64,000 bases of DNA from Pirellulales bacterium (GTDB lineage: Bacteria; Planctomycetota; Planctomycetia; Pirellulales; PALSA-1355): assembly GCA_963733035.1 (NCBI GenBank), contig CAVTBU010000001.1, forward strand, positions 17,124-81,123. Direction: 5' to 3'. A program made the translations under genes and the position numbers. Below, piece after piece: positions 1 through 64,000 of this stretch. Every line of letters starts with the position of its first letter. Positions within the stretch are counted from its first letter, which is position 1. The notes beneath the pieces are model-generated. The model made no database searches, was not told the DNA's origin, and saw only the letters and a program-made list of their open reading frames with translations.

Positions 1-584
1 GCTACTTGCAAATGCTTAGCGTTTCCAGCGCCCGCCAGGCTGGCAGCATGCCGCGGTGGTGGCTGGAACCGACCTACGACGCCATCCTCGCGGATGCCGA
101 CGGTCTGGCTTTCGAATTCCGGGGAGCCAGCGTGAAGGCCATGACCGAGGATCAGTATCTGGATGCCAACGGGCAGCGGAAGGCCAGCGGCCGCGTGGAC
201 GGCATGGCCCGCAAGTGGTCGGACCTGATGACCAGGCACTACGACGAACTATCGCGGCAGGACGCCATCTTCGGCCAATTGCGCAACTGTATCGACATGG
301 CCGTGCTGGCCGCCCTGATCCACAAGGAAAACCTGGCCGAGAAGGTCCATTGGAGCATGCCGCTATTGCTCGATACCAAACTGCAGGTCGAGCGGCACTA
401 TCCCGCCCGGCAGGTCGCCTCGCAGGCCAGCGCGGTGCACAAAAACGGCGCCTGGATCCTGAGCGTCTCGGGTGGCGTGATGATCAACCCCTGGCAACTG
501 GTAAACCACGTGAAACAAAACCCCGAGTTGGCCACCCTCCGCAAAACGACCACCCCACCAGCTGAACATTGGTGCTGGAACTAA
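1..584 (+). CDS. 3' part of the upstream DUF1598-family gene copy (5' end outside the window)
   Basis: Translation matches the C-terminal ~190 aa of the 721-2082 protein (...RWWLEP...SGGVMINP...HWCWN). Confidence 0.85.
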   Translation, partial: YLQMLSVSSARQAGSMPRWWLEPTYDAILADADGLAFEFRGASVKAMTEDQYLDANGQRKASGRVDGMARKWSDLMTRHYDELSRQDAIFGQLRNCIDMAVLAALIHKENLAEKVHWSMPLLLDTKLQVERHYPARQVASQASAVHKNGAWILSVSGGVMINPWQLVNHVKQNPELATLRKTTTPPAEHWCWN

Positions 585-615
585 TTCAATTAAGCACGCA
601 AGCCGGCACGCATCC
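1..615. repeat. Upstream (partial) copy of a 1498-bp tandem duplication; matches 1499-2113
   Basis: 1-615 matches 1499-2113 at offset 1498. The only differences I found are T110/A1608 and T158/C1656. Identity ends after GCACGCATCC. Confidence 0.95.
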
Positions 616-720
616 TTCGACGTTTGCCGGTCGTCGCAGATGATCGAGCGTACAAGACAATTGAGTCGCCCGTCAGATTTCGGGAGGCATCACGAAATTC
701 GAAATCGGAAGGGAGCCTCC

Positions 721-2082
721 ATGTCGATCCAGCGAGAAAACACGTCGCGGCCATGCGCCTTGCTATTGGTGGCCACGTTCGTCTTAGTCCAGGCGGCGTT
801 TACGTCGACTGCGCAGGCGCAGCTCTTCGGCCGTCAGCAGGTGGGTGGCGTCTCGATTGACCCGAATGGATTGCTTTCGAAGATCGAGTTGGATCAACTG
901 AACGAGTTGAAGCGGGTGCGACAGGAAGCCTTTGCTCCGGTGCCCGATGGTTTGCAGGACCAGGGCCTGCGGAAGATCTCGCTCCGCGGCCTGGAGGCGG
1001 CCATCGCCGAGTTGCACCGCGACGGCCTGCCGCTGACCGATGAGATCCGCTACCTGGGCGGACTACAACGCATTCAATACGTGCTGGTCTACCCCGAGCG
1101 GAACGATATCGTCATCGCCGGGCCGGCCGAAGGCTGGAAGCTCAACGCCCTGGGAGAAGTCGTCGGCCTGACGACCGACCGCCCTGTGTTGCTGCTCGAC
1201 GATTTGCTCGTCTCGCTCCGAGCGATCGAAGGCGCCCAAGCGACGGGGATCCTCTGCTCGATCGATCCGACCAACGAAGGCCTGGCCCGGTCGGCCGCGC
1301 TGATCAAACGACTGACCAACCCGGGCTCGAACATCGAACCGGTGCTGCGGCAACTGGAAGAGGCCGTCGGCCCGCAAACGATCACCGTCAAGGGCGTGCC
1401 CGACACCAGCCACTTTGCTCGCGTGCTGGTGGCCGCCGACTATCGCATGAAGCGGATCGCGATGGGCTTCGACGAGTCGCCCGTCCGTCAGCTTCCCAGC
1501 TACTTGCAAATGCTTAGCGTTTCCAGCGCCCGCCAGGCTGGCAGCATGCCGCGGTGGTGGCTGGAACCGACCTACGACGCCATCCTCGCGGATGCCGACG
1601 GTCTGGCATTCGAATTCCGGGGAGCCAGCGTGAAGGCCATGACCGAGGATCAGTACCTGGATGCCAACGGGCAGCGGAAGGCCAGCGGCCGCGTGGACGG
1701 CATGGCCCGCAAGTGGTCGGACCTGATGACCAGGCACTACGACGAACTATCGCGGCAGGACGCCATCTTCGGCCAATTGCGCAACTGTATCGACATGGCC
1801 GTGCTGGCCGCCCTGATCCACAAGGAAAACCTGGCCGAGAAGGTCCATTGGAGCATGCCGCTATTGCTCGATACCAAACTGCAGGTCGAGCGGCACTATC
1901 CCGCCCGGCAGGTCGCCTCGCAGGCCAGCGCGGTGCACAAAAACGGCGCCTGGATCCTGAGCGTCTCGGGTGGCGTGATGATCAACCCCTGGCAACTGGT
2001 AAACCACGTGAAACAAAACCCCGAGTTGGCCACCCTCCGCAAAACGACCACCCCACCAGCTGAACATTGGTGCTGGAACTAA
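721..2082 (+). CDS. DUF1598-domain secreted planctomycete protein
   Basis: Signal-peptide-like N-terminus (AQA/Q). Motifs GGVSIDPNG, LRKISL, DIVIAGPAEGW, CSIDPT, ADYRMKRIAMG and SGGV are typical of DUF1598. GGGAG RBS precedes ATG 721 (ORF open from 640). Confidence 0.85.
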   Translation: MSIQRENTSRPCALLLVATFVLVQAAFTSTAQAQLFGRQQVGGVSIDPNGLLSKIELDQLNELKRVRQEAFAPVPDGLQDQGLRKISLRGLEAAIAELHRDGLPLTDEIRYLGGLQRIQYVLVYPERNDIVIAGPAEGWKLNALGEVVGLTTDRPVLLLDDLLVSLRAIEGAQATGILCSIDPTNEGLARSAALIKRLTNPGSNIEPVLRQLEEAVGPQTITVKGVPDTSHFARVLVAADYRMKRIAMGFDESPVRQLPSYLQMLSVSSARQAGSMPRWWLEPTYDAILADADGLAFEFRGASVKAMTEDQYLDANGQRKASGRVDGMARKWSDLMTRHYDELSRQDAIFGQLRNCIDMAVLAALIHKENLAEKVHWSMPLLLDTKLQVERHYPARQVASQASAVHKNGAWILSVSGGVMINPWQLVNHVKQNPELATLRKTTTPPAEHWCWN

Positions 2083-2087
2083 TTCAA

Positions 2088-3100
2088 TTAAGCACGCAAG
2101 CCGGCACGCATCCGCCACAGCCCAGCCAGAATCATTCCACAAAGCAGTAGATACGCTGAGCCGGGCTCCGGCACGCTAAACGCGTAAAAGTAAATTGGCC
2201 GCGGTCCGGCTGAGTCCCATTCACTGGTGGTAAAAAAGCCGGAGCCGTCTGCAGCCCAGCCAATCGCCTCACCCTGCGTCTCCGCGGCCAGCGTTACGGG
2301 AAGCGGCGTCGTCTGCAGCGCATCGGTCACAGATTGACCGGGACTGCGATTCCACAGATAGGCCGTGGTTGAGCGATTGCGGATGAGAATATGCAGTCCG
2401 TCGGGCGAAATGTCGGCGGCACTCGGCTCTCCGATGGCCACGTCGACGTTGCCGGCAAATTGCAGCACGTTCGTTTTTCCTGGCACATCGAAAACATCGG
2501 CCGTGGCCCGGTAAATTTGTCCGCCGGGATTCTTGGTCACAATAAACAAATCGCCGGTTAGCGGGTCGACCATCAACGACTCGGCGTTCCGCGGACCGGT
2601 CGGGTATTGCAACAGCGCGGTCTGATACTGCGTGAAGACAATCGAGCCGCCGTTTGAATGGGTGGGCTCGGTCGTCCGATAGATCTCGATGGAAGTGCGC
2701 ACACTATCGTTGTCGCCGATGTCGCCGAGATACAGGTAGCTGCCTCCGCCGGCCTTCGGCCCGATGGCAATGTCCTCCCAGTCCACGTTCGTCGCACCGA
2801 TGAGCGAGAATTGGCCCAGGAGTGATCCGTCGGTCGCCACGGCAAAAAACCTCGCAGTATCGCCCGCGTCGTTGTGCATCCAGAGAACGCCCGGCATCGA
2901 AACGCTGCCCGCCAGCCCGGAGGTCTCTTGCAGGCTAGTCGAAGTTGTCGTGCCCACTTGCACGGCGGGACCAATGGTCGTGGCCCATGCCGCGCCGCTC
3001 ACGTATGTGCTCAATGAGAAAACGACACCAGCGAATACCCGCGGAATGTGCAACACGGCGGCAAGCCTTTCAAAACTGCAAACGACGGCCTCGGCGCGGA
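2088..3100 (-). CDS. PEP-CTERM-anchored beta-propeller (SdiA-regulated/phytase-like) surface protein; start approximate
   Basis: C-terminal VPEPGSAYLLLCGMILAGLWRMR sorting signal. Motifs ETSGL, WMHNDAG, DWEDIA, YLGDIGDN, NAESL and QGEAIGW. The ORF is open to 3356; the true start is uncertain. Confidence 0.75.
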
Positions 3101-3304
3101 ATTGTTCGGACGCCGGATGCTTCCCACACCCGAGCCAGTCGGCCGACTGATTGAGCCACAACACGCATTTCACACCTACGTGAAGGCATGCAGAGTAAGT
3201 GTCGCCGCATAAAGAATCAATTCGATATTGCGTTAGGAACGTGTTACGAATTGATGAGGGGCAACTACAAATTGCGATTTTCGATGGCCTGTCCGCAGGT
3301 CGCG

Positions 3305-6300
3305 TCAATCGACGCGTTGCAGTATCACAACGCCGTAGTCCGGCACGTTGAGCCAATCACGGCGTCCGATGCGGCGGTCGCGGCCGCCATTGGTGTGCTC
3401 GTCCTCGTTCTCGCAACGTACGGCAAACGCCGGCCAGGTCGAATTCCATAGTTCCCGGTAGGTTCCCTCTGGCAAGTTCAAGTCACTTGCGCCGCGGTAT
3501 CCGGACCAACCGCCGAAATTGAGCAGCACGAAGAAATCGTGCGTCTGACCTCGCGTGAACGTCAGCACTTGTTGCTCCGCCGCGCGCACTTCCAATGGCG
3601 CGGGCCCGTGAATCGACTCGTCGCGGTGCAACCAGCAGAGCGTGCGCCACCACTGGCGAACTCTCGAGCGATCCTCGTCCTGCAAATAGCCATCCAAATC
3701 CAGGGAGTTTGTGCCGCCGAACGTGAACTGGCGGTCTTCGGCCGACTCGGCCCCCATGAACAGCAGCGGGATGCCACGGGAGAGGAGCGTGCAGGCCGCG
3801 GCGACCTTCGACATCCGCAAACCTTGCGACCAGCCAGCAACGTAGGCCACGCGGTCGCGAACGTTGCCAACCTCGTCGTGGCTCTCCGGGTAGTTCGTCA
3901 CCTTGTACCAATCATCGCAAGCAGTGTGGCTCAGTTGCAGAGACGCCGCCAGGCGGGCCATGCCAAACTGGCGCCGGCACGCGTCGACGACGCGGTCGTG
4001 AAAATCGTCGCACCACTGCGTATCCATCGGGCCGCCATCGTTTGTCAACGACCACTCGTTGGGAAGGTGTTCGGCCGCCAACAAACACTGTGCTCCGGCC
4101 TGCGTTCGGACCGCATGCCGGAGCGTCTGCAGGAACTCCCAACCGCCGCCCGAGCCGAGCTGACGCACGAAGGTGCTCCACGAGTCCCAAGCACCGGAGT
4201 GTACGATCGTGGCGGTATGATCGAGGCGGAAACCGTCGATGTGATATTCCTGGGCAAGGTAAACCAGGTTCTGGGCAAAGAAGTGCCGGCACTGTGGATG
4301 ATCGAAATTGATCATCGCGCCCCATTGGGTATCGCCGTCGAAGAAGCTCTCTCTCGCAATTTGCCACAGAATGTTGTCGATACTTCCGGCGTGATTGAAC
4401 ACCACGTCCAACAGCACGGCAAAGCCATGGCAATGACACGTGTCGACGAATTCCTTGAGCGCGTGCGGCCCCGCCTCGCCACAATAGCTGCTTTCGACCG
4501 CATAGAAGAACGCCGGGTCGTAGCCCCAGGAGTGCGTACTGCCAAACTCGCTGACGGGCAGCAACTGGATGGCCGTCACGCCCAAGTCGCGCAAATAGCC
4601 GGCCTGGCTGTCGATCTCGCGGGCGAGGCGCAACAGCGGGGGCAAATCCTGAAAACGGTTCGTGAAGCGGCTGGCATGCAATTGATAGACAATCAGGTAT
4701 TCCCAACCCGGCCGTTGCCATTGCTGATCGTGCCAGGTGTACGCATCGGAGCGCACGAGCCGCGAGCATGCCGTTTCATTCCAGGTGTCTTCGACCCATC
4801 CGGCGGCCGGATCCTGCAATCGCTTCAGACCGTTGAATAGATACTGATACTTGACCCCGTGGTAGTCGGCGGTGCCGTTTCCCAGACCGTGCATCACCTG
4901 GCCGATCGGAACGCGAGCCCACCAATAGGTGTCGTCGCACGTCGAGTGCATCGGCACCGCGCCAGTCGACTCGCCGGTCCAGGGACCGACCACGTGCACC
5001 GTCGCTGCCTCCGGCGCATGCACGACGAAGTGCAAGAAGCCCCCTTCGGCATAGGCACCCGGACGCCGGATGGTGAACGGCGGATCCTGAAACAAATCGT
5101 CGGGCGGCGGAACTTCCAGCAGCGGTGGGCGGTCCAGCACGACATAGCGACGCACTTCCGCGGCCTCGGGCGCCAGTCGCAGTGCATGCCGCGTACGTTC
5201 CCATTGACCGTCGCCATCGTGAAATTTCAATGAGATGGTGACCTCGGGGTAGACGTCAACAGAAACGTTGCCCTCGGCGTCGACCGGTACGTCCGCAAGC
5301 AACGCGCCGCGGGCTTGATTGACCCAAAGATGGACAAATCGGCGATTGCCGTTGGGCCAAGCCCTCGAACACGAGGCAATGCTCAAGTGCAGTCGACAAT
5401 TTTGATGAGGCAACTCGCTGAAAAGGTGGTTGTCTCCCTCGAGCGTCCAAAACTCACAATCCTCGACGAGGCGAATTGACCTACGTTTGGCTTCCGCATG
5501 TTCCCACGAGTCGGGCGCGTCGGGATTCCAGAAAAGCACTCCGTAGGGGAAGTCCTCAAACAAGTCGGTTTCGAAGCATTGCCACCCGCCGGGCTGCTCG
5601 CTGCCGCTGACGTCGATCTCATAGTCACCGCACTCGGACCACAACCGCATCTTCGTTGGGGCTTCAAACTCCTGCCGGTAATGGAGACGCAAAGTCCGCA
5701 GCGCCGGCCGTGTCGGAGTCATCTCCGCGGCTCCGCTGTGTGTCCACAAGAGCGGTCCGTCCTGCGCGGTCCAAATCCGATTGGCGCTTTCGGCCTCAAA
5801 CAAGGAGAACTGCCCCGGTTCGTCCAGTCCAACAAACTTGAAGTTGAAGAACGATTGTTCTTGGCCAACCAGCTCGACGTCGAAGAATGGGCCCGATTCA
5901 TCTTCGCCGCTGGCATCCACCCGGCGGCCCGCCAGCGTCGCCGCGTCCCACAGGTACATCTGACCGGGACGGTACTTTCGCTGTGAAATCAGATGCACGC
6001 GAATTCGCTCGTGTCGCGTCGCGCGAGGATCAGCCAGCAATACGCGCAGCGCCCTCGACGAACCACACTGTTTCAGGAAACGTGCCCTCGGCGGCGCGGG
6101 GCATTTCGCGCTGATGGGCGTCGGGTTCAAATGCGCCGGGTGACCCTTCAACAGCGAATTCAAACAACATAAATCGCACATGTTCGAAAACGGCGGGCTC
6201 AAAGTCGTAATCGAATTCGACCCAACCGGGACCCTTCGCGCCGGGAAGTGGCGGCAGGTAGAGTTTGACGTTGGTGCCTTCGCGCCAGACGTGTAGGCCA

Positions 6301-6338
6301 GGGTTTTTCAGGTGCGTATAAGCGATGAATCGCGACAC
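3305..6338 (-). CDS. GH13 alpha-amylase-family enzyme (TreZ/GlgB-like) with repeated N-terminal carbohydrate-binding-like modules; split by a frameshift near 6045
   Basis: Motifs YQLH, LGVTAIQLLPV, SWGYDP, DVVFNH, DGFRLD, AEH, ESHDEVGN and GIPLLFMG. ORF 6030-6338 (MSRFIAY...FVEGAA) continues into LLADPR of ORF 3305-6202. Confidence 0.85.
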
Positions 6339-6558
6339 AGGACCGATGCTCCACGGACCCCTCTTGGCCGCATCCGCAAGTTCGCCCCAAGAATAGCATG
6401 TGGGTGATAAAAGGAAAGCGAGAGCAGGGAATCGCCCTGTTGTCGACCTTCGTGACGCTCTGGTGCGGCAAGCCGTTGAGATACGGTAGACTGGTCACAC
6501 GTCGCGCAACGGAATGCAGTGGCTTATTCCGTGCGCCCATTCGGAGAGAAAACGCGAT

Positions 6559-7713
6559 ATGCCCAACACCAACAAAATGCAACAGGACGTCGTCGCCAGC
6601 ATCCGGCAGTTTGTCGAGCGAGTTATTCTTCCGGTCGCCAGCCGGCTCGAGCATGCCGACGAGTATCCGCGCGAGATCGTCGAAGGGATGCGCGAACTAG
6701 GGCTGTTTGGCTGCAACGTGCCGGTCGAGTTTGGCGGGCTGGGGCTCGATTACACGACCTTCGCGAGGATCGTTGAGGAAATCTCGCGCGGCTGGATGAG
6801 CGCGGTCGGTCCGCTCGGCACGCATTCGGTCATCTGCGACGTCATCGCTCGCTTCGGCACCGCGGAGCAACGAGGGCGGTTTCTACCCGGTCTTGCCAGC
6901 GGCGAGCGCCGCGGCGGTCTGGCACTTTCAGAAACCGACGCCGGGACCGACGTGCAGCGAATTCGCACCACGGCGACGCTCGATGGCCACGGTTATCGCA
7001 TCAACGGTTCGAAGATGTGGATCACCAACGGCCGACACGGCAACACCTTCGTGCTCGCCGCGAAGACCGACACTGCCGCCTCTCCAGCATATGCCGGCAT
7101 TTCGGCATTCATCATTGAGAAAGGGGGCGAGGGATTCCGAGTCGGCCGCGACATCGACAAGCTCGGCTACAAGGGCGTTGAGACCTGCGAGTTGTTCTTC
7201 GAGGACTTCTACGTGCCGGCTGCCAACCTGATCGGGGGCCAGGAGGGGGAGGGCTTCAAACAAATCATGACCGGCCTGGAAAGCGAACGCATCAATGTCG
7301 CTGCACGGGGCGTCGGTCTGGCCCGGGCCGCGTTCGAGGACGCGATTCGCTACGCCCAGCAGCGGCAAACGTTTGGCAAGCCAATTTGCGAGCACCAGAC
7401 GATTCAAATCAAGTTGGCCGACATGGCCACCAAGATCGAGGCCGCCCGGCTGTTGGTCTATTCAGCCGCCGAAAAGAAAGATCGGGGAGAACGTTGCGAT
7501 TTGGAAGCAGGCATGGCGAAACTGTTTGCCACCGAAACAGCCCAGGAGGTGGCCTTGGAAGCGTTGCGCGTGCACGGCGGCGCTGGTTATTCCAAGGACC
7601 TCAACGTTGAGCGCTATTATCGCGACGCTCCGCTGCTCATCGTCGGCGGCGGCACGAACGAACTGCAGCGTCTCGTAATCGCCAAGGGACTTATCGCCAG
7701 GTACGCCATTTAG
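6559..7713 (+). CDS. Acyl-CoA dehydrogenase
   Basis: Motifs LALSETDAGTD, NGSKMWITNG, KLGYKG, RQTFGKPI, HGGAGY, VERYYRDA and GGTNELQR. Confidence 0.95.
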   Translation: MPNTNKMQQDVVASIRQFVERVILPVASRLEHADEYPREIVEGMRELGLFGCNVPVEFGGLGLDYTTFARIVEEISRGWMSAVGPLGTHSVICDVIARFGTAEQRGRFLPGLASGERRGGLALSETDAGTDVQRIRTTATLDGHGYRINGSKMWITNGRHGNTFVLAAKTDTAASPAYAGISAFIIEKGGEGFRVGRDIDKLGYKGVETCELFFEDFYVPAANLIGGQEGEGFKQIMTGLESERINVAARGVGLARAAFEDAIRYAQQRQTFGKPICEHQTIQIKLADMATKIEAARLLVYSAAEKKDRGERCDLEAGMAKLFATETAQEVALEALRVHGGAGYSKDLNVERYYRDAPLLIVGGGTNELQRLVIAKGLIARYAI

Positions 7714-7722
7714 GCACCGAAT

Positions 7723-8568
7723 TCAGGCGATAAACTCGCGGTAGAAGTAATACCCCGCCAAACTGAAACCAATCGTCACGATCAGTGCCCGGGCAAGCCT
7801 TTTGTCAACGCGCCGAATCGTACGGGCGGCCAGGTAGCCGCCGAGCATCGACGCGACCGCCATCATGGCCGCGATGCGCCAGTAGACGTTCCCGCTGCTC
7901 GCGAACACAATTACGCTGGTCCCGTTGATCACCAGATTCAGCAACATCTTGACGGCGTTCATCCGGTGAATGTCGGACATGCCCATGATCGCCAAGGCGC
8001 TGAGCATCAGAATGCCGATGCCGGCGCCGAAGTAACCCCCGTAGATAGCGACCAGGAATTGAAATCCGATTGCAGCCGCGATTGGAACCGCGGAACTGGG
8101 AGGACGAGCCCGCCCAGGGTCCGCCGCGCTGCCGTCCGGGAGCTGTTGTGGTTGGTTGAGCCCAATCCACCGCGCGATCTGCGGCTGCAGCGCGAACAGC
8201 ATGGCGGCCACGAGAATCAGCCAGGGCACCAGATTCTTGAACGTGGCGCCCGGAAGCATGACGAGCAGCAGAGACCCGATCAATCCACCCACCAGGCTAG
8301 GACCAATCAGGAGCATCGCCCAGCGCAGTTCTTGGCGAATCTCATCGCGATAACCGGCCAGCGCGGCGACCGCGCCAGGCACCAGCGCTACGGTGCTCGT
8401 GGCATTGGCCATCACAGCCGCCTCCCCGGAAGTACCGAGCGCGGCATAGAGAACCGGAAACGTCAAAAGCGTGCCGCCCCCCGCGACGGCATTGATCGCG
8501 CCGGCCAAAAACGCGGCGAGGCATAGTAAGAGATACTCGGCCAGCAACGACGGACCCTTCACACACAA
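7723..8568 (-). CDS. TauE/SafE (TSUP) family membrane exporter
   Basis: Motifs AGAINAVAGGGTLLTFP, ANATSTVAL and YGGYFGAGIGILML; multiple TM segments. Confidence 0.92.
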   Translation of the reverse strand: MCVKGPSLLAEYLLLCLAAFLAGAINAVAGGGTLLTFPVLYAALGTSGEAAVMANATSTVALVPGAVAALAGYRDEIRQELRWAMLLIGPSLVGGLIGSLLLVMLPGATFKNLVPWLILVAAMLFALQPQIARWIGLNQPQQLPDGSAADPGRARPPSSAVPIAAAIGFQFLVAIYGGYFGAGIGILMLSALAIMGMSDIHRMNAVKMLLNLVINGTSVIVFASSGNVYWRIAAMMAVASMLGGYLAARTIRRVDKRLARALIVTIGFSLAGYYFYREFIA

Positions 8569-8756
8569 TCCGAGAGCGACGTGCCGAGTATAACCGGCCC
8601 CCAGGTGACCTTCTACCGGAAACGCAAGACGCCATGCAGGTTATTGCGGGCCAAGTTTGACGACGCTGGAGGCCCTGCCTACGATTCCGTTGGCAACTGT
8701 CCTTCCATGAATCGATTTCAAACGAGTATCAATTTGCGGCAGCGAAGGAGAATGCA

Positions 8757-8948
8757 ATGAGTCAAGACCAGCCGGCCACTAGGAGCGACCCGACGCGCGA
8801 CGCCGCTCAACGGCAGGCCGAGTTGGCCCGCAAACTTGCGGCCAGCAAACAGCCGGACGCGGTGGATGAAGCGTCGGACGAATCATTTCCGGCCAGCGAT
8901 CCGCCAGCCTGGACCGAGACGACCGCCAGCAAAAACCGCGGTAAATGA
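8757..8948 (+). CDS. Small conserved protein with DEAS-ESFPASDPP motif
   Basis: AAGGAG RBS; conserved motif VDEASDESFPASDPPAW. Confidence 0.8.
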   Translation: MSQDQPATRSDPTRDAAQRQAELARKLAASKQPDAVDEASDESFPASDPPAWTETTASKNRGK

Positions 8949-8972
8949 CGCCGCCAATTTGTTGACGGCAAA

Positions 8973-10004
8973 TTACGTTGCGGGTGCCAATTGAAGCACC
9001 CACTGCTGAAAGTCGCGATCGAGCTCCTCGATCGCGACGTTGGGAAATGCCTCGCTTAACGATCGCTGCCCGCGGGGATCATTGGCGTGCCGCTGACGAA
9101 AGGCGCGATAGAACTCCGCAAGCAGGCCCCGTTGCTGCAAGTATAAGCAGAAGTACCTCGCCTGGGCGTAGTTGGTGCCCTCGCCTGGACCGCGAAAATA
9201 CGGGTTCTCCATCAGTCGAGACAACGAGGCAAGCTGCCCGGCACGAGTTACGGCCTGCAAACCCTCGAGCCGCCAGTTGACCAGCCCCTCGATCCAGGGT
9301 CCGTCGTCGCTCGAGCGGAATCTCGACTGTTCGTGCAAACTCGCTAGCCCTTCGTTGAACCAATCGGGAGCCTGCGGAAAGTCGAAATCCATCAGCGCGT
9401 GCGTCAGTTCGTGCAGCAGTGTTCCCTGGCCGGTTCCCAGATTCAGCACCAGCGTGCGCAGCTTCGGCTTGTAGTAGCCGTAGATCGAGATGCCGCGCTC
9501 GCCGAACAGCTTTTCGCAATAGCGATTGTAACTCTCCTCACCGCGAAACACGAGCACCGTGACCGGCGCGTCGGGCTTGGCGTCGAAGTAGCTGTGATGC
9601 ATCGCGCGGACGGCCGGCTTGATTGTCCGCTCGTGTAGTTCGGCAAGTGCCCGTTCATCGAAATCGCCCGCCAACACGAACGGTGCTCGCACAAGCACGC
9701 GACATTCGGCGTCAAGCGCTTTGTCCAAATCGTCCGCGGCCCGCCGACACGCTTGTTCGAGATCATCAACAACGATCTCCCGCGCAGGCACGTCGCGAGC
9801 AGCCAACGCCCACTCGCCCGTGTGTGTTGGCAGGAGGCTGTTGCGCATCACGACGGCCGGTGGTTCAGACTTAAACCACGCGGATAACGCCCAGGACGAG
9901 CCCACAATCGGCAGCGGTCCGAGGATCAAAATTAACCAGCGGAGGCGATTCAAACGCGCGGATTCCTGCACCTGGAAACAAGAACTTTGTTGCGTGAGTT
10001 TCAA
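8973..10004 (-). CDS. DUF1570/peptidase MA-like zinc metallopeptidase, membrane-anchored
   Basis: HELTH...WFNEGLA gluzincin motif, GYY and YAQA motifs, N-terminal TM; start uncertain. Confidence 0.8.
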   Translation of the reverse strand: MKLTQQSSCFQVQESARLNRLRWLILILGPLPIVGSSWALSAWFKSEPPAVVMRNSLLPTHTGEWALAARDVPAREIVVDDLEQACRRAADDLDKALDAECRVLVRAPFVLAGDFDERALAELHERTIKPAVRAMHHSYFDAKPDAPVTVLVFRGEESYNRYCEKLFGERGISIYGYYKPKLRTLVLNLGTGQGTLLHELTHALMDFDFPQAPDWFNEGLASLHEQSRFRSSDDGPWIEGLVNWRLEGLQAVTRAGQLASLSRLMENPYFRGPGEGTNYAQARYFCLYLQQRGLLAEFYRAFRQRHANDPRGQRSLSEAFPNVAIEELDRDFQQWVLQLAPAT

Positions 10005-10157
10005 GCTAGCCGAGGCTCACGCGACTCACAAGTCGCGTAGCATGCCAATTGCGAGCCGGTCAGGCCGGCAATTTTGAGGGCAGCAGGTAAAATCCTTAAA
10101 ACCGCTCGACCTTCCGCCGCCTGCGCCTCAACCAGTGTAGCCCACGCCAATTGCAAG

Positions 10158-10173
10158 TGGCGCACGGTTTGCA
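10158..10173 (+). promoter_or_regulatory. Putative sigma54 -24/-12 promoter for the DUF883 operon
   Basis: TGGCGCACGGTTTGCA fits GG-N10-GC; intergenic, ~200 nt upstream of ATG 10375. Confidence 0.6.
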
Positions 10174-10374
10174 ACCGAAGTAGACCGGATTTTCGTAAGT
10201 CCTTGTGCATTTGTACTGTTTTGGCCCGAACGCGGCGGCAATGCTAGGTTTGAAAGCGCAAATGAGGCAGTTGCCTGCTGCCGCGTCAACCACGATGGCT
10301 GGTATTCTGCCATTAACTTGTGAGTGCGTTTTTGCAGCAAATTCACGCTTGTTTACCTGCGGAGGAATGAGGCC

Positions 10375-10617
10375 ATGCCCACAAACCGAAACCATATTGG
10401 CGCCCACGCTCGGAATGCTGTCGCGGAGATGCAAATGGAAGCCAAGACCATTAAGAACAAAGCTCAAGAGCGCGCATGTGAACTGAGCGAAGCCGCTCGG
10501 GAGCGCGCTGCCGGAGTTCAAAACCAGTTGGAGCAGCGCATTACTCAAAATCCGCTGAAGTCGATTCTGATTGCCGCCGGTGTCGGCGTCGTGTTGGGAT
10601 TCCTCTGGCGGAGGTAA
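10375..10617 (+). CDS. DUF883 (ElaB/YqjD/YgaM-like) tail-anchored protein
   Basis: GGAGG RBS; helical N-terminus; C-terminal NPLKSILIAAGVGVVLGFLWRR. Confidence 0.85.
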   Translation: MPTNRNHIGAHARNAVAEMQMEAKTIKNKAQERACELSEAARERAAGVQNQLEQRITQNPLKSILIAAGVGVVLGFLWRR

Positions 10618-10667
10618 ACGGCGCTAGCGTTCCATTGGATTTGTTTCGTTGAGCGAAGGGTGCGAGG

Positions 10668-11174
10668 ATGCCAGTCAATCGCTTTGACAGAACCGCCTCC
10701 GGCGACGATGCGGATCCCGAGGAAACCGACAAGGGATTCGATCGCGGTGGGCCCGAGGCGGTCCACCGCCTGCAAGCCCAGCTCGAAGAATTGGGTGAGC
10801 ATGCGCGGATGTATGTCCAGGCCAGGAAGGACGCGATGTTGGCCACGTCCCGCAAACTCGTCTTGTGGGCTCTGGCCGGCATCATTGGTTTTGCGGTTCT
10901 CTGCACCATGCTGATCACAGCGACCGTACTCGGCATGACCGGATTGGCACAAGTCATCGGCGTCGGTCTGGGAGACCGGGCCTGGGCTGGAAATTTGATT
11001 GCCGGCTTTGGCCTGCTTCTGCTGGTCGCGGTCGGACTGGTCGTGTCTATCCGTCTGGTTCAAAGCCGCTTCCACAAACAAACGGTGAAGAAGTATGCCC
11101 AGCGACACCAGGCACAACGGTCACGCTTCGGACACGACGTCGGCCAAGCCGGCAGCGAAGCTGAGCGAAACTGA
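10668..11174 (+). CDS. YqjE/holin-X-like two-TM membrane protein
   Basis: Two TM helices; lies directly downstream of the DUF883 gene. Confidence 0.7.
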   Translation: MPVNRFDRTASGDDADPEETDKGFDRGGPEAVHRLQAQLEELGEHARMYVQARKDAMLATSRKLVLWALAGIIGFAVLCTMLITATVLGMTGLAQVIGVGLGDRAWAGNLIAGFGLLLLVAVGLVVSIRLVQSRFHKQTVKKYAQRHQAQRSRFGHDVGQAGSEAERN

Positions 11175-11667
11175 ATACCTCGCGCGCGAAGCCGACGACG
11201 CCCGCGGCGCCATCTCCGAGACGATCGGCAACATGCGCACGTCGCTCGTCGAGGCGGCCGATGTGCGGGCGTGGGCGCGCAAGTATCCCTGGGCAACACT
11301 CGGTGCCGCCACGGCAGCCGGTTTTCTGGCTGCCGCGGCTCTGAAGCCACGGCGAACGACTGCAGAAGAAGAGGACGAGCCGGCATTGCTCGAGCGGATC
11401 CTCGCCGACGAGCAGATCGCCGAGCGGATTAAGAAACTGGCCGAGGAAGACGAGAAGGGTGCCCGCAAGCGTTCCAGCATGCTGCGGTCCGTGGCCTCCA
11501 CGCTGCTCGATACCTTTGGACCGGCAATCCAGCAGTCGATCGCCACGGCTCTGGCCGCCCGAGCCGCAACGCCCGAACCGGAAGAAGTTGCCGAGGCCGC
11601 CGAACAAGCAGACGGCGAAACAAGCGGCGCGGATGAGCCCCCGCCTACGGGACACGCCGGGAGTTAA
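11095..11667 (+). CDS. DUF3618/YqjK-like protein
   Basis: Coiled N-terminus (LAREADDARGAISETI), WARKYPWATLGAATAAGFL segment; third gene of the cluster. Confidence 0.65.
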   Translation: MPSDTRHNGHASDTTSAKPAAKLSETEYLAREADDARGAISETIGNMRTSLVEAADVRAWARKYPWATLGAATAAGFLAAAALKPRRTTAEEEDEPALLERILADEQIAERIKKLAEEDEKGARKRSSMLRSVASTLLDTFGPAIQQSIATALAARAATPEPEEVAEAAEQADGETSGADEPPPTGHAGS

Positions 11668-11927
11668 CCTCCGCCAATCGCCGGCAGGAAGTGCACCTCG
11701 CCATCGGCGGGCACCGGCGACCGTAGGCCGCGCGAAGCAATCGCGCCGTCAATCGAAACCGCCAAGCCCGAGGCAATTGCCTCCCCGTCGCAAAGTCGCT
11801 CGCGGATCCCCGGGAATTGCCGTTCCAGGCCGTTGGCAATTTCGCGAAGCGTGGCTCCGCTGAGTTGCAACTGATCCACCTCGCCCGTCAGGTCTCGCCA
11901 TTGCGTAGGAATGAAGACGGTTGCCAT
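11664..11927 (-). CDS. MoaD/ThiS-family sulfur carrier
   Basis: 87 aa with beta-grasp pattern and C-terminal FLPAIGGG. Confidence 0.9.
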   Translation of the reverse strand: MATVFIPTQWRDLTGEVDQLQLSGATLREIANGLERQFPGIRERLCDGEAIASGLAVSIDGAIASRGLRSPVPADGEVHFLPAIGGG

Positions 11928-11948
11928 GGGCCTGCCAGTCCGCGCACT

Positions 11949-14216
11949 TCAGAGATCGCTCTTGGTGGCCATCGCGGCCCACAACCTGGGCGGCGACATG
12001 GGCAACTCCGTCATCCGCACGCCGGTGGCGGCGAAGATCGCATTGGCGACGGCCGCCGGCGGGGCGATGATCGGCGTTTCGCCCACTCCCCGCACTCCGT
12101 AGGGATGATCGGGATTGGGCACTTCGACAATGATCGTTTCGATGTTTGGCACGTCGAGCGTCGTCGGCATGCGGTAATCGAGATAGCTCGCATTTTGCAT
12201 GTGCCCTTGGCCATCGAACACATACTCTTCGTTCAAGGCCCAACCGATGCCCTGCACGGCGCCGCCTTGCATCTGGCCTTCGACATAGCTGGGGTGGATT
12301 GCTTTGCCGGCATCCTGAATGGCCGTGTAGCGCAGGATGGTCACCTTGGCCGTATCCGGATCGACTTCCACGTCGACAATGTGCGTGCCAAAGCCGTTGG
12401 TGGGTCCCTCGGGATTGACCGTCGCCCGGCCGACGACCGGTCCGCCGGTATGGCCTAGTTGACCGGCCAATTGAGCGAAGGTCATCGACTTGTCGTTGTG
12501 CCGAAAAACCCCGTCCTCGCACTCGACCAGCGAGGCGTCGCACTCCCAGAGAATTGCTGCCCGCTCGCGCATTTGCCGCAGGATGTCGAGCCCTACCTCA
12601 TAAGCCGCCAGCCCGGTGGCAAATGTAACGCGGCTTCCGCCGGTCACGTCGGTGTAGCCGACGCTATCGGTATCTCCCACGTGCGGCTGCACGGCCTCGG
12701 CCGTAATGCCCAGGGTCTCGGCCAACTGCATCGCGACACTGGTGCGCGTGCCGCCAATGTCGGTCGAACCTTCGATCAAGCTCACGGTGCCGTCCGAGTT
12801 GACGTTGGCCGCCGCGCTGCTCTTGAGCCCGATGTTAAACCAATAACCGCTGGCGATGCCGCGGCCGCAATGCTTGCCCGTGAGTTTTGATTTCCAATGC
12901 GGGCTGTGCTTGGCGGCTTCCAGAGTCTCGACCAGGCCAACGCGGGGGTACACAGGACCATCGACGCGTCGCGTCCCTTCCTTGGCGGCATTGCGGAGGC
13001 GAAACTCGATCGGATCGAGACCGAGCTTGCGGGCCAATTCATCGATGACCGACTCGCAAGCGAACGCGGCCTGCGTGGCACCGGGGGCCCGGTAGGCTTG
13101 CGTTTTGGGCTTGTTGTCGAGCACGTCGTAGCCGTCGACGCGGGCATGCGGCAAATCGTAACAACTAAACACGCACATCGCCCCCGGCCCAATCACGCCG
13201 CCGGGGAACGCACCTGCGTCGTAAGCCAACCAGGCTTCGCCAGCCACGAGCTTGCCGTCCTTCGTTGCGCCGAGCTTAACCCGCATGAACGATCCCGGCG
13301 TGGGACCCGTGCCTTCGAACACTTCGTCGCGATTCATCACCATCTTCACGGGTCGACCGCACTTGCGGCTAAGCATTGCCGCCACGGGTTCGAGATAGAC
13401 GGAAATCTTTCCGCCGAAGCCTCCGCCGATTTCGCAGGGCACGACCGTTACTTGAGAAACGGGAATCTGCAGCAATTCGGCCGTCTGTTGCCGGGCCGTG
13501 AATGAACCTTGGGTTGCTGTCCAGATCGTCACGTGGCCGTCCTGATTCCACAGCGCGGTCGAAACATGCGGTTCGATGTAGCCCTGGTGCACGCTCGCCG
13601 TCTTGAACTCGCGCTCGATGACGACGTCGGCGGACTTAAAACCGTCTTCCACGTTTCCCTTTTCAAACCGCAGGTGGGTCGAGACGTTGCTGGGCTTCTC
13701 GGACTTTTTTCCCATGCTCTTGGTGTGGACATCGTCGTGCAGGAGCGGCGCGTCGTCTTTCATCGCGTCGAGCACCCACGTGACCGACGGCAACTCTTCA
13801 TATTCGACCTTGATCCGTTTAACTGCCGCCTCGGCGATGTTGCCACTCGTGGCTGCCACGGCCGCGACGGCATGTCCCTTGTACAGCACCTTGCCGTGTG
13901 CCAGCACGTTGGCACCCAAGTGCGCCAGGTTGACCGAGCCTTCTCCCAGGTCGGCAATCTTGTCCTTCAGGTCCGGCATGTCCTTCGCGGTCACCACGGC
14001 CAGCACGCCGGGAAACGTCTCAGCTTCCGAGGTATCGATCGACTTGATGCGTGCGTGAGCGTGCGGACTGCGCAAGATTTTGCCGTGCACCGTTCCTGAC
14101 AGGCGCATGTCGGCCCCATAGATCGCTCGGCCGGTGACCTTGTCGGCGCCGTCGTGCCGCACGGGGCGCGTGCCGATTACTTTGTACTGCTTCTTGCCCG
14201 CTTTCGACGACGTCAT
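11949..14216 (-). CDS. Xanthine dehydrogenase-family molybdopterin-binding (large) subunit
   Basis: Motifs DGADKVTGRAIY, RSPHAHARI, GGGFGGK, AYRAPG, VEGQMQGG and GVRGVGE. Confidence 0.95.
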   Translation of the reverse strand: MTSSKAGKKQYKVIGTRPVRHDGADKVTGRAIYGADMRLSGTVHGKILRSPHAHARIKSIDTSEAETFPGVLAVVTAKDMPDLKDKIADLGEGSVNLAHLGANVLAHGKVLYKGHAVAAVAATSGNIAEAAVKRIKVEYEELPSVTWVLDAMKDDAPLLHDDVHTKSMGKKSEKPSNVSTHLRFEKGNVEDGFKSADVVIEREFKTASVHQGYIEPHVSTALWNQDGHVTIWTATQGSFTARQQTAELLQIPVSQVTVVPCEIGGGFGGKISVYLEPVAAMLSRKCGRPVKMVMNRDEVFEGTGPTPGSFMRVKLGATKDGKLVAGEAWLAYDAGAFPGGVIGPGAMCVFSCYDLPHARVDGYDVLDNKPKTQAYRAPGATQAAFACESVIDELARKLGLDPIEFRLRNAAKEGTRRVDGPVYPRVGLVETLEAAKHSPHWKSKLTGKHCGRGIASGYWFNIGLKSSAAANVNSDGTVSLIEGSTDIGGTRTSVAMQLAETLGITAEAVQPHVGDTDSVGYTDVTGGSRVTFATGLAAYEVGLDILRQMRERAAILWECDASLVECEDGVFRHNDKSMTFAQLAGQLGHTGGPVVGRATVNPEGPTNGFGTHIVDVEVDPDTAKVTILRYTAIQDAGKAIHPSYVEGQMQGGAVQGIGWALNEEYVFDGQGHMQNASYLDYRMPTTLDVPNIETIIVEVPNPDHPYGVRGVGETPIIAPPAAVANAIFAATGVRMTELPMSPPRLWAAMATKSDL

Positions 14217-14250
14217 GGCCTACGCTCCTGCAAATTGAAATCAATTGGTG

Positions 14251-14739
14251 CTAGTTCCCTGCCTCGGCCGACATCCGGGCCGCCGAATCCTTCACGGCCC
14301 TGACGATCTTGTCGTAGCCCGTGCAGCGGCACAGGTTTCCCGCCAGCTGGAAACGAATCTCGTTCTCGGTAGGGCTTGGGTTGCGGTCGAGCAGCGCCTT
14401 GGTCGACATGATGAAACCGGGCGTGCAAATACCGCATTGCAGCGCGGCGTCTTCCAAGAAGCATTGCTGGATCGGGTGCAGACGCGCGTCTTCGGCAAGC
14501 CCTTCGATCGTGGTGATTTCGGCTCCGTCGACTTCCACGGCCAGCACCAGGCAGCTATCCACTGGCTGACCGTCGAGCATGACGGTGCACGCGCCGCAGT
14601 TGCCGTTGTTGCATCCTTCCTTGGTTCCGGTCAACCCGAGCGTATCGCGCAAAACTTCGAGCAGACTCTGCCGCGCCTCGCACAAGAATTCGACCGTTTC
14701 GCCGTTGATCGTTGTTGCGACGTGTGTTTTGCGAACCAC
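14251..14739 (-). CDS. (2Fe-2S)-binding small subunit (CoxS/CutS-like)
   Basis: Motifs GTKEGCNNGNCGACTV, QCGICTPG and GNLCRCTGY. Confidence 0.95.
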   Translation of the reverse strand: MVRKTHVATTINGETVEFLCEARQSLLEVLRDTLGLTGTKEGCNNGNCGACTVMLDGQPVDSCLVLAVEVDGAEITTIEGLAEDARLHPIQQCFLEDAALQCGICTPGFIMSTKALLDRNPSPTENEIRFQLAGNLCRCTGYDKIVRAVKDSAARMSAEAGN

Positions 14740-14798
14740 GTGAGATCCTTTGCTAAGGGAAACGGTGAAATGTCAGTTAAATCGCGGCCGAACCGCAA

Positions 14799-15689
14799 CT
14801 AGTGACCCGCGGTTTTGTGGCCCTGGGCTCGATCCAAGGCAAGGGCCAGCGTGCGCTCGGTGAGCACACCGGCCAGATGCTTACGGTACTCGGTGGTGCC
14901 GCGTTTGTCGCTGATCGGTCGGGCTGCGTCGCGGGCCATCGCGCCAGCCTGGGCAAAGCTTTCGTGAGTTGCCCCCTTACCGGCCAGCCAGGCCGACGCT
15001 TCGGCCAGGAACAGTGGCGTGGGAGCCACCGCCGCCAATGAGATGCGGGCCGCCTGGATGTTCTTGCCAGACGAATCAAGTTGCAGCCAACTCGCCGCGC
15101 CCACCACGGCAATGTCCATTTCGTTGCGCGGAATGAACCGCTGGTAGGCAGACGAGCTGCCTTTGGCGACGGGTGGAAATTCGAGCGCCGTCAGGATTTC
15201 GCCCCGCTCGAGGACGTTGCGTCCAGGCGCCGTGCAAAACTCCGCGGCCTTAACCGTGCGGCGCCCTTCGGGTCCGGCCAGATGGCATATCACGTCGTAA
15301 GCGATCAGCGATGGGATCGAATCCGCCGCGGGTGACGAATTGCATAGATTGCCGCCGACGCTCGCCCGACTCTGGATCTGCCAGCCGCCAATGATTCGAG
15401 CCGCGTCGATCAGAGCCGGGTAAGCCTCGGCCAACGTGTGGTCGCCGTAGATCCGATAGCAGGGAACCGCCGCGCCCAGCCGCAATCCCTTCGCCGGACT
15501 GTAGCTGACTTCCATCAACTCAGGAATCTTCTTGACGTCAACAACCAGGTCGGCCTCACGCAGTCCCTCGCGGAGCTGCACGATCAGATCGGTACCGCCC
15601 GTAAGCACCTTGGCTCGATCGCCTTTGGCCGATAGCAGGCTGACGGCCTCATCGACAGTCGTAGCCGTCTGAAATTCAAAATCGTTCAC
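14799..15689 (-). CDS. FAD-binding medium subunit (CoxM/CutM-like)
   Basis: Motifs GGTDL, QIQSRASVGGNLCNSSPAADS and PISDKRGTTEYR; GTG start at 15689. Confidence 0.93.
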   Translation of the reverse strand: MNDFEFQTATTVDEAVSLLSAKGDRAKVLTGGTDLIVQLREGLREADLVVDVKKIPELMEVSYSPAKGLRLGAAVPCYRIYGDHTLAEAYPALIDAARIIGGWQIQSRASVGGNLCNSSPAADSIPSLIAYDVICHLAGPEGRRTVKAAEFCTAPGRNVLERGEILTALEFPPVAKGSSSAYQRFIPRNEMDIAVVGAASWLQLDSSGKNIQAARISLAAVAPTPLFLAEASAWLAGKGATHESFAQAGAMARDAARPISDKRGTTEYRKHLAGVLTERTLALALDRAQGHKTAGH

Positions 15690-15804
15690 GAAACAATCCC
15701 CGCCAGGGCCCCAGGTCGGAACAGGCAATAGCAATCAATATGTGGCCCGGCGCGTGCGACTGTCAAGCGCGGGCGGAAAGTGCAAAGGCCTGCGAGCTGC
15801 GGCC

Positions 15805-18800
15805 TCACTTGCCTGCTTCAGCCAATGGGCTGGGACGGCGCACGTGAATCGTCACCGGTGGCGAGCATTGGCCGCCGGCCTGCTGTTCGACGGCGAAGCA
15901 CAAGCGGGTCGTCTCCGGCACCCAGGCGTCGGCCGTGAGAAAGATTTGGCGTTCGTTCTCGCCCTTGGGCATTAGCACCCCGCTCAGGCCGATGTTGTCG
16001 ACGATCACTCCGTGCGGCAAGTTCTGCACCTCAAACTTGATCAGGTCGTCATATCCGTTGCGCTCCACGCGCAGGGTAGCCGTGATCGACGTGCCGGGCG
16101 CGATCACCAGTTCGGCCGGCTCGAGCCGCACCATGAGCTTCGGCTTGGCCTCGAGTTTGAGGCCCGCAAAGGCCTGCACCGGCTTGACGACCTCGGTCCC
16201 GGCGATTTTCGCCTTGGCCTCGACCTGGATCTGTTTGAGCTGCTCGGTCGTGGGCTGCTTCGCATCGGCTTCGGCAAACAGCACACCCTGCGCCTCGCGG
16301 TGGCCTGCTTGAATGACGATCGGCGAAGAAACGCGAAATCCTGCCGGCAGATTCGTGATGGTGACTTCCACCTCATCGTTAAAGCCGTCGATCCGATCGA
16401 CCACGACGGCGAACTCGTCGCCGCTGTCTGCGCCCGGCCGGTCTCCGCCTCGCAACGTGACGTTGAAGTCAGGGCGCGGCTCGCGAATGGTCAGGCGATA
16501 ACCAAATCGCACGCCGCCGTCACCGCGGGCGTCGCGCACTCGCACGAGGTAAGTGCCATCGGCCGGCGCGGTGAACGCTAACCGCGAGTCGCTTCCCAAT
16601 CGGCGGTCGGCGTCGTCGTCATTCGCATAGTAGACCGGAAACACCGGTAGTCCCGTCGAAATCAGCTTCGCGCCCGGTGCGTGAGGCTCCACGATAAAGC
16701 ACGGTTCGTCAACGGCGTGCACCGTGGCACTCGTATCGAAGTACAACAGCCGCTTGCCACCGTCTCCTTCGTAGAACATGAATCCGGAGTCAGGGCCGCG
16801 CAGAGCGCGAAACAGCTTGACGACCTCGCCGTTCAGATACAGCCACTGATTGAGCTGCATCTCCTCCCAGTTCGTCAGCCGGCAGTCACGCGTATTTCCG
16901 TCGATGCCGCGGAACGTCACCGTCGAATCGCGCACGGCCTGCAACAACACCCGCTCGATTTGTCGCCCCTCGGCATCGAGCACTTCGATCACGGTATCCA
17001 CCGGCGAGCCGCGGCGGGCCGCATCGGTTTCCAAAATCCAAGTTTTGCCGGCTTTGCTCTCGAAGCGATAGTAATCGTCGTCCGGAGATTCGCCCTTCGA
17101 AAAAACGCGGCCGTTCGCAGTGATCGGAACCGCTACCGCTGTCGCACTGGCCGGTGCGTCGTTCGGCTCGGTTTCCAATATCTCGGGCAACGTGCCGACG
17201 ACGACCTTGAGCGGCTGGCGCAGTCGAAAACGCTCGCGATCGAGCGGAACCTCGACGTCGCCTTGCGCCGCGGCCGGCACCTGCACTTTCCAGTTCGAAA
17301 CGTTGAACCCACTGACGGTGACTTCCGTCTCCTTGTTCGCCGGAACACTCAGCGGGAACACGGCGGTCGGCACGGCCAACTCGCCGACCGTCAGGCGATA
17401 AAAGTGTTCGCCGCCACCATCGAGCATCAGGTCGCTCACTTCGACCACGTACTTGCCGTCGGCCGGAACCTTGAACGAGAGGAGCGGGTCGCTGGAACCG
17501 CCAAAGTCGTTGTTGTCGGCCAGCACGCGCCCCGTCGCGTCGGAAAGGGTCACGACGATGTTCGCCTTGGAACCAATCGGAGAGGCCGTAACGTCGAGCA
17601 CGAGGTTCTGGCCAGCTTGGGCATCGAATGCAAAGCGATCAATGTCCCCTTTGGCTGCCAGCACGCCCCAGACGCCGGACTCCAGCGGCATCGCGTTCGC
17701 ATTGGCCAACAAATCGTTCGGTTCAGTCTCGATCGCCTGGGGCAGTTCGTCCAGATAAATGCGATGTTTCTGACTCTCGCCGGCGGGCGAGACCACCCAC
17801 AGCTCATAACGACCGCGCGGCAAGTCCACCGCCGGCGTAACGTCGACCTGCAGCTGCGTCTCCGTTTTGTCGCCCACCAGGACGGTAGCAATCTTGTCGT
17901 GGCTTGCCTTGATCGACGTGGCGTCGGCGAAGTGTTTGCCCGCGAGCGTCAGCCGCGTGGTCGTGCCTTTCTGAATTCCGCGGACGCCAAGCGATGCGAG
18001 TTCCGGCTTTGGTGGCGGCGGAGGGGGCACCAGGTCTCCACTGGCCACGTCGTAGAATGCCAGGCTGCCGTCGAGCCGGCCCACGGCGATGCGCTTGCCG
18101 TCAGGACTGATCGCCAGCGCCGGCGCCCAGTCGCTTTGCGGTTCGAGCGCCAACCGCTCGTGCATCGTCTCGGCATCCCATATTTTTACGGTCCGGTCCT
18201 CACCAGCCGAGACGATCGTCTTGCCGTCGGACGAGTAAACCAGATTCACCACCGCCCCCTCGTGCGCAAATCGAGCGTAGACAAGTGGGCTCGTGTTCTC
18301 CTTACCGGTTTCGCTTACCTGCCATACACGAATGCGATTGTCGGCGCCGCCAGCGGCCACGCGTTTGCCGTCTGGGCCGAACGCCAGGCAGTATTGTTCC
18401 TTGGTTGGCTGGCTAAGTGTGTCGAGCCGCTGGCCAGTGGCCACGTCCCACAGCTTGACCGTGCGATCGCCACTGGCACTGGCCAGAATCTTTCCGTCGG
18501 GCCGAAAGGCCAGATCGAACACCGCATCGTTGTGTCCGGTGAGCGTACGCAATTCCTTTTCGCCGGCCACGTCCCATAGCTTGATCGTTTGGTCGTAACT
18601 GCTCGTGGCCAGCAACTTGCCGTCGGGACTGAGAACCGCGGCATAGAGACTGTCGGCATGACCCTGGAACGTGCCGGCCGGCTGGCCATCGGCGACGTTC
18701 CATATTCGCACTTCGCCGAAGACGCCCGGCTCGCCGGCCGCGGCCAGGACGCGCGCGCCATCAGGTGAAAACTGCACGGCGTTGACGCGTCCGCGATGCG

Positions 18801-19362
18801 GACCCAAGCGCCGCACGAGCGAACGTTCGGGAAGCGAGAGAATTTCGACTGCGTCGAACCGCGCCACGGCCAGCGACTTGCCATCCGGCGCGAAGGCCAG
18901 CGCTGAAACCGCTTCGTGGACCGGAGCCGTCGGCTTGATCTTGGGCACCACGACGACGGTCGGGTCGGGCGTTTCGCCGAGCGGCTCCTTCGCACCGGCA
19001 TTGATCCAGGCGGCCAGCTTCGCGATTTCGTCGGCCGTTGGCCTGGCGTTGTCTTCCGGCGGCATCGACGGTTCTTCCTTGCCGGTAAGAACGCCGATCA
19101 GCCGGCTTTCGTCGGCCTTGCCCGGCACGATCAGCGGCCCGCTCGGCCCTCCGGCGAACAGGTTGGCATAGCTCTCCAGCACGAGCTCGCCTTCCTTGTC
19201 CTGGGCATTGTGACAGCCGGCGCAGTATTTCTTGAACAGCGGTGCGGCGCTGCGGTTGTAGTCCTGCGTGGCAGGAACGTCAGCCCACGCCGGCACGGTC
19301 GCCAGCGTGCAGACGATTCCGATCAGAAGTTGGCACCACTTGCACATCACACTTGTCTCCAT
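15805..19362 (-). CDS. Secreted planctomycete cytochrome c + WD40 repeat + PPC/Ig-like domain protein
   Basis: Signal peptide; CAGCH...MPP...WINAGA cytochrome domain; WD40 repeats (GH...FSPDG...WD); two ETEPND-led PPC modules. Confidence 0.9.
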   Translation of the reverse strand: METSVMCKWCQLLIGIVCTLATVPAWADVPATQDYNRSAAPLFKKYCAGCHNAQDKEGELVLESYANLFAGGPSGPLIVPGKADESRLIGVLTGKEEPSMPPEDNARPTADEIAKLAAWINAGAKEPLGETPDPTVVVVPKIKPTAPVHEAVSALAFAPDGKSLAVARFDAVEILSLPERSLVRRLGPHRGRVNAVQFSPDGARVLAAAGEPGVFGEVRIWNVADGQPAGTFQGHADSLYAAVLSPDGKLLATSSYDQTIKLWDVAGEKELRTLTGHNDAVFDLAFRPDGKILASASGDRTVKLWDVATGQRLDTLSQPTKEQYCLAFGPDGKRVAAGGADNRIRVWQVSETGKENTSPLVYARFAHEGAVVNLVYSSDGKTIVSAGEDRTVKIWDAETMHERLALEPQSDWAPALAISPDGKRIAVGRLDGSLAFYDVASGDLVPPPPPPKPELASLGVRGIQKGTTTRLTLAGKHFADATSIKASHDKIATVLVGDKTETQLQVDVTPAVDLPRGRYELWVVSPAGESQKHRIYLDELPQAIETEPNDLLANANAMPLESGVWGVLAAKGDIDRFAFDAQAGQNLVLDVTASPIGSKANIVVTLSDATGRVLADNNDFGGSSDPLLSFKVPADGKYVVEVSDLMLDGGGEHFYRLTVGELAVPTAVFPLSVPANKETEVTVSGFNVSNWKVQVPAAAQGDVEVPLDRERFRLRQPLKVVVGTLPEILETEPNDAPASATAVAVPITANGRVFSKGESPDDDYYRFESKAGKTWILETDAARRGSPVDTVIEVLDAEGRQIERVLLQAVRDSTVTFRGIDGNTRDCRLTNWEEMQLNQWLYLNGEVVKLFRALRGPDSGFMFYEGDGGKRLLYFDTSATVHAVDEPCFIVEPHAPGAKLISTGLPVFPVYYANDDDADRRLGSDSRLAFTAPADGTYLVRVRDARGDGGVRFGYRLTIREPRPDFNVTLRGGDRPGADSGDEFAVVVDRIDGFNDEVEVTITNLPAGFRVSSPIVIQAGHREAQGVLFAEADAKQPTTEQLKQIQVEAKAKIAGTEVVKPVQAFAGLKLEAKPKLMVRLEPAELVIAPGTSITATLRVERNGYDDLIKFEVQNLPHGVIVDNIGLSGVLMPKGENERQIFLTADAWVPETTRLCFAVEQQAGGQCSPPVTIHVRRPSPLAEAGK

Positions 19363-19397
19363 CGGGCAAGCCGCTGTCGTACGGCACGCCCGTCCGC

Positions 19398-21830
19398 CTA
19401 GTGATTGAATAGGAATTCCTTGCTACTGAGGATGCTCCAGTAGAGATCCTCAACGAGAAGTCGGCGCTCAACGTCGGGCTCGCTGAGTGCCGCTGCGAGC
19501 CGCGCCTGCTCGGACTCAGTCGGGTATCGCGACAACGCCGCCAGGTAGGCTTCCTCGATGATCTCCTCGTTTGAGCGTCCGGCGGCCAATTGCTTTTCCA
19601 GCCGATTACCTTTGTCTTCCAGTTTCTGGTTGACCGTGTCACCGTTCGAGATGTGCAGAACTTGCACCATGCTGGGCTGGGCCGTGCGTTCGCATTCGCA
19701 GGTAATCTCGCGCAGCGGCCGTCCAAACGACTTCAGGAAGTAGGAATTGACGTTGACGTCGGGCAGTTGAATGGCCCGCGTTCCACCCGCATAACCTGGA
19801 AACTTCGTCTCCGCACCGCTCACCTGCGAGAGGGCGTCGAGCAGCACTTCGGCCATGAGTCGGCGGGGATAGTAGCGCGAGTAAAATCGCTCGTCCTGCA
19901 TGTTTCCCGGCAGCGGCTGGCTACTGCGGGCGTAGGTGGCGCTAGTCAAGATCGCCCGCATCAGGGCTTTCACGTCATAACCGCCTTCGACCAGATAATC
20001 GGACGCGGCGGAAAAGAGTTCCGCGTTGCTGGGCGGGTTAGTCAGCCGCAAGTCGTCAACGTTCTCGACCAGCCCGACGCCAAAGAAGTTTGCCCACACG
20101 CGATTGGTGATCGCCCGGCTGAAGTACGGGTTGTCTGGCGAGGTGAGCCAATCGGCCAGATGTTCACGGCGATCGGCTTCGGCATCGAACGGCACGGCCT
20201 CGCCGTCGAGCGGCCTTGGCGGTTGCGGTTTGCCAGTCCGCGGCTGGATCCACTCGCCGCTCGTCACCGGATAAACGACCCGATTGCCCGCGCCGCTGGC
20301 TTCCTTCGAACGAACGCGGGCGAACAGGTTCGCCATTCCGTAGTACTGGTCGTTAGTCCATTTTTCGAGCGGGTGGTTGTGGCACTTGGCGCAATTGATC
20401 GACATGCCCAGAAAGGCAACTGAAACGGTCTCCGCCAGATCGGGCGGATCCTGATGCAACACAAAAAAATTCGCGGCGCCGTTTTCCAGCGTGCTGCCGG
20501 TGGCCGTCACCAATTCTCGGGCAAACCGATCCCAGGGCGTATTTGCGGCGACGTTGTTGCGAATCCAGTGATAGTAGGCCCACATTGCCGCCGGTTGCAG
20601 CTTCTCGCTATTGACCAGCAGCAGGTCGCTCCACTTGTAGGCCCAGTAGTCAACGAACTCCGGCCGCGCGAACAACTCATCGATCAGTCTGTCACGTTTG
20701 TCGGATGAGTCGTCGGCCAAGAACTTCCGCGTCTCGTCCACCGTCGGCAACACGCCGATTGTATCAACGTAGGCTCGCCGCAAAAACTCGCCATCGCTGG
20801 CCGGTGGAGAAGGGGGGAGGTTCAGGTTCTTTAGCTTCTGGAGCACCAGTTCGTCGATGAAATTGCGCCGCGGAGCCTTGGCGAATAAATCCGGGTCGAC
20901 GTCCTGCTGATACGGCACGCTGACCGTGCCGACCACATTCCAACTCAGATACCAGGCCCTAATTGCCGCTTCGCCTTGCCCGATGACCTGCACCCGTCCG
21001 GCATCGTCGACCGTGGCGACCGACTCATTGGTGGAGGTAAATTTGGCCCACCGTGTCACGTCTTCGGTATGTCCGTCACTGAATTCGGCGCGCACGATCA
21101 GCGGCTGATTGGTTCCCGACGACAGGACCGAGGCCTCGGGCAGCAGTTCCAGGCGCGTCAGGCGAGGATCATCGTCGCGCGGCTCCGGCGCGCCGGCGGC
21201 CAGCCACTCCACAATGACCCGGTATTCGGGCGAGTCGACTTCGAACCGCACGCCGCCTTTGTGCGGGACCGCGCCGGTCGGCTTTTCGAGAACCAGGCTG
21301 CGGCCGGGGTCGCTCAGCACGACACGGCGCGCGCGGGCCTGGCGGGTAATGTAAAAGTAGTCGGCCACCGGATCGAACGCCCCGAGCGTGAGTTTGAATC
21401 CCTTTTTTCCGGCCAGCGCCCCATGGCACGCGCCTCCGTTGCAGCCGGATTTCGAGAGCACCGATTCGACATGGTTGCGGAAGTTCCAGACGAAGGGTTC
21501 GGACATGCCGGCGACAGTGGCTTCGAGCGACGCGCTTCGCTCGCCCACCGTGGCCGTGATCGTGGCCGCGCCGTCGGCTACCGGCAGCGCCACGCCGTCT
21601 TCAATGCGCACCACGGCCGGGTCACTGGAGATGAACGTCACATCGTTCGTTACAGGTCCCGTGGCATTCCTTCCGTCAAAGCTCTCGAGCACCAGCGATT
21701 GCCGCGCTGCCGAACCGGTGAGGGTGAAATCGCCTGGCAGCAATTGCAATTCCTCTGCCACGGCGCCGGTCATGGTGAAAACGATTGCCCATCCGGTGAA
21801 TAGAACCGGCGGTAAGCATGATCGTCGCAT
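19398..21830 (-). CDS. DUF1549/DUF1553 (PSCyt2/PSD1) protein with Ig-like domains
   Basis: Motifs GCNGGACHG, FLRRAYVDTIG, CAKCHNHP, NRVWANFFGVGLV, CECER and terminal EFLFNH. Confidence 0.93.
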   Translation of the reverse strand: MRRSCLPPVLFTGWAIVFTMTGAVAEELQLLPGDFTLTGSAARQSLVLESFDGRNATGPVTNDVTFISSDPAVVRIEDGVALPVADGAATITATVGERSASLEATVAGMSEPFVWNFRNHVESVLSKSGCNGGACHGALAGKKGFKLTLGAFDPVADYFYITRQARARRVVLSDPGRSLVLEKPTGAVPHKGGVRFEVDSPEYRVIVEWLAAGAPEPRDDDPRLTRLELLPEASVLSSGTNQPLIVRAEFSDGHTEDVTRWAKFTSTNESVATVDDAGRVQVIGQGEAAIRAWYLSWNVVGTVSVPYQQDVDPDLFAKAPRRNFIDELVLQKLKNLNLPPSPPASDGEFLRRAYVDTIGVLPTVDETRKFLADDSSDKRDRLIDELFARPEFVDYWAYKWSDLLLVNSEKLQPAAMWAYYHWIRNNVAANTPWDRFARELVTATGSTLENGAANFFVLHQDPPDLAETVSVAFLGMSINCAKCHNHPLEKWTNDQYYGMANLFARVRSKEASGAGNRVVYPVTSGEWIQPRTGKPQPPRPLDGEAVPFDAEADRREHLADWLTSPDNPYFSRAITNRVWANFFGVGLVENVDDLRLTNPPSNAELFSAASDYLVEGGYDVKALMRAILTSATYARSSQPLPGNMQDERFYSRYYPRRLMAEVLLDALSQVSGAETKFPGYAGGTRAIQLPDVNVNSYFLKSFGRPLREITCECERTAQPSMVQVLHISNGDTVNQKLEDKGNRLEKQLAAGRSNEEIIEEAYLAALSRYPTESEQARLAAALSEPDVERRLLVEDLYWSILSSKEFLFNH

Positions 21831-21974
21831 GGTTCGCCCTTTGTTCGTCTGCGCCGCGAGCTTCGTGATGAAAGCTCCGCCTTACTAGTCCGTCGCCGGC
21901 GAGGAAACGTCGCTTCCGGCCGTCGCGCTGGCGCGTGTGGCTGGTGGGGACACCTTGCGGTGCCGTTTGCCAGG

Positions 21975-23351
21975 TTAAAACAACTCGTGTATTTCGTGCT
22001 TGCCAAAGTTGACCAGCGGAAACGGTCGCCCCTGAGGACCGGGGAGCTTGGTTTCCAGGTCGAGCCCCAAGCTGCGATAAATCGTGGCCACGACTTCCGG
22101 CGGCTCGACCGGACGCTCGGCCGGCACACCGCCAATGGCGTCGCTCCGACCCACCACGCGGCCGCCCTGCACGCCGCCACCGGCGAAGTAAACCGTCCAG
22201 CACTGCGGCCAATGATCGCGACCGCCCGCCGGGTTCACGCGCGGCGTGCGGCCGAACTCCGCCAGATTGCAGACCAACGTGTTGTCGAGCATGCCCCGCT
22301 GCGTGAGATCCTCCAGCAGCGCCGTGTAAGCCTGATCGTACATCGGTGCCACGATGTTCTTCATCCCGTCGATTGACGTGAAGGGGCTCGAACCGTGAAT
22401 GTCCCAGGTGATTTCGTTGAACACCGTGAGGAACGTGTTCACGGTGACGAACCGCACGCCGGCCTCGATCAAACGCCGAGAAAGCAGGCAGCACTGACCA
22501 AAGCGATTCATACCGTACCGCTCGCGCACATCCTTCGGCTCCTGAGAAAGATCGAACGCGGCGCGCGCCTGGGGGCTGGTCATCATGCGAAACGCGGCTT
22601 CGAAGTTGCTATCCAGCAGCTTTGCGTTGTCGCTGGCTTCGAAGCTGGCCACCGTTTCGTCGACGATCGACCGCAGCTTGCGACGCCTCGCCAGCCGCGC
22701 CTCGCCAATTTGTTGGGGCGGCAAGAGGTCAGGCACCTTGAAGTTGGGCTTCGAAGGGTCGGTCATCAGGGCAAATGGATCGTACGCTTTGCCCAGGAAG
22801 CCGGCATCCTGGCCGTGCGGCAAATTGCCGCCGGTCGGACCCATCGGCTCGGGCAGAATCACGTGGGCCGGCAAGTCGCTCTTGCGGCCACGCAAGTAAG
22901 CCAGGGCGCAGCCGGCATGCGGCGAATTGATGCCGCCGGTGAATAACCGGCCGGTTTGCAGCATCTGGTGCCCCGTGTCGTGCACGGCGGCCGCCGTGTG
23001 GTAGCAACTGCGAACCAGCGAGAACTTGTCGGCGTGCTTGGCGTGCAGCGGCAGAATCTCGGAAATCTCCATTCCCGGCGCCGCGGTCTTGATCGGCTTA
23101 AACGGACCGCGAATCTCCGCCGGCGCGTCGGGCTTCATGTCGAACAAATCGAGCTGGCTGGGAGCCCCCAAATTGAAAATCATGATCACGCTGCGTTCGT
23201 CGTGATCCTTGGCCACGGCCCCCTGGGCTTTGGCGGCCATCAGTTCCGGCAGCGAGAGGCCAACGGCGCCCAGGGTGCCAACCTGCAGAAAGTCGCGCCG
23301 CGAGATACCGTCACAGGTGTGGGCTTGTCCTTTTCCGGTCACGTTGAGCAT
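21975..23351 (-). CDS. DUF1501-family protein with Tat-like signal
   Basis: Motifs SRRDFLQVG, GAPSQLDLFDMKP, FGQCCLLSRRLIEAGVRFV, WDIH and EFGRTP..GRDHWP. Confidence 0.95.
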   Translation of the reverse strand: MLNVTGKGQAHTCDGISRRDFLQVGTLGAVGLSLPELMAAKAQGAVAKDHDERSVIMIFNLGAPSQLDLFDMKPDAPAEIRGPFKPIKTAAPGMEISEILPLHAKHADKFSLVRSCYHTAAAVHDTGHQMLQTGRLFTGGINSPHAGCALAYLRGRKSDLPAHVILPEPMGPTGGNLPHGQDAGFLGKAYDPFALMTDPSKPNFKVPDLLPPQQIGEARLARRRKLRSIVDETVASFEASDNAKLLDSNFEAAFRMMTSPQARAAFDLSQEPKDVRERYGMNRFGQCCLLSRRLIEAGVRFVTVNTFLTVFNEITWDIHGSSPFTSIDGMKNIVAPMYDQAYTALLEDLTQRGMLDNTLVCNLAEFGRTPRVNPAGGRDHWPQCWTVYFAGGGVQGGRVVGRSDAIGGVPAERPVEPPEVVATIYRSLGLDLETKLPGPQGRPFPLVNFGKHEIHELF

Positions 23352-23514
23352 GGGAATGACACTCGGCGGGGTGGCGGGGAGGGCCCTCTCTGCGCGCGAG
23401 CGCAGTGCCAATCAGACTAACACAGCTAGCACGCAAGATCAAGAAGCCGCGATAGTTAGGTGCGCACGGGGAAATGCCGTTGCCACCTGGTCTTACTCTG
23501 CGAGAGTCGCTCGA

Positions 23515-25311
23515 TCAGCGTGCGGAGCCAGCCGCTTGGCGGCTGCGGGCAACGGCGGTCTTTCGCGGTCGCCCCAAGAGCATGACCTGCTCGTCCTGAC
23601 CCGGCAGCTGGCGAGTTTCCAGCACGCCGACGTCTGAGGGCAGCGTGCCGGCGAGCTTCGTGTATTGCCGGTCATTCGTAATTACGAAAGCGGCTTTGGG
23701 ATGAGACTCAAAAAACACCCGCACATCGTCAGGCGATTCGATCTTTTCGACCACGCTCGACGTGTAGAAAACGTAACTCGGGCGAAAGTGATGAAACGAA
23801 CGAACGACCGGCTCCGATTCCCCGCTCTCCGCGGCGATCCGCGTAGCGAAGGCGGGACTCTCCTGATAGCGGTCAACATAAACCGCGAAGAAGCCAAACA
23901 CTATCATCCACATTCCGGCGCCGGCGGCGGCCAAGGTCCACGCCGAGCGACTCGGTTGCGAGCGTTCGCTATAGACCCAGCCGAGGATGGCGGCGACCAG
24001 CGGAATCAGGCCCAGCGTGCCCAGGAACCATTCGTCTTGCAGCACCAGGTGGGCCGCAATCGGCAGGCCGATAAGCAATCCAATGCCCGTCAATGCCACG
24101 CACCCCCAGGCCAATCGAGTAAAGAGGCGTGGCACTGCGGCGGGCTCGCGAATCCAACTGGCCACAAAACACCCTGTGACCAATGCCAGAGCCGGGTAAG
24201 CCGGAATGATGTAGCTCGGCAGCTTGGTGCCCGCCAGCGAAAAGAAGCCAACCCAGACCACGATCCACGAACAGACCAGCACGTAGCCCGGTCGCCAGGG
24301 ATGGTTCGCACGAAGTAGCCTTCGCATATGCAACAGCGTGGGACTGGTAAACACCGACCACGGAAAAAAGCCGATCGCAATCGCCAGCAAATAGTAAAAG
24401 ATCGGGCCGCTATGATCGTCCATCGCGTGAGCAAAGCGGCCAAAGTTGTGCACTCCGAAGAAGCCAATCAGCCACTCGCCATGCGTGGCCATGCCAACCA
24501 GCACGTACCACGGCGCGGCTACCAGCAGCACCACCGCCACGGCCGTGAGTGGCCGCATGCTCCAGATCGTGCGGGCGACATACAGCGGTGCCAGGATGCG
24601 TGCCAACCACTGTGCCTGGTTCGCTGCAACGCCTTTCCAACCAGTCGCATCAACCGGTGGCAACCGCTCGGCACGCATGACGAGCAAGAACAGTCCAATC
24701 GACGCCGTGGGTAGCACAACGCCAACAGGCCCCTTGGTGAGCACGGCGGCGCCCATCGCGGCGTAAACCGTGCACCAACCCCACCAACTCGGCTCGAAGC
24801 GGGTTTGGCCGGCCCAAGGTACGTTCCTTTCGTTTTCCTCTCCGGAAAGCGGGCGAGCCTTGGCTGTCGCGGCCACGAATAGCAGCATGGCCAGCGTGCA
24901 AAAAAACGTCAGAAAAGAGTCGGGCGTGGCGGCCCGCGCGATGACGTTGAAATTCAAACTCGTGGCCAGGATCAAGCCAGACCAAAAGGCGACGCTGGGC
25001 GAAAACACAAGACGCGCCAACCGGTACGTAAGCAGCACGCTACCCACGCCGAACACGGCCGACCAAAAGCGTGCCGCGAACTCCGTCGTGCCGAACGCCT
25101 CGTAGGCGGTCATCATCAGCCAATACATCACCGGCGGCTTGTCTGGAAACACCGCGCCGTTGAAGTAGGGCGTGACCGCGTCGCCGCGCTCGTACATCTC
25201 CTTGGCGGCCTGCGAGAAGATCGCCTCGTCGACGTCCCACAAATGGGTCGCACCCAAATTCACAAAGAACAAAATGCCAGCAATCGCCGCTAGCAACAGT
25301 TGAGGTCGCAC
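23515..25311 (-). CDS. ArnT/PMT-like (GT83/GT39) membrane glycosyltransferase
   Basis: Motifs LWDVDE, FPDKPPVMYWL, LTKGPVG and TKLPSYIIP; many TM segments. Confidence 0.9.
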   Translation of the reverse strand: MRPQLLLAAIAGILFFVNLGATHLWDVDEAIFSQAAKEMYERGDAVTPYFNGAVFPDKPPVMYWLMMTAYEAFGTTEFAARFWSAVFGVGSVLLTYRLARLVFSPSVAFWSGLILATSLNFNVIARAATPDSFLTFFCTLAMLLFVAATAKARPLSGEENERNVPWAGQTRFEPSWWGWCTVYAAMGAAVLTKGPVGVVLPTASIGLFLLVMRAERLPPVDATGWKGVAANQAQWLARILAPLYVARTIWSMRPLTAVAVVLLVAAPWYVLVGMATHGEWLIGFFGVHNFGRFAHAMDDHSGPIFYYLLAIAIGFFPWSVFTSPTLLHMRRLLRANHPWRPGYVLVCSWIVVWVGFFSLAGTKLPSYIIPAYPALALVTGCFVASWIREPAAVPRLFTRLAWGCVALTGIGLLIGLPIAAHLVLQDEWFLGTLGLIPLVAAILGWVYSERSQPSRSAWTLAAAGAGMWMIVFGFFAVYVDRYQESPAFATRIAAESGESEPVVRSFHHFRPSYVFYTSSVVEKIESPDDVRVFFESHPKAAFVITNDRQYTKLAGTLPSDVGVLETRQLPGQDEQVMLLGRPRKTAVARSRQAAGSAR

Positions 25312-25474
25312 GAAATGGCATCCTTGCCAGGAGATTCGGTCATGCCGGACATTCCCGCAGCCGCGGCATGCCCAACGTCCGTCGCGGAGTCTATGAAGGA
25401 GACCGGCAGAACGACAACATCAGTTTCCGTCGAGCCGGCGAATCTCGACGTCGCAGGTGGGCTCGAAACGCGCG

Positions 25475-28400
25475 TTAGAAAGCCCTCATCCACGAAAACA
25501 ACCAGTTCGACACTTCGTCAAATCGTGTCAGGATCAAAACGACGAGCGGCGAAGCATACGCGGCAAAGCTAAGCGCCAAGTCTCTATCCATCGTCAGGTA
25601 AAAGGGGGCCGTTTGCGAGATGTAACTAAACGTCTCGTCGCGATTGATCTGGACAATCAATTTGAGCGACAACAAAACGGACGCAATGATCAGCCCATCG
25701 ACAACGACCGTCAAGAAGTATTGCGGCTCGAAGCGGTACAAGGTGACAGCCAACAGCATCATGATGGGTGCCACGGTAACCATGAACATCTGATGACGCA
25801 GATAGACCAAGAACTGACTGAGATAGAGCATCGTGCAAATGGCCACGAATTCCTCGAGTTGCTCGAGTTGCTTGTCGAGCGAATTTTGCGCAGGCGCGGG
25901 GGGCCCGGCATCAACAGCGGGATACGCCGCCCGAAGGGAACTGCGCGCCCATTTCCCTCGACTGAGCTTAACTATGCTCCATAGTGCAAATGCCCGCAAC
26001 AGCCTTGGAGTGACGAGCCGCGCCGGCGGCGTGGTGGCGCCGTCCGCTCGCTGAAGATCGCCCTTGAATGCGAAACGAAGCCACGGTACACCCGACAGCG
26101 CATCCCATTGCTGCACGGCAAATTCGAATTCTTCCAAACCCGGGCGGCGCGCGGTAAAGAAACGCCCGTATCGCTGACTGGCTTTTTCCGGCAGTCGGCG
26201 AAATGCGTTTTGCAGGGGGTAGTAGCCGATCGCTTCAGTCAACCGGAACAGGGCGCTCGCTACCAGTTGAATGTGGAATAGCCCCGCCACGGCAGCCGCG
26301 GCCAAGAAACTAAACAGGGCATGAAAGATCAGCGAAAAGAGCACGCCTTCGTAGGTCATTCGCAGGCGCAAAGCACACAGCAGCAACAGCAAGGCGGTGA
26401 CCGCCAACCAGGGCAGAAAGTACCGTCGTCCGTGCTTGCCCCAAGGCCACAGGATGGCTGCGAATAGCGTTTGATCCGCCCGGTACGGTTCCGAGTTCTT
26501 GGGAAAAGGACTTGGAATTCGGTATTGCGCGAGTTGCTGAGTAACCAATAGCTGGCTGCGACCCCAACCAAAAACAATGGCCCCCAGCAGCGTGACACTC
26601 AACAGTGGCGACAGTCCACTCTCAAAGTGGATCGCCCGAGCGAATCGAAACGCCTGTTCGTTTGTCCGCACGGGCATGGTCAGAGCATAGACGCCCAGGA
26701 TGCCAATTCCACCGACGGCGCAGCCGAGCAAGAGGAATGCCTTGCCCTTGGGCGCCACTCTTCCCTGGAGCATCTTTCCCAGTTGAACGGCCATGGCAAT
26801 CGAGAACAAGGCCACTGTGACAAATAGCTCGGCCATCAAACAAGGGAGCACGAAACGCGGCCGGAGATCGACGGGGCTTTTCAGCGGGATGGTCCAGACA
26901 AGTAGGAAGTAAAGCGATACGCCCAATATTCCCGCGATGCACAACCCCCCCCACACCGCACGCCGAATGACAAGTTCGCGGGACGCCAAGACGGGACGGG
27001 GCGTCGCAACGCGGTCCCAAAAGTACTTCGGAAGGCCCCACAAGGCCGTGATACAAACCATGCCCACGATCAGAGAAAACAGCGACTCCACCGTCGAGTA
27101 GTCCAGCGTCAGGGGTTCGCCCCTCAATGGCGGTTTCTCAGGCACAAACAGGTAGGAAGCGCCCTCACAGCTTTCTGAACAATACTTGAGAGGCCAAAAA
27201 CCGCTTTCACCGACGACGCTCAGCCAGATCCCCGGGTGGTTTCCGTCTTTGACTTCTGCGCCACAATCGAAGTACGGCGGCGCATACTCGATCATCTCTG
27301 TTGGCTTGTTCAACAGTGCCAGTACGGCGTTGTAGGTGCCGTAACCTTCCTGGGAACCAAACGTCACGTGACGAACCGCGGGTAGTTGATCCAAATTCTT
27401 CGGAGCTTCCCAGACTTTCGATCCTTGGTACAGCGGATAGGTGTGAGCGCAGATCGTGCCAGCCAGGTAACGCCGGTGCTCGCGGTTCGTCAGCAAGAGT
27501 TCCGTATCGGTGGTAAACAGCGTCGTCAAAGGGCAATACTTCTTCACCAGGTAGGCTAGAAATATCTTGTCGCGTACGTCCGTGGCCACCAATCCGACCG
27601 CATCAAACTGGCCCTCGGAGAGCAGCTCGACGAGTTGCGTCATGAGCTGATCGGAGGCGACGGCCGTCATGCCGCCGTCCATCGTGGGCACGACGTCCCG
27701 GGTTCCATGACTCGTATCGAACGGAATGGGCACCTGCGATGCAAAGGGATCGTACTTGGAGACGAGCTGGCCGCGCCTCGATCGCTCCGCCTCGTACACC
27801 GGGCGCAGCGCGGCAATGTGCATTGGGAACCGAAACGTGACGACACTGTCATCGCTTTCGCTGTCATTCGCGGTCGCCCTGCCATAGGCCGTATTGGATT
27901 CGCTTAACACCGCGATTCGATGCCGCCCCATCTCCTTTCGCAGGAACTCTCGCAGCCTTTTCAGCACTGCCGTGTCCGGATGCACCGTGGCTGAGAAGGA
28001 GATGCCTTGGTCTTCGTCGGCAAAATCCGAGACACTTGTCGCCGACGGAGAAATGAAGCGGAACTTGTCGCCGTGATGACTGCGTCGCCATGCCGCGATG
28101 GCGATGCGTAGCGAGTCGACCGTACCGGAGCAGGTCGGCCCCAGGACGCTGTACTGTCTTGGTTTCCTGGTTTTGTCGAGATGGCCGATAATTTCCAAAC
28201 AACTGCGAAATGCCGTTTTGTGAATTCCCGCCGAGGCGGTCTCGCCAACCAAAAACACGACGAGCAGCTCGATTTGGTTGTTGCCGGGCGATTTCTCTTT
28301 GGAGTCTCCCTCATCGTGTGACTTCTGCTTCTCGGCGGGCGACATCGGACGGAACAAGAGTATTCCCGGAATCGACTCGAACTCTCGCGCCGAGCTTCCG

Positions 28401-28889
28401 GCTGTCGTCGTCTTGGACAATTGCTGCTTCATCGCGGCGGCGCTCGTCCCGCCGCCAGTGTTCGGCCACGGAAGCCACCACCGATCAAAGGTGTAATCGG
28501 CCGCCTCTGCCGCAGCGCAAATGGCATCAAGTTGCGTATCGAACGTATACGCCAATCGAGAATCGACGGGGTCCATGACCGTCGCAATCAGACATGTGTA
28601 TTTAGCATTGCGGGGAATGCTCGCTTGATTTGGAAGAACCCCAGAACTCATCGATAAGTTTGTCGAACTGAGCCTGCGCGCTTGAGATGTTCCGTGCCGG
28701 TCCGCTCGCGGAGTTGGATGCCGCACTTGCCAGAGGCGTGCTGGCATCGCCCCCTTGCTGGCCCGTGTTGCCGGTCGGGAAGACGGGTCCGCCGATCACG
28801 TAGGCGACGATTGCCGCCAATAGCATCAAGAGCAGCCCCGATGGCTGGCGCGAAGCATCCTTCGTGCTGGCTGTCATCCCCCCGGACAT
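25475..28889 (-). CDS. Large hypothetical membrane protein: N-terminal anchor, periplasmic-binding-protein-like domain, ~10 TM helices; frameshift near 28610-28645
   Basis: ORF 28602-29009 (Met 28889; hydrophobic LLLMLLAAIVAYVIGG) joins ORF 25475-28747 near ...KYTCLIATVMDP. Motifs VLGPTCSG, FISPSATS and IAVLSESNTAYG; hydrophobic C-terminal half. Confidence 0.75.
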
Positions 28890-29067
28890 ACGATGCCCCC
28901 CAACGGAAATAACCGATCCCCCTGAAAGTATAGCCAGCGAGTTGAGCTTCACAAGAGGCCGGACCTCGACGACGAATCCGCCCAAGTCGGTCTTATTCCA
29001 CGCGAGCAAGTTTGCTATTTTTCCGCCGCGTTCATTTCCCCGCCGGACTCGGTCGAGGCATTGGTGG

Positions 29068-29835
29068 ATGACTCCTGATCCTTACAGCGATTGCGAAATC
29101 CCCCTGCCACGCCTGCGAACCATCTCGCACCTGTGGAGCTGCGCAGCCGTGCTGGCCGCCATGGGCGTGGCCATGCTGGCGATCGATGTGCCGCTGGCCG
29201 CTTGGTTCCGCGCGGGGTACACGCCAAGCATGCTCGAAAAGGTGTGTGGGCTGGCGGAGATATTTGGTCACGGCCTTGGGGTTGTGGCGATCGTGGCCGT
29301 CATCTTCGTGCTCGATCCCTGGCACCGCTATGGCATTCCTCGAATCTTGGCGGCATCGCTAGGGGCGGGTTTGGCGGCCAATATGCTAAAGCTGCTGGTG
29401 GCCCGCGTGCGCCCAAATCACGTCGATTTCACCTTGATCGACCACGGCATCGATACGTTCGGACGTTGGTTTCCGCTGGCCCGGAATCCGAGTTGGGAGC
29501 AAGGGTTTCCTTCGTCGCATATGGCAACCGCGGCCGGACTAGCCATTGTGCTCTCAGCTTTCTACCCGCGGGGCCGCTGGCTGTTCCCGACGTGCGCGGC
29601 ACTGGCCGGCATGCAGCGTTTGTTGCACGGCTCGCATTTCGCCAGCGACGTTTTCTGGGGAGCGGCCATGGGGTGCATTTTTGCGCCGCTGTGTGTTTAC
29701 GGCAGCCGGTTATCACAAACCTTCGATCACTTGGAAGACGCTCTGCTGGCGCGGCGCGAACGCGTGGCGCGAGCGCGACGCATCCGGCCGCGGGGTTCCG
29801 CCCCGGCGCCGGTCGCCGCCAAGCCGATGGTTTGA
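29068..29835 (+). CDS. PAP2-family phosphatase
   Basis: K..VARVRP (C1), FPSSH (C2) and R....HFASDV (C3) motifs; TM segments. Confidence 0.9.
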   Translation: MTPDPYSDCEIPLPRLRTISHLWSCAAVLAAMGVAMLAIDVPLAAWFRAGYTPSMLEKVCGLAEIFGHGLGVVAIVAVIFVLDPWHRYGIPRILAASLGAGLAANMLKLLVARVRPNHVDFTLIDHGIDTFGRWFPLARNPSWEQGFPSSHMATAAGLAIVLSAFYPRGRWLFPTCAALAGMQRLLHGSHFASDVFWGAAMGCIFAPLCVYGSRLSQTFDHLEDALLARRERVARARRIRPRGSAPAPVAAKPMV

Positions 29836-29935
29836 TCTCAGAGCGATACGCCGGCGCCAATTTCGCGCTTTCTTGATGGGCATCCGGTATACTGACCGTC
29901 GGGCTGATGGTATCGCATGTCAAGGAGGCATCCGC

Positions 29936-30676
29936 ATGATGACGAAGCCAATTGTTGTCGTGCTGTTGGCTGTCGTGTCGGCCACGCCGTTTTTGTGCCA
30001 GGCGGCGGAAAGGTCGGCCCCTGCTCTGCGCGGAGCCGTGCACGACGCCTTGCGTCGTCACGCAACGACTTGCGGAACGGAACAAGAGGCGACCATCCGC
30101 CAGCTGGTGGCCCTCTACCGAGAAGTGCAAGCCAGCACAAAGTTCAGCGACCGCTCTCGGCAACAACTAAGTGGACTGGTTCGCAATCGGTTGCGACGCA
30201 CCCAAGAGGCTCTCGCGAAGCAAGTCTCTGATGATTCCGTCACGCCCGCGCGAAACGGTGGCTCGACATCGCTGTCAGAACCCGCCGCAGGGGGAAACTC
30301 GCCTGCCCAACGGGCAATCCTCGCTCAAAACGCGGGCATCGCAGCCGGCCAAAAACCGCTAGCAGGTGCCGCCGGCGGAAATTTTCAGCCGCCCGGCGGC
30401 GCCGTTCGCGCGGCCGCAGGCCAAGCGGGCGGTTTTGAGGCCGCGACGACCCAAAATGCGCAGGAACTGGTCGACCTGATCCAGACCACGATCGCCCCCA
30501 AGTCTTGGCAAGCCAATGGCGGACTCGGCTCGATCATGTACTTTTCGCCGTCGCGAATCCTCGTCATCCGCCAAACCGACGGCATCCACACGAAAGTTGG
30601 AGCGGCGCTCAACGAGATGCGCGGCGCCAGCCTTAGGAACGCTCAATTCGAGCGGCCGAGAAACTGTTCCGCATAG
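29936..30676 (+). CDS. Secreted hypothetical protein with C-terminal secretin N3-like planctomycete motif
   Basis: AAGGAGG RBS, signal peptide, and LVDLIQTTIAPKSWQANGGLGSI...LVIRQT...H motif. Confidence 0.75.
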   Translation: MMTKPIVVVLLAVVSATPFLCQAAERSAPALRGAVHDALRRHATTCGTEQEATIRQLVALYREVQASTKFSDRSRQQLSGLVRNRLRRTQEALAKQVSDDSVTPARNGGSTSLSEPAAGGNSPAQRAILAQNAGIAAGQKPLAGAAGGNFQPPGGAVRAAAGQAGGFEAATTQNAQELVDLIQTTIAPKSWQANGGLGSIMYFSPSRILVIRQTDGIHTKVGAALNEMRGASLRNAQFERPRNCSA

Positions 30677-32058
30677 TGCTCGGCCAATTGCTTGTTGGCA
30701 AACGGCATGATCTGAAACCGAGTTGCCGCGCGAATTTGCGGTGGAAGTCGAGTGAGCGCCTCTTGCTGGAATTTGCGGGCCCCGGCGGGCGAAGTCGTGA
30801 CGCCCGCGGTCCGCCGCGTCGTCGAGTCGAGCAACACCACGTAGTGCGTTTGATTGGCGACTGGATCGACATAGGGCAGTGACTTGAGATGCTCCACGAG
30901 CGCCTTCTCGATCGCCGCGTAATCATCGCCGAAATACTTCACGAAGAGTCGCCGGCCCACGACGGCAGAGCGGCCATCCGGCGGTTCGAGCGGACCTAGC
31001 TGTGCCACTTCACGCAGAAAATCCTGGAATTTTTCCTTCTGCCGCGATGCCAGGTAATGCGTGAGCGACCAGGCGGCCGCATAGCCGCTGGATGTTAATC
31101 GCTCGGCACCCACAACTTCGTCGATGATCTGGCCATTGGTTTCAGGGCGCGCCTTCATGAATTGCGCCAGTTCATGCATCCGCAGGTCATGCGGCATGCC
31201 GACGCCCTTCCAGCGCAGCCTGTGATCTACCGACGTGGGGGCGAAGTATTCCGCCAGCCCCTCGGAAACCCACATCGGCCACCGCGACAACCGCTGTTGG
31301 GCGCCAATGTTGTGAAGGATCTGATGGATGCCCTCGTGAGCGATGGTGCCAATGGACTGCTTCATCGCCAATTCCGGAGCCACCTCCACGAGGTCCGATT
31401 GTTCGTACATCACGATGTGATTCGAGATCGTGTTGTAGTAGGCGGCGATGCCGGCTGGGATGGGTTCGAATTTCTGAAACTCTTCCTCCGTGCGAAACAT
31501 GATCGCCACCAGCGGCACTTGCGGATGATCGACCGGGAGCTTCAATCGCTTGAAATAGGCCAAAACCGCCGGATACATCGTCTCCAGAATCCGACTCGTA
31601 CCCTTATAGAAGGCCGCGCTGGTGTTGTAGACGTAAATGAAACGGGCCGTGCTGCGAACGTTGAAATTTCGAAACCCCTTGGCCTTGAGCTGCTCGGCAA
31701 TTTCCTCCTTCGTGGCGGGTCGAAACGGCTCGCTCGTGATTGGAGCGCGCGACGTGGCCACCGACTCGAGTCGGCCATCGGACAGTATGACCAGCCTGCG
31801 GTCGCCAACGTCGGCATGCAGCAGCGCAACCACGTCTGCTCCGGCCGAGTCCTTCATCAATACGTGCTGCCCCTGCCCGCGACGAACAGGCGCACCCTCG
31901 GGCACAAACAGCGCCGAATCGCGAGGGTCGGCTTGGGGCCGACGATCTTGCGCGTCTGCCTGCTCTCCGACGGCTGCGCAACCTACCAAGAGGGCGATAA
32001 TCCAGCCAAGCGCGGCTGCGATTCGGCGCCATGCACGTGTCCACCGTTGGCAATCCAT
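30643..32058 (-). CDS. DUF1570 zinc metallopeptidase-like secreted protein
   Basis: AHEGIHQ...WVSEGLAEYF and YAAAWSLTHYL motifs; signal peptide. The ORF is open to 32130. Confidence 0.88.
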   Translation of the reverse strand: MDCQRWTRAWRRIAAALGWIIALLVGCAAVGEQADAQDRRPQADPRDSALFVPEGAPVRRGQGQHVLMKDSAGADVVALLHADVGDRRLVILSDGRLESVATSRAPITSEPFRPATKEEIAEQLKAKGFRNFNVRSTARFIYVYNTSAAFYKGTSRILETMYPAVLAYFKRLKLPVDHPQVPLVAIMFRTEEEFQKFEPIPAGIAAYYNTISNHIVMYEQSDLVEVAPELAMKQSIGTIAHEGIHQILHNIGAQQRLSRWPMWVSEGLAEYFAPTSVDHRLRWKGVGMPHDLRMHELAQFMKARPETNGQIIDEVVGAERLTSSGYAAAWSLTHYLASRQKEKFQDFLREVAQLGPLEPPDGRSAVVGRRLFVKYFGDDYAAIEKALVEHLKSLPYVDPVANQTHYVVLLDSTTRRTAGVTTSPAGARKFQQEALTRLPPQIRAATRFQIMPFANKQLAEHYAEQFLGRSN

Positions 32059-32244
32059 CTGGTTTCTCCGTCCAAAACTTCGCAAGCCCGCAATCTCGCT
32101 GATCTTCGGGCCACGGTGGGTCTCTTGCAAATTGCGCCGATCTCGGATACTTGTGGAGGCTTATATTTTACCGTATTAGCCAGCCAAACGCCTACATTTG
32201 GGGCGTCCCCAGCTCACAAACCTTTCTCCGAGGTCCACCGCAAG

Positions 32245-32631
32245 ATGGCAGAAGACAAGAGTGAAACGAAGCGGCAGCGCGTGCTGATCGTCGACGACGA
32301 CCACGAAATCGTCGAAAGCGTCCGCTTCGCCCTCGAGGCCAACGGCTACGACGTGCTCGTGGCCCGCGATGGCAACCAGGGGTTGGCCATGGCCGAACGG
32401 GAAGATCCCGACCTGGTGATCCTCGACATGATGATGCCCAAGCGGAGTGGCTTTTTAGTGCTGGAAAAGCTGCGGCGCTCGCGCCCCGTGCCTTTGCGAG
32501 TAATCATGATCACGGCCAATGAAGGAAGTCGGCACAAGGCCTACGCCGAGATGCTGGGAGTCGATGACTACATTCGCAAGCCGTTTGCAATGGACCGGTT
32601 GATGGAAAGCGTCAATCGGCTGCTCAGCTAG
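32245..32631 (+). CDS. Single-domain response regulator (receiver only)
   Basis: Motifs VLIVDDD, DLVILDMMMP, ITA and DDYIRKPF; no output domain. Confidence 0.93.
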   Translation: MAEDKSETKRQRVLIVDDDHEIVESVRFALEANGYDVLVARDGNQGLAMAEREDPDLVILDMMMPKRSGFLVLEKLRRSRPVPLRVIMITANEGSRHKAYAEMLGVDDYIRKPFAMDRLMESVNRLLS

Positions 32632-32947
32632 CCGCCGGCCGCGCAAGAGCGGGTCAAAGGATGCCGACGTGACCTGTTTCGACCACGGGTCGTGGGCCCA
32701 GCTTCGCATAGATCGTCGAATAACGACTTACACCGCTTGTTCGCCGTTCGATTGCTTCACTACACCGATAGCCCGGTTGCACCGGACTTCGTGCTTTTTC
32801 GCACGGTTGGTAGCCCCAAATACCTGCCCAAGTGTCCAGGTGCAAAATCGCTACAGGCCTCGTGGGTGGAATTCGATTCTTGAGAATCTGGCCGGCACCC
32901 CCTACCAAGCAAAACCGGGCCGGGATTCCGGAATAAATGACGTACAT

Positions 32948-32963
32948 TGGCAAGCCATTTGCT
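32948..32963 (+). promoter_or_regulatory. Putative sigma54 -24/-12 promoter of the prkA operon
   Basis: TGGCAAGCCATTTGCT fits GG-N10-GC with near-consensus TGGCA/TTGCT. Confidence 0.65.
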
Positions 32964-33461
32964 GGTGGGAATAACGTTGTGCGGCTGGATTGGCCGCAAA
33001 GTCGATATTGTCGACCCCCGGGGTTGTAAGCATACTTGGCATAGGTAAGAGATGGTCGCGGCAAGGATCGCACGGCCTCGCAATACCCGACGAAAGAGAA
33101 GTAGGCTTGCTGTAGCATCCTGCCCGCCGCGCCTCGAGCGTTCTTTTCCAATTTCTCTCTCTGCTGGCCATCAAGTTCGCGTCGCTGGAACTTTCCCCTG
33201 TGCGCTGCGAACGGGTGCGCCCTGGTGCCGCTTGCCAAGCCGTCGCACGTGCATGGCGCGTGCGCGCATCGCCAACGGTAACAGCAGAACAACAATCAGG
33301 AAACGAAACTCGGAGACGCGGTAACTAAACTAGTAACGATAGGCGACAAAACGCAACGCAATTGATTCGGGCCGCTCGGCGCTATTTCGCCGCGAAGCCC
33401 CTGGCGTTCAGGGACACTCCGGCGAAAGGTGCCATTTGGCGCCCTTACCGGAGGATCATTC

Positions 33462-35504
<2,043 letters not shown>

Positions 35505-35509
35505 TGCCC

Positions 35510-35569
35510 CGCGGCGCGATTCGCGAAAGCGTCGCGTTCATCCATCAGCCCCCGGCTCTGCCGGGGGGC
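35510..35569. other. Two GC-rich intercistronic stem-loops between prkA and yeaH
   Basis: CGCGGCGC..TTCGCGAA..GCGTCGCG and CCCCCGGC-TCT-GCCGGGGG; no U-tract follows. Confidence 0.45.
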
Positions 35570-35718
35570 CTCGCACTGAGAACGGCGCGAGACTGATCGA
35601 GCGGGCCACTGCAAACCGAATAAATACGAAAGGGCAGGGGTGCGCCAGCCGGCGCGTCGCCCCCGAGAACGAGGCGACGAGCGGCGGCGGGTATTACCCC
35701 GACCAACGGAAACCGCCT

Positions 35719-36816
35719 ATGAGAATCGAGCACGACCTGTCGCGATTCAAGCAAATCGTACGCGGCAAGATTCGCCAGAATCTGCGCAAGTACGTCACGC
35801 ACGGCGAGATGATCGGCCGCAAAGGTCGCGATCTGGTCAGTATTCCAATTCCCCAGCTCGACGTCCCTCACTTTCGCTACGGCAAAAATGGCTCAGGTGG
35901 CGTCGGCCAAGGCGATGGCGAAGAAGGCACCCCGGTCGGCAAAGCCGGTGACTCGGAAAATGGCTCCGGGGCCGCCGGCAGCGATCCGGGCGCCCATCTG
36001 CTGGAAGTCGAAGTCTCGCTCGAGGAGCTGGCCGCCATCCTTGGCGAGGAACTTGAACTGCCGCGCATCGAGCCCAAGGGTACGGCCAACATCGAACAGG
36101 AAAAATCTCGCTACACGAGCATTCGCCGTAGCGGGCCCGAGTCGCTTCGCCACTTCAAACGGACCTACATGGAAGCCCTTCGCCGGCAGATCTCTTCCAA
36201 TTCGTATGTGCCCGATCGCCCCCGCGTGGTCCCCATTCGCGAAGACAAACGCTACCGCGCGTGGAACGAAGTCAACCTGCCCGAAGCCAATGCGGCAATC
36301 ATCTACATGATGGACGTGTCGGGCTCGATGACCGACGACCAAAAGGACATCGTTCGCACGGCGGCCTTCTGGCTCGATACGTGGCTCAAGAGCCAGTACA
36401 AGGGGCTGGAACGCCGCTACATCATTCACGATGCCGCGGCCAAGGAGGTCGACGAGGAAACCTTCTACCACACCCGCGAAAGCGGCGGCACGCGAATCAG
36501 CTCGGCCTACAAGGTGGCCGCCGAACTGATTTCCCGATCGTTTCCCGCCAGCGAGTGGAACATCTATTGCTTCCAATTCTCCGACGGCGACAACTGGGGC
36601 GAAGATAACGAACGAAGCCTGGAACTACTGAAGAATGAGATCTTGCCGCACGTCAACTTGTTCTGCTACGGCCAGGTCGAAAGTCCCTACGGCAGCGGCG
36701 AGTACATTCGTTCGCTCGACTTTGCCGAAGACGAGCCGCGGCTGCTTACGGCCGAGATCGAAAACAAAGAGGCGATTTACGGCTGCCTGAAGGAATTTCT
36801 GGGCACCGGGGTTTAG
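35719..36816 (+). CDS. yeaH: YeaH/YhbH (DUF444) vWA-like protein
   Basis: Motifs GVGQGDG, LELPRIEPK, MMDVSGSM (MIDAS-like), ESGGTRISSAY and FSDGDNW. Confidence 0.93.
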   Translation: MRIEHDLSRFKQIVRGKIRQNLRKYVTHGEMIGRKGRDLVSIPIPQLDVPHFRYGKNGSGGVGQGDGEEGTPVGKAGDSENGSGAAGSDPGAHLLEVEVSLEELAAILGEELELPRIEPKGTANIEQEKSRYTSIRRSGPESLRHFKRTYMEALRRQISSNSYVPDRPRVVPIREDKRYRAWNEVNLPEANAAIIYMMDVSGSMTDDQKDIVRTAAFWLDTWLKSQYKGLERRYIIHDAAAKEVDEETFYHTRESGGTRISSAYKVAAELISRSFPASEWNIYCFQFSDGDNWGEDNERSLELLKNEILPHVNLFCYGQVESPYGSGEYIRSLDFAEDEPRLLTAEIENKEAIYGCLKEFLGTGV

Positions 36817-36835
36817 AGCGAAAGTCGAGCATCCC

Positions 36836-38362
36836 ATGGCCACCGTGAGCTTCGAACCACTGCCCGCCAATCTGGCCGAAATCCAAGTCAAGATCGAGGG
36901 CTATGCCCGCGACTACGGGCTTGATTTCTATCCCACGATCTTCGAACTGATCGACGCCGACCAGCTCAATGCCGTGGCGGCCTACGGCGGCTTTCCCACG
37001 CGCTATCCGCATTGGCGATTCGGCATGGAGTTCGAACAACTCAACAAGGGATATACCTACGGGCTGCAGAAGATCTACGAGCTGGTGATCAACAACAATC
37101 CGTGCTACGCCTATCTGATGCGCTGTAACGGATTGGTCGATCAGAAGTTGGTGATGGCCCACGTGTACGGGCACTGCGACTTCTTCAAGAACAACTATTG
37201 GTTCAGCCAGACCAACCGCAAGATGATGGACGAGATGGCCAACCACGGCAATCGCATCCGTCGTTACATGGACCGCTTTGGCGTGGAACCGGTCGAGACC
37301 TTCATCGACGCGTGCCTGAGCATTGAAGACCTGATCGACATTCACTCGCCGTTCGTCAAACGCTTCGACCAGCCGAACCGCTACGACTTTGATCGGGGAC
37401 ACGACGAGGTGGAAGAGTCGGTAACGCCAGGCCGTTTTCAGGCAAAAGATTATATGGACTCGTTTATCAACCCGCCGCAGGTCCTCTCGGCCGAAGCCGA
37501 CCGTATGCGGCAGGCGCAGGAAAAGCAGCTGCACTTTCCGCCGGAACCAGTGCGCGACGTGATGTTGTTCGTGCTCGAGAACGCGCCGCTGCGTCCTTGG
37601 CAGCTCGATGTGCTTTCGATCGTCCGCGACGAAGCCTATTACTTCGCGCCGCAAGCGCAAACGAAAATCATGAACGAAGGCTGGGCCAGCTACTGGCACT
37701 CCACGATCATGACCCGGCAGGGACTCGAAGCCGCCGACGTGGTCAACTACTGCGATCATCACTCCGGCACGCTGGCAAGTTCCCCCACGAAGCTCAATCC
37801 TTACAAACTGGGCATCGAGCTGTTCCGCGACATCGAAGAGCGCTGGAACAAGGGTCGCTTTGGCAAGGAATATGAAGAGTGCGACGACCTGGCTCGCAAG
37901 CGAGACTGGGACACCGGCGCGAACCTGGGGCGGCAAAAGATCTTCGAGGTCCGCAAGATCCACAACGACCTGACGTTCATCGACGAGTTCCTCACGCTCG
38001 ACTTCGTCCGGCAATACAAGCTGTTTTCATTCGGTTACAACCCGTCGAGCGATGCCTACGAAATCGAAAGCCGCGAGTTCCCCAAGGTCAAACAGCAATT
38101 ACTGTTCAGCCTGACTAACGTCGGTCGGCCGTTGATCGCGGTTCGCGACGGCAACTACAAGAATCGCGGCGAGCTCTATCTGGAGCACACGTTCAACGGG
38201 GTGGAACTGAAACTGAATTATGCGCACGACACGCTGGTCAATCTGCATGCCCTGTGGTGCCGGCCCGTGCACATCGAAACCGTGCTCGACGGAACCCGCA
38301 CGATTCTCTCGTTCGACGGAAGTGAGCACAAAACCGAGAAATGTGAAGAGGCGGAACCATGA
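36836..38362 (+). CDS. spoVR: SpoVR/YcgB-family protein
   Basis: Motifs GFPTRYPHWRFG, KIYELVINNNPC, AHVYGHCDFFKNN, TKIMNEGWASYWH and NPYKLG. Confidence 0.96.
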   Translation: MATVSFEPLPANLAEIQVKIEGYARDYGLDFYPTIFELIDADQLNAVAAYGGFPTRYPHWRFGMEFEQLNKGYTYGLQKIYELVINNNPCYAYLMRCNGLVDQKLVMAHVYGHCDFFKNNYWFSQTNRKMMDEMANHGNRIRRYMDRFGVEPVETFIDACLSIEDLIDIHSPFVKRFDQPNRYDFDRGHDEVEESVTPGRFQAKDYMDSFINPPQVLSAEADRMRQAQEKQLHFPPEPVRDVMLFVLENAPLRPWQLDVLSIVRDEAYYFAPQAQTKIMNEGWASYWHSTIMTRQGLEAADVVNYCDHHSGTLASSPTKLNPYKLGIELFRDIEERWNKGRFGKEYEECDDLARKRDWDTGANLGRQKIFEVRKIHNDLTFIDEFLTLDFVRQYKLFSFGYNPSSDAYEIESREFPKVKQQLLFSLTNVGRPLIAVRDGNYKNRGELYLEHTFNGVELKLNYAHDTLVNLHALWCRPVHIETVLDGTRTILSFDGSEHKTEKCEEAEP

Positions 38363-38838
38363 CGCTCAAAGACCAACTGCAGCAAACACTGGCCGCGCTG
38401 CCGCTGTTTTCCAGCGGCCAGCAGAGTGTGGACCTGTGCGAAAACAACCAGCATCTCAGTTGCCAGCTGACAGCCCTCGACACGCTGGCCTGCGCCTTTA
38501 CGCGGCTCGCGTTGCGGGCAGACAGCCTGGCCAACCGTGCGCCAGACGACCTCAAGTGGATTGCCGAAAACCTCTCGGCTAAGCTCACCTACCTGCTCGA
38601 ACCAATCAGCCCCATCGAGACCGACTCCGAGGGCTGCGTCGTTCAGATGCGCTCCAATCCGCCTCAAAAAGACGCCGACCGCACGAGCTACTACGAACTG
38701 CTCGTCGCGCGGACCGGCGAATTGAGCCTCGCCCGCTACACGCGGGCAGTCGGCCAAGCGCGCGAGGTGGTGCCGGCCGAGGTAACTCGCGAAGTCTTGT
38801 GCCGCCTGGCCGGCGACCTTTCGGTCGCTGCTGTCTAA
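38359..38838 (+). CDS. Hypothetical protein translationally coupled to spoVR
   Basis: ATGA overlap with the spoVR stop; host-like codon usage; 159 aa. Confidence 0.8.
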   Translation: MTLKDQLQQTLAALPLFSSGQQSVDLCENNQHLSCQLTALDTLACAFTRLALRADSLANRAPDDLKWIAENLSAKLTYLLEPISPIETDSEGCVVQMRSNPPQKDADRTSYYELLVARTGELSLARYTRAVGQAREVVPAEVTREVLCRLAGDLSVAAV

Positions 38839-39088
38839 CGATTCAGACCGCCGTACTGACACGCCGAATCTTTTTGAGCGTCGTGGTCTCTCTGCGCACA
38901 TCGTCGCAATTGGTAGCACCGCAACTTTCGCTGACGAAATCGTTCGGATGCGGAATCCGTCCCAATACGCCAATTGCCACAGCCTGACGTTCCGGACATT
39001 GGCACCCACCATTTCAGGGCATACAATCGCCCCAGAGACAGCACTCAGCTTGCCTCGATGGTTCTCGCCCGCATTAGGAGCCCCTGAG

Positions 39089-40974
39089 ATGTCTGATAAG
39101 GTTGAACGAGTCGCCGAGGCCGAGGAACCTGCCGAAACGGAATACTCGAACTGCGAGGTTGATGATTCTGGTGCAACTGAACTTTCCCCGCCTAAGGCTC
39201 GAAATGCCGATCAGGAAGATCAAGAGACCGTCGACCAACCAGACACCGCTAGCGCCCACTCCGACTTGTGTGACGAAGCGACAGAATTAGACGCGCTCGA
39301 ATCGATTGAGAGTGACGCGCGCTCGACCGAAACCTGCGACGACACCCACCAACCGAACCGAGAAAGGAAGCTACACAAGCGTAGGCGAGTAGTACAGGCC
39401 CCGGCCGAAGCTCGGCTTCGCGGTCGGCGACAATTCTGCAAACGGATTGCCGATATTGCGCCGTACATGCTGAAGACAGTCAAATTGAGGATCCTTGGGA
39501 ACTACCTGAATTCCACGAAAGGACTTTCCGACGACGCCCTGACCGAGCAGTTGAGAAAAGACGCGGGCAAGATAGCGGCGAGGGATCGCATTCTTGGCGC
39601 CTTTGAATCTCTCGATTCAACGGCAGACTTACGAAATCTGAAGTGGATCATCCTAATTGGAGTACTCCTCCAAGAGGAAACCTACAGCCTCGAGGAATCG
39701 CGACTGGAAGAGAAAGTAGTCGATTTCGAAAAGCGAGTCGTAAAACGAGCCCGCACGCTGGATTTCTTCGACAAGAAGAGCCACGAAGAAACGCGATGGC
39801 ACTTCTACGACACGTACCGAATCGTTCTCGAAGCGGCCTGGGCAAAGGACGAGGACATCTCTGTCGACGAAGCCAACCTTTTGGCGGTCTTGCGAGACCA
39901 TCTCAGCATTACGATGGAGGAGCACTGGGCCATTGGAGCGTACATAAAACGATTCCCGAAAACCAAGTGCCTTCTTCACACACCAGAGGAAATCCATGAC
40001 GCCCGTAAGCAACTTCAAAAAGAATCGCTATTGTGGAACTACCGCGACGAACATGACCGCCGAATTGATGTCATTCCATACGAGGTCGTACAACTATTGG
40101 CTCAGGAAGTTGCGCGCAGGAACTTCAACGCACAAACTATCATCGACTGCTGCAAAACGACAGCATCAAGCTCAGCGACCTGCGCGATGTCCTACAGGCC
40201 AACAGCATGGACCGCAATGGAAACAAGGACCTGTTGATCACCCGGATTGCCGAGAGCGACGTGCGGCCGAGCGATGTGTTGGGCGCGTTGGACAGCGATA
40301 AACTTGCAAAAATGTGCAGGGCTGTCGCCTTGCCTTCATCGGGCTCAAAATCCGAGCGCATCGTTAGATTGATCGACTTCTATGATGACCTTACGTTCGA
40401 AGAGCGCACTACTCAGGATGCTCGAGAGGAATGGTACAGCAACTATGAACTTCTTGCTGCGAGGAGCTATTCGGATTTAAAAGCCAAGAAGGTCATCAAC
40501 AGGGACCTCGATATCGAGCACCAATTCGAGAGGGCAACTGATTTCTTGTTTGAGACAAAACTGCGAGTGCCCGTCGACCACAAACGGAAGGGCACCAAGG
40601 CCGACGGACGCATCTTGCTTGAAAACCGACAGTCCATTCTTTGGGATTGCAAGTCAAACGAGAAGTCCGTCAACCTGCAAGACCATCTGGAGAGCCAGTT
40701 TGATGGCTATCTTAGAAGGGAAGCCGCCTGCGGCAACCAATGTCTCGCATTCATCGTGATCGGACCCGCATTCACCGCGCAGTCACTTAAGCTCTGTCAT
40801 CAATACAAGGCCAGAACAAACTGGGATGTTGCGCTCGTCACGGCAGAGGCGCTGAAGCATCTGGCTGAACTGTGGAGCACCACCTCTGGCGGAAAGCAAT
40901 TTCCAATCAGGCTCCTCAACCGCACCGAGTTGATCGACAAAGAAAAGGCGGAGTATTTACACAGCTTGGCGTAA
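39089..40974 (+). CDS. TerB-like + tandem SAP-like + PD-(D/E)xK (Mrr/FokI-like) endonuclease; frameshift near 40115
   Basis: AGGAG RBS before ATG 39089. The downstream frame is open from 40069 and reads QELQRTNYHRLLQNDSIKLSDLRDVLQANSMDRNGNKDLLITRI. The C-terminus has FE...ADG...ILWDCKS...Q..GY...FIVIGPAF. Confidence 0.75.
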
Positions 40975-41122
40975 CTAACGGCGGGCAAGTGTATTGATTG
41001 ACACCGCAGACGAACACGCGACCCTAACGGTTGCTCACTATTCATCGTAGGCTTATGATTCGGCATTCGTTCGACGAATTCGCGCCGGACAGCGTTACTC
41101 CGTAGGAGAGCTTTAACCCACG

Positions 41123-41950
41123 ATGAGCCACTCGCCAGGAACCGAAATCTCCCTCAAGCCGGCCGAAGGCTGGCACTGTAGCCATTTATATTACCGATTC
41201 AACCGCGCCGAACTGAAGCAGCTCAGTGCGGCCGAATTGACCGCGGGGCGGGAGCAATTCGCCGCCGTGCTCGATCCGCAGGCAACGGGATCGCCGGCTC
41301 GACTGCAAACATCGGTCGTTAGCGGCCACAAGGCCGACTTCGGCCTGATGATTTTGGACGCCGATCCGTTGGTCGTCGACAACGTGCATCAGCGGTTGAT
41401 GTCTGGACCGCTCGGCCCGGCGCTCGAACCGAGCTACTCGTTCGTCTCGCTTACCGAGGTTTCCGAGTACGTCCCCTCGGTCGAGCAGTACGGCCAGCGG
41501 CTGGTCGCCGAAGGCGAGGATCCAAACGGCCAGGCGTATGCCGCCAAGCTAAAGGCCTACGAAGGCCGCGAAGTCATGATGCGCCGGCAGCGGCTCACGC
41601 CCGATCTGCCCCCGTGGCCCTCCACGTGCTTCTACCCGATGAACAAGAAGCGAAAAGTCGGCGAGAACTGGTTCCTGCTCAATTTCGACGAGCGCAGCCG
41701 GATGATGACCGAGCACGGCCGCACCGGCATGACCTTCGGCGGCAAGGTGACACAGCTCATCACCGTCGGACTTGGCTACGACGACTGGGAATGGGGGGTC
41801 ACACTCTGGGCCCGCAACCCCGAGTTCCTCAAGGACATCGTCTATCGCATGCGATTCGACGAAGCCAGTGCTCGCTATGCCGAGTTTGGACCGTTCTACG
41901 TCAGCTACGTAATGAGCCCCGAGCAGGTGCTGAAGCACTGCCGGATTTGA
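41123..41950 (+). CDS. chdC: Coproheme decarboxylase / chlorite dismutase-family heme protein
   Basis: Motifs GHKAD, SLTEVSEY, CFYPMNKKR, ERSRMMTEHGRTG, DDWEWGVTL and MRFDEASARYAEFGPF, HemQ-like. Confidence 0.8.
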   Translation: MSHSPGTEISLKPAEGWHCSHLYYRFNRAELKQLSAAELTAGREQFAAVLDPQATGSPARLQTSVVSGHKADFGLMILDADPLVVDNVHQRLMSGPLGPALEPSYSFVSLTEVSEYVPSVEQYGQRLVAEGEDPNGQAYAAKLKAYEGREVMMRRQRLTPDLPPWPSTCFYPMNKKRKVGENWFLLNFDERSRMMTEHGRTGMTFGGKVTQLITVGLGYDDWEWGVTLWARNPEFLKDIVYRMRFDEASARYAEFGPFYVSYVMSPEQVLKHCRI

Positions 41951-41996
41951 CGTGGTGGGCCGGTTCGGTCCCCTTCGACCGCGGCCGATAACAAAT

Positions 41997-42773
41997 CTAC
42001 TTCTTCGTCTTCGGCGTCAGCACCATCCGTACCCGAGTGCCGACCGGCGGGATATGCTCGGTAAAGGCTTCGTACAGCAGGGCTTCGTTCGACTGGCTGC
42101 TTTCGACCGGCAGGTCGAGCATGGCGGTGGGAAAGTTCGAAACACAGATAAAGTCACCCGACTCGGCCAGGTAGGCCTTCTCGCCAGTTACTTCGTCCTG
42201 CCAAAAGCCGCTGCCGCCGAATACCCAGGGATGCGCAAGCGCTTTGCCAGTCTTGACGTTGCGAACCCAATCCTGGGCTCGGTCGCGGTGAACCTTGCCG
42301 TCTTTGTCGGTCCAAACGAGCTCGATGTCGATCTCGCTTCCCGTGGCCGGCTTATAGTCGGGCTGATACTGTACCGGGGTCCCCGCTTCGGCGCCTACGG
42401 CCAGCAGGCCGGCATGTACGGCATAGGCCCGCGTGTCGGCGGCGATGATTGACTCGTGCTCCTTGGTGCCACGGGGGCAGGCGAACATTTCGAGTTGCCC
42501 CTCCCGCAGGCAGACGGTGCCGTCGACGACGACCCGCTTATGCGCGGGATCGATCCAGACGTCGTAACCCTTCATCAGCCGCTTCATGCCGGCCGGATCC
42601 TTGGAAAGCGAACGTCCGGTTGCCGTCTCTGTCATCGGCTGTTCCGTCGCCGGCGATCCATCGGCCGCGGGCGGTTGCTCTGCCCGGAGCAGCGTCTGGA
42701 CGCCAAACAGCCAGGCAAAAATGCCAAACAGGACGGCCAGACAAATCAAACGAGGCGACGGCAATCCTTGCAT
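41997..42773 (-). CDS. YdjY-domain secreted protein
   Basis: Signal peptide; motifs LEMFAC..GTKEHES, VHAGLLAVGA, WVFGGS and ICVSNF. Confidence 0.85.
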   Translation of the reverse strand: MQGLPSPRLICLAVLFGIFAWLFGVQTLLRAEQPPAADGSPATEQPMTETATGRSLSKDPAGMKRLMKGYDVWIDPAHKRVVVDGTVCLREGQLEMFACPRGTKEHESIIAADTRAYAVHAGLLAVGAEAGTPVQYQPDYKPATGSEIDIELVWTDKDGKVHRDRAQDWVRNVKTGKALAHPWVFGGSGFWQDEVTGEKAYLAESGDFICVSNFPTAMLDLPVESSQSNEALLYEAFTEHIPPVGTRVRMVLTPKTKK

Positions 42774-42962
42774 GAGGGGCTCGCTGGAAAGAGCTGCAAA
42801 AAAATCGGGGAAGGGACGCGATAAGCAGGCCTCTGATTGCTAAGATACCGACTTGTCGCACCCCCGTCCAATTTGAGGAAAAGGAAGGAGCCACGCTCGG
42901 CACGCTGCACTGGCCGTCTCATTTGACAGCTCTGCACACTCGGGCAGTTCCACTGCAAGAAC

Positions 42963-44762
42963 ATGGCCACGACGACCACCTCGACTAAACGTTCCAAAAA
43001 GAATCGTGCCAGCTTGGCTTCCGGACCAGGCGGCCCGTGGAGCCCCGCGGCTCCCGACCGCGTGCGCGAAAACTACCAGGGCGATTCGAGCGGCGCCGGG
43101 TGGTCGATTTGGAAGAAACATCTCGCCAAGCGTAAAGTCCGGCCGCTGGGCAAACTTTTTCCAGGCCATCAGCCGGCACTGTTTTGGGCTTTGCCCAACG
43201 ATTGCAACGTCGAACCGGCGGTGCGGACCGTCGATTTGCTGCGTCACCCAACGGCCGCCGAGCGAGAAACGGCGGGCTTGGAAAACGCCGCACACTGTTG
43301 GCTTAGCGGGGTCGAGGTGGCCGCCGCGGACACAGCCTTCGCGTTGGATTGCCTGGCCTGGGCCGGGGCATTGCCAAGTTTGGTCCACTACCTGACGGAA
43401 CGAACCTGGTGGAGGCTCTGCAATCGCCTGGTGCAAATTGCCGCCGATGAGCGCCGCGCTGCCGGCCCCTTGGCCGTCCAATTGCTGAACGCCGAATTGC
43501 CGGTGCTGCTTTTATACTGCTTGCCGGAGCTGGCCGAGTGCCAATCGCTGGCTGGCGTTGCCCACCGCACGCTCGAACGAACCGCCATCGAGCCGGTCGA
43601 CGACAATTCGATCGTGCACGGCCAGCGTCTGGATCTGCTGCGCCCGATGCTCGCCAGTTGGACGCGCATCCGGGTTTTGAGCCGCGGGCTGGAAGACAAC
43701 CTCTGGAGCGACGAATCGCTGCAGCAATATTCACGGCTGGTTGAATATTCCCTGCGGTTGTCGCGCGCCGATGGCCGCATCGTTTTCGGTGAGGACTCGC
43801 CTCGCTGGAACAAGCGGCTGCTGAAGACCGCCGTGCGACAGGCAGACCACGGTAAGATCCGCCGCCTCGCGGAGCTAATCGACAGCGGCGACTCGAAGGC
43901 CGTCCCATCGCCTCGCACGCCCCGTCCGCCACTCCAGCTTGAAGCCGCCGGCCTGGCCATCTTGCGGTGCGACTGGCAACGGCGTAGCCCGCAATTGGCG
44001 GTGAACTACAGCGCGCCGAAACTCGTCAGCGAGCTATCTCTCGGCAAGCAAATCATCTGGTCGGGCGCGCACGAATTGGATCTGCGCATCGACGGCCGAC
44101 AGCTCGTCGGCCAGCAGCCCTGGGACCAGATCTGTTGGGAATCCGACGACGAGATCGACTATCTCGAATTGGAACTCGACCTTCCAGACGGAGTCCACGT
44201 TCAGCGGCACATAGCTCTGGCGCGCGAAGATCGATTCCTGCTGCTGGCCGACGCCGTGCTTGGAACTCACACCGGAAAGATCGAATACCGCAGTACGCTG
44301 CCTCTCGCCGCCGGCGTCGACTTCCAGCCGGAAGCAGAAACCCGCGAGGGAACGCTGGTGGCGGCCAAGACGTCGCTGCGCGTGCTGCCGCTCGAACTCG
44401 GCGAGTGGCGTTGTGGATCGACCTGCGGCGCGCTGCAGGCGGCGGACGGACGGCTCGAGTTAACACAGTCGACGACGGGCCAGCGCCTGTTCGCTCCCTT
44501 GTTTGTCGACCTCGCCCCGCGCCGTCAGGCGAAGGAGCTCACCTGGAGGCAACTCACCGTTGGCAAGGATCGTACGGCCGTGCCCCGCGACGAGGCGGTC
44601 GGCTATCGCGTCCAGATCGGGCGCGCGCAGTGGCTACTGTATCGGGCCCTCGGCGAAGCGGCGACTCGCACGGTGCTTGGTAAGAACTTGTACAACGAGT
44701 TGTTGATCGGCCGATTCAACACGGACGGCAAAGTTAAAACGCTGGTGGAAATCGAGGCATGA
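42963..44762 (+). CDS. Conserved hypothetical protein (possibly heparinase II/III-like architecture)
   Basis: 599-aa ORF with host codon usage; helical N-half and beta-rich C-half; ATGA-coupled to yggS. Confidence 0.7.
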   Translation: MATTTTSTKRSKKNRASLASGPGGPWSPAAPDRVRENYQGDSSGAGWSIWKKHLAKRKVRPLGKLFPGHQPALFWALPNDCNVEPAVRTVDLLRHPTAAERETAGLENAAHCWLSGVEVAAADTAFALDCLAWAGALPSLVHYLTERTWWRLCNRLVQIAADERRAAGPLAVQLLNAELPVLLLYCLPELAECQSLAGVAHRTLERTAIEPVDDNSIVHGQRLDLLRPMLASWTRIRVLSRGLEDNLWSDESLQQYSRLVEYSLRLSRADGRIVFGEDSPRWNKRLLKTAVRQADHGKIRRLAELIDSGDSKAVPSPRTPRPPLQLEAAGLAILRCDWQRRSPQLAVNYSAPKLVSELSLGKQIIWSGAHELDLRIDGRQLVGQQPWDQICWESDDEIDYLELELDLPDGVHVQRHIALAREDRFLLLADAVLGTHTGKIEYRSTLPLAAGVDFQPEAETREGTLVAAKTSLRVLPLELGEWRCGSTCGALQAADGRLELTQSTTGQRLFAPLFVDLAPRRQAKELTWRQLTVGKDRTAVPRDEAVGYRVQIGRAQWLLYRALGEAATRTVLGKNLYNELLIGRFNTDGKVKTLVEIEA

Positions 44763-45466
44763 GCCAACTCGCCAGGCGGATTGCCGACAACCTGGCCAAA
44801 GTTCGCGAGCGCATCGCCGCCGCGGCCGAGCGCAGCGGCCGAATTGCCGAATCCGTCACGCTGGTGGCAATCACCAAGTATGTTCCACCGCAGGCGGCCG
44901 CCGCGGTCGTCGAAGCCGGTTGTCACGATTTGGGCGAAAGTCGCCCCCAGGAACTCTGGTCCAAGGCGGCGACGCTGGCCGATTCGACCATTCGCTGGCA
45001 CATGGTCGGACACTTGCAGCGCAACAAGGTCCGCCGCACGCTCCCGCTGATGCACCTGATGCAGTCGATCGACAGCCTGCGTATTTTGGAAGCTCTGGAG
45101 GAAGAATCCCAGGCCCAGCAGCGTTCGCTTCCCGCGTTGCTCGAAATCAACGTCTCGGGCGACGCGACCAAGACCGGCTTACCTCCGGACGAACTTGAAC
45201 TTGTCGTCGAGCGGTCCGCGACGCTCCGCTACGTGGAAATCCGCGGATTGATGGGCATGGCCCGCCTTGAAGGTAACGACGAAACCGCGCGAAACGACTT
45301 CATTCAGCTGCGCAGCCTGCGCGACCGCCTGCAATCGCGGGTCGGCACGAATCTGTCGCTGCGCGAACTCTCGATGGGAATGAGCGGCGACTTTGAAGTT
45401 GCAATCGAAGAGGGGGCCACGATCGTTCGCCTCGGATCGATTCTGTTCGAAGGCGTCGACACATGA
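44759..45466 (+). CDS. yggS: YggS PLP homeostasis protein
   Basis: Motifs LVAITKY, LGESRPQE, WHMVGHLQRNK, LSMGMSGDFE.AIEEGAT and VRLGS. Confidence 0.95.
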   Translation: MSQLARRIADNLAKVRERIAAAAERSGRIAESVTLVAITKYVPPQAAAAVVEAGCHDLGESRPQELWSKAATLADSTIRWHMVGHLQRNKVRRTLPLMHLMQSIDSLRILEALEEESQAQQRSLPALLEINVSGDATKTGLPPDELELVVERSATLRYVEIRGLMGMARLEGNDETARNDFIQLRSLRDRLQSRVGTNLSLRELSMGMSGDFEVAIEEGATIVRLGSILFEGVDT

Positions 45467-45783
45467 TCGCGCTGGAGCCGCATGCCGAGGGAACGATCCT
45501 GCCCGTCCGCGCTCAGGCCGGCGCGCGTCGCAACGGCATCAAGGGCATTCACGCCGGCGCGCTGCAGGTGATGGTCACGCAGGCCCCAGAAAAAGGCAAA
45601 GCCAACAAGGCCATCATCGCCGTCCTTGCGGAATCGCTCAGCCTACGCAAGAGCCAGTTCGAACTGATCTGGGGCGAAACATCACCGCTGAAGCGGTTCT
45701 TGGTGCGTGGCATCGCATCGGATGAGCTGAACGAAAAGGCTTCCGCAGCCATGCGAGCCGGCGACCACGAAACGCTGCCCTAG
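45463..45783 (+). CDS. yggU: DUF167 (YggU) protein
   Basis: Motifs [20 protein letters not shown] and GETS..K; coupled to yggS. Confidence 0.9.
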
Positions 45784-46259
45784 CCGTCGAAGCGAATTTC
45801 GAGAATCTGGAAACTCATCGTTCCCTTGGGCACGGGGATTTCGACCTTTTCACCCTTTTTCTTGCCCATCAGGCCTTGGGCCAGGGGGCTGGTGACGTTG
45901 ATCTTGCCGGCGTCGTAGTCTTCTTCGCCGGCGCCCACCAGAATGAAGATCTCCTCGTCGTCAAAGTCGAGGTCCTTCACTACCACCGTGGCTCCAAAAA
46001 CCACTTCGTCCTTGGGCAGCTTGGACACGTCAACGATGCTGGACCGGGCCAGCTTGTCGCGAAGCAGATTGATCTTGGCTTGCAGCATGCCCTGCGACTC
46101 GCGGGCACCATGATATTCGGCGTTTTCGCTCAAATCGCCTTCGCTGCGCGCCTCCGCAATCCGGGCGGCGGCGGCCGGCATTTCGACTTGCTCCAGATGG
46201 TCCAGTTCGGCCTTGATCTTGTCGTAGCCGACTCGAGTCATGGGAATCAGGTCAGACAT
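45780..46259 (-). CDS. greA: Transcription elongation factor GreA
   Basis: Motifs [15 protein letters not shown] and [11 protein letters not shown]. Confidence 0.96.
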
Positions 46260-46288
46260 AGGTGCACCCAAGCATAATCGTAGAGGCG

Positions 46289-46319
46289 AAAAAAAAGGGC
46301 CTCCTCGAGCGAGGAGACC
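46289..46319 (-). terminator. Intrinsic terminator / attenuator immediately upstream of greA
   Basis: Minus strand reads GGTCTCCTC-GCTC-GAGGAGGCC-C-TTTTTTTT, ending ~30 nt before the greA ATG. Confidence 0.75.
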
Positions 46320-46418
46320 AACTACACCGTGCATTTTGATCGAATCGAGCCGTACTGTAAACCGCGAAATTAGAGGCCACTCACCGACCGCCGCGTGTCG
46401 AATCATGCGCCCGGCTGA

Positions 46419-47141
46419 TCAACCCGCCCCGGGCGTTCGATCTTCGGGCTTGTAGATTAACCGCCCGCAATTTCGGCAGACAATTGCACGCGACATTTGC
46501 AATTCCGAAAGGTTGTTGGGCGTGAGCTGCTGATAGCAGCCGCCGCAAAATTCCCCTTGAACTTCGGCCATGGCGTCCTCGCCCTTGCTTTTGACCAGCC
46601 GCCGATACGTTTCCAGGAAGTCGGCGGGCAGGCCGCTTTCTGCCTGCTGCAGGTCTGCTTCCAGGCGTTTGATATCGTCGTCGACCATGCCCGCCTGCTC
46701 GCGAACCGTCTGCTCCGTTTTGCTAAGCTCGGCCTTGGCCGCCTCGATGTTCTTTTGCTGCTCGTGCATGTGGGCGGCCAGCTCGTCGATCTTTTCCATT
46801 GCCTCCAGAATCTCGTCGGCCAGCACACTGCCGGCCATCTGGTCGGCGGCAATTTGATCCTTGAGGGCCTGGTACTCGCGATTGCTGGCTGCCTGGTTGA
46901 GCTTGACCTTCAGATCCTCGACCTTTTGCTCGCCGGTTTTCAGCAGCAACTGCTTCTGATCGCTACGGACGCGGGCCGCCTTATGCTCACCCTGAAGCCG
47001 GGTGAGTTCCTCGGTTTGCCGTGCAACGTTGGCCTCGCGGGCCTTGATTTGCCTGGGGCCGCGTTCTTTGCGCTCGCGGAGATCCCCTAGTTGTTTATGG
47101 ATTCGGTGCAACTCACGGAGTGCACTCGCACTAACACTCAT
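46419..47141 (-). CDS. Coiled-coil + C4 zinc-ribbon protein (DUF164/CT398-like)
   Basis: Long coiled coil with C-terminal CGGC...CRNCGRLIY; usual position downstream of dnaG-rpoD. Confidence 0.9.
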   Translation of the reverse strand: MSVSASALRELHRIHKQLGDLRERKERGPRQIKAREANVARQTEELTRLQGEHKAARVRSDQKQLLLKTGEQKVEDLKVKLNQAASNREYQALKDQIAADQMAGSVLADEILEAMEKIDELAAHMHEQQKNIEAAKAELSKTEQTVREQAGMVDDDIKRLEADLQQAESGLPADFLETYRRLVKSKGEDAMAEVQGEFCGGCYQQLTPNNLSELQMSRAIVCRNCGRLIYKPEDRTPGAG

Positions 47142-47322
47142 CGGTTTACTTTCCAGGTCTCGGTTTCGAACAAAAGGTGCTGTATTGTATCAGCCCGCCG
47201 GAGATTTCCAGGCAAGAAAACAGGCCGCCGGCTCAAATTAGCCGACGGCCTGGATTTAACGCAAACCAGGTGGTTATCGAAACGCCTGTTGCGGCGGGTA
47301 GACGCCGGGTCCCTGTTGTGCG

Positions 47323-48981
47323 CTACCCCGCCATGCTCGTGAGGAAGCCCTCAAGCTGCTGGCTGCGGACCGGATGCTGGAGTTTTCGCACCGCCTTGGC
47401 CTCGATCTGCCGGACACGCTCGCGCGTGACCTTGAAAATACGGCCGACCTCTTCGAGCGTGTAGGTATAGCCGTCGCCCAGGCCGTATCGCAGGCGAATA
47501 ATCTCCCGCTCGCGATACGTGAGCGTTTTGAGCAGACCTTCGATCTTGTCCTTGAGCATCGCCTGCGTGGCCGTGATGAGCGGACTCTCGGTGCCGCCAT
47601 CTTCGATGAACTCACCGAAGCTGCAGTCCTCGCTTTCGCCCACCGGGCGGTCCAAACTGACCGGATGGCGACCAATGTTAAGCACGCGCCGCGTTTCCTC
47701 GATGCTCAAATCGGCCGCCGTCGCCGTTTCTTCGGTCGTCGGTTCGCGACCGAGTTCCTGCTGTAGCCGCTTGGACACGTTTCGCAGCCGAGACAGCACG
47801 TCGATCATGTGCACCGGAATGCGAATCGTGCGCGCCTGGTCGGCAATCGCGCGCGTGATGGCTTGTCGAATCCACCAGGTGGCATAAGTCGAAAACTTGT
47901 ATCCGCGACGATATTCAAACTTGTCGACGGCCCGCATCAGCCCGGTATTTCCCTCCTGGATCAAGTCCAGGAAACTCAGCCCGCGATTGCGGTATTTTTT
48001 GGCAATCGAAACCACGAGCCGCAAGTTACCACTCGAGAGCTGCCGCTTGACGAGTTCATAGTCGTGATACTGTTTGTCAATCGTGGCGATTCGTTTCCGC
48101 AAACTGGCCGGGCTTTCCAGCGTAACCAGCATCAGGTCGCGCAGTTCCTTGCGAAGGCTCGAACGCTCGTCCTGCAAGGCCGGTTGGCTCTTGAGTTGGT
48201 CGAGTCGCCCGCGAATCGCGTCCATTCGCCGTGAGAGTTCCTTAAGCTGCCGTACCAGCGGTTGCACGCGCCGCGTCCGCAGGCTCAGCTCCTCGACCAA
48301 CGACAGGCACTTGAAGCGATCGCGAATGAACTGTCGGCGGGCGCGCGAGTTCTCGCCCCCCTCGGTGCCCCGGCTGATCAGTTTCTTGAAGTTCGCTCGG
48401 TTCTGATCGAGCAGGTGGTCGAGGGTCCGCAGGTTGTACGGCATGCGGGCCATGATCTGCTCTTTGGTCAACTGCTCGGTGAGTGAAACCTTGATCGTGC
48501 GGTCGAACGGCAACAATCCTTGTCGCACGTCCTTGAGCACCCGTACCGTCGCCGCCAGAGCATAGTTGCAGCCCAGCACGCTGCGACGGAAGCGTTTCCG
48601 CGTGACCTCGATCTTTTTTGCCAGGGCGATTTCCTCGGCCCGCGAGAGGAGCGGGATTTCGGCCATCTGCGTCAGATACATCCGAATCGGGTCGTCGCTG
48701 AGCTTGGGAAGCTCGCGGGCGGGGAGCGGAGCGAGTCCACCGATTTCGCCCTCCTCGATGGTCGCTTCGCTGACGATCGTAAGCGGCGCGACGCCGTTTT
48801 CCGTGGGGACCTCGCTAACTAATTCGATGCCGAGTTCATCGAGGGCAATCAGCAGGCTATCGAGCTTCTCCGGATTAACTGCCTCATCGGGCAAGTAGTC
48901 GTTGACTTCGTCGTACGTTAGATATCCCTGGGTCTTGCCCTTGGCGATCAGTTCCTGCAATTCCGTATTGGAATGGTCCAC
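47323..48981 (-). CDS. rpoD: Primary sigma factor RpoD
   Basis: Region 1.1 ([10 protein letters not shown]), [33 protein letters not shown] and TRERVRQIE; follows dnaG. Confidence 0.95.
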
Positions 48982-49100
48982 CTGTCAAATCCTCCCTGGC
49001 ACTGCGGGTGCCCTGTTGACATGAGATGGATCGACGACAGCATACTGAAGCTTCGTGCTCGTTCAGCAGTCGTGCGACCAGCCGGCGATGTTGGTGCATC

Positions 49101-50961
49101 CTACCCTTCCGTGGGATCGGAAATGCCCAGCCGGGATCGTTCTTCTCTAGCCTGTTGCTCGGCGCGGTGGTGTTGTTCGAGCTCCAACAACACGGCCATT
49201 GCATCCTCCTCGGCGAGTTGCCGGTCTTTAAGTGCCTCGGTGCGACCGCGAAGACTCTGTTCTCGCCGCCGGCGCTCGAAGCCGGCCAACACGTCTTGCA
49301 GTCGAGGTTCCGTCTCGGACGACGCTTTCGCGCGACCCGTTTCGTCAAGCTCAACGAGCAACGTTTTAACCACTGGGTCGTCAATCTCCAACAACAGTCG
49401 CTCAAACTCTGGCAAGACTCCACGCGACCACAATGCCATACTCCGCGAGTAGACTTCCCGACACGTCGGGCTGACAAGCTGCGCAGGTTGCACGGCATTC
49501 GCAATTCGCTCGATCGTTTGCGGATCCTGCAGCACGATTTCCAGCAATTCGCGCTCCAGCGGCTCAATTTTTTCGCGCACGCTAGCAGTTGCCTCAACAA
49601 CTTCACGGCGTGACGCGGTTTTCCGCCGTAACTGCGTCATTAACTCGCGGACTTGCCCCTCCGATACGCGAAAATCGACGGCCAGCCGTTGTAAAAACTT
49701 CTCTTCCCTTAACCGATCTTCAACCTGCGTGTCGGATCGCAGGCGCGGCGCCTTGGCGATCGTGGCCACAAGTTGTTCGAGCGCCGCCGTGGCTGCATGC
49801 AAGTCTGCTTGCAGATCGACGCCTTCGGTCGCCGTCTCAAAGGCGTGCTGCAGCGCGTCGGACGCCCGCTCGGTCAGCGCTTGAAATGCCTCGGCGCCGT
49901 GAGCCAGCAGAAAGTCGGCCGGATCGGCGTCGTTGGGCAACGTGAGCACGCGCAAGTCGACGTTCGCCGACACGAACAATTCCAAAACTTCCTTGGCGCG
50001 GCGGCGGCCGGCTTCATCGCCGTCGAGCACCAACACGACACGAATGCGATCGGCATAGCGCCGCAACAATTGAATGTGTCCCGCGCCTACGCGCGGTTCC
50101 CAGCACGGCCACGCAGTTCTCAAAACCAAACTGGTGAGCCACGAGGCAGTCGGTATAGCCTTCGGTGACCAGGGCCACGCCGGTCTTGCGAATCGCATCC
50201 CGGGCGTGATTCAGCCCATACAGCAACTTGCTCTTGGCAAATAGCGGCGTCTCCGGCGAGTTCACATACTTGGCGGCATCGGCGCTCGCCAGTTGAGGCA
50301 AAACCCGGCCGCCGGTCCCCACCGCACGTCCCTGGGGATCGAAAATCGGGAACATCACCCGGCCTTTAAACCGATCGTAGTAGCCCGGGCCTTGGCGACG
50401 GCGACTGATCACGCCAATCTTTTCCAACACGGCGGCCGAGTAGGGCGTTTGACGGGCTCGTTCCAGCAGCCAACTCCATTCGTCGGGTGCAAAACCGAGT
50501 TGGAACTTGCGAATGCTTTCCGGAGTAATGTGGCGATCGGTGAGATACTGCCGCGCCGCTTCGGCAGCCGTGGATTTCAGCAAGTATTCGTGATATTGCT
50601 CATCGACCCAGGCCATCGCCTGGTAGAGCAGGCGTTTGTCGTCAACCGGCGCGCCGCCGCTCGTCTCCTTGAGCGAAATATTCGCCCGATCGGCGAGCAT
50701 TCGCAGGGCTTCGGGGAATTCGACCCCCTCCATCCGCATCACGAAGCTGAAGATGTCGCCGCCGATGTCGCAAACCCAACAGCGAAATGATTGCCGTTCG
50801 GGATTGACTTGCAAACTCGGGCGCGAGTCGTCGTGCCAGGGACACAGCGCCTTAAAGCCGCGTCCCTCGCGCCGCAGCGGCAAATAGCTCCCCACCAAGT
50901 CGACGATATCCGTGGCCTGCTTCACTCGCTCCTTCGTTTCGTAGGCCACGCCAAACGACAC
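49101..50961 (-). CDS. dnaG: DNA primase, split by a 1-nt frameshift at ~50090
   Basis: Motifs CPWHDD..PS, CWVC, DRFKGRVMFPI, KYVNSPET, EGYTD and LDGDEAG..DPAD. Removing base 50090 restores the canonical LGTAL motif. Confidence 0.93.
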
Positions 50962-51098
50962 CAGCATCTCCTTAATGAGGGCCACGCAATGTGACCCGAG
51001 GGACGTTCCGTCAACGCCAAAACCAGATTATAGCCGGTATGGTTTTCAACCGGCAACGTGCCCGGCATTCAGGTCGACCTGGCGCACTTTGTCATAGC

Positions 51099-52262
51099 CT
51101 ACTGGGGCAACCTTGCTGGGCGTTCTTCCACCTTGACGTCCACCGTCAACGGTTTGCCATCGCGAATGATCTTCGCTTCGACGGTCTTGTCGACTTTGGT
51201 CTTGCCGACCAGCAGCGTAAGCTCCGTGGCGTCGCGGATCGGCTGGCCGTCCCATTCGACGACGACATCGCCAGGTTGAATGCCCGCCTTCGAGGCCGGC
51301 GTATCCGGTTGGACTCCGGCAACGAGCGCCCCCCCAATCGAATCAAGTCCCAACTCCTCGGCCAGGTCGGGCGTCAATTCCTGCAACGCGACCCCCAGAA
51401 AACCGCGCACGACTTTCCCGTTCTCGCGCAACCGCTCGTAGACTTCCTTGGCAATGCTGGTGGGAATCGAGAAGCTGACGCCTTGATAGCTGGGGCCGAC
51501 AATCGCGGTGTTGATGCCCACGATCTTGCCGGAAACATCTACCAGCGGCCCGCCGGAGTTGCCAGGATTGACCGCCGCGTCGGTCTGCAGAAAGTCCTGA
51601 TAAGGGCTGGCACCCTGAAAACCACGGCGGTTTTTGGCGCTGATGATCCCAAACGTCACGCTCCGATCCAGACCGAAGGGATTCCCCACGGCCCAGACCA
51701 GCGACCCGTCTTCTAGCGCGTCGCTGTCGCCCCACTCGGCGGCAATCAGGCCGCCGGAGGGAATCTTCAGCACGGCCAGATCCGTCGTTTCGTCGAGCCC
51801 CACGATCTGGGCCGAACGACTTTCGTTGCCGCTCAGATTGACCTGGATCTGCGTGGCATTCTCGACAACATGGTTGTTGGTCAGGATGTAGCCCTGTTCG
51901 TCGACGATCACACCAGACCCCTGCCCAACGGCCTGTTGACGTGACCGCGCGCCAAGCGGCGTGCCGCGAAGATCCAAATTCTGCACGGTGTCAATATGGA
52001 CTACACTGGGCCCGATGGCTTTGGCCACCAGCGTGAACTGTCGCGAAATCTGCGTCAGGGTGGGCGTGGGAAGCTGATCGCGGGCGACTTCCACTTGGGC
52101 CCGCTCGCGGCCGACGGTCATCGCGTAGAAAATGCGCTCCACAAACGTCGGGAGCAACAGGAAAAAGAGCAGGACGGCAAGAAGAGACAACAGCCACGGC
52201 AGCCCGGAACGTCCGCTGGGCGCCACAGTCGAGCGGCTCTCAGGCGGAAAGAATTCGTCCAT
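51099..52262 (-). CDS. HtrA/DegS-like membrane-anchored serine protease with one PDZ domain
   Basis: TM anchor; motifs GSGVI, TNNHVV, DLAVL and QTDAAVNPGNSGGPL; one PDZ. Confidence 0.93.
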   Translation of the reverse strand: MDEFFPPESRSTVAPSGRSGLPWLLSLLAVLLFFLLLPTFVERIFYAMTVGRERAQVEVARDQLPTPTLTQISRQFTLVAKAIGPSVVHIDTVQNLDLRGTPLGARSRQQAVGQGSGVIVDEQGYILTNNHVVENATQIQVNLSGNESRSAQIVGLDETTDLAVLKIPSGGLIAAEWGDSDALEDGSLVWAVGNPFGLDRSVTFGIISAKNRRGFQGASPYQDFLQTDAAVNPGNSGGPLVDVSGKIVGINTAIVGPSYQGVSFSIPTSIAKEVYERLRENGKVVRGFLGVALQELTPDLAEELGLDSIGGALVAGVQPDTPASKAGIQPGDVVVEWDGQPIRDATELTLLVGKTKVDKTVEAKIIRDGKPLTVDVKVEERPARLPQ

Positions 52263-52439
52263 CAGTGGCACTTGGGTCGGAACGCTGGGAATCATCGCCG
52301 CGACGACTCGACCGTGACGATAGGAGGCTGTCGCGAGGGGCATGCACTTGCATCGAGTATAGCAATCGGCGATGCGATGGCCTAGCATTCGCAGAAGGCA
52401 CGGTGACGAACCCTAAGTGATCCTTCGAGTCCGAAAAAC

Positions 52440-53162
52440 TTGCCACCCCCCCTTCCCAAATCGAAGTTCTTTCCGCCGGCCGAACTAGCCGAGCCCGAAG
52501 GCGTCGTGCTGTTTGGCGGCAAGCTGACACCGCAGTGGCTGCTCGACGCGTACGCGCATGGGATTTTTCCATGGCCCATCTTCGACGGCACCGACATCAT
52601 GGTCTGGTGGTCGCCCGATCCGCGAGCCGTGTTCGAATTCGACCGTTTTCATGTCTCCCGGCGGCTGGCGAGAACGTGCCGTGGCGGCCGGTTCGAGGTC
52701 ACTTGCGATCAAGCCTTTTCCGGCGTGATCGAAGGTTGCGCAACGGCCGACGATCGCCGCCACAATACCTGGCTGACGCCGACGATGATCGAAGCGTATG
52801 TGAGGCTCTTCGAACTGGGACATGCGCATAGCGTGGAAGTTTGGAGCGATCGCCAGCTGGTCGGGGGCACCTATGGCGTGACGCTTGGGGGCCTGTTTGC
52901 CGGTGAATCGATGTTTCATCGCGCACGTGATGCCTCGAAGGTGGCCCTGGTACGGCTCGTGCATCACCTCCAAGTCCGCGGCTATACGCTCTTTGACATC
53001 CAACAGTGCACATCCCACACCGCAAGTCTGGGAGCCACCGAAATACCGCGCAGCGATTATTTGCGTCGTCTGGCCGAGGCGCTTCAAACCGAGGTCTCCT
53101 TCGGCAAAGAACTGGCGCCTTGGCCGGGGGACGATGCGTCGGAGGATTCCGCCGCGTCCTAA
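52440..53162 (+). CDS. aat: Leucyl/phenylalanyl-tRNA-protein transferase
   Basis: Motifs AYAHGIFPW, WWSPDPR, GHAHSVEVW, FAGESMF and DASKVAL. Confidence 0.96.
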   Translation: MPPPLPKSKFFPPAELAEPEGVVLFGGKLTPQWLLDAYAHGIFPWPIFDGTDIMVWWSPDPRAVFEFDRFHVSRRLARTCRGGRFEVTCDQAFSGVIEGCATADDRRHNTWLTPTMIEAYVRLFELGHAHSVEVWSDRQLVGGTYGVTLGGLFAGESMFHRARDASKVALVRLVHHLQVRGYTLFDIQQCTSHTASLGATEIPRSDYLRRLAEALQTEVSFGKELAPWPGDDASEDSAAS

Positions 53163-53238
53163 AGGAAACAAGTCTTCGCCGGCCCGGCGCGTGTACACGC
53201 GCCCCTAGCCGACCCAGGGCCCGCGCGGATAGCATGGT

Positions 53239-53265
53239 AAACGGTGCCGGCGTGGCACCGTTTTT
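53239..53265 (+). terminator. Terminator-like hairpin between aat and hslV
   Basis: AAACGGTGCC-GGCGT-GGCACCGTTTTT. Confidence 0.6.
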
Positions 53266-53285
53266 CAAGGTCCACCGAGCCCGCG

Positions 53286-53828
53286 ATGAAAACACACTCC
53301 ACGACGATCCTGACCGTTCGCCACAAAGATCAAGTCGCCATCGGCGGTGACGGGCAGGTGACGCTTAACAATACGGTCATGAAAGGCGACGCTCGCAAGA
53401 TCCGCCGGCTGATGGAAGGCCGCGTGATCACCGGCTTTGCAGGCGCCAGCGCCGACGCGTTTGCGCTACTCGAACGATTCGAAGCCAAGCTCCGCGACTT
53501 CCCCGGCAACGTGCCCCGGGCAGCCACCGAGCTGGCCAAGGAGTGGCGGACAGACCGCGCCCTGCGGCGGCTCGAAGCATTGCTGACGGTGGTCGATGCC
53601 CAGCACACCCTGCTGGTGACCGGCAACGGCGACGTCATCCAGCCGACCGACGGCGTGCTGGGCATTGGGTCGGGCGGCAATTATGCCGTCGCTGCCGCCC
53701 GGGCACTGGTGGCCCATTCCGACCTGGATGCCGAGTCGATCGTGCGGCGGAGCCTGGAGATCGCCGCCGGCATCGACGTCTATACGAACAGCAACATCGT
53801 GTGCGAGGTGCTCTCATGCGCGACCTGA
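53286..53828 (+). CDS. hslV: HslV (ClpQ) protease subunit
   Basis: Motifs [34 protein letters not shown] and GSGGNYA. Confidence 0.97.
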
Positions 53829-55150
53829 CGCCACGACAAATCGTCGCCCAACTCGATGCTCACATCGTCGCCCAGCACGACGCCAAGCGAGCGGTGGCGA
53901 TTGCTGTCCGCAACCGCTGGCGGCGGCAACACCTGCCGGAAGAATTGCGGAGCGAGGTGGCGCCCAAGAACATCCTGATGATTGGTCCGACCGGCGTAGG
54001 CAAGACCGAAATCGCCCGTCGGCTGGCCAAACTGACGGGCGCGCCGTTCATCAAGATTGAAGCCACCAAATACACCGAAGTAGGTTACTACGGCCGCGAC
54101 GTGGAAAGCATGATCCGCGAGCTTGTCGAGAACGCGATTGCCCTGGTGCGCGAGAGCGAGCGGCAGGACGTCGAGGCCGAGGCTCGGCAGCGGGTCGACG
54201 AACGCCTGCTCGATTTGTTGGTCCCCCGGCCGCCGGCCGTCGACGTCGGCATCGATTCGCCTAATTCGCCTGAGCGCTACGAGCGGAGCCGCGAGAAAAT
54301 CCGGGCTCGCCTGCAAGCCGGACTGATGGAAGATAGCCGCGTGGAAATCCAGGTCGAACAAAAGGCCTCACCGATGATGCTCGGCGGCATGGGCCTCGAG
54401 CATTCCGATATCGACTTGCAGGGCATGTTCGAAAAGTTGCTTCCCAAGCAGTTGCTGCGCCGCGAGATGAGTGTGGCCGATGCCCGGCGAATTCTCTTCG
54501 AGCAGGAATGCGACGCCCTGATCAATCAGGAAAAAGTCAACGCCAAGGCCGTTGAACTTGCCGAGAACCTGGGCATCGTGTTCATCGACGAGCTCGACAA
54601 GGTGGTCGCCAGCGACTCGCGGGGGGCCGACGTCTCGCGGCAGGGGGTGCAACGCGACCTGTTGCCCATTGTCGAAGGCACCACCGTGCAGACCAAGTAC
54701 GGTTATGTGAAAACCGACCATATCCTGTTTGTGGCCGCGGGCGCGTTCCACCGCGCCAGTCCCAGCGACCTGATGCCGGAGCTGCAGGGCCGCTTTCCGA
54801 TCCGCGTCGAACTCAAGGATCTGACCCAAGAGGACTTCGTGCGGATCCTCACCGAGCCCAATAGTGCCCTCACCAAGCAATACCAGGCACTCTTGCAAAC
54901 CGAAGGAGTCGAACTCGACTTTCAGGACGATGCGATCGAGATGTTGGCTGAATACGCGTTCGCGGTGAACCAGACCAGCCAAAACATTGGTGCGCGGCGG
55001 CTGTACACGATCATGGAACGGCTCTTGGAAGAACTTAGCTTTGAGGCGCCCGACATGGGCGCTGGACGCGTCGTGGTCAATGCCGCCTACGTGAAGCAGC
55101 GGCTGGAAAAGGTCACCCAAGACGAAGACCTTAGCAAGTTCATTCTCTAG
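53816..55150 (+). CDS. hslU: HslU (ClpY) ATPase subunit
   Basis: Motifs [55 protein letters not shown] and DLSKFIL. Confidence 0.97.
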
Positions 55151-55173
55151 GGCTTTGAGAGATGGCTATCGAA

Positions 55174-55650
55174 TCACTGGCCGAGTTGTTGTTTGAGCAC
55201 GGCCAGTGATTGCTCTGGCACTGCACCGTGCGCGACAAAGTTAAACTCTCGAAGATTGTCTCCGAGCACACTGATGGCAACGTCCAGCCGCTCGGGCGGC
55301 ATGCAGCGCTCGAATCGGCCGGCCCATTCGATCAACACCAGATTGGGAGGACCAAAGTGCTCGTCAACACCTAGTTGCAGGAATTCATCGTCGTCGCGCA
55401 GCCTGTAGGCGTCGACGTGGTAGATCGGACGAGTCCCCTGGTACTCGTGCATCAGGACGAACGTGGGGCTCACCACCTCCGTGCGATCGACTCCGCAAGC
55501 AACCGCCACGGCCTGCACGAGCCGCGTCTTGCCGGCCCCCAACGGACCATCGAGTGCCACCACACCGTGCGGCAGCGCAGCCGCCAAGGCAACGCCAAGC
55601 CGCTCGGTGTCTTGCTCGCTCTCGGCTCGAAAAGAATAGACGATGGCCAT
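55174..55650 (-). CDS. tsaE: t6A biosynthesis ATPase TsaE
   Basis: Motifs LDGPLGAGKT, SPTFVL, HVDAYRL and IEWA. Confidence 0.95.
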   Translation of the reverse strand: MAIVYSFRAESEQDTERLGVALAAALPHGVVALDGPLGAGKTRLVQAVAVACGVDRTEVVSPTFVLMHEYQGTRPIYHVDAYRLRDDDEFLQLGVDEHFGPPNLVLIEWAGRFERCMPPERLDVAISVLGDNLREFNFVAHGAVPEQSLAVLKQQLGQ

Positions 55651-55719
55651 CGTTCTGCAATTCACACGGAACCGAACAGAAAACATCACGGCAGCGACCG
55701 GCGCCGGACTGTTGCCGTT

Positions 55720-56637
55720 CTAATGCTCAAACCCCCGCGGAACAAGTGTCTCACGACGCCCGTCCGCGTCGATTTGCCAGAGACCCGACGGTTCGACAAA
55801 CCGCCCGATGCATGTCAAACCGCAATCCAGCGGCTGCCGCTCGACGAGCTCCCTTGCGGCGTCGGGCGGCACGGCCAGGATCAATTCGAAATCTTCCCCG
55901 TCACCCAGCGCATGCCGAAGCGCCGTCGAACCGTCGCTGAGACGACCTGCCCACTGTTGTGCCGCCTCGGCCACGGGAACCTTCGACAGTTCAATCTCGG
56001 CACCACAACCGCTGGCCTCGCACAGTCGAAACAGATCCAACGATAGTCCATCACTAACATCGATGCCGGCGTGCAGCGGCGCGTTTTCCGCCAGCCAGAG
56101 AGCTTCGGTCACGCGCGGCTCGAAGTCGAATTGACGTCCTAAGCGGCTGCCGCCAAATTCGCCGGTCACCAGGATCGCATCACCCGGCTTGGCGCCGCTT
56201 CGCACGAGCGGGCCTTGGGCAGTCACTTCTCCAACCAAGGTGACACTGATGACCAGCGGCCCGTCCCAGGTGTTCGTATCGCCCCCGGCAATTGACAGTC
56301 CATGTCGCTGAGCCAAGGGGATCAACCCCTCGTAAAGCTGCTGCGCCAGCGTCAAGGCACCCGCGTGCGGCAAGGCCAAAGCGATCACCCCCGCCACCGG
56401 CCGCGCCGCCATGGCCGCCAGGTCGCTCAGGTTGACCGCCAGCGCCTTGCGGCCAATGCGCCCAGGCGTGTCAGTTCGCAGTTCGAAATCCACTCCATCG
56501 GTGAGCATGTCGACCGTCAGTGCGAAACTTTGGCCACCGGCCAAGCGGAGCAGGGCGGCGTCGTCGCTCAAGCCGAGCGGCGCGCGCATGTCGGCCGGCA
56601 GTCGATCGCGCAGCCACCGAATGAACTCGAGCTCCAT
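55720..56637 (-). CDS. thiL: Thiamine-monophosphate kinase
   Basis: Motifs DDAA, GRKALAVNLSDLAAM, GGDT, DVSDGL, GEDFEL and terminal GFEH. Confidence 0.95.
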   Translation of the reverse strand: MELEFIRWLRDRLPADMRAPLGLSDDAALLRLAGGQSFALTVDMLTDGVDFELRTDTPGRIGRKALAVNLSDLAAMAARPVAGVIALALPHAGALTLAQQLYEGLIPLAQRHGLSIAGGDTNTWDGPLVISVTLVGEVTAQGPLVRSGAKPGDAILVTGEFGGSRLGRQFDFEPRVTEALWLAENAPLHAGIDVSDGLSLDLFRLCEASGCGAEIELSKVPVAEAAQQWAGRLSDGSTALRHALGDGEDFELILAVPPDAARELVERQPLDCGLTCIGRFVEPSGLWQIDADGRRETLVPRGFEH

Positions 56638-56812
56638 AACAAAACCACCCGCCACCGGAACCCAAGGTCTTCGATTGGACCCAGCCCGGAAATGCTCGCG
56701 AGGCTCAGGCACCTCGGCAGCCAATCACACAACGGGCAATTCTACCGCCGGCGTCCGGCCAAGGTATACCCACGACAGGCTGATCGAGTGCGTGGCCGTC
56801 GCGGCCGGACGC

Positions 56813-58174
56813 TCAGCGGCGGGTCGTCGTGGACAGATGGCCGTAGTAGGTGGCTTCGTTCCTGAGAATCAGAAACTTCACCGGCTGCAGCGACACGAAC
56901 TCATCGCTCTTGAGAATGTAAATCACGTTCTCGAGCGAAATCGTTTCCCAAATATGGATTCCTAGCAAGATATCGCCTTGGCGGATCCCGTCGGCGGCGG
57001 CCGGGCTGTCGCGTCGCACGCTCGTTACCAGCAAGCCGCCTCGATATTGCTTCTGGTAGCTCCGCAGTCGCGAAGCGCCGACCGCCTCCAGCCGCATGCC
57101 TAGCGTTTCCCAGATTCGGTCTACGTCGCTGGCCCGACGCGGCGCCGAGGCCAGCACCAGGTTCACCTTCACGGGCTGCTTGTTGCGGTTTACCGTGAGG
57201 GTGACTTCTTCGCCCACCTGATGACCGAGCATCGCCCGTTCCAAGTCGAGGGCCCGCGTCACCGGGCTGTCGCCGATCCGAGAAATCACGTCTCCGGCCT
57301 GCAGGCCGCACTTGGCCGCCGGGCTTGACTCGTCCACGTCACCCACGACGCAATAGCGTGTGGCCTGCTCCTCGGTGAGCTTGGTGACGATGCCGTGCCA
57401 GGTGTTCTGCGACCGTTCGCGTTCGGCGCTCATGAGGTCCGCTGCCACACTGACGGCCATGTCCACGGGAATGGCGAAACCAATGCCCTGGGCACCCTGC
57501 CGCACGGCCACGTTGATTCCGATCATCTCGCCGTCGATGTTCAACAGCGGTCCACCGGAGTTTCCGGGATTGATGCTGGCGTCGGTCTGAATCAAATCCT
57601 TATAGCTTTGCGTATCGCTCACCTGCACGGTTCGGTCGAGGGCGCTGATCACACCGCGCGTGACCGTGTGCTCGTATCCATATGCGTTGCCCACGGCCAC
57701 CACGTCTTCGCCGATCATCAGATCACTCGACGATCCAATCTGAATCACGGGCAGCCTGCGAGAGACATTGATTTTGATAATGGCCAGATCGGTTGTCGGA
57801 TCGTGTGCCACCCGGGAGGCGATGTATTCCTCTTTGTCCGCGAGCGTAACTTCGATCCGTTTGACGCCGTCAACGACGTGATGATTCGTGAGAATGTACC
57901 CGCGTTCGTCGATGATCACACCCGTGCCCATGCCGTTGACATTTTGGGCCTCGCCACGGCGGTAGTTATCGTCGCCGGGTCCCAGAGTTTTCTGGCCGTG
58001 AATGTTGACGATCGCCGGACGCACTTGTTTTACCAAGCGCACCGTGGGCGACATGCGGCGTTCGCTGCACTCGGCGGTCGACATCGCGTTGGACAGCAAC
58101 AGTCCAACTGCCAGAAGTCCACAAAACAGTCCGCCTCGGGTGCGGATCCAGGCGCAAGCAGATCGGACGGGCAT
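56813..58174 (-). CDS. HtrA/DegP-like serine protease with two PDZ domains
   Basis: Signal peptide; motifs TNHHVV, DLAII and QTDASINPGNSGGPL; two PDZ. Confidence 0.94.
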   Translation of the reverse strand: MPVRSACAWIRTRGGLFCGLLAVGLLLSNAMSTAECSERRMSPTVRLVKQVRPAIVNIHGQKTLGPGDDNYRRGEAQNVNGMGTGVIIDERGYILTNHHVVDGVKRIEVTLADKEEYIASRVAHDPTTDLAIIKINVSRRLPVIQIGSSSDLMIGEDVVAVGNAYGYEHTVTRGVISALDRTVQVSDTQSYKDLIQTDASINPGNSGGPLLNIDGEMIGINVAVRQGAQGIGFAIPVDMAVSVAADLMSAERERSQNTWHGIVTKLTEEQATRYCVVGDVDESSPAAKCGLQAGDVISRIGDSPVTRALDLERAMLGHQVGEEVTLTVNRNKQPVKVNLVLASAPRRASDVDRIWETLGMRLEAVGASRLRSYQKQYRGGLLVTSVRRDSPAAADGIRQGDILLGIHIWETISLENVIYILKSDEFVSLQPVKFLILRNEATYYGHLSTTTRR

Positions 58175-58515
58175 GGCGGGAAACGGCTGAGGTTTCGAGG
58201 TCCCGGACGAGAGCCAGGACCAGGGACTTGCCTGTGCGCTTTCACGACCCCGCTATCGCCCGCAGGCGACCAGTCGCAAGCGTTATGAAACCTAGATCGG
58301 CCCCACGTCGCAAAGGCATAAAGGGCGGACATTTCAGCCGGAATAAACGTCCCAAGTTCACGCGTTCGTAATCGGCAAATGCGGGCCTATTCGCCCACGT
58401 TACCAGCCGCCGCTAGCACCACTGGCCACGACGCCCCAAATCCGTATCGATCGAACAAGCTAGAGCAACTTGGAAATCTTTGCGGGCGGCAAAGCGGCCG
58501 CCGCCGGCCGAACAC

Positions 58516-59742
58516 TTAAGAGCCGTCATCGCCGGCCTTCTCAAGCGGGGCCGGCCTTGTCTTGCCGGAGGTCAGCATAATGAGCTGCACCAGCAAGAAG
58601 ATGACGAAGACGCCGAGCAACCCATAGCGCCATACGCCCACATGAGGAATCTTCATCTGCTCGGCCACGCCAGCCAGCGCCATCACGAAAATGGTCAACA
58701 CCAGCAGGCCGCAACCAACCGAGGCCATCGTGCCCTTGAAAGTCGCGTCTTCCGTGTAGTCTTCGTAGTAGAGTTCGACCGTACGTGATTTTTTCAAGCT
58801 GCGGTCGATGGTCTCTGTGAGTTCGATGGCACGGCACGCATCGACCCAATCGGGCGTCGGTTGGCGACCGTCGATGATCGCCGCGAGTTCGCCCAGAGAG
58901 GTAGCGGCCGCGTCCCAGTTGGCAAATTCCTTCTTCTCGGAATGGTCCCCGGAAAGGATCTCCAGCGTCCAGGGGAGTCCGTCCTCCTCGAGTTCGACCG
59001 TCGCTCGACCGCGCGGGCCAGTAAGCGTAAGTTTGGCTCCCGCCGAGGAGTGAATCGGCACGACCGACCACCGCGCGTCAATCCCCTCGGGCCCTGACAT
59101 CTGCACGCCCAGACTTGCAAAATTCGGATCCGCCGGCTGACCCGCCATGGCGCCAAGTCGAGTCATGTCGCCGGCCACCGCCCGCACCAGGTCGACGTCG
59201 CGGGCAAACTGCTTTTGCACGTTCTCCTTGAGCGGCGCCGCGACGCAGCGTTCGATCGTCAAATGCTCGACCTTGCCGATCGGCGAGGCTTCGCCCTGCC
59301 GCACGAATTCGGCAAGCGTTCCAATTGCCGGGTGCTGCCGCTGGGCGAGCTCCGGTACCACCGGTGCATCGGTTTCGCGGCGGATCATGTCAAGCTCGTA
59401 GTACACCAGCATCGAGTCCACCACCGGATGCGAGGCCAGCACCGGCATTTCGACCTGGATCAGCTTGCGTAATTGCTCGGCCCGCAAGTCTTGATCCGTG
59501 CCGCGCGCCACAATCACGGCATCGATTTGACTGTTGTCGAGCAAATCTTCCCAATTCGCGATCGGCCGGATTTTACCTACCAGCGGCTGCAATTCGTCGG
59601 CGGCCTCGGCGGTGCCGCTTTCGAAGCTGCAAATACCCGTCAGTTCGAACCGCGGATGTTCGAGGGTGGCGCGGATTAGCCCGGGTGTCGCGTCATCGAC
59701 TCCCAGAAAGGCCACACGAATTAATGCGCCCGACTGCACCAT
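58516..59742 (-). CDS. Degenerate Gfo/Idh/MocA-fold protein with two C-terminal TM helices
   Basis: IRVAFLG and EDLLD...IDAVIVA suggest the Gfo/Idh/MocA fold; hydrophobic C-terminus. Confidence 0.7.
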   Translation of the reverse strand: MVQSGALIRVAFLGVDDATPGLIRATLEHPRFELTGICSFESGTAEAADELQPLVGKIRPIANWEDLLDNSQIDAVIVARGTDQDLRAEQLRKLIQVEMPVLASHPVVDSMLVYYELDMIRRETDAPVVPELAQRQHPAIGTLAEFVRQGEASPIGKVEHLTIERCVAAPLKENVQKQFARDVDLVRAVAGDMTRLGAMAGQPADPNFASLGVQMSGPEGIDARWSVVPIHSSAGAKLTLTGPRGRATVELEEDGLPWTLEILSGDHSEKKEFANWDAAATSLGELAAIIDGRQPTPDWVDACRAIELTETIDRSLKKSRTVELYYEDYTEDATFKGTMASVGCGLLVLTIFVMALAGVAEQMKIPHVGVWRYGLLGVFVIFLLVQLIMLTSGKTRPAPLEKAGDDGS

Positions 59743-59798
59743 GTATCAATCATATCCAGTTGGCCAACCGGTCGTCGTCGCCAGCGGCAAGAAGCGGG

Positions 59799-60917
59799 TT
59801 ATTCGTGCCCCTTAACCACTTTGGTCAGGGCTTCGACAAAGAAGAATTCACCCCACATGACCGATTCGTCGACACCTAGATTTTTTTTGGTGTGATAAAC
59901 GCCATGTTTGAGAATCCCTTCCCATCCCGGCGTGTCGATGGCCAGATACTCCGGCGTCACCAGGGCATCGAGCATGGCCAACGCCGTTTGACGATAGTTC
60001 AGCGCCCGGTCGACGTCGGCCGTTTGCCGTTCGAGATCGAGCAGGGCGCTGGCGGCGATGGCTCCGGCCGACGAGTCCTTTTGTGGCCCCCACGGAAGCG
60101 GCTGCGACAAATCAGCGTGGAAGTCCCAATACGGAACGTGGTCCTTGGGCAGGTGCGTGAGCCAATAGTCGGCATTGCGCTCGGCGACGTCGAGCCACTG
60201 CCCCTCGCCAGTCAATCCGTACACCTGGCTGTAACCATACATCGACCAGGCCAGGCCGCGGGCCCACGCGCTGTCGCCGCGCAAGCCCTGATGTGTCGTT
60301 TGAGCAAGCAGTTCGCCCGTCTCGGTATTGAACTCTCCCTCGTGGGCCGTGGAGCCGTCTCGCCGCACGAGCCGATCGCGCGTGGTCGCACAATGGGCAT
60401 TTGCCACCCGCATTAGCTCGGCGTCGCCCGTTTCCTTGGCGGCATAAAAGATAATGGGCACGTTCATCATGATGTCGATGAACAGCGAGTGCGGTCCGAT
60501 GAAAGAGCAGAGGTATTGTCCGCGCTCCTGAAACCGCATGGCCAGGGTACGTCCGGCCTGGATGAGGACCTTGTGCAGGTGCTCTTCGCCCGTGAGTTGA
60601 TACCAGGGAAGGTACGTATTGAGAAAGATAAACCCCAGATCGTGCACGTTGCGGTCGTGCTGCCGGTGTTCGAGCAGCTTGCTGTAGTGCTCGGCCCGCG
60701 CGCGCCACTGCAAATTTCCTGTGCGGCCGGCGAATTGCCACATCATGCCGGCCAGAAATCCACCGGTCCAATCGGTCCACAATTCGCCACCGTGTTGCCA
60801 GCGGCCGCCGGTCGTGTAGATCGGAAAATAGTCCGGAGTTCGTTCGATGATGCCGGCTACTTGCCGCTCGGCAAAATCGAGCGCGGGGGCGTATTTTGCG
60901 GCGTGCGCGTCGGTCAT
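59799..60917 (-). CDS. GH88 unsaturated glucuronyl hydrolase-like protein
   Basis: Motifs WTGGFLAG, HDLGF, FIDIMMN, THQG, WARGLAW, PYWDF, DSSAGAI and WGEFFFVEAL. Confidence 0.92.
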   Translation of the reverse strand: MTDAHAAKYAPALDFAERQVAGIIERTPDYFPIYTTGGRWQHGGELWTDWTGGFLAGMMWQFAGRTGNLQWRARAEHYSKLLEHRQHDRNVHDLGFIFLNTYLPWYQLTGEEHLHKVLIQAGRTLAMRFQERGQYLCSFIGPHSLFIDIMMNVPIIFYAAKETGDAELMRVANAHCATTRDRLVRRDGSTAHEGEFNTETGELLAQTTHQGLRGDSAWARGLAWSMYGYSQVYGLTGEGQWLDVAERNADYWLTHLPKDHVPYWDFHADLSQPLPWGPQKDSSAGAIAASALLDLERQTADVDRALNYRQTALAMLDALVTPEYLAIDTPGWEGILKHGVYHTKKNLGVDESVMWGEFFFVEALTKVVKGHE

Positions 60918-61046
60918 GGTCGCTGTCGCGGGCAAGCGGCGCATGCCCAACGTTTGTCTGGAGACGAGAACGGTCGAATGGCGGAACGTTCATGTTAACG
61001 CTCCGGCCGCCTCCGGCAAAGGAGGTGCCGCGCAGGCGTGCGACAA

Positions 61047-61089
61047 CAATAAAACGGGGGCCGAACACCAGTGGCATTCGACCCCCGTT
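61047..61089 (-). terminator. Intrinsic terminator downstream of the LolA-like gene
   Basis: Minus strand reads AACGGGGGTCGAA...TTCGGCCCCCGTT followed by TTATT. Confidence 0.65.
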
Positions 61090-61143
61090 CGGTTTCCTGC
61101 GTGCGTTTGTTAGCGACGCGATTTCGACTTCGAGACCCCAGAA

Positions 61144-62010
61144 TCAATTCTTGTCGTCATCGTCATCGTCATCATCGTCGTCGTCGTCATCATCATCGTC
61201 TTTTTTGTCGTCGCCTTTGTCGTCGTCGCTCTTCGACTTGTCACCCGCTTCGGCTGGAGCCGACTCTTCGGGCATGTCGAAGATCTTCTCGTCGACTTCG
61301 CCGTTGACCTTCGTCTCGGTGAAAGTCGTGTCGATCTGCAGGACTTCGCCCAAAGCGATCTTCTGCTTCGTGGGCAGCTTGACCGGTCCAAAATCCTCGT
61401 AGTCCGACACTTCCGTCACAATTTCAATCTCGCCAAATTGCGGATTGTTCTGCGTCAGCGTCATGCGACGGAACAGGTCGGTCGCCTTGTCGATGAACAG
61501 CTTGATAGCCGGTCGCTCTTCGGCGGTGACTTCGAGCACGTAGTAGTCGACGTCGTCAACCTTCTCGTCGTCGAGCTTCTTGGCCGAAGTTCCTTCCTTG
61601 CCGATCATCATCAGCGGGTTCAGCACGACCGACTGCTTGATCTGCATGGCTTCGTCGTCTTCGATTTCCTGAATGCCGTTCATGCCGTCGCGCCAAGCGA
61701 CCTCGCCGTTCCAGGCGTCCTTCTGCACGAACACGGCCAGGTCGAGCGCACGCAGCGCTTTCTTACCGGGAATGATGATTTCTTCAATCGAGCCTTCCAT
61801 CTGGCCGAACGCGCCGTCGACGTCTACCTCGCCCTTGCGCTCGATGGCCTTGAGGCCCACCAAGGCTTCACGGCCACCCTGGGCCTTGAGGCTCTTATCG
61901 ATGATCTCGTCCACCGTTTGGGCGTTGGCGGCACTGGTCACCAGCGCCATGACGGCCGCCCCCAACACTATGCTCAGCTGTACAAACCGTCCACCTGACA
62001 ACACGTTCAT
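61144..62010 (-). CDS. Secreted LolA-like (outer-membrane lipoprotein-sorting) protein with poly-Asp tail
   Basis: Signal peptide (ANA/Q); TVDEIIDKSLKAQGG..AL, WNGEVAW, LFIDKAT, SDYEDF..VKLP and IFDMP motifs; tail with 16 consecutive Asp. Confidence 0.75.
   Translation of the reverse strand: MNVLSGGRFVQLSIVLGAAVMALVTSAANAQTVDEIIDKSLKAQGGREALVGLKAIERKGEVDVDGAFGQMEGSIEEIIIPGKKALRALDLAVFVQKDAWNGEVAWRDGMNGIQEIEDDEAMQIKQSVVLNPLMMIGKEGTSAKKLDDEKVDDVDYYVLEVTAEERPAIKLFIDKATDLFRRMTLTQNNPQFGEIEIVTEVSDYEDFGPVKLPTKQKIALGEVLQIDTTFTETKVNGEVDEKIFDMPEESAPAEAGDKSKSDDDKGDDKKDDDDDDDDDDDDDDDDKN
61153..61227 (-). repeat. (GAC/GAT)n trinucleotide tract encoding poly-Asp
   Basis: Run of gtc/atc triplets on the + strand. 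Confidence 0.85.
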
Positions 62011-62636
62011 TGCAGTAACCCTCGTTGAATTCTGTTGGTAGTCCCGATCCGGATTTGGCATTCAGCCGTGCACATCGCGAGCGCTGGGGGTACACCCGCG
62101 ACGCTATGAGCATACCAATCCTCTCGCCCAGATGCGACAGGTGCGCAAAAAGCGACCGGAGCCAAAGTTTAGCCCACGAATCAAGGCAGCAAAACCCGCC
62201 AGAAATTCCACCCAGGAGGCTGGCAACGCGAGCCCACGGGGGATGTGTCTCGGTGTAAGATCCCGGGAGGAAAGCTTGTCCGCCGCTCCCGTACCAAGAC
62301 GCTATCAAACGGCCATGTCGACCGCGGCTGAATCTCCCGCGGCTCTGTACCCTTGTTGCTCGGCACGCCCGGCTGGTCGACGACCGCCCCCGCGCGGCAG
62401 ATGGGCTGTTTGTCCGCAGCCCGGAATTGGCATGCCTGTAGGGGCGAATGTCGCGGGTCACCCCCCGTTTCTGCGGTGGGTGTTTCGTTCGCACCTCGCG
62501 GTTTTGCCGGAGAAATCCTCGCCGGCGCGTACGAAAAAAGCTACGTTTGCTACTGAAAACGGTCCAAGACCAAGTGCGCAACACCTCGGCAGCGACGCTC
62601 CGCGACGCCCTCGACCGCGAAGAAAGCTCTCGATCG

Positions 62637-63698
62637 ATGCAGTACCAAGCCCTTCCCTGGTCAGCGTGCGGCGGCGAGCTTCGAGAAGCCTGGGATACGA
62701 TCGCATCTCGAAACGCGCCGCCCGCCAGCCCCTTTCTTACGTGGGGTTTCTTTGACAGCGTGGCCCAGGTGCGCGACGACGTAGAGGCAGTGGTCTTTCG
62801 GCAAGCGGGAGAGATTGTCGGCTGCTTTCCGTACCAGAGAAAAGCGAAAACCCGTGCGATCCCAGTGGCCGGATTCTTGAACGACTTGCACGGGCCTCTG
62901 CCCGAACGGCTCGGAGCCGAAGAATTCTCGCGCCTGTTGGAGGCAGCCGGACTCGATCGCTTCGACTTTCACGCGTCACCGGCCTTGCCTTGGAATTCGC
63001 CGGCGGCCATGTTGCACGAGGTCGCGGGCTACCGGGCGCAACTGGGGACCAATCCGGGCGACTACACGGCGCATCTATTGCAGACGCACTACTCGGTGCG
63101 TCAGCAGAAACGCAAAACTCAGTCCGGCGAGCGCAAGTTTGGCCCCATCAAGTTCGTTTGGCAATCCACGGACTATGCCATTTTGGACAGGCTGCTGGAG
63201 TGGAAACGCCAGCAGTACCGGAGGACGGGATTCGTCGATGTCCTTGCGCCTTCGTGGACAAGACGACTACTACACGACCTGCTTCACCGAGATCGCGACG
63301 AAACGCACGGCCTGCTGAGCGCCCTGTTCGCCGGTGACGAGCTCGTCGCCGCTCATTTTGGAATGCGATCCGGTCCCTTGCTGCACTGCTGGTTTCCGGC
63401 CTATTCGCCGGCCCATTCTCAAATGTCGCCTGGCATGGAGCTGTTCTTGCGAATGGCCTCCCATGCTCCCAGTGAAAACGTCGTAACGCTCGACCTGGGG
63501 ATCGGAGCCCAAAACTTCAAGTCCAAGCTCACCAACGAAAGCTACTCGCTGGTTTGCGGGTCGATCGATCTGGTCCCCTGGCGAAGCAAGTTCCGCACCA
63601 TCAGCCGCGCAGCGCGCGACCAGGCGACGAAATTCGCGTGGTACCGGGGAGCCAAACGGGCGGTGCGCCGGGCGCTAACCACCTTGCACCTGGCGTAG
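62637..63698 (+). CDS. CelD/BcsL-like GNAT acetyltransferase
   Basis: Motifs SPFLTWGF, LSALFAGDELVAAHFG, PAYSP....SPGMEL and LDLGIGAQNFK. Confidence 0.85.
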   Translation: MQYQALPWSACGGELREAWDTIASRNAPPASPFLTWGFFDSVAQVRDDVEAVVFRQAGEIVGCFPYQRKAKTRAIPVAGFLNDLHGPLPERLGAEEFSRLLEAAGLDRFDFHASPALPWNSPAAMLHEVAGYRAQLGTNPGDYTAHLLQTHYSVRQQKRKTQSGERKFGPIKFVWQSTDYAILDRLLEWKRQQYRRTGFVDVLAPSWTRRLLHDLLHRDRDETHGLLSALFAGDELVAAHFGMRSGPLLHCWFPAYSPAHSQMSPGMELFLRMASHAPSENVVTLDLGIGAQNFKSKLTNESYSLVCGSIDLVPWRSKFRTISRAARDQATKFAWYRGAKRAVRRALTTLHLA

Positions 63699-63925
63699 CA
63701 GCCTGCTAGCCGCATTCCAGGCAGCCGGTGCTAGCGAGACAATCGGCCCATCGACGATCGACCGGTCGCCACACCCAAATATAAACGCGGTGGCCGGGTG
63801 TTTCGAAAAACGTCGATCTGGCGTGCGCTCGAGCATTTTCCAGCTACGCGAGAACGCAAGCAATCGTGATTGGCTGTCGGCGGCGGGCATTTTTGCCGGC
63901 ACAGCGTAACGAGCTTTGAGCGGGT

Positions 63926-64000
63926 CTATCTTTTGCCAAATCGGCGAGCGAACACGAGGGCCAAGAGGCCGAGCGCGGCGAGGGCGTAGGTTGAGGGCTC
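63926..64000 (-). CDS. 3' end of a PEP-CTERM protein (rest outside the window)
   Basis: Reverse complement reads EPSTYALAALGLLALVFARRFGKR-stop; too short to appear in the ORF track. Confidence 0.8.
   Translation of the reverse strand, partial: EPSTYALAALGLLALVFARRFGKR

Follow-up and report, generated by a model that had tools for sequence, protein, structure and literature searches.

Two open reading frames of a Pirellulales bacterium are one gene for a rare, horizontally spread SAP and FokI-type DNA-cutting enzyme

In a 64,000-nt stretch of DNA from a Pirellulales bacterium (the window, to which all coordinates refer), two ORFs, 38948/39089-40237 and 40207-40974, lie in different frames between spoVR and a chdC-type gene. 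Are these two genes or one, and what would the product do? A first-pass annotation had joined them through a single indel near GCGCGC 40112-40117 and read the product as a stand-alone nuclease of defence. Our analysis joins both ORFs into a single gene, rare and spread horizontally, whose product combines SAP motifs with a FokI-type DNA-cutting domain. Every peptide quoted in the annotation was found in the sequence, and the second frame is indeed open from 40069, after the TGA at 40066-40068.

One gene in two reading frames

The gene spans 39089-40974 on the + strand and has about 628 codons, with a one-base frame change at GCGCGC 40112-40117. Its parts and the signals ahead of it are as follows.

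38999..39027, + strand: promoter-like TTGGCA-17-TACAAT, 61 nt 5' of the ATG (10/12 consensus matches)
39076..39080, + strand: ribosome-binding-like AGGAG, 8 nt before ATG 39089 (read from the sequence)
39089..40111, + strand: coding sequence for the N-terminal portion, first frame, residues 1-341 up to EVAR (ORFs; tblastn with P0004 residues 73-322)
40112..40119, + strand: frame-change site GCGCGC + AG, one base short (compared with P0004 and 24 other full-length relatives)
40114..40974, + strand: coding sequence for the C-terminal portion, second frame, stop codon TAA 40972-40974 (tblastn with P0004 residues 320-604, 81% identity)

The promoter-like site is a consensus match only, with one found and 1.1 expected in shuffled sequences.

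The closest full-length relative, P0004, is a protein of 604 aa with 72% and 81% identity to the first and the second half of the gene, respectively (tblastn). The junction in P0004 reads ...YVARQELQRTNYHRLLQNDSIKL..., whereas in the window the first frame ends in ...EVAR and the second frame reads QELQRTNYHRLLQNDSIKL. This comparison places the break directly after EVAR, where the assembly is one base short. The homologue search returned 131 relatives at E <= 0.001. Among the 119 relatives listed, 113 have a length of 482-655 aa and 114 carry SAP. All 25 full-length relatives in alignment A3 cross the junction in one frame, and a single unbroken tblastn match was obtained at 27 of 32 genome loci. 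Given the 131 relatives and the 25 in-frame junctions, the observation goes beyond chance.

To explain the cause of the break, we surveyed indels in the rest of the assembly. From the related genome G003 we took 212 intact ORFs of at least 200 aa, and 153 of them matched this assembly at 60% identity or more. We found 16 frame changes in these 153 conserved genes, over 70,425 aligned residues. GCGC lies within 10 nt of 14 of the 16 junctions (15 of 17 with the target gene included); randomised positions gave a mean of 4.35, and the observed count was reached in 0/2000 randomisations. GGCC, CCGG, GCCG and CGGC showed no enrichment at the frame-change junctions of this assembly. A second frame change lies inside the window at ~50090, splitting a conserved 640-aa ORF, and the break of the relative at locus L037 is also within GCGCGC. 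These patterns suggest that the break is probably an assembly indel error, one of many linked to GCGC, and very probably not a property of the gene. None of the contigs from four sequencing runs (151-750 bases long, aligned over 36-233 bases) spans 40112-40119; the word share in those runs was 0.06-0.11 in three and next to none in the fourth.

Two other causes were considered. Phase variation or programmed frameshifting at the (GC)n tract came into question as P0003 is broken at the same codon, in the opposite direction. This was rejected: conserved genes across the genome have frame changes of both directions next to GCGC, and P0271, the 95%-identical cluster mate of P0003, is an intact protein of 607 aa. 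A GCGC-specific C5 methyltransferase as the source of the error was rejected as well, since a profile search found no PF00145 match in the 92%-complete assembly.

Two further readings question the single intact gene itself. In the assembly as written, the ORFs lie in different frames and the second has an ATG of its own at 40207, as separate genes would. This ATG, however, falls within SAP motif 1, conservation continues across the junction in both frames, and single full-length proteins prevail among the relatives, both in the listed set and at the genome loci. The annotation had named homologs in two separate genes as the result that would speak against it; single proteins were found instead, and we regard separate genes as extremely unlikely. 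The gene may also be truly frameshifted, a recent pseudogene, perhaps as a costly or toxic nuclease. Other copies are truly disrupted (the linker at L035 holds two IS4-type transposase ORFs), P0003 and L037 have frame changes too, and the contigs from the runs leave the site uncovered. But the frame changes in conserved genes, mostly beside GCGC, fit a systematic error and not selection at this locus, as does the split 640-aa ORF. In addition, this copy has a single lesion, with all family-invariant residues kept in both halves (A3), and P0003 has its intact mate. A pseudogene is thus improbable. With an assembly indel as the most likely cause, the organism probably carries an intact gene. About 1 in 10 conserved genes of this assembly has a frame change beside GCGC; split ORFs here, and possibly in similar long-contig assemblies, should be checked before they are called pseudogenes or separate genes.

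Domains of the encoded protein

The intact product has an acidic tail, a helical N-terminal domain, two SAP motifs and a C-terminal nuclease domain, located as follows.

39089..39367, + strand: acidic, predicted disordered tail, residues 1-93 (composition, pLDDT)
39368..39388, + strand: basic patch KLHKRRR (sequence)
39401..40111, + strand: helical N-domain, residues ~105-341; fold winged-helix-like, one segment TerB/ENT-like (model, Pfam)
39833..39913, + strand: TerB-like segment AAWAKDEDISVDEANLLAVLRDHLSIT (Pfam TerB picks up the equivalent stretch in P0137 and P0139, E 0.004-0.006)
40168..40257, + strand: SAP motif 1, P0002 residues 34-63 (Pfam PF02037, 28.7 bits vs a cut-off of 23.9)
40303..40386, + strand: SAP motif 2, P0002 residues 79-106 (SAP_new25, 21.0 bits, under the cut-off of 26.3)
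40426..40941, + strand: FokI-type PD-(D/E)xK cleavage domain, P0002 residues 120-291 (model, Foldseek, VIA-align)
40528..40653, + strand: putative catalytic residues E154 (40528-40530), D179 (40603-40605), D193 (40645-40647) and K195 (40651-40653) (conservation)

The acidic N-terminus had been noticed before, and its composition bears this out: the first 93 residues hold 29 D+E against 7 K+R, with a pI of 4.05. Over residues 1-90 the ten-residue block means of pLDDT are 42-55. The tail is variable in sequence, yet acidic in all seven relatives checked, and in the same seven a K/R-rich run stands ahead of a conserved R-L-x-G-R-R motif.

The helical domain that follows is modelled with block means of 70-81 (residues 101-120) and 90-98 (residues 121-340). 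Its fold matches at middling scores are RosR (Z 9.7, rmsd 2.6, 93 aligned) and the ORC2 WH (Z 9.3, rmsd 2.0, 94 aligned). Almost all structure matches listed for this domain are winged-helix proteins, and the aligned residues are scattered over model residues 162-347. The annotation had seen a TerB-like motif here. Similarity to the TerB profile is weak: Pfam TerB (PF05099) gives sub-threshold matches in 10 of 52 relatives at E <= 0.1 (best E 1e-4), two relatives score 17.3 and 18.0 bits under the cut-off of 24.4, and ENT matches, also sub-threshold, occur in 8 of the 52. ENT co-occurs with TerB in Atlas clusters, where the leads score 0.78 and count as leads only. Pfam TerB has no match in the window protein itself, and a TerB fold did not appear among the matches listed (50 in each of two structural searches). 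The domain might at most tentatively be called TerB-like on the grounds of these profile matches.

Tandem SAP motifs were confirmed, with the first repeat over the Pfam cut-off; the second falls under it here, and its equivalent is over it in relatives, e.g. P0012 and P0125. In the model, the helices of SAP motif 1 are at 35-44 and 53-62. Pfam finds SAP in 35 of 52 relatives. A sequence profile compared with solved structures returned SAP proteins only, led by the Ku70 SAP (1jjr, E 2.7e-4) with 2jx3 and 2rnn weaker; FokI was not found by it even at E <= 10. Ku70, DEK and PIAS/SIZ1, which share the motif, are eukaryotic chromatin or repair factors and have no nuclease domain, unlike the window protein. 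SAP motifs are commonly described as DNA binders without strict sequence specificity. In the part of the source covered here, more than 92% of UniProt SAP domains are given as eukaryotic (PMC13700489).

Judged by its modelled fold, the C-terminal domain is a FokI-type PD-(D/E)xK nuclease. The whole C-terminal model has a mean pLDDT of 92.1. VIA-align of the nuclease domain against FokI (2fok_B, residues 405-579) gave Z 15.3 with an rmsd of 3.0, 155 aligned residues and 16% identity, and the alignment spans the whole cleavage domain. The other fold matches are N.BspD6I (Z 13.7), the R.BspD6I small subunit (Z 12.6), HindIII as the next fold (Z 9.2) and MspJI (Z 6.2). Foldseek, a check that the annotation had proposed, also returned a PD-(D/E)xK match (2fok_B, E 1.1e-5). 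The earlier suggestion of an Mrr/FokI-type cleavage domain can thus be narrowed to FokI, at Z 15.3 vs 9.2 for the next unrelated fold, and the lack of a nuclease fold, which would have told against it, was not observed. Pfam FokI_cleav_dom (PF09254) matches 20 of 52 family members at E <= 0.1 (best E 9.3e-8), and a precomputed PF09254 label exists for 22 of the 119 relatives listed. In the window protein itself, this model (curated cut-off 25 bits) finds nothing at E <= 1.

The putative catalytic residues E154, D179, D193 and K195 are invariant in all 26 sequences of A3. In alignment A1, which holds 52 sequences from both branches, including the one at 23-34% identity, E154, D179-G180, D193 and K195 are conserved in at least 90%. 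D179, D193 and K195, plus E154, would be the putative equivalents of the catalytic residues of FokI.

The cleavage domain is predicted to pair with itself, and the model supports homodimer binding. The homodimer model of residues 110-301 scored 0.59 and the best of three controls 0.01; three runs agreed in 100% of contacts, and the partner pLDDT was at least 87. Of proteins solved as pairs, 20 of 30 attain this mark, against 1 of 23 among those solved as single chains. The pass of the window domain may reflect its likeness to FokI, whose dimer is already solved.

Compared with FokI, the window protein shares the best structural match, the conserved D...D-x-K and the predicted self-pairing. It differs in that the recognition domain is replaced by the helical TerB/ENT-like, winged-helix-like domain and two SAP motifs, and in that the gene has no conserved partner methyltransferase. 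The BspD6I enzyme, the second-best fold match, consists of a large nicking subunit and a separate small subunit, whereas the window protein is a single chain with no conserved neighbour. Mrr and MspJI, which are Type IV-like, are likewise stand-alone and join a DNA-binding or reader part to a PD-(D/E)xK domain without a cognate methyltransferase. Here, however, the nuclease is FokI-type and not Mrr-type, and no known modified-base reader domain was detected in the window protein, unlike in Type IV-like enzymes.

The N-terminal module is found with another effector. P0004 residues 168-409 match residues 67-289 of P0241, a BrxC/D-type ATPase fusion, at 31% identity (E 7e-23). The fusions P0225, P0237 and P0241 have the N-terminal helical module and the tandem SAP in common with the window family, but their effector is a BrxC_BrxD AAA ATPase (292-333 bits) and not a nuclease. 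BrxC_BrxD (PF10923, an ORC/Cdc6-type AAA ATPase) has no match in the window protein or its full-length relatives. Among 25 shorter or partial matches to the SAP module, we found only SAP, one truncated BrxC_BrxD and one Mrr_cat. A search with the N-part for longer homologues, in a length band starting at 670 aa, returned none.

Insertion, distribution and neighbourhood

The gene lies within an insert:

38839..41122, no strand: 2.28-kb stretch carrying the gene, absent from same-genus genomes (blastn against the spoVR-chdC intervals of G001-G004 and G011)

Similarity to the relatives ends at ~38836, at the end of a 159-aa ORF, and returns at ~41141 inside chdC. The insert is missing from three same-genus genomes; the spoVR-to-chdC gap is 605 bp in G001 vs 2760 bp here, and in relatives the insertion spot is occupied by different cargo. 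The GC content of the gene is 0.51-0.54 and that of the flanks 0.58-0.64. The richness in A/T-ending codons reported earlier is visible in GC3, which is 0.59 and 0.66 in the two parts (~0.62) against 0.74-0.80 in five neighbouring genes. Upstream are PrkA, DUF444 and SpoVR; downstream follows a gene of the Chlor_dismutase family (ChdC-type). No methyltransferase was seen beside the window gene, although the two ORFs directly past chdC lack a Pfam match. The described position, alone between spoVR and chdC with no adjoining methyltransferase, therefore holds.

The gene is present in 0/24 genomes of the same family (three of them of the same genus), in 1/16 genomes from other families of the order and in 2/400 genomes of a phylum sample. 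Searching 1.84 billion cluster representatives gave 173 matches, and the family is nearly confined to Planctomycetota. Together with the lower GC3 and the lack of a conserved methyltransferase, these counts fit an accessory gene on a patchily distributed insert, in line with the earlier view of a stand-alone, horizontally acquired nuclease. The annotation had also named synteny and vertical conservation across the order as evidence against it. Absence from all 24 same-family genomes does not fit such conservation, but the tree has family-level clades (Gemmataceae, Planctomycetaceae, Pirellulaceae), which indicates that the distribution reflects in part vertical descent with loss rather than transfer. 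One copy sits on a viral contig, ~3 kb away from an integrase of phage type.

Loci L010 and L011 have identical tblastn coordinates, scores and junction DNA and are nevertheless binned under two phyla, which makes the Verrucomicrobiota host doubtful.

We compared the neighbours of 29 loci and found no conserved partner gene. The most-shared neighbour family, at no more than 6 of the 29 loci, consists of large ORFs matched by PADLOC kinase models; all others are shared by at most two loci. L037 is the one locus with an adjoining methyltransferase, and there the enzyme belongs to a Type II endonuclease of its own. Non-kinase PADLOC matches within 5.5 kb were found at 8 of 29 loci, strong ones (at least 200 bits) at seven (L015, L017, L019, L025, L035, L037, L039) and a weaker one at L013. 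At the other 21, no defence gene could be recognised over that distance, and plain housekeeping neighbours (DUF1501, RtcA, PilM, peptidases) are found at many loci. The control comprised 125 ORFs in 10 windows on one contig of one relative, with 0/10 windows at 200 bits or more and 2/10 with weak partial non-kinase matches. At 7/29 vs 0/10, with a small control, the one-sided Fisher test gives p ~0.10, which is not significant. The proposed enrichment in defence islands (8/29 loci vs 0-2/10 control windows) is thus suggestive and falls short of significance, and defence, be it by modification-dependent restriction or by abortive infection as the annotation offered, keeps the standing of a candidate role. 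The E cut-off also differed between the two batches of neighbours, 1e-5 for one and 1e-10 for the other. Ser/Thr-kinase matches to the PD-T4-6 and mad6 models (L009, L018, L028, L029, L032 and one control window) were set aside as generic kinases, and a PolA-like match (L020) and an HTH match (L016) were likewise discounted as defence neighbours.

The protein stands outside the named systems covered by libraries up to 2023, as had been proposed. Neither half matches any family of PADLOC-DB v2.0.0 at E <= 1, and no NCBIfam or PHROGs model matches the protein. We found no published bacterial nuclease combining SAP with a FokI-type domain in the literature searched, in which the Ter-system literature was covered in part. 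In the covered text of a 2026 BREX survey, 'SAP' and 'TerB' do not occur (PMC12839542). TerB domains are present in the Shango defence system (bioRxiv 10.1101/2022.05.11.491447) and in Bunzi (PMC10250203), going by the covered parts of these sources. There, Shango SngA and Bunzi are TerB proteins of validated anti-phage systems, and the window family has a weak TerB-profile similarity, below the Pfam cut-off. Both comprise several genes, including helicase and ATPase or membrane components, whereas the window has a single gene.

A candidate defence role and its alternatives

On balance, we favour the reading that one protein of about 628 residues, split by an assembly indel, is a stand-alone DNA endonuclease that most likely serves in methyltransferase-independent defence. 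Its role would most likely be Type IV-like restriction or that of a sensor-gated nuclease, and the protein may be an undescribed stand-alone defence nuclease. Defence is put forward because the gene is rare and patchy, occupies a variable insertion spot, has no methyltransferase partner and has an N-module that also occurs on BrxC/D-type ATPases.

In such a protein, the SAP and winged-helix parts would place the enzyme on DNA. The non-specific FokI-type domain would cut only once the cleavage domains of two copies have paired, as those of FokI do, and the N-terminal domain would restrain or target the cutting. The acidic tail perhaps folds back onto the basic and SAP surfaces, adding restraint or targeting.

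A broader reading, which is tentative and in our view doubtful, takes the TerB/ENT-like, winged-helix and tandem SAP parts as a portable DNA-surveillance module of an undescribed family of single-protein immune sensors, mainly in Planctomycetota. A FokI-type nuclease or a BrxC/D (ORC/Cdc6-like) ATPase would be the alternative outputs of this module, which would sense a feature of invading or damaged DNA and then license dimer-dependent cutting. The acidic tail would serve as a DNA mimic within the molecule, holding the SAP and basic surfaces shut until a trigger arrives.

Two alternatives accept the nuclease and question its immune role. It may be a nucleoid-associated enzyme of repair or recombination, or a selfish stand-alone nuclease gene, which we consider unlikely. 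SAP motifs, winged helices and ENT-like segments are characteristic of proteins that act in chromatin and repair, and the profile matches the SAP motifs of Ku70, DEK and SIZ1; most loci have no recognisable defence neighbour and many sit among housekeeping genes. The near restriction to Planctomycetota, the family-level clades and a single-gene insert without mobility genes also fit this idea. But a housekeeping enzyme would not be absent from 24/24 same-family genomes and 398/400 genomes of the phylum sample. A homing nuclease would be expected at a conserved target site, whereas the 29 loci have no neighbour in common; we rejected a homing endonuclease on the lack of a conserved insertion site. 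BrxC/D-type ATPases, which are known from BREX defence, have the same N-module, and this argues in the same direction. Copies also occur broken or with IS elements inside (L035), a frequent fate of costly accessory genes. Clearly less probable is an orphan, FokI-like Type IIS endonuclease whose protecting methyltransferase lies elsewhere in the genome; we would put it even a little below the pseudogene. The nearest relatives of the cleavage domain by fold, FokI and BspD6I, are Type IIS enzymes, and the N-terminal part has a winged-helix-like fold, as the FokI recognition domain contains. However, the N-terminal region has neither a sequence match nor a listed fold match to that recognition domain, and the alignment covers FokI 405-579 only. 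A methyltransferase is no conserved neighbour in the 29 loci, with L037 as the only case, and SAP motifs are not regarded as strictly specific.

The defence reading, if right, would have consequences beyond this locus. FokI's cleavage domain is the workhorse of engineered nucleases, and the domain combination described here is new; if the enzyme is active and methyltransferase-independent, it would represent a new way to aim such a domain, through SAP motifs, a rarity in bacteria, together with a helical sensor domain that is uncharacterised. The gene would then be a candidate single-gene defence from a phylum with a little-studied immune repertoire. Since the N-module is held in common with BrxC/D-type ATPases, the family offers a testable case of one sensor with alternative effectors.

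A single gene and its frame break

We located the gene on the forward strand of the window, downstream of the PrkA, DUF444 and SpoVR genes and upstream of a Chlor_dismutase-family gene (chdC), with the following features:

38999-39027 (+): promoter-like TTGGCA-17-TACAAT, a consensus match only
39089 (+): ATG, the likely gene start, with an AGGAG motif 8 nt upstream
38948/39089-40237 (+): first ORF (ORF list and sequence), in another frame than the second
40112-40117 (+): GCGCGC run in the sequence
40207-40974 (+): second ORF, its frame open from 40069

The first-pass annotation had proposed that an indel near 40112-40117 splits one gene into these two ORFs. All its quoted peptides were found in the sequence, and both the opening of the second frame and the GCGCGC run lie where it placed them. 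A homologue search with the N-terminal part matched 131 relatives; 113 of the 119 listed fall between 482 and 655 aa, 114 carry SAP (PF02037) and 22 have a precomputed FokI cleavage-domain label. The closest full-length relative, P0004 (604 aa), reads through the junction as ...VARQELQRTNY..., whereas in the window EVAR and QELQRTNY lie in different frames, indicating that one base is missing from the assembly at 40112-40119. The junction is read in one frame by all 25 full-length relatives in our alignment. Furthermore, the tblastn match is continuous at 27 of 32 loci in species-representative genomes; of the other five, two run into contig ends and three are broken, one (L035) by an insertion and two (L037 and L038) by frame changes. 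Two separate genes, as the ORFs appear in the window, are not what the homologues have, and the full-length relatives bear out the fusion. We regard it as practically certain that the two ORFs are one gene.

The frame change could be real, making this a genuine pseudogene, or an assembly artefact. From a single contig of the same-genus genome G003 we took 212 intact ORFs (200 aa or longer) and compared them with the window's own assembly. For 153 a counterpart with 60% identity or more was found, and across the 70,425 residues aligned these conserved genes contain 16 frame changes, both +1 and -1. GCGC lies within 10 nt of the junction in 14 of the 16 (15 of 17 with the target gene added), while intervals of the same lengths placed randomly gave a mean of 4.35 and reached the observed count in 0 of 2000 trials. 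Four other G+C-rich tetramers showed no excess at the junctions. One conserved gene in ten is thus broken, which points to a systematic error tied to GCGC and not to biology. A C5 methyltransferase (PF00145), sought as a source of these errors, was not found in this assembly. One of the 16 changes splits a conserved 640-aa ORF of the window at ~50090-50092 (- strand; context ACCGCGCGTAGGCGCGGG).

Similar breaks were observed in relatives. The out-of-frame tail of P0003 (341 aa) starts at the very ...VAR codon where the window's gene breaks, in the opposite direction, and its 95% identical cluster mate P0271 is intact (607 aa). In another MAG, the frame change at L037:10300-10320, on a contig of 2.2 Mb, also falls within a GCGCGC run (AAGCGCGCGAATGG). 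This suggests that the GCGC-linked error reaches beyond the window's assembly. Every family-invariant residue is retained in both halves of the gene. Contigs from four sequencing runs are short, and none spans the break. An artefact fits these retained residues, the P0003/P0271 pair and the GCGCGC run at the L037 break, and we favor it over a pseudogene with good confidence. A split ORF in this genome is best read as a probable assembly error.

Domain architecture

Residues 1-93 are acidic (29 D+E, pI 4.05) and predicted to be disordered, followed by KLHKRRR. This layout of acidic tail and basic patch is present in 7/7 relatives checked, with varying sequence. Residues ~105-341 form a helical domain (ten-residue pLDDT block means of 90-98 over 121-340), whose listed structural matches are nearly all winged-helix proteins with middling scores, including RosR (Z 9.7, rmsd 2.6, 93 aligned) and the ORC2 WH (Z 9.3, rmsd 2.0, 94 aligned). 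A TerB-like segment had been claimed, and 10 of 52 family members give Pfam TerB matches below threshold (best E 1e-4) that speak for it, but no TerB structure is among the structural matches listed. Pfam ENT matches were found in 8 of 52 members, and Atlas leads point in the same direction with a score of only 0.78. We call the segment tentatively TerB/ENT-like. Both proposed SAP repeats were recovered, the first above the Pfam cut-off and the second above it in relatives.

We found that the C-terminal domain (residues 120-291 of P0002, the translated second frame; mean pLDDT 92.1 for the whole C-terminal model) superimposes on the whole FokI cleavage domain (Z 15.3, rmsd 3.0, 155 aligned), with a Foldseek match of E 1.1e-5. 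N.BspD6I (Z 13.7) and the R.BspD6I small subunit (Z 12.6) also matched, and the next fold was HindIII (Z 9.2). The putative catalytic residues E154, D179-G180, D193 and K195 are each at least 90% conserved, including in a second branch, proteins of ~500 aa with no acidic tail but otherwise the whole architecture at 28% identity. The Mrr/FokI pattern noted earlier is therefore very likely a FokI-type nuclease. A predicted homodimer of this domain scored 0.59, against 0.01 for the best of 3 controls, with the runs agreeing in at least 100% of contacts and a partner pLDDT of at least 87; the same mark was reached by 20 of 30 solved pairs and by 1 of 23 solved single chains. The prediction supports self-pairing, short of showing it, and since a FokI dimer is already solved the pass may only mirror likeness to it.

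The helical domain and tandem SAP are also fused to BrxC/BrxD-type AAA ATPases in P0225, P0237 and P0241 (BrxC_BrxD at 292-333 bits), and residues 168-409 of P0004 align with residues 67-289 of P0241 (31% identity, E 7e-23). The N-terminal module is common to both, whereas the effector is a FokI-type nuclease here and an AAA ATPase there. We infer that a module carried on alternative effectors is typical of conflict systems.

Distribution and neighborhood

The gene has a GC of 0.51-0.54, compared with 0.58-0.64 in the flanks, and a GC3 of ~0.62, compared with 0.74-0.80 in neighboring genes (genome mean 0.70, sd 0.075; long ORFs, four contigs). It is not syntenic and vertically conserved across Pirellulales: it was not found in any of the 24 same-family genomes searched, 3 of them of the same genus, and is present in 1 of 16 genomes from the order's other families. 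Phylum-wide, 2 of 400 sampled genomes carry it, and only 173 cluster representatives among 1.84 billion match. Three same-genus genomes retain the order spoVR, 159-aa ORF, chdC and lack the stretch 38839-41122. The cargo at this spot in relatives' genomes is as follows:

G001: nothing
G002, G003: 443-aa Pyr_redox_2 protein
G004: 349-aa Beta_elim_lyase protein and small ORFs
G011: other ORFs

The 159-aa ORF (38359-38838), directly 3' of spoVR, is kept in 5/5 relatives examined, has no Pfam match, and could belong, as a fourth gene, to the PrkA/DUF444/SpoVR cluster.

Hosts are nearly all Planctomycetota, the exceptions being one Latescibacterota MAG, one Actinomycetes-labelled bin and one Limisphaerales-labelled bin. 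The Limisphaerales assignment is doubtful, since its locus is indistinguishable from a Gemmataceae one (identical tblastn coordinates and scores, same junction DNA); probably at least one of the two labels is wrong. A tree of the C-terminal part resolves family-level clades but not the backbone, indicating descent with much loss and some transfer. Horizontal acquisition, as first proposed, agrees with the patchy insert missing in same-genus genomes, but the clades show that descent accounts for part of the pattern. The gene is neither conserved core nor purely transferred. One copy lies on an IMG/VR contig with a phage-type integrase and a Sak4-like gene ~3 kb away, and one Gemmataceae MAG holds near-identical copies on two contigs (L015, L018).

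The most widespread neighbor family, large ORFs matched by PADLOC kinase models, occurs at 6 of 29 de-duplicated loci, and all others at no more than 2. The gene thus stands alone, without a conserved methyltransferase, as had been proposed. We scanned 252 ORFs within 5.5 kb at the 29 loci and, leaving out kinases, found strong PADLOC matches (at least 200 bits) at seven:

L015: PDC-S37/Hhe-like giant protein
L017: PDC-S02; PrrC, PDC-S05 and Type I S subunit at 130-170 bits
L019: Type II endonuclease
L025: PD-Lambda-1 and PDC-S27
L035: Type IIG enzyme and PDC-M proteins
L037: Type II R-M pair
L039: PDC-S48

L013 had a weaker non-kinase match. The control, 125 ORFs in 10 unselected windows of one G003 contig, gave 0 strong and 2 weak matches. 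For the expected defence-island enrichment, the strong matches count in favor, but 7/29 versus 0/10 is not significant (one-sided Fisher p ~0.10; one-genome control, neighbor batches scanned at different E cut-offs). The link with defence genes is suggestive and no more.

Several loci showed further features. At L035:7542-9986 (Gemmataceae MAG), two IS4-type DDE transposase ORFs split the homologue in the linker that precedes its SAP motifs. The surrounding region is dense in defence genes, among them a Type IIG enzyme, PDC-M02B and PDC-M41B, and also has a reverse transcriptase. The L015 gene has very large defence-like proteins on both sides (PDC-S37/Hhe-like; SNF2-helicase-like). On the viral contig L039, an RNase_T exonuclease (4283-5560; PADLOC PDC-S48) two genes from the homologue also matches Pfam TerB weakly (E 3e-4) in the C-terminal region.

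Proposed function

A stand-alone DNA endonuclease is the most likely identity of the protein. Its SAP and winged-helix parts would bind DNA, cutting would occur through pairing of FokI-type domains, and its role would be methyltransferase-independent defence against foreign DNA. We place this defence role at slightly better than even. The shared module and the defence genes at some loci are consistent with it. A nuclease that is selfish or processes DNA outside immunity is a less likely reading, and an orphan Type IIS enzyme an unlikely one.

No PADLOC, NCBIfam or PHROGs model matches the protein, in line with the earlier view that it is not a named system, and relatives are named only "hypothetical protein" or "SAP domain-containing protein". 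In our literature search the architecture was nowhere described; a 2012 Ter-systems paper, outside the search, may bear on priority for a TerB-nuclease fusion. TerB domains are present in the Shango and Bunzi defence systems (bioRxiv 10.1101/2022.05.11.491447; PMC10250203). A 2026 survey of BREX (PMC12839542) mentions neither "SAP" nor "TerB" in its main text. Taken together, the cleavage domain is of the known FokI type, whereas its putative N-terminal targeting or sensor module is new.
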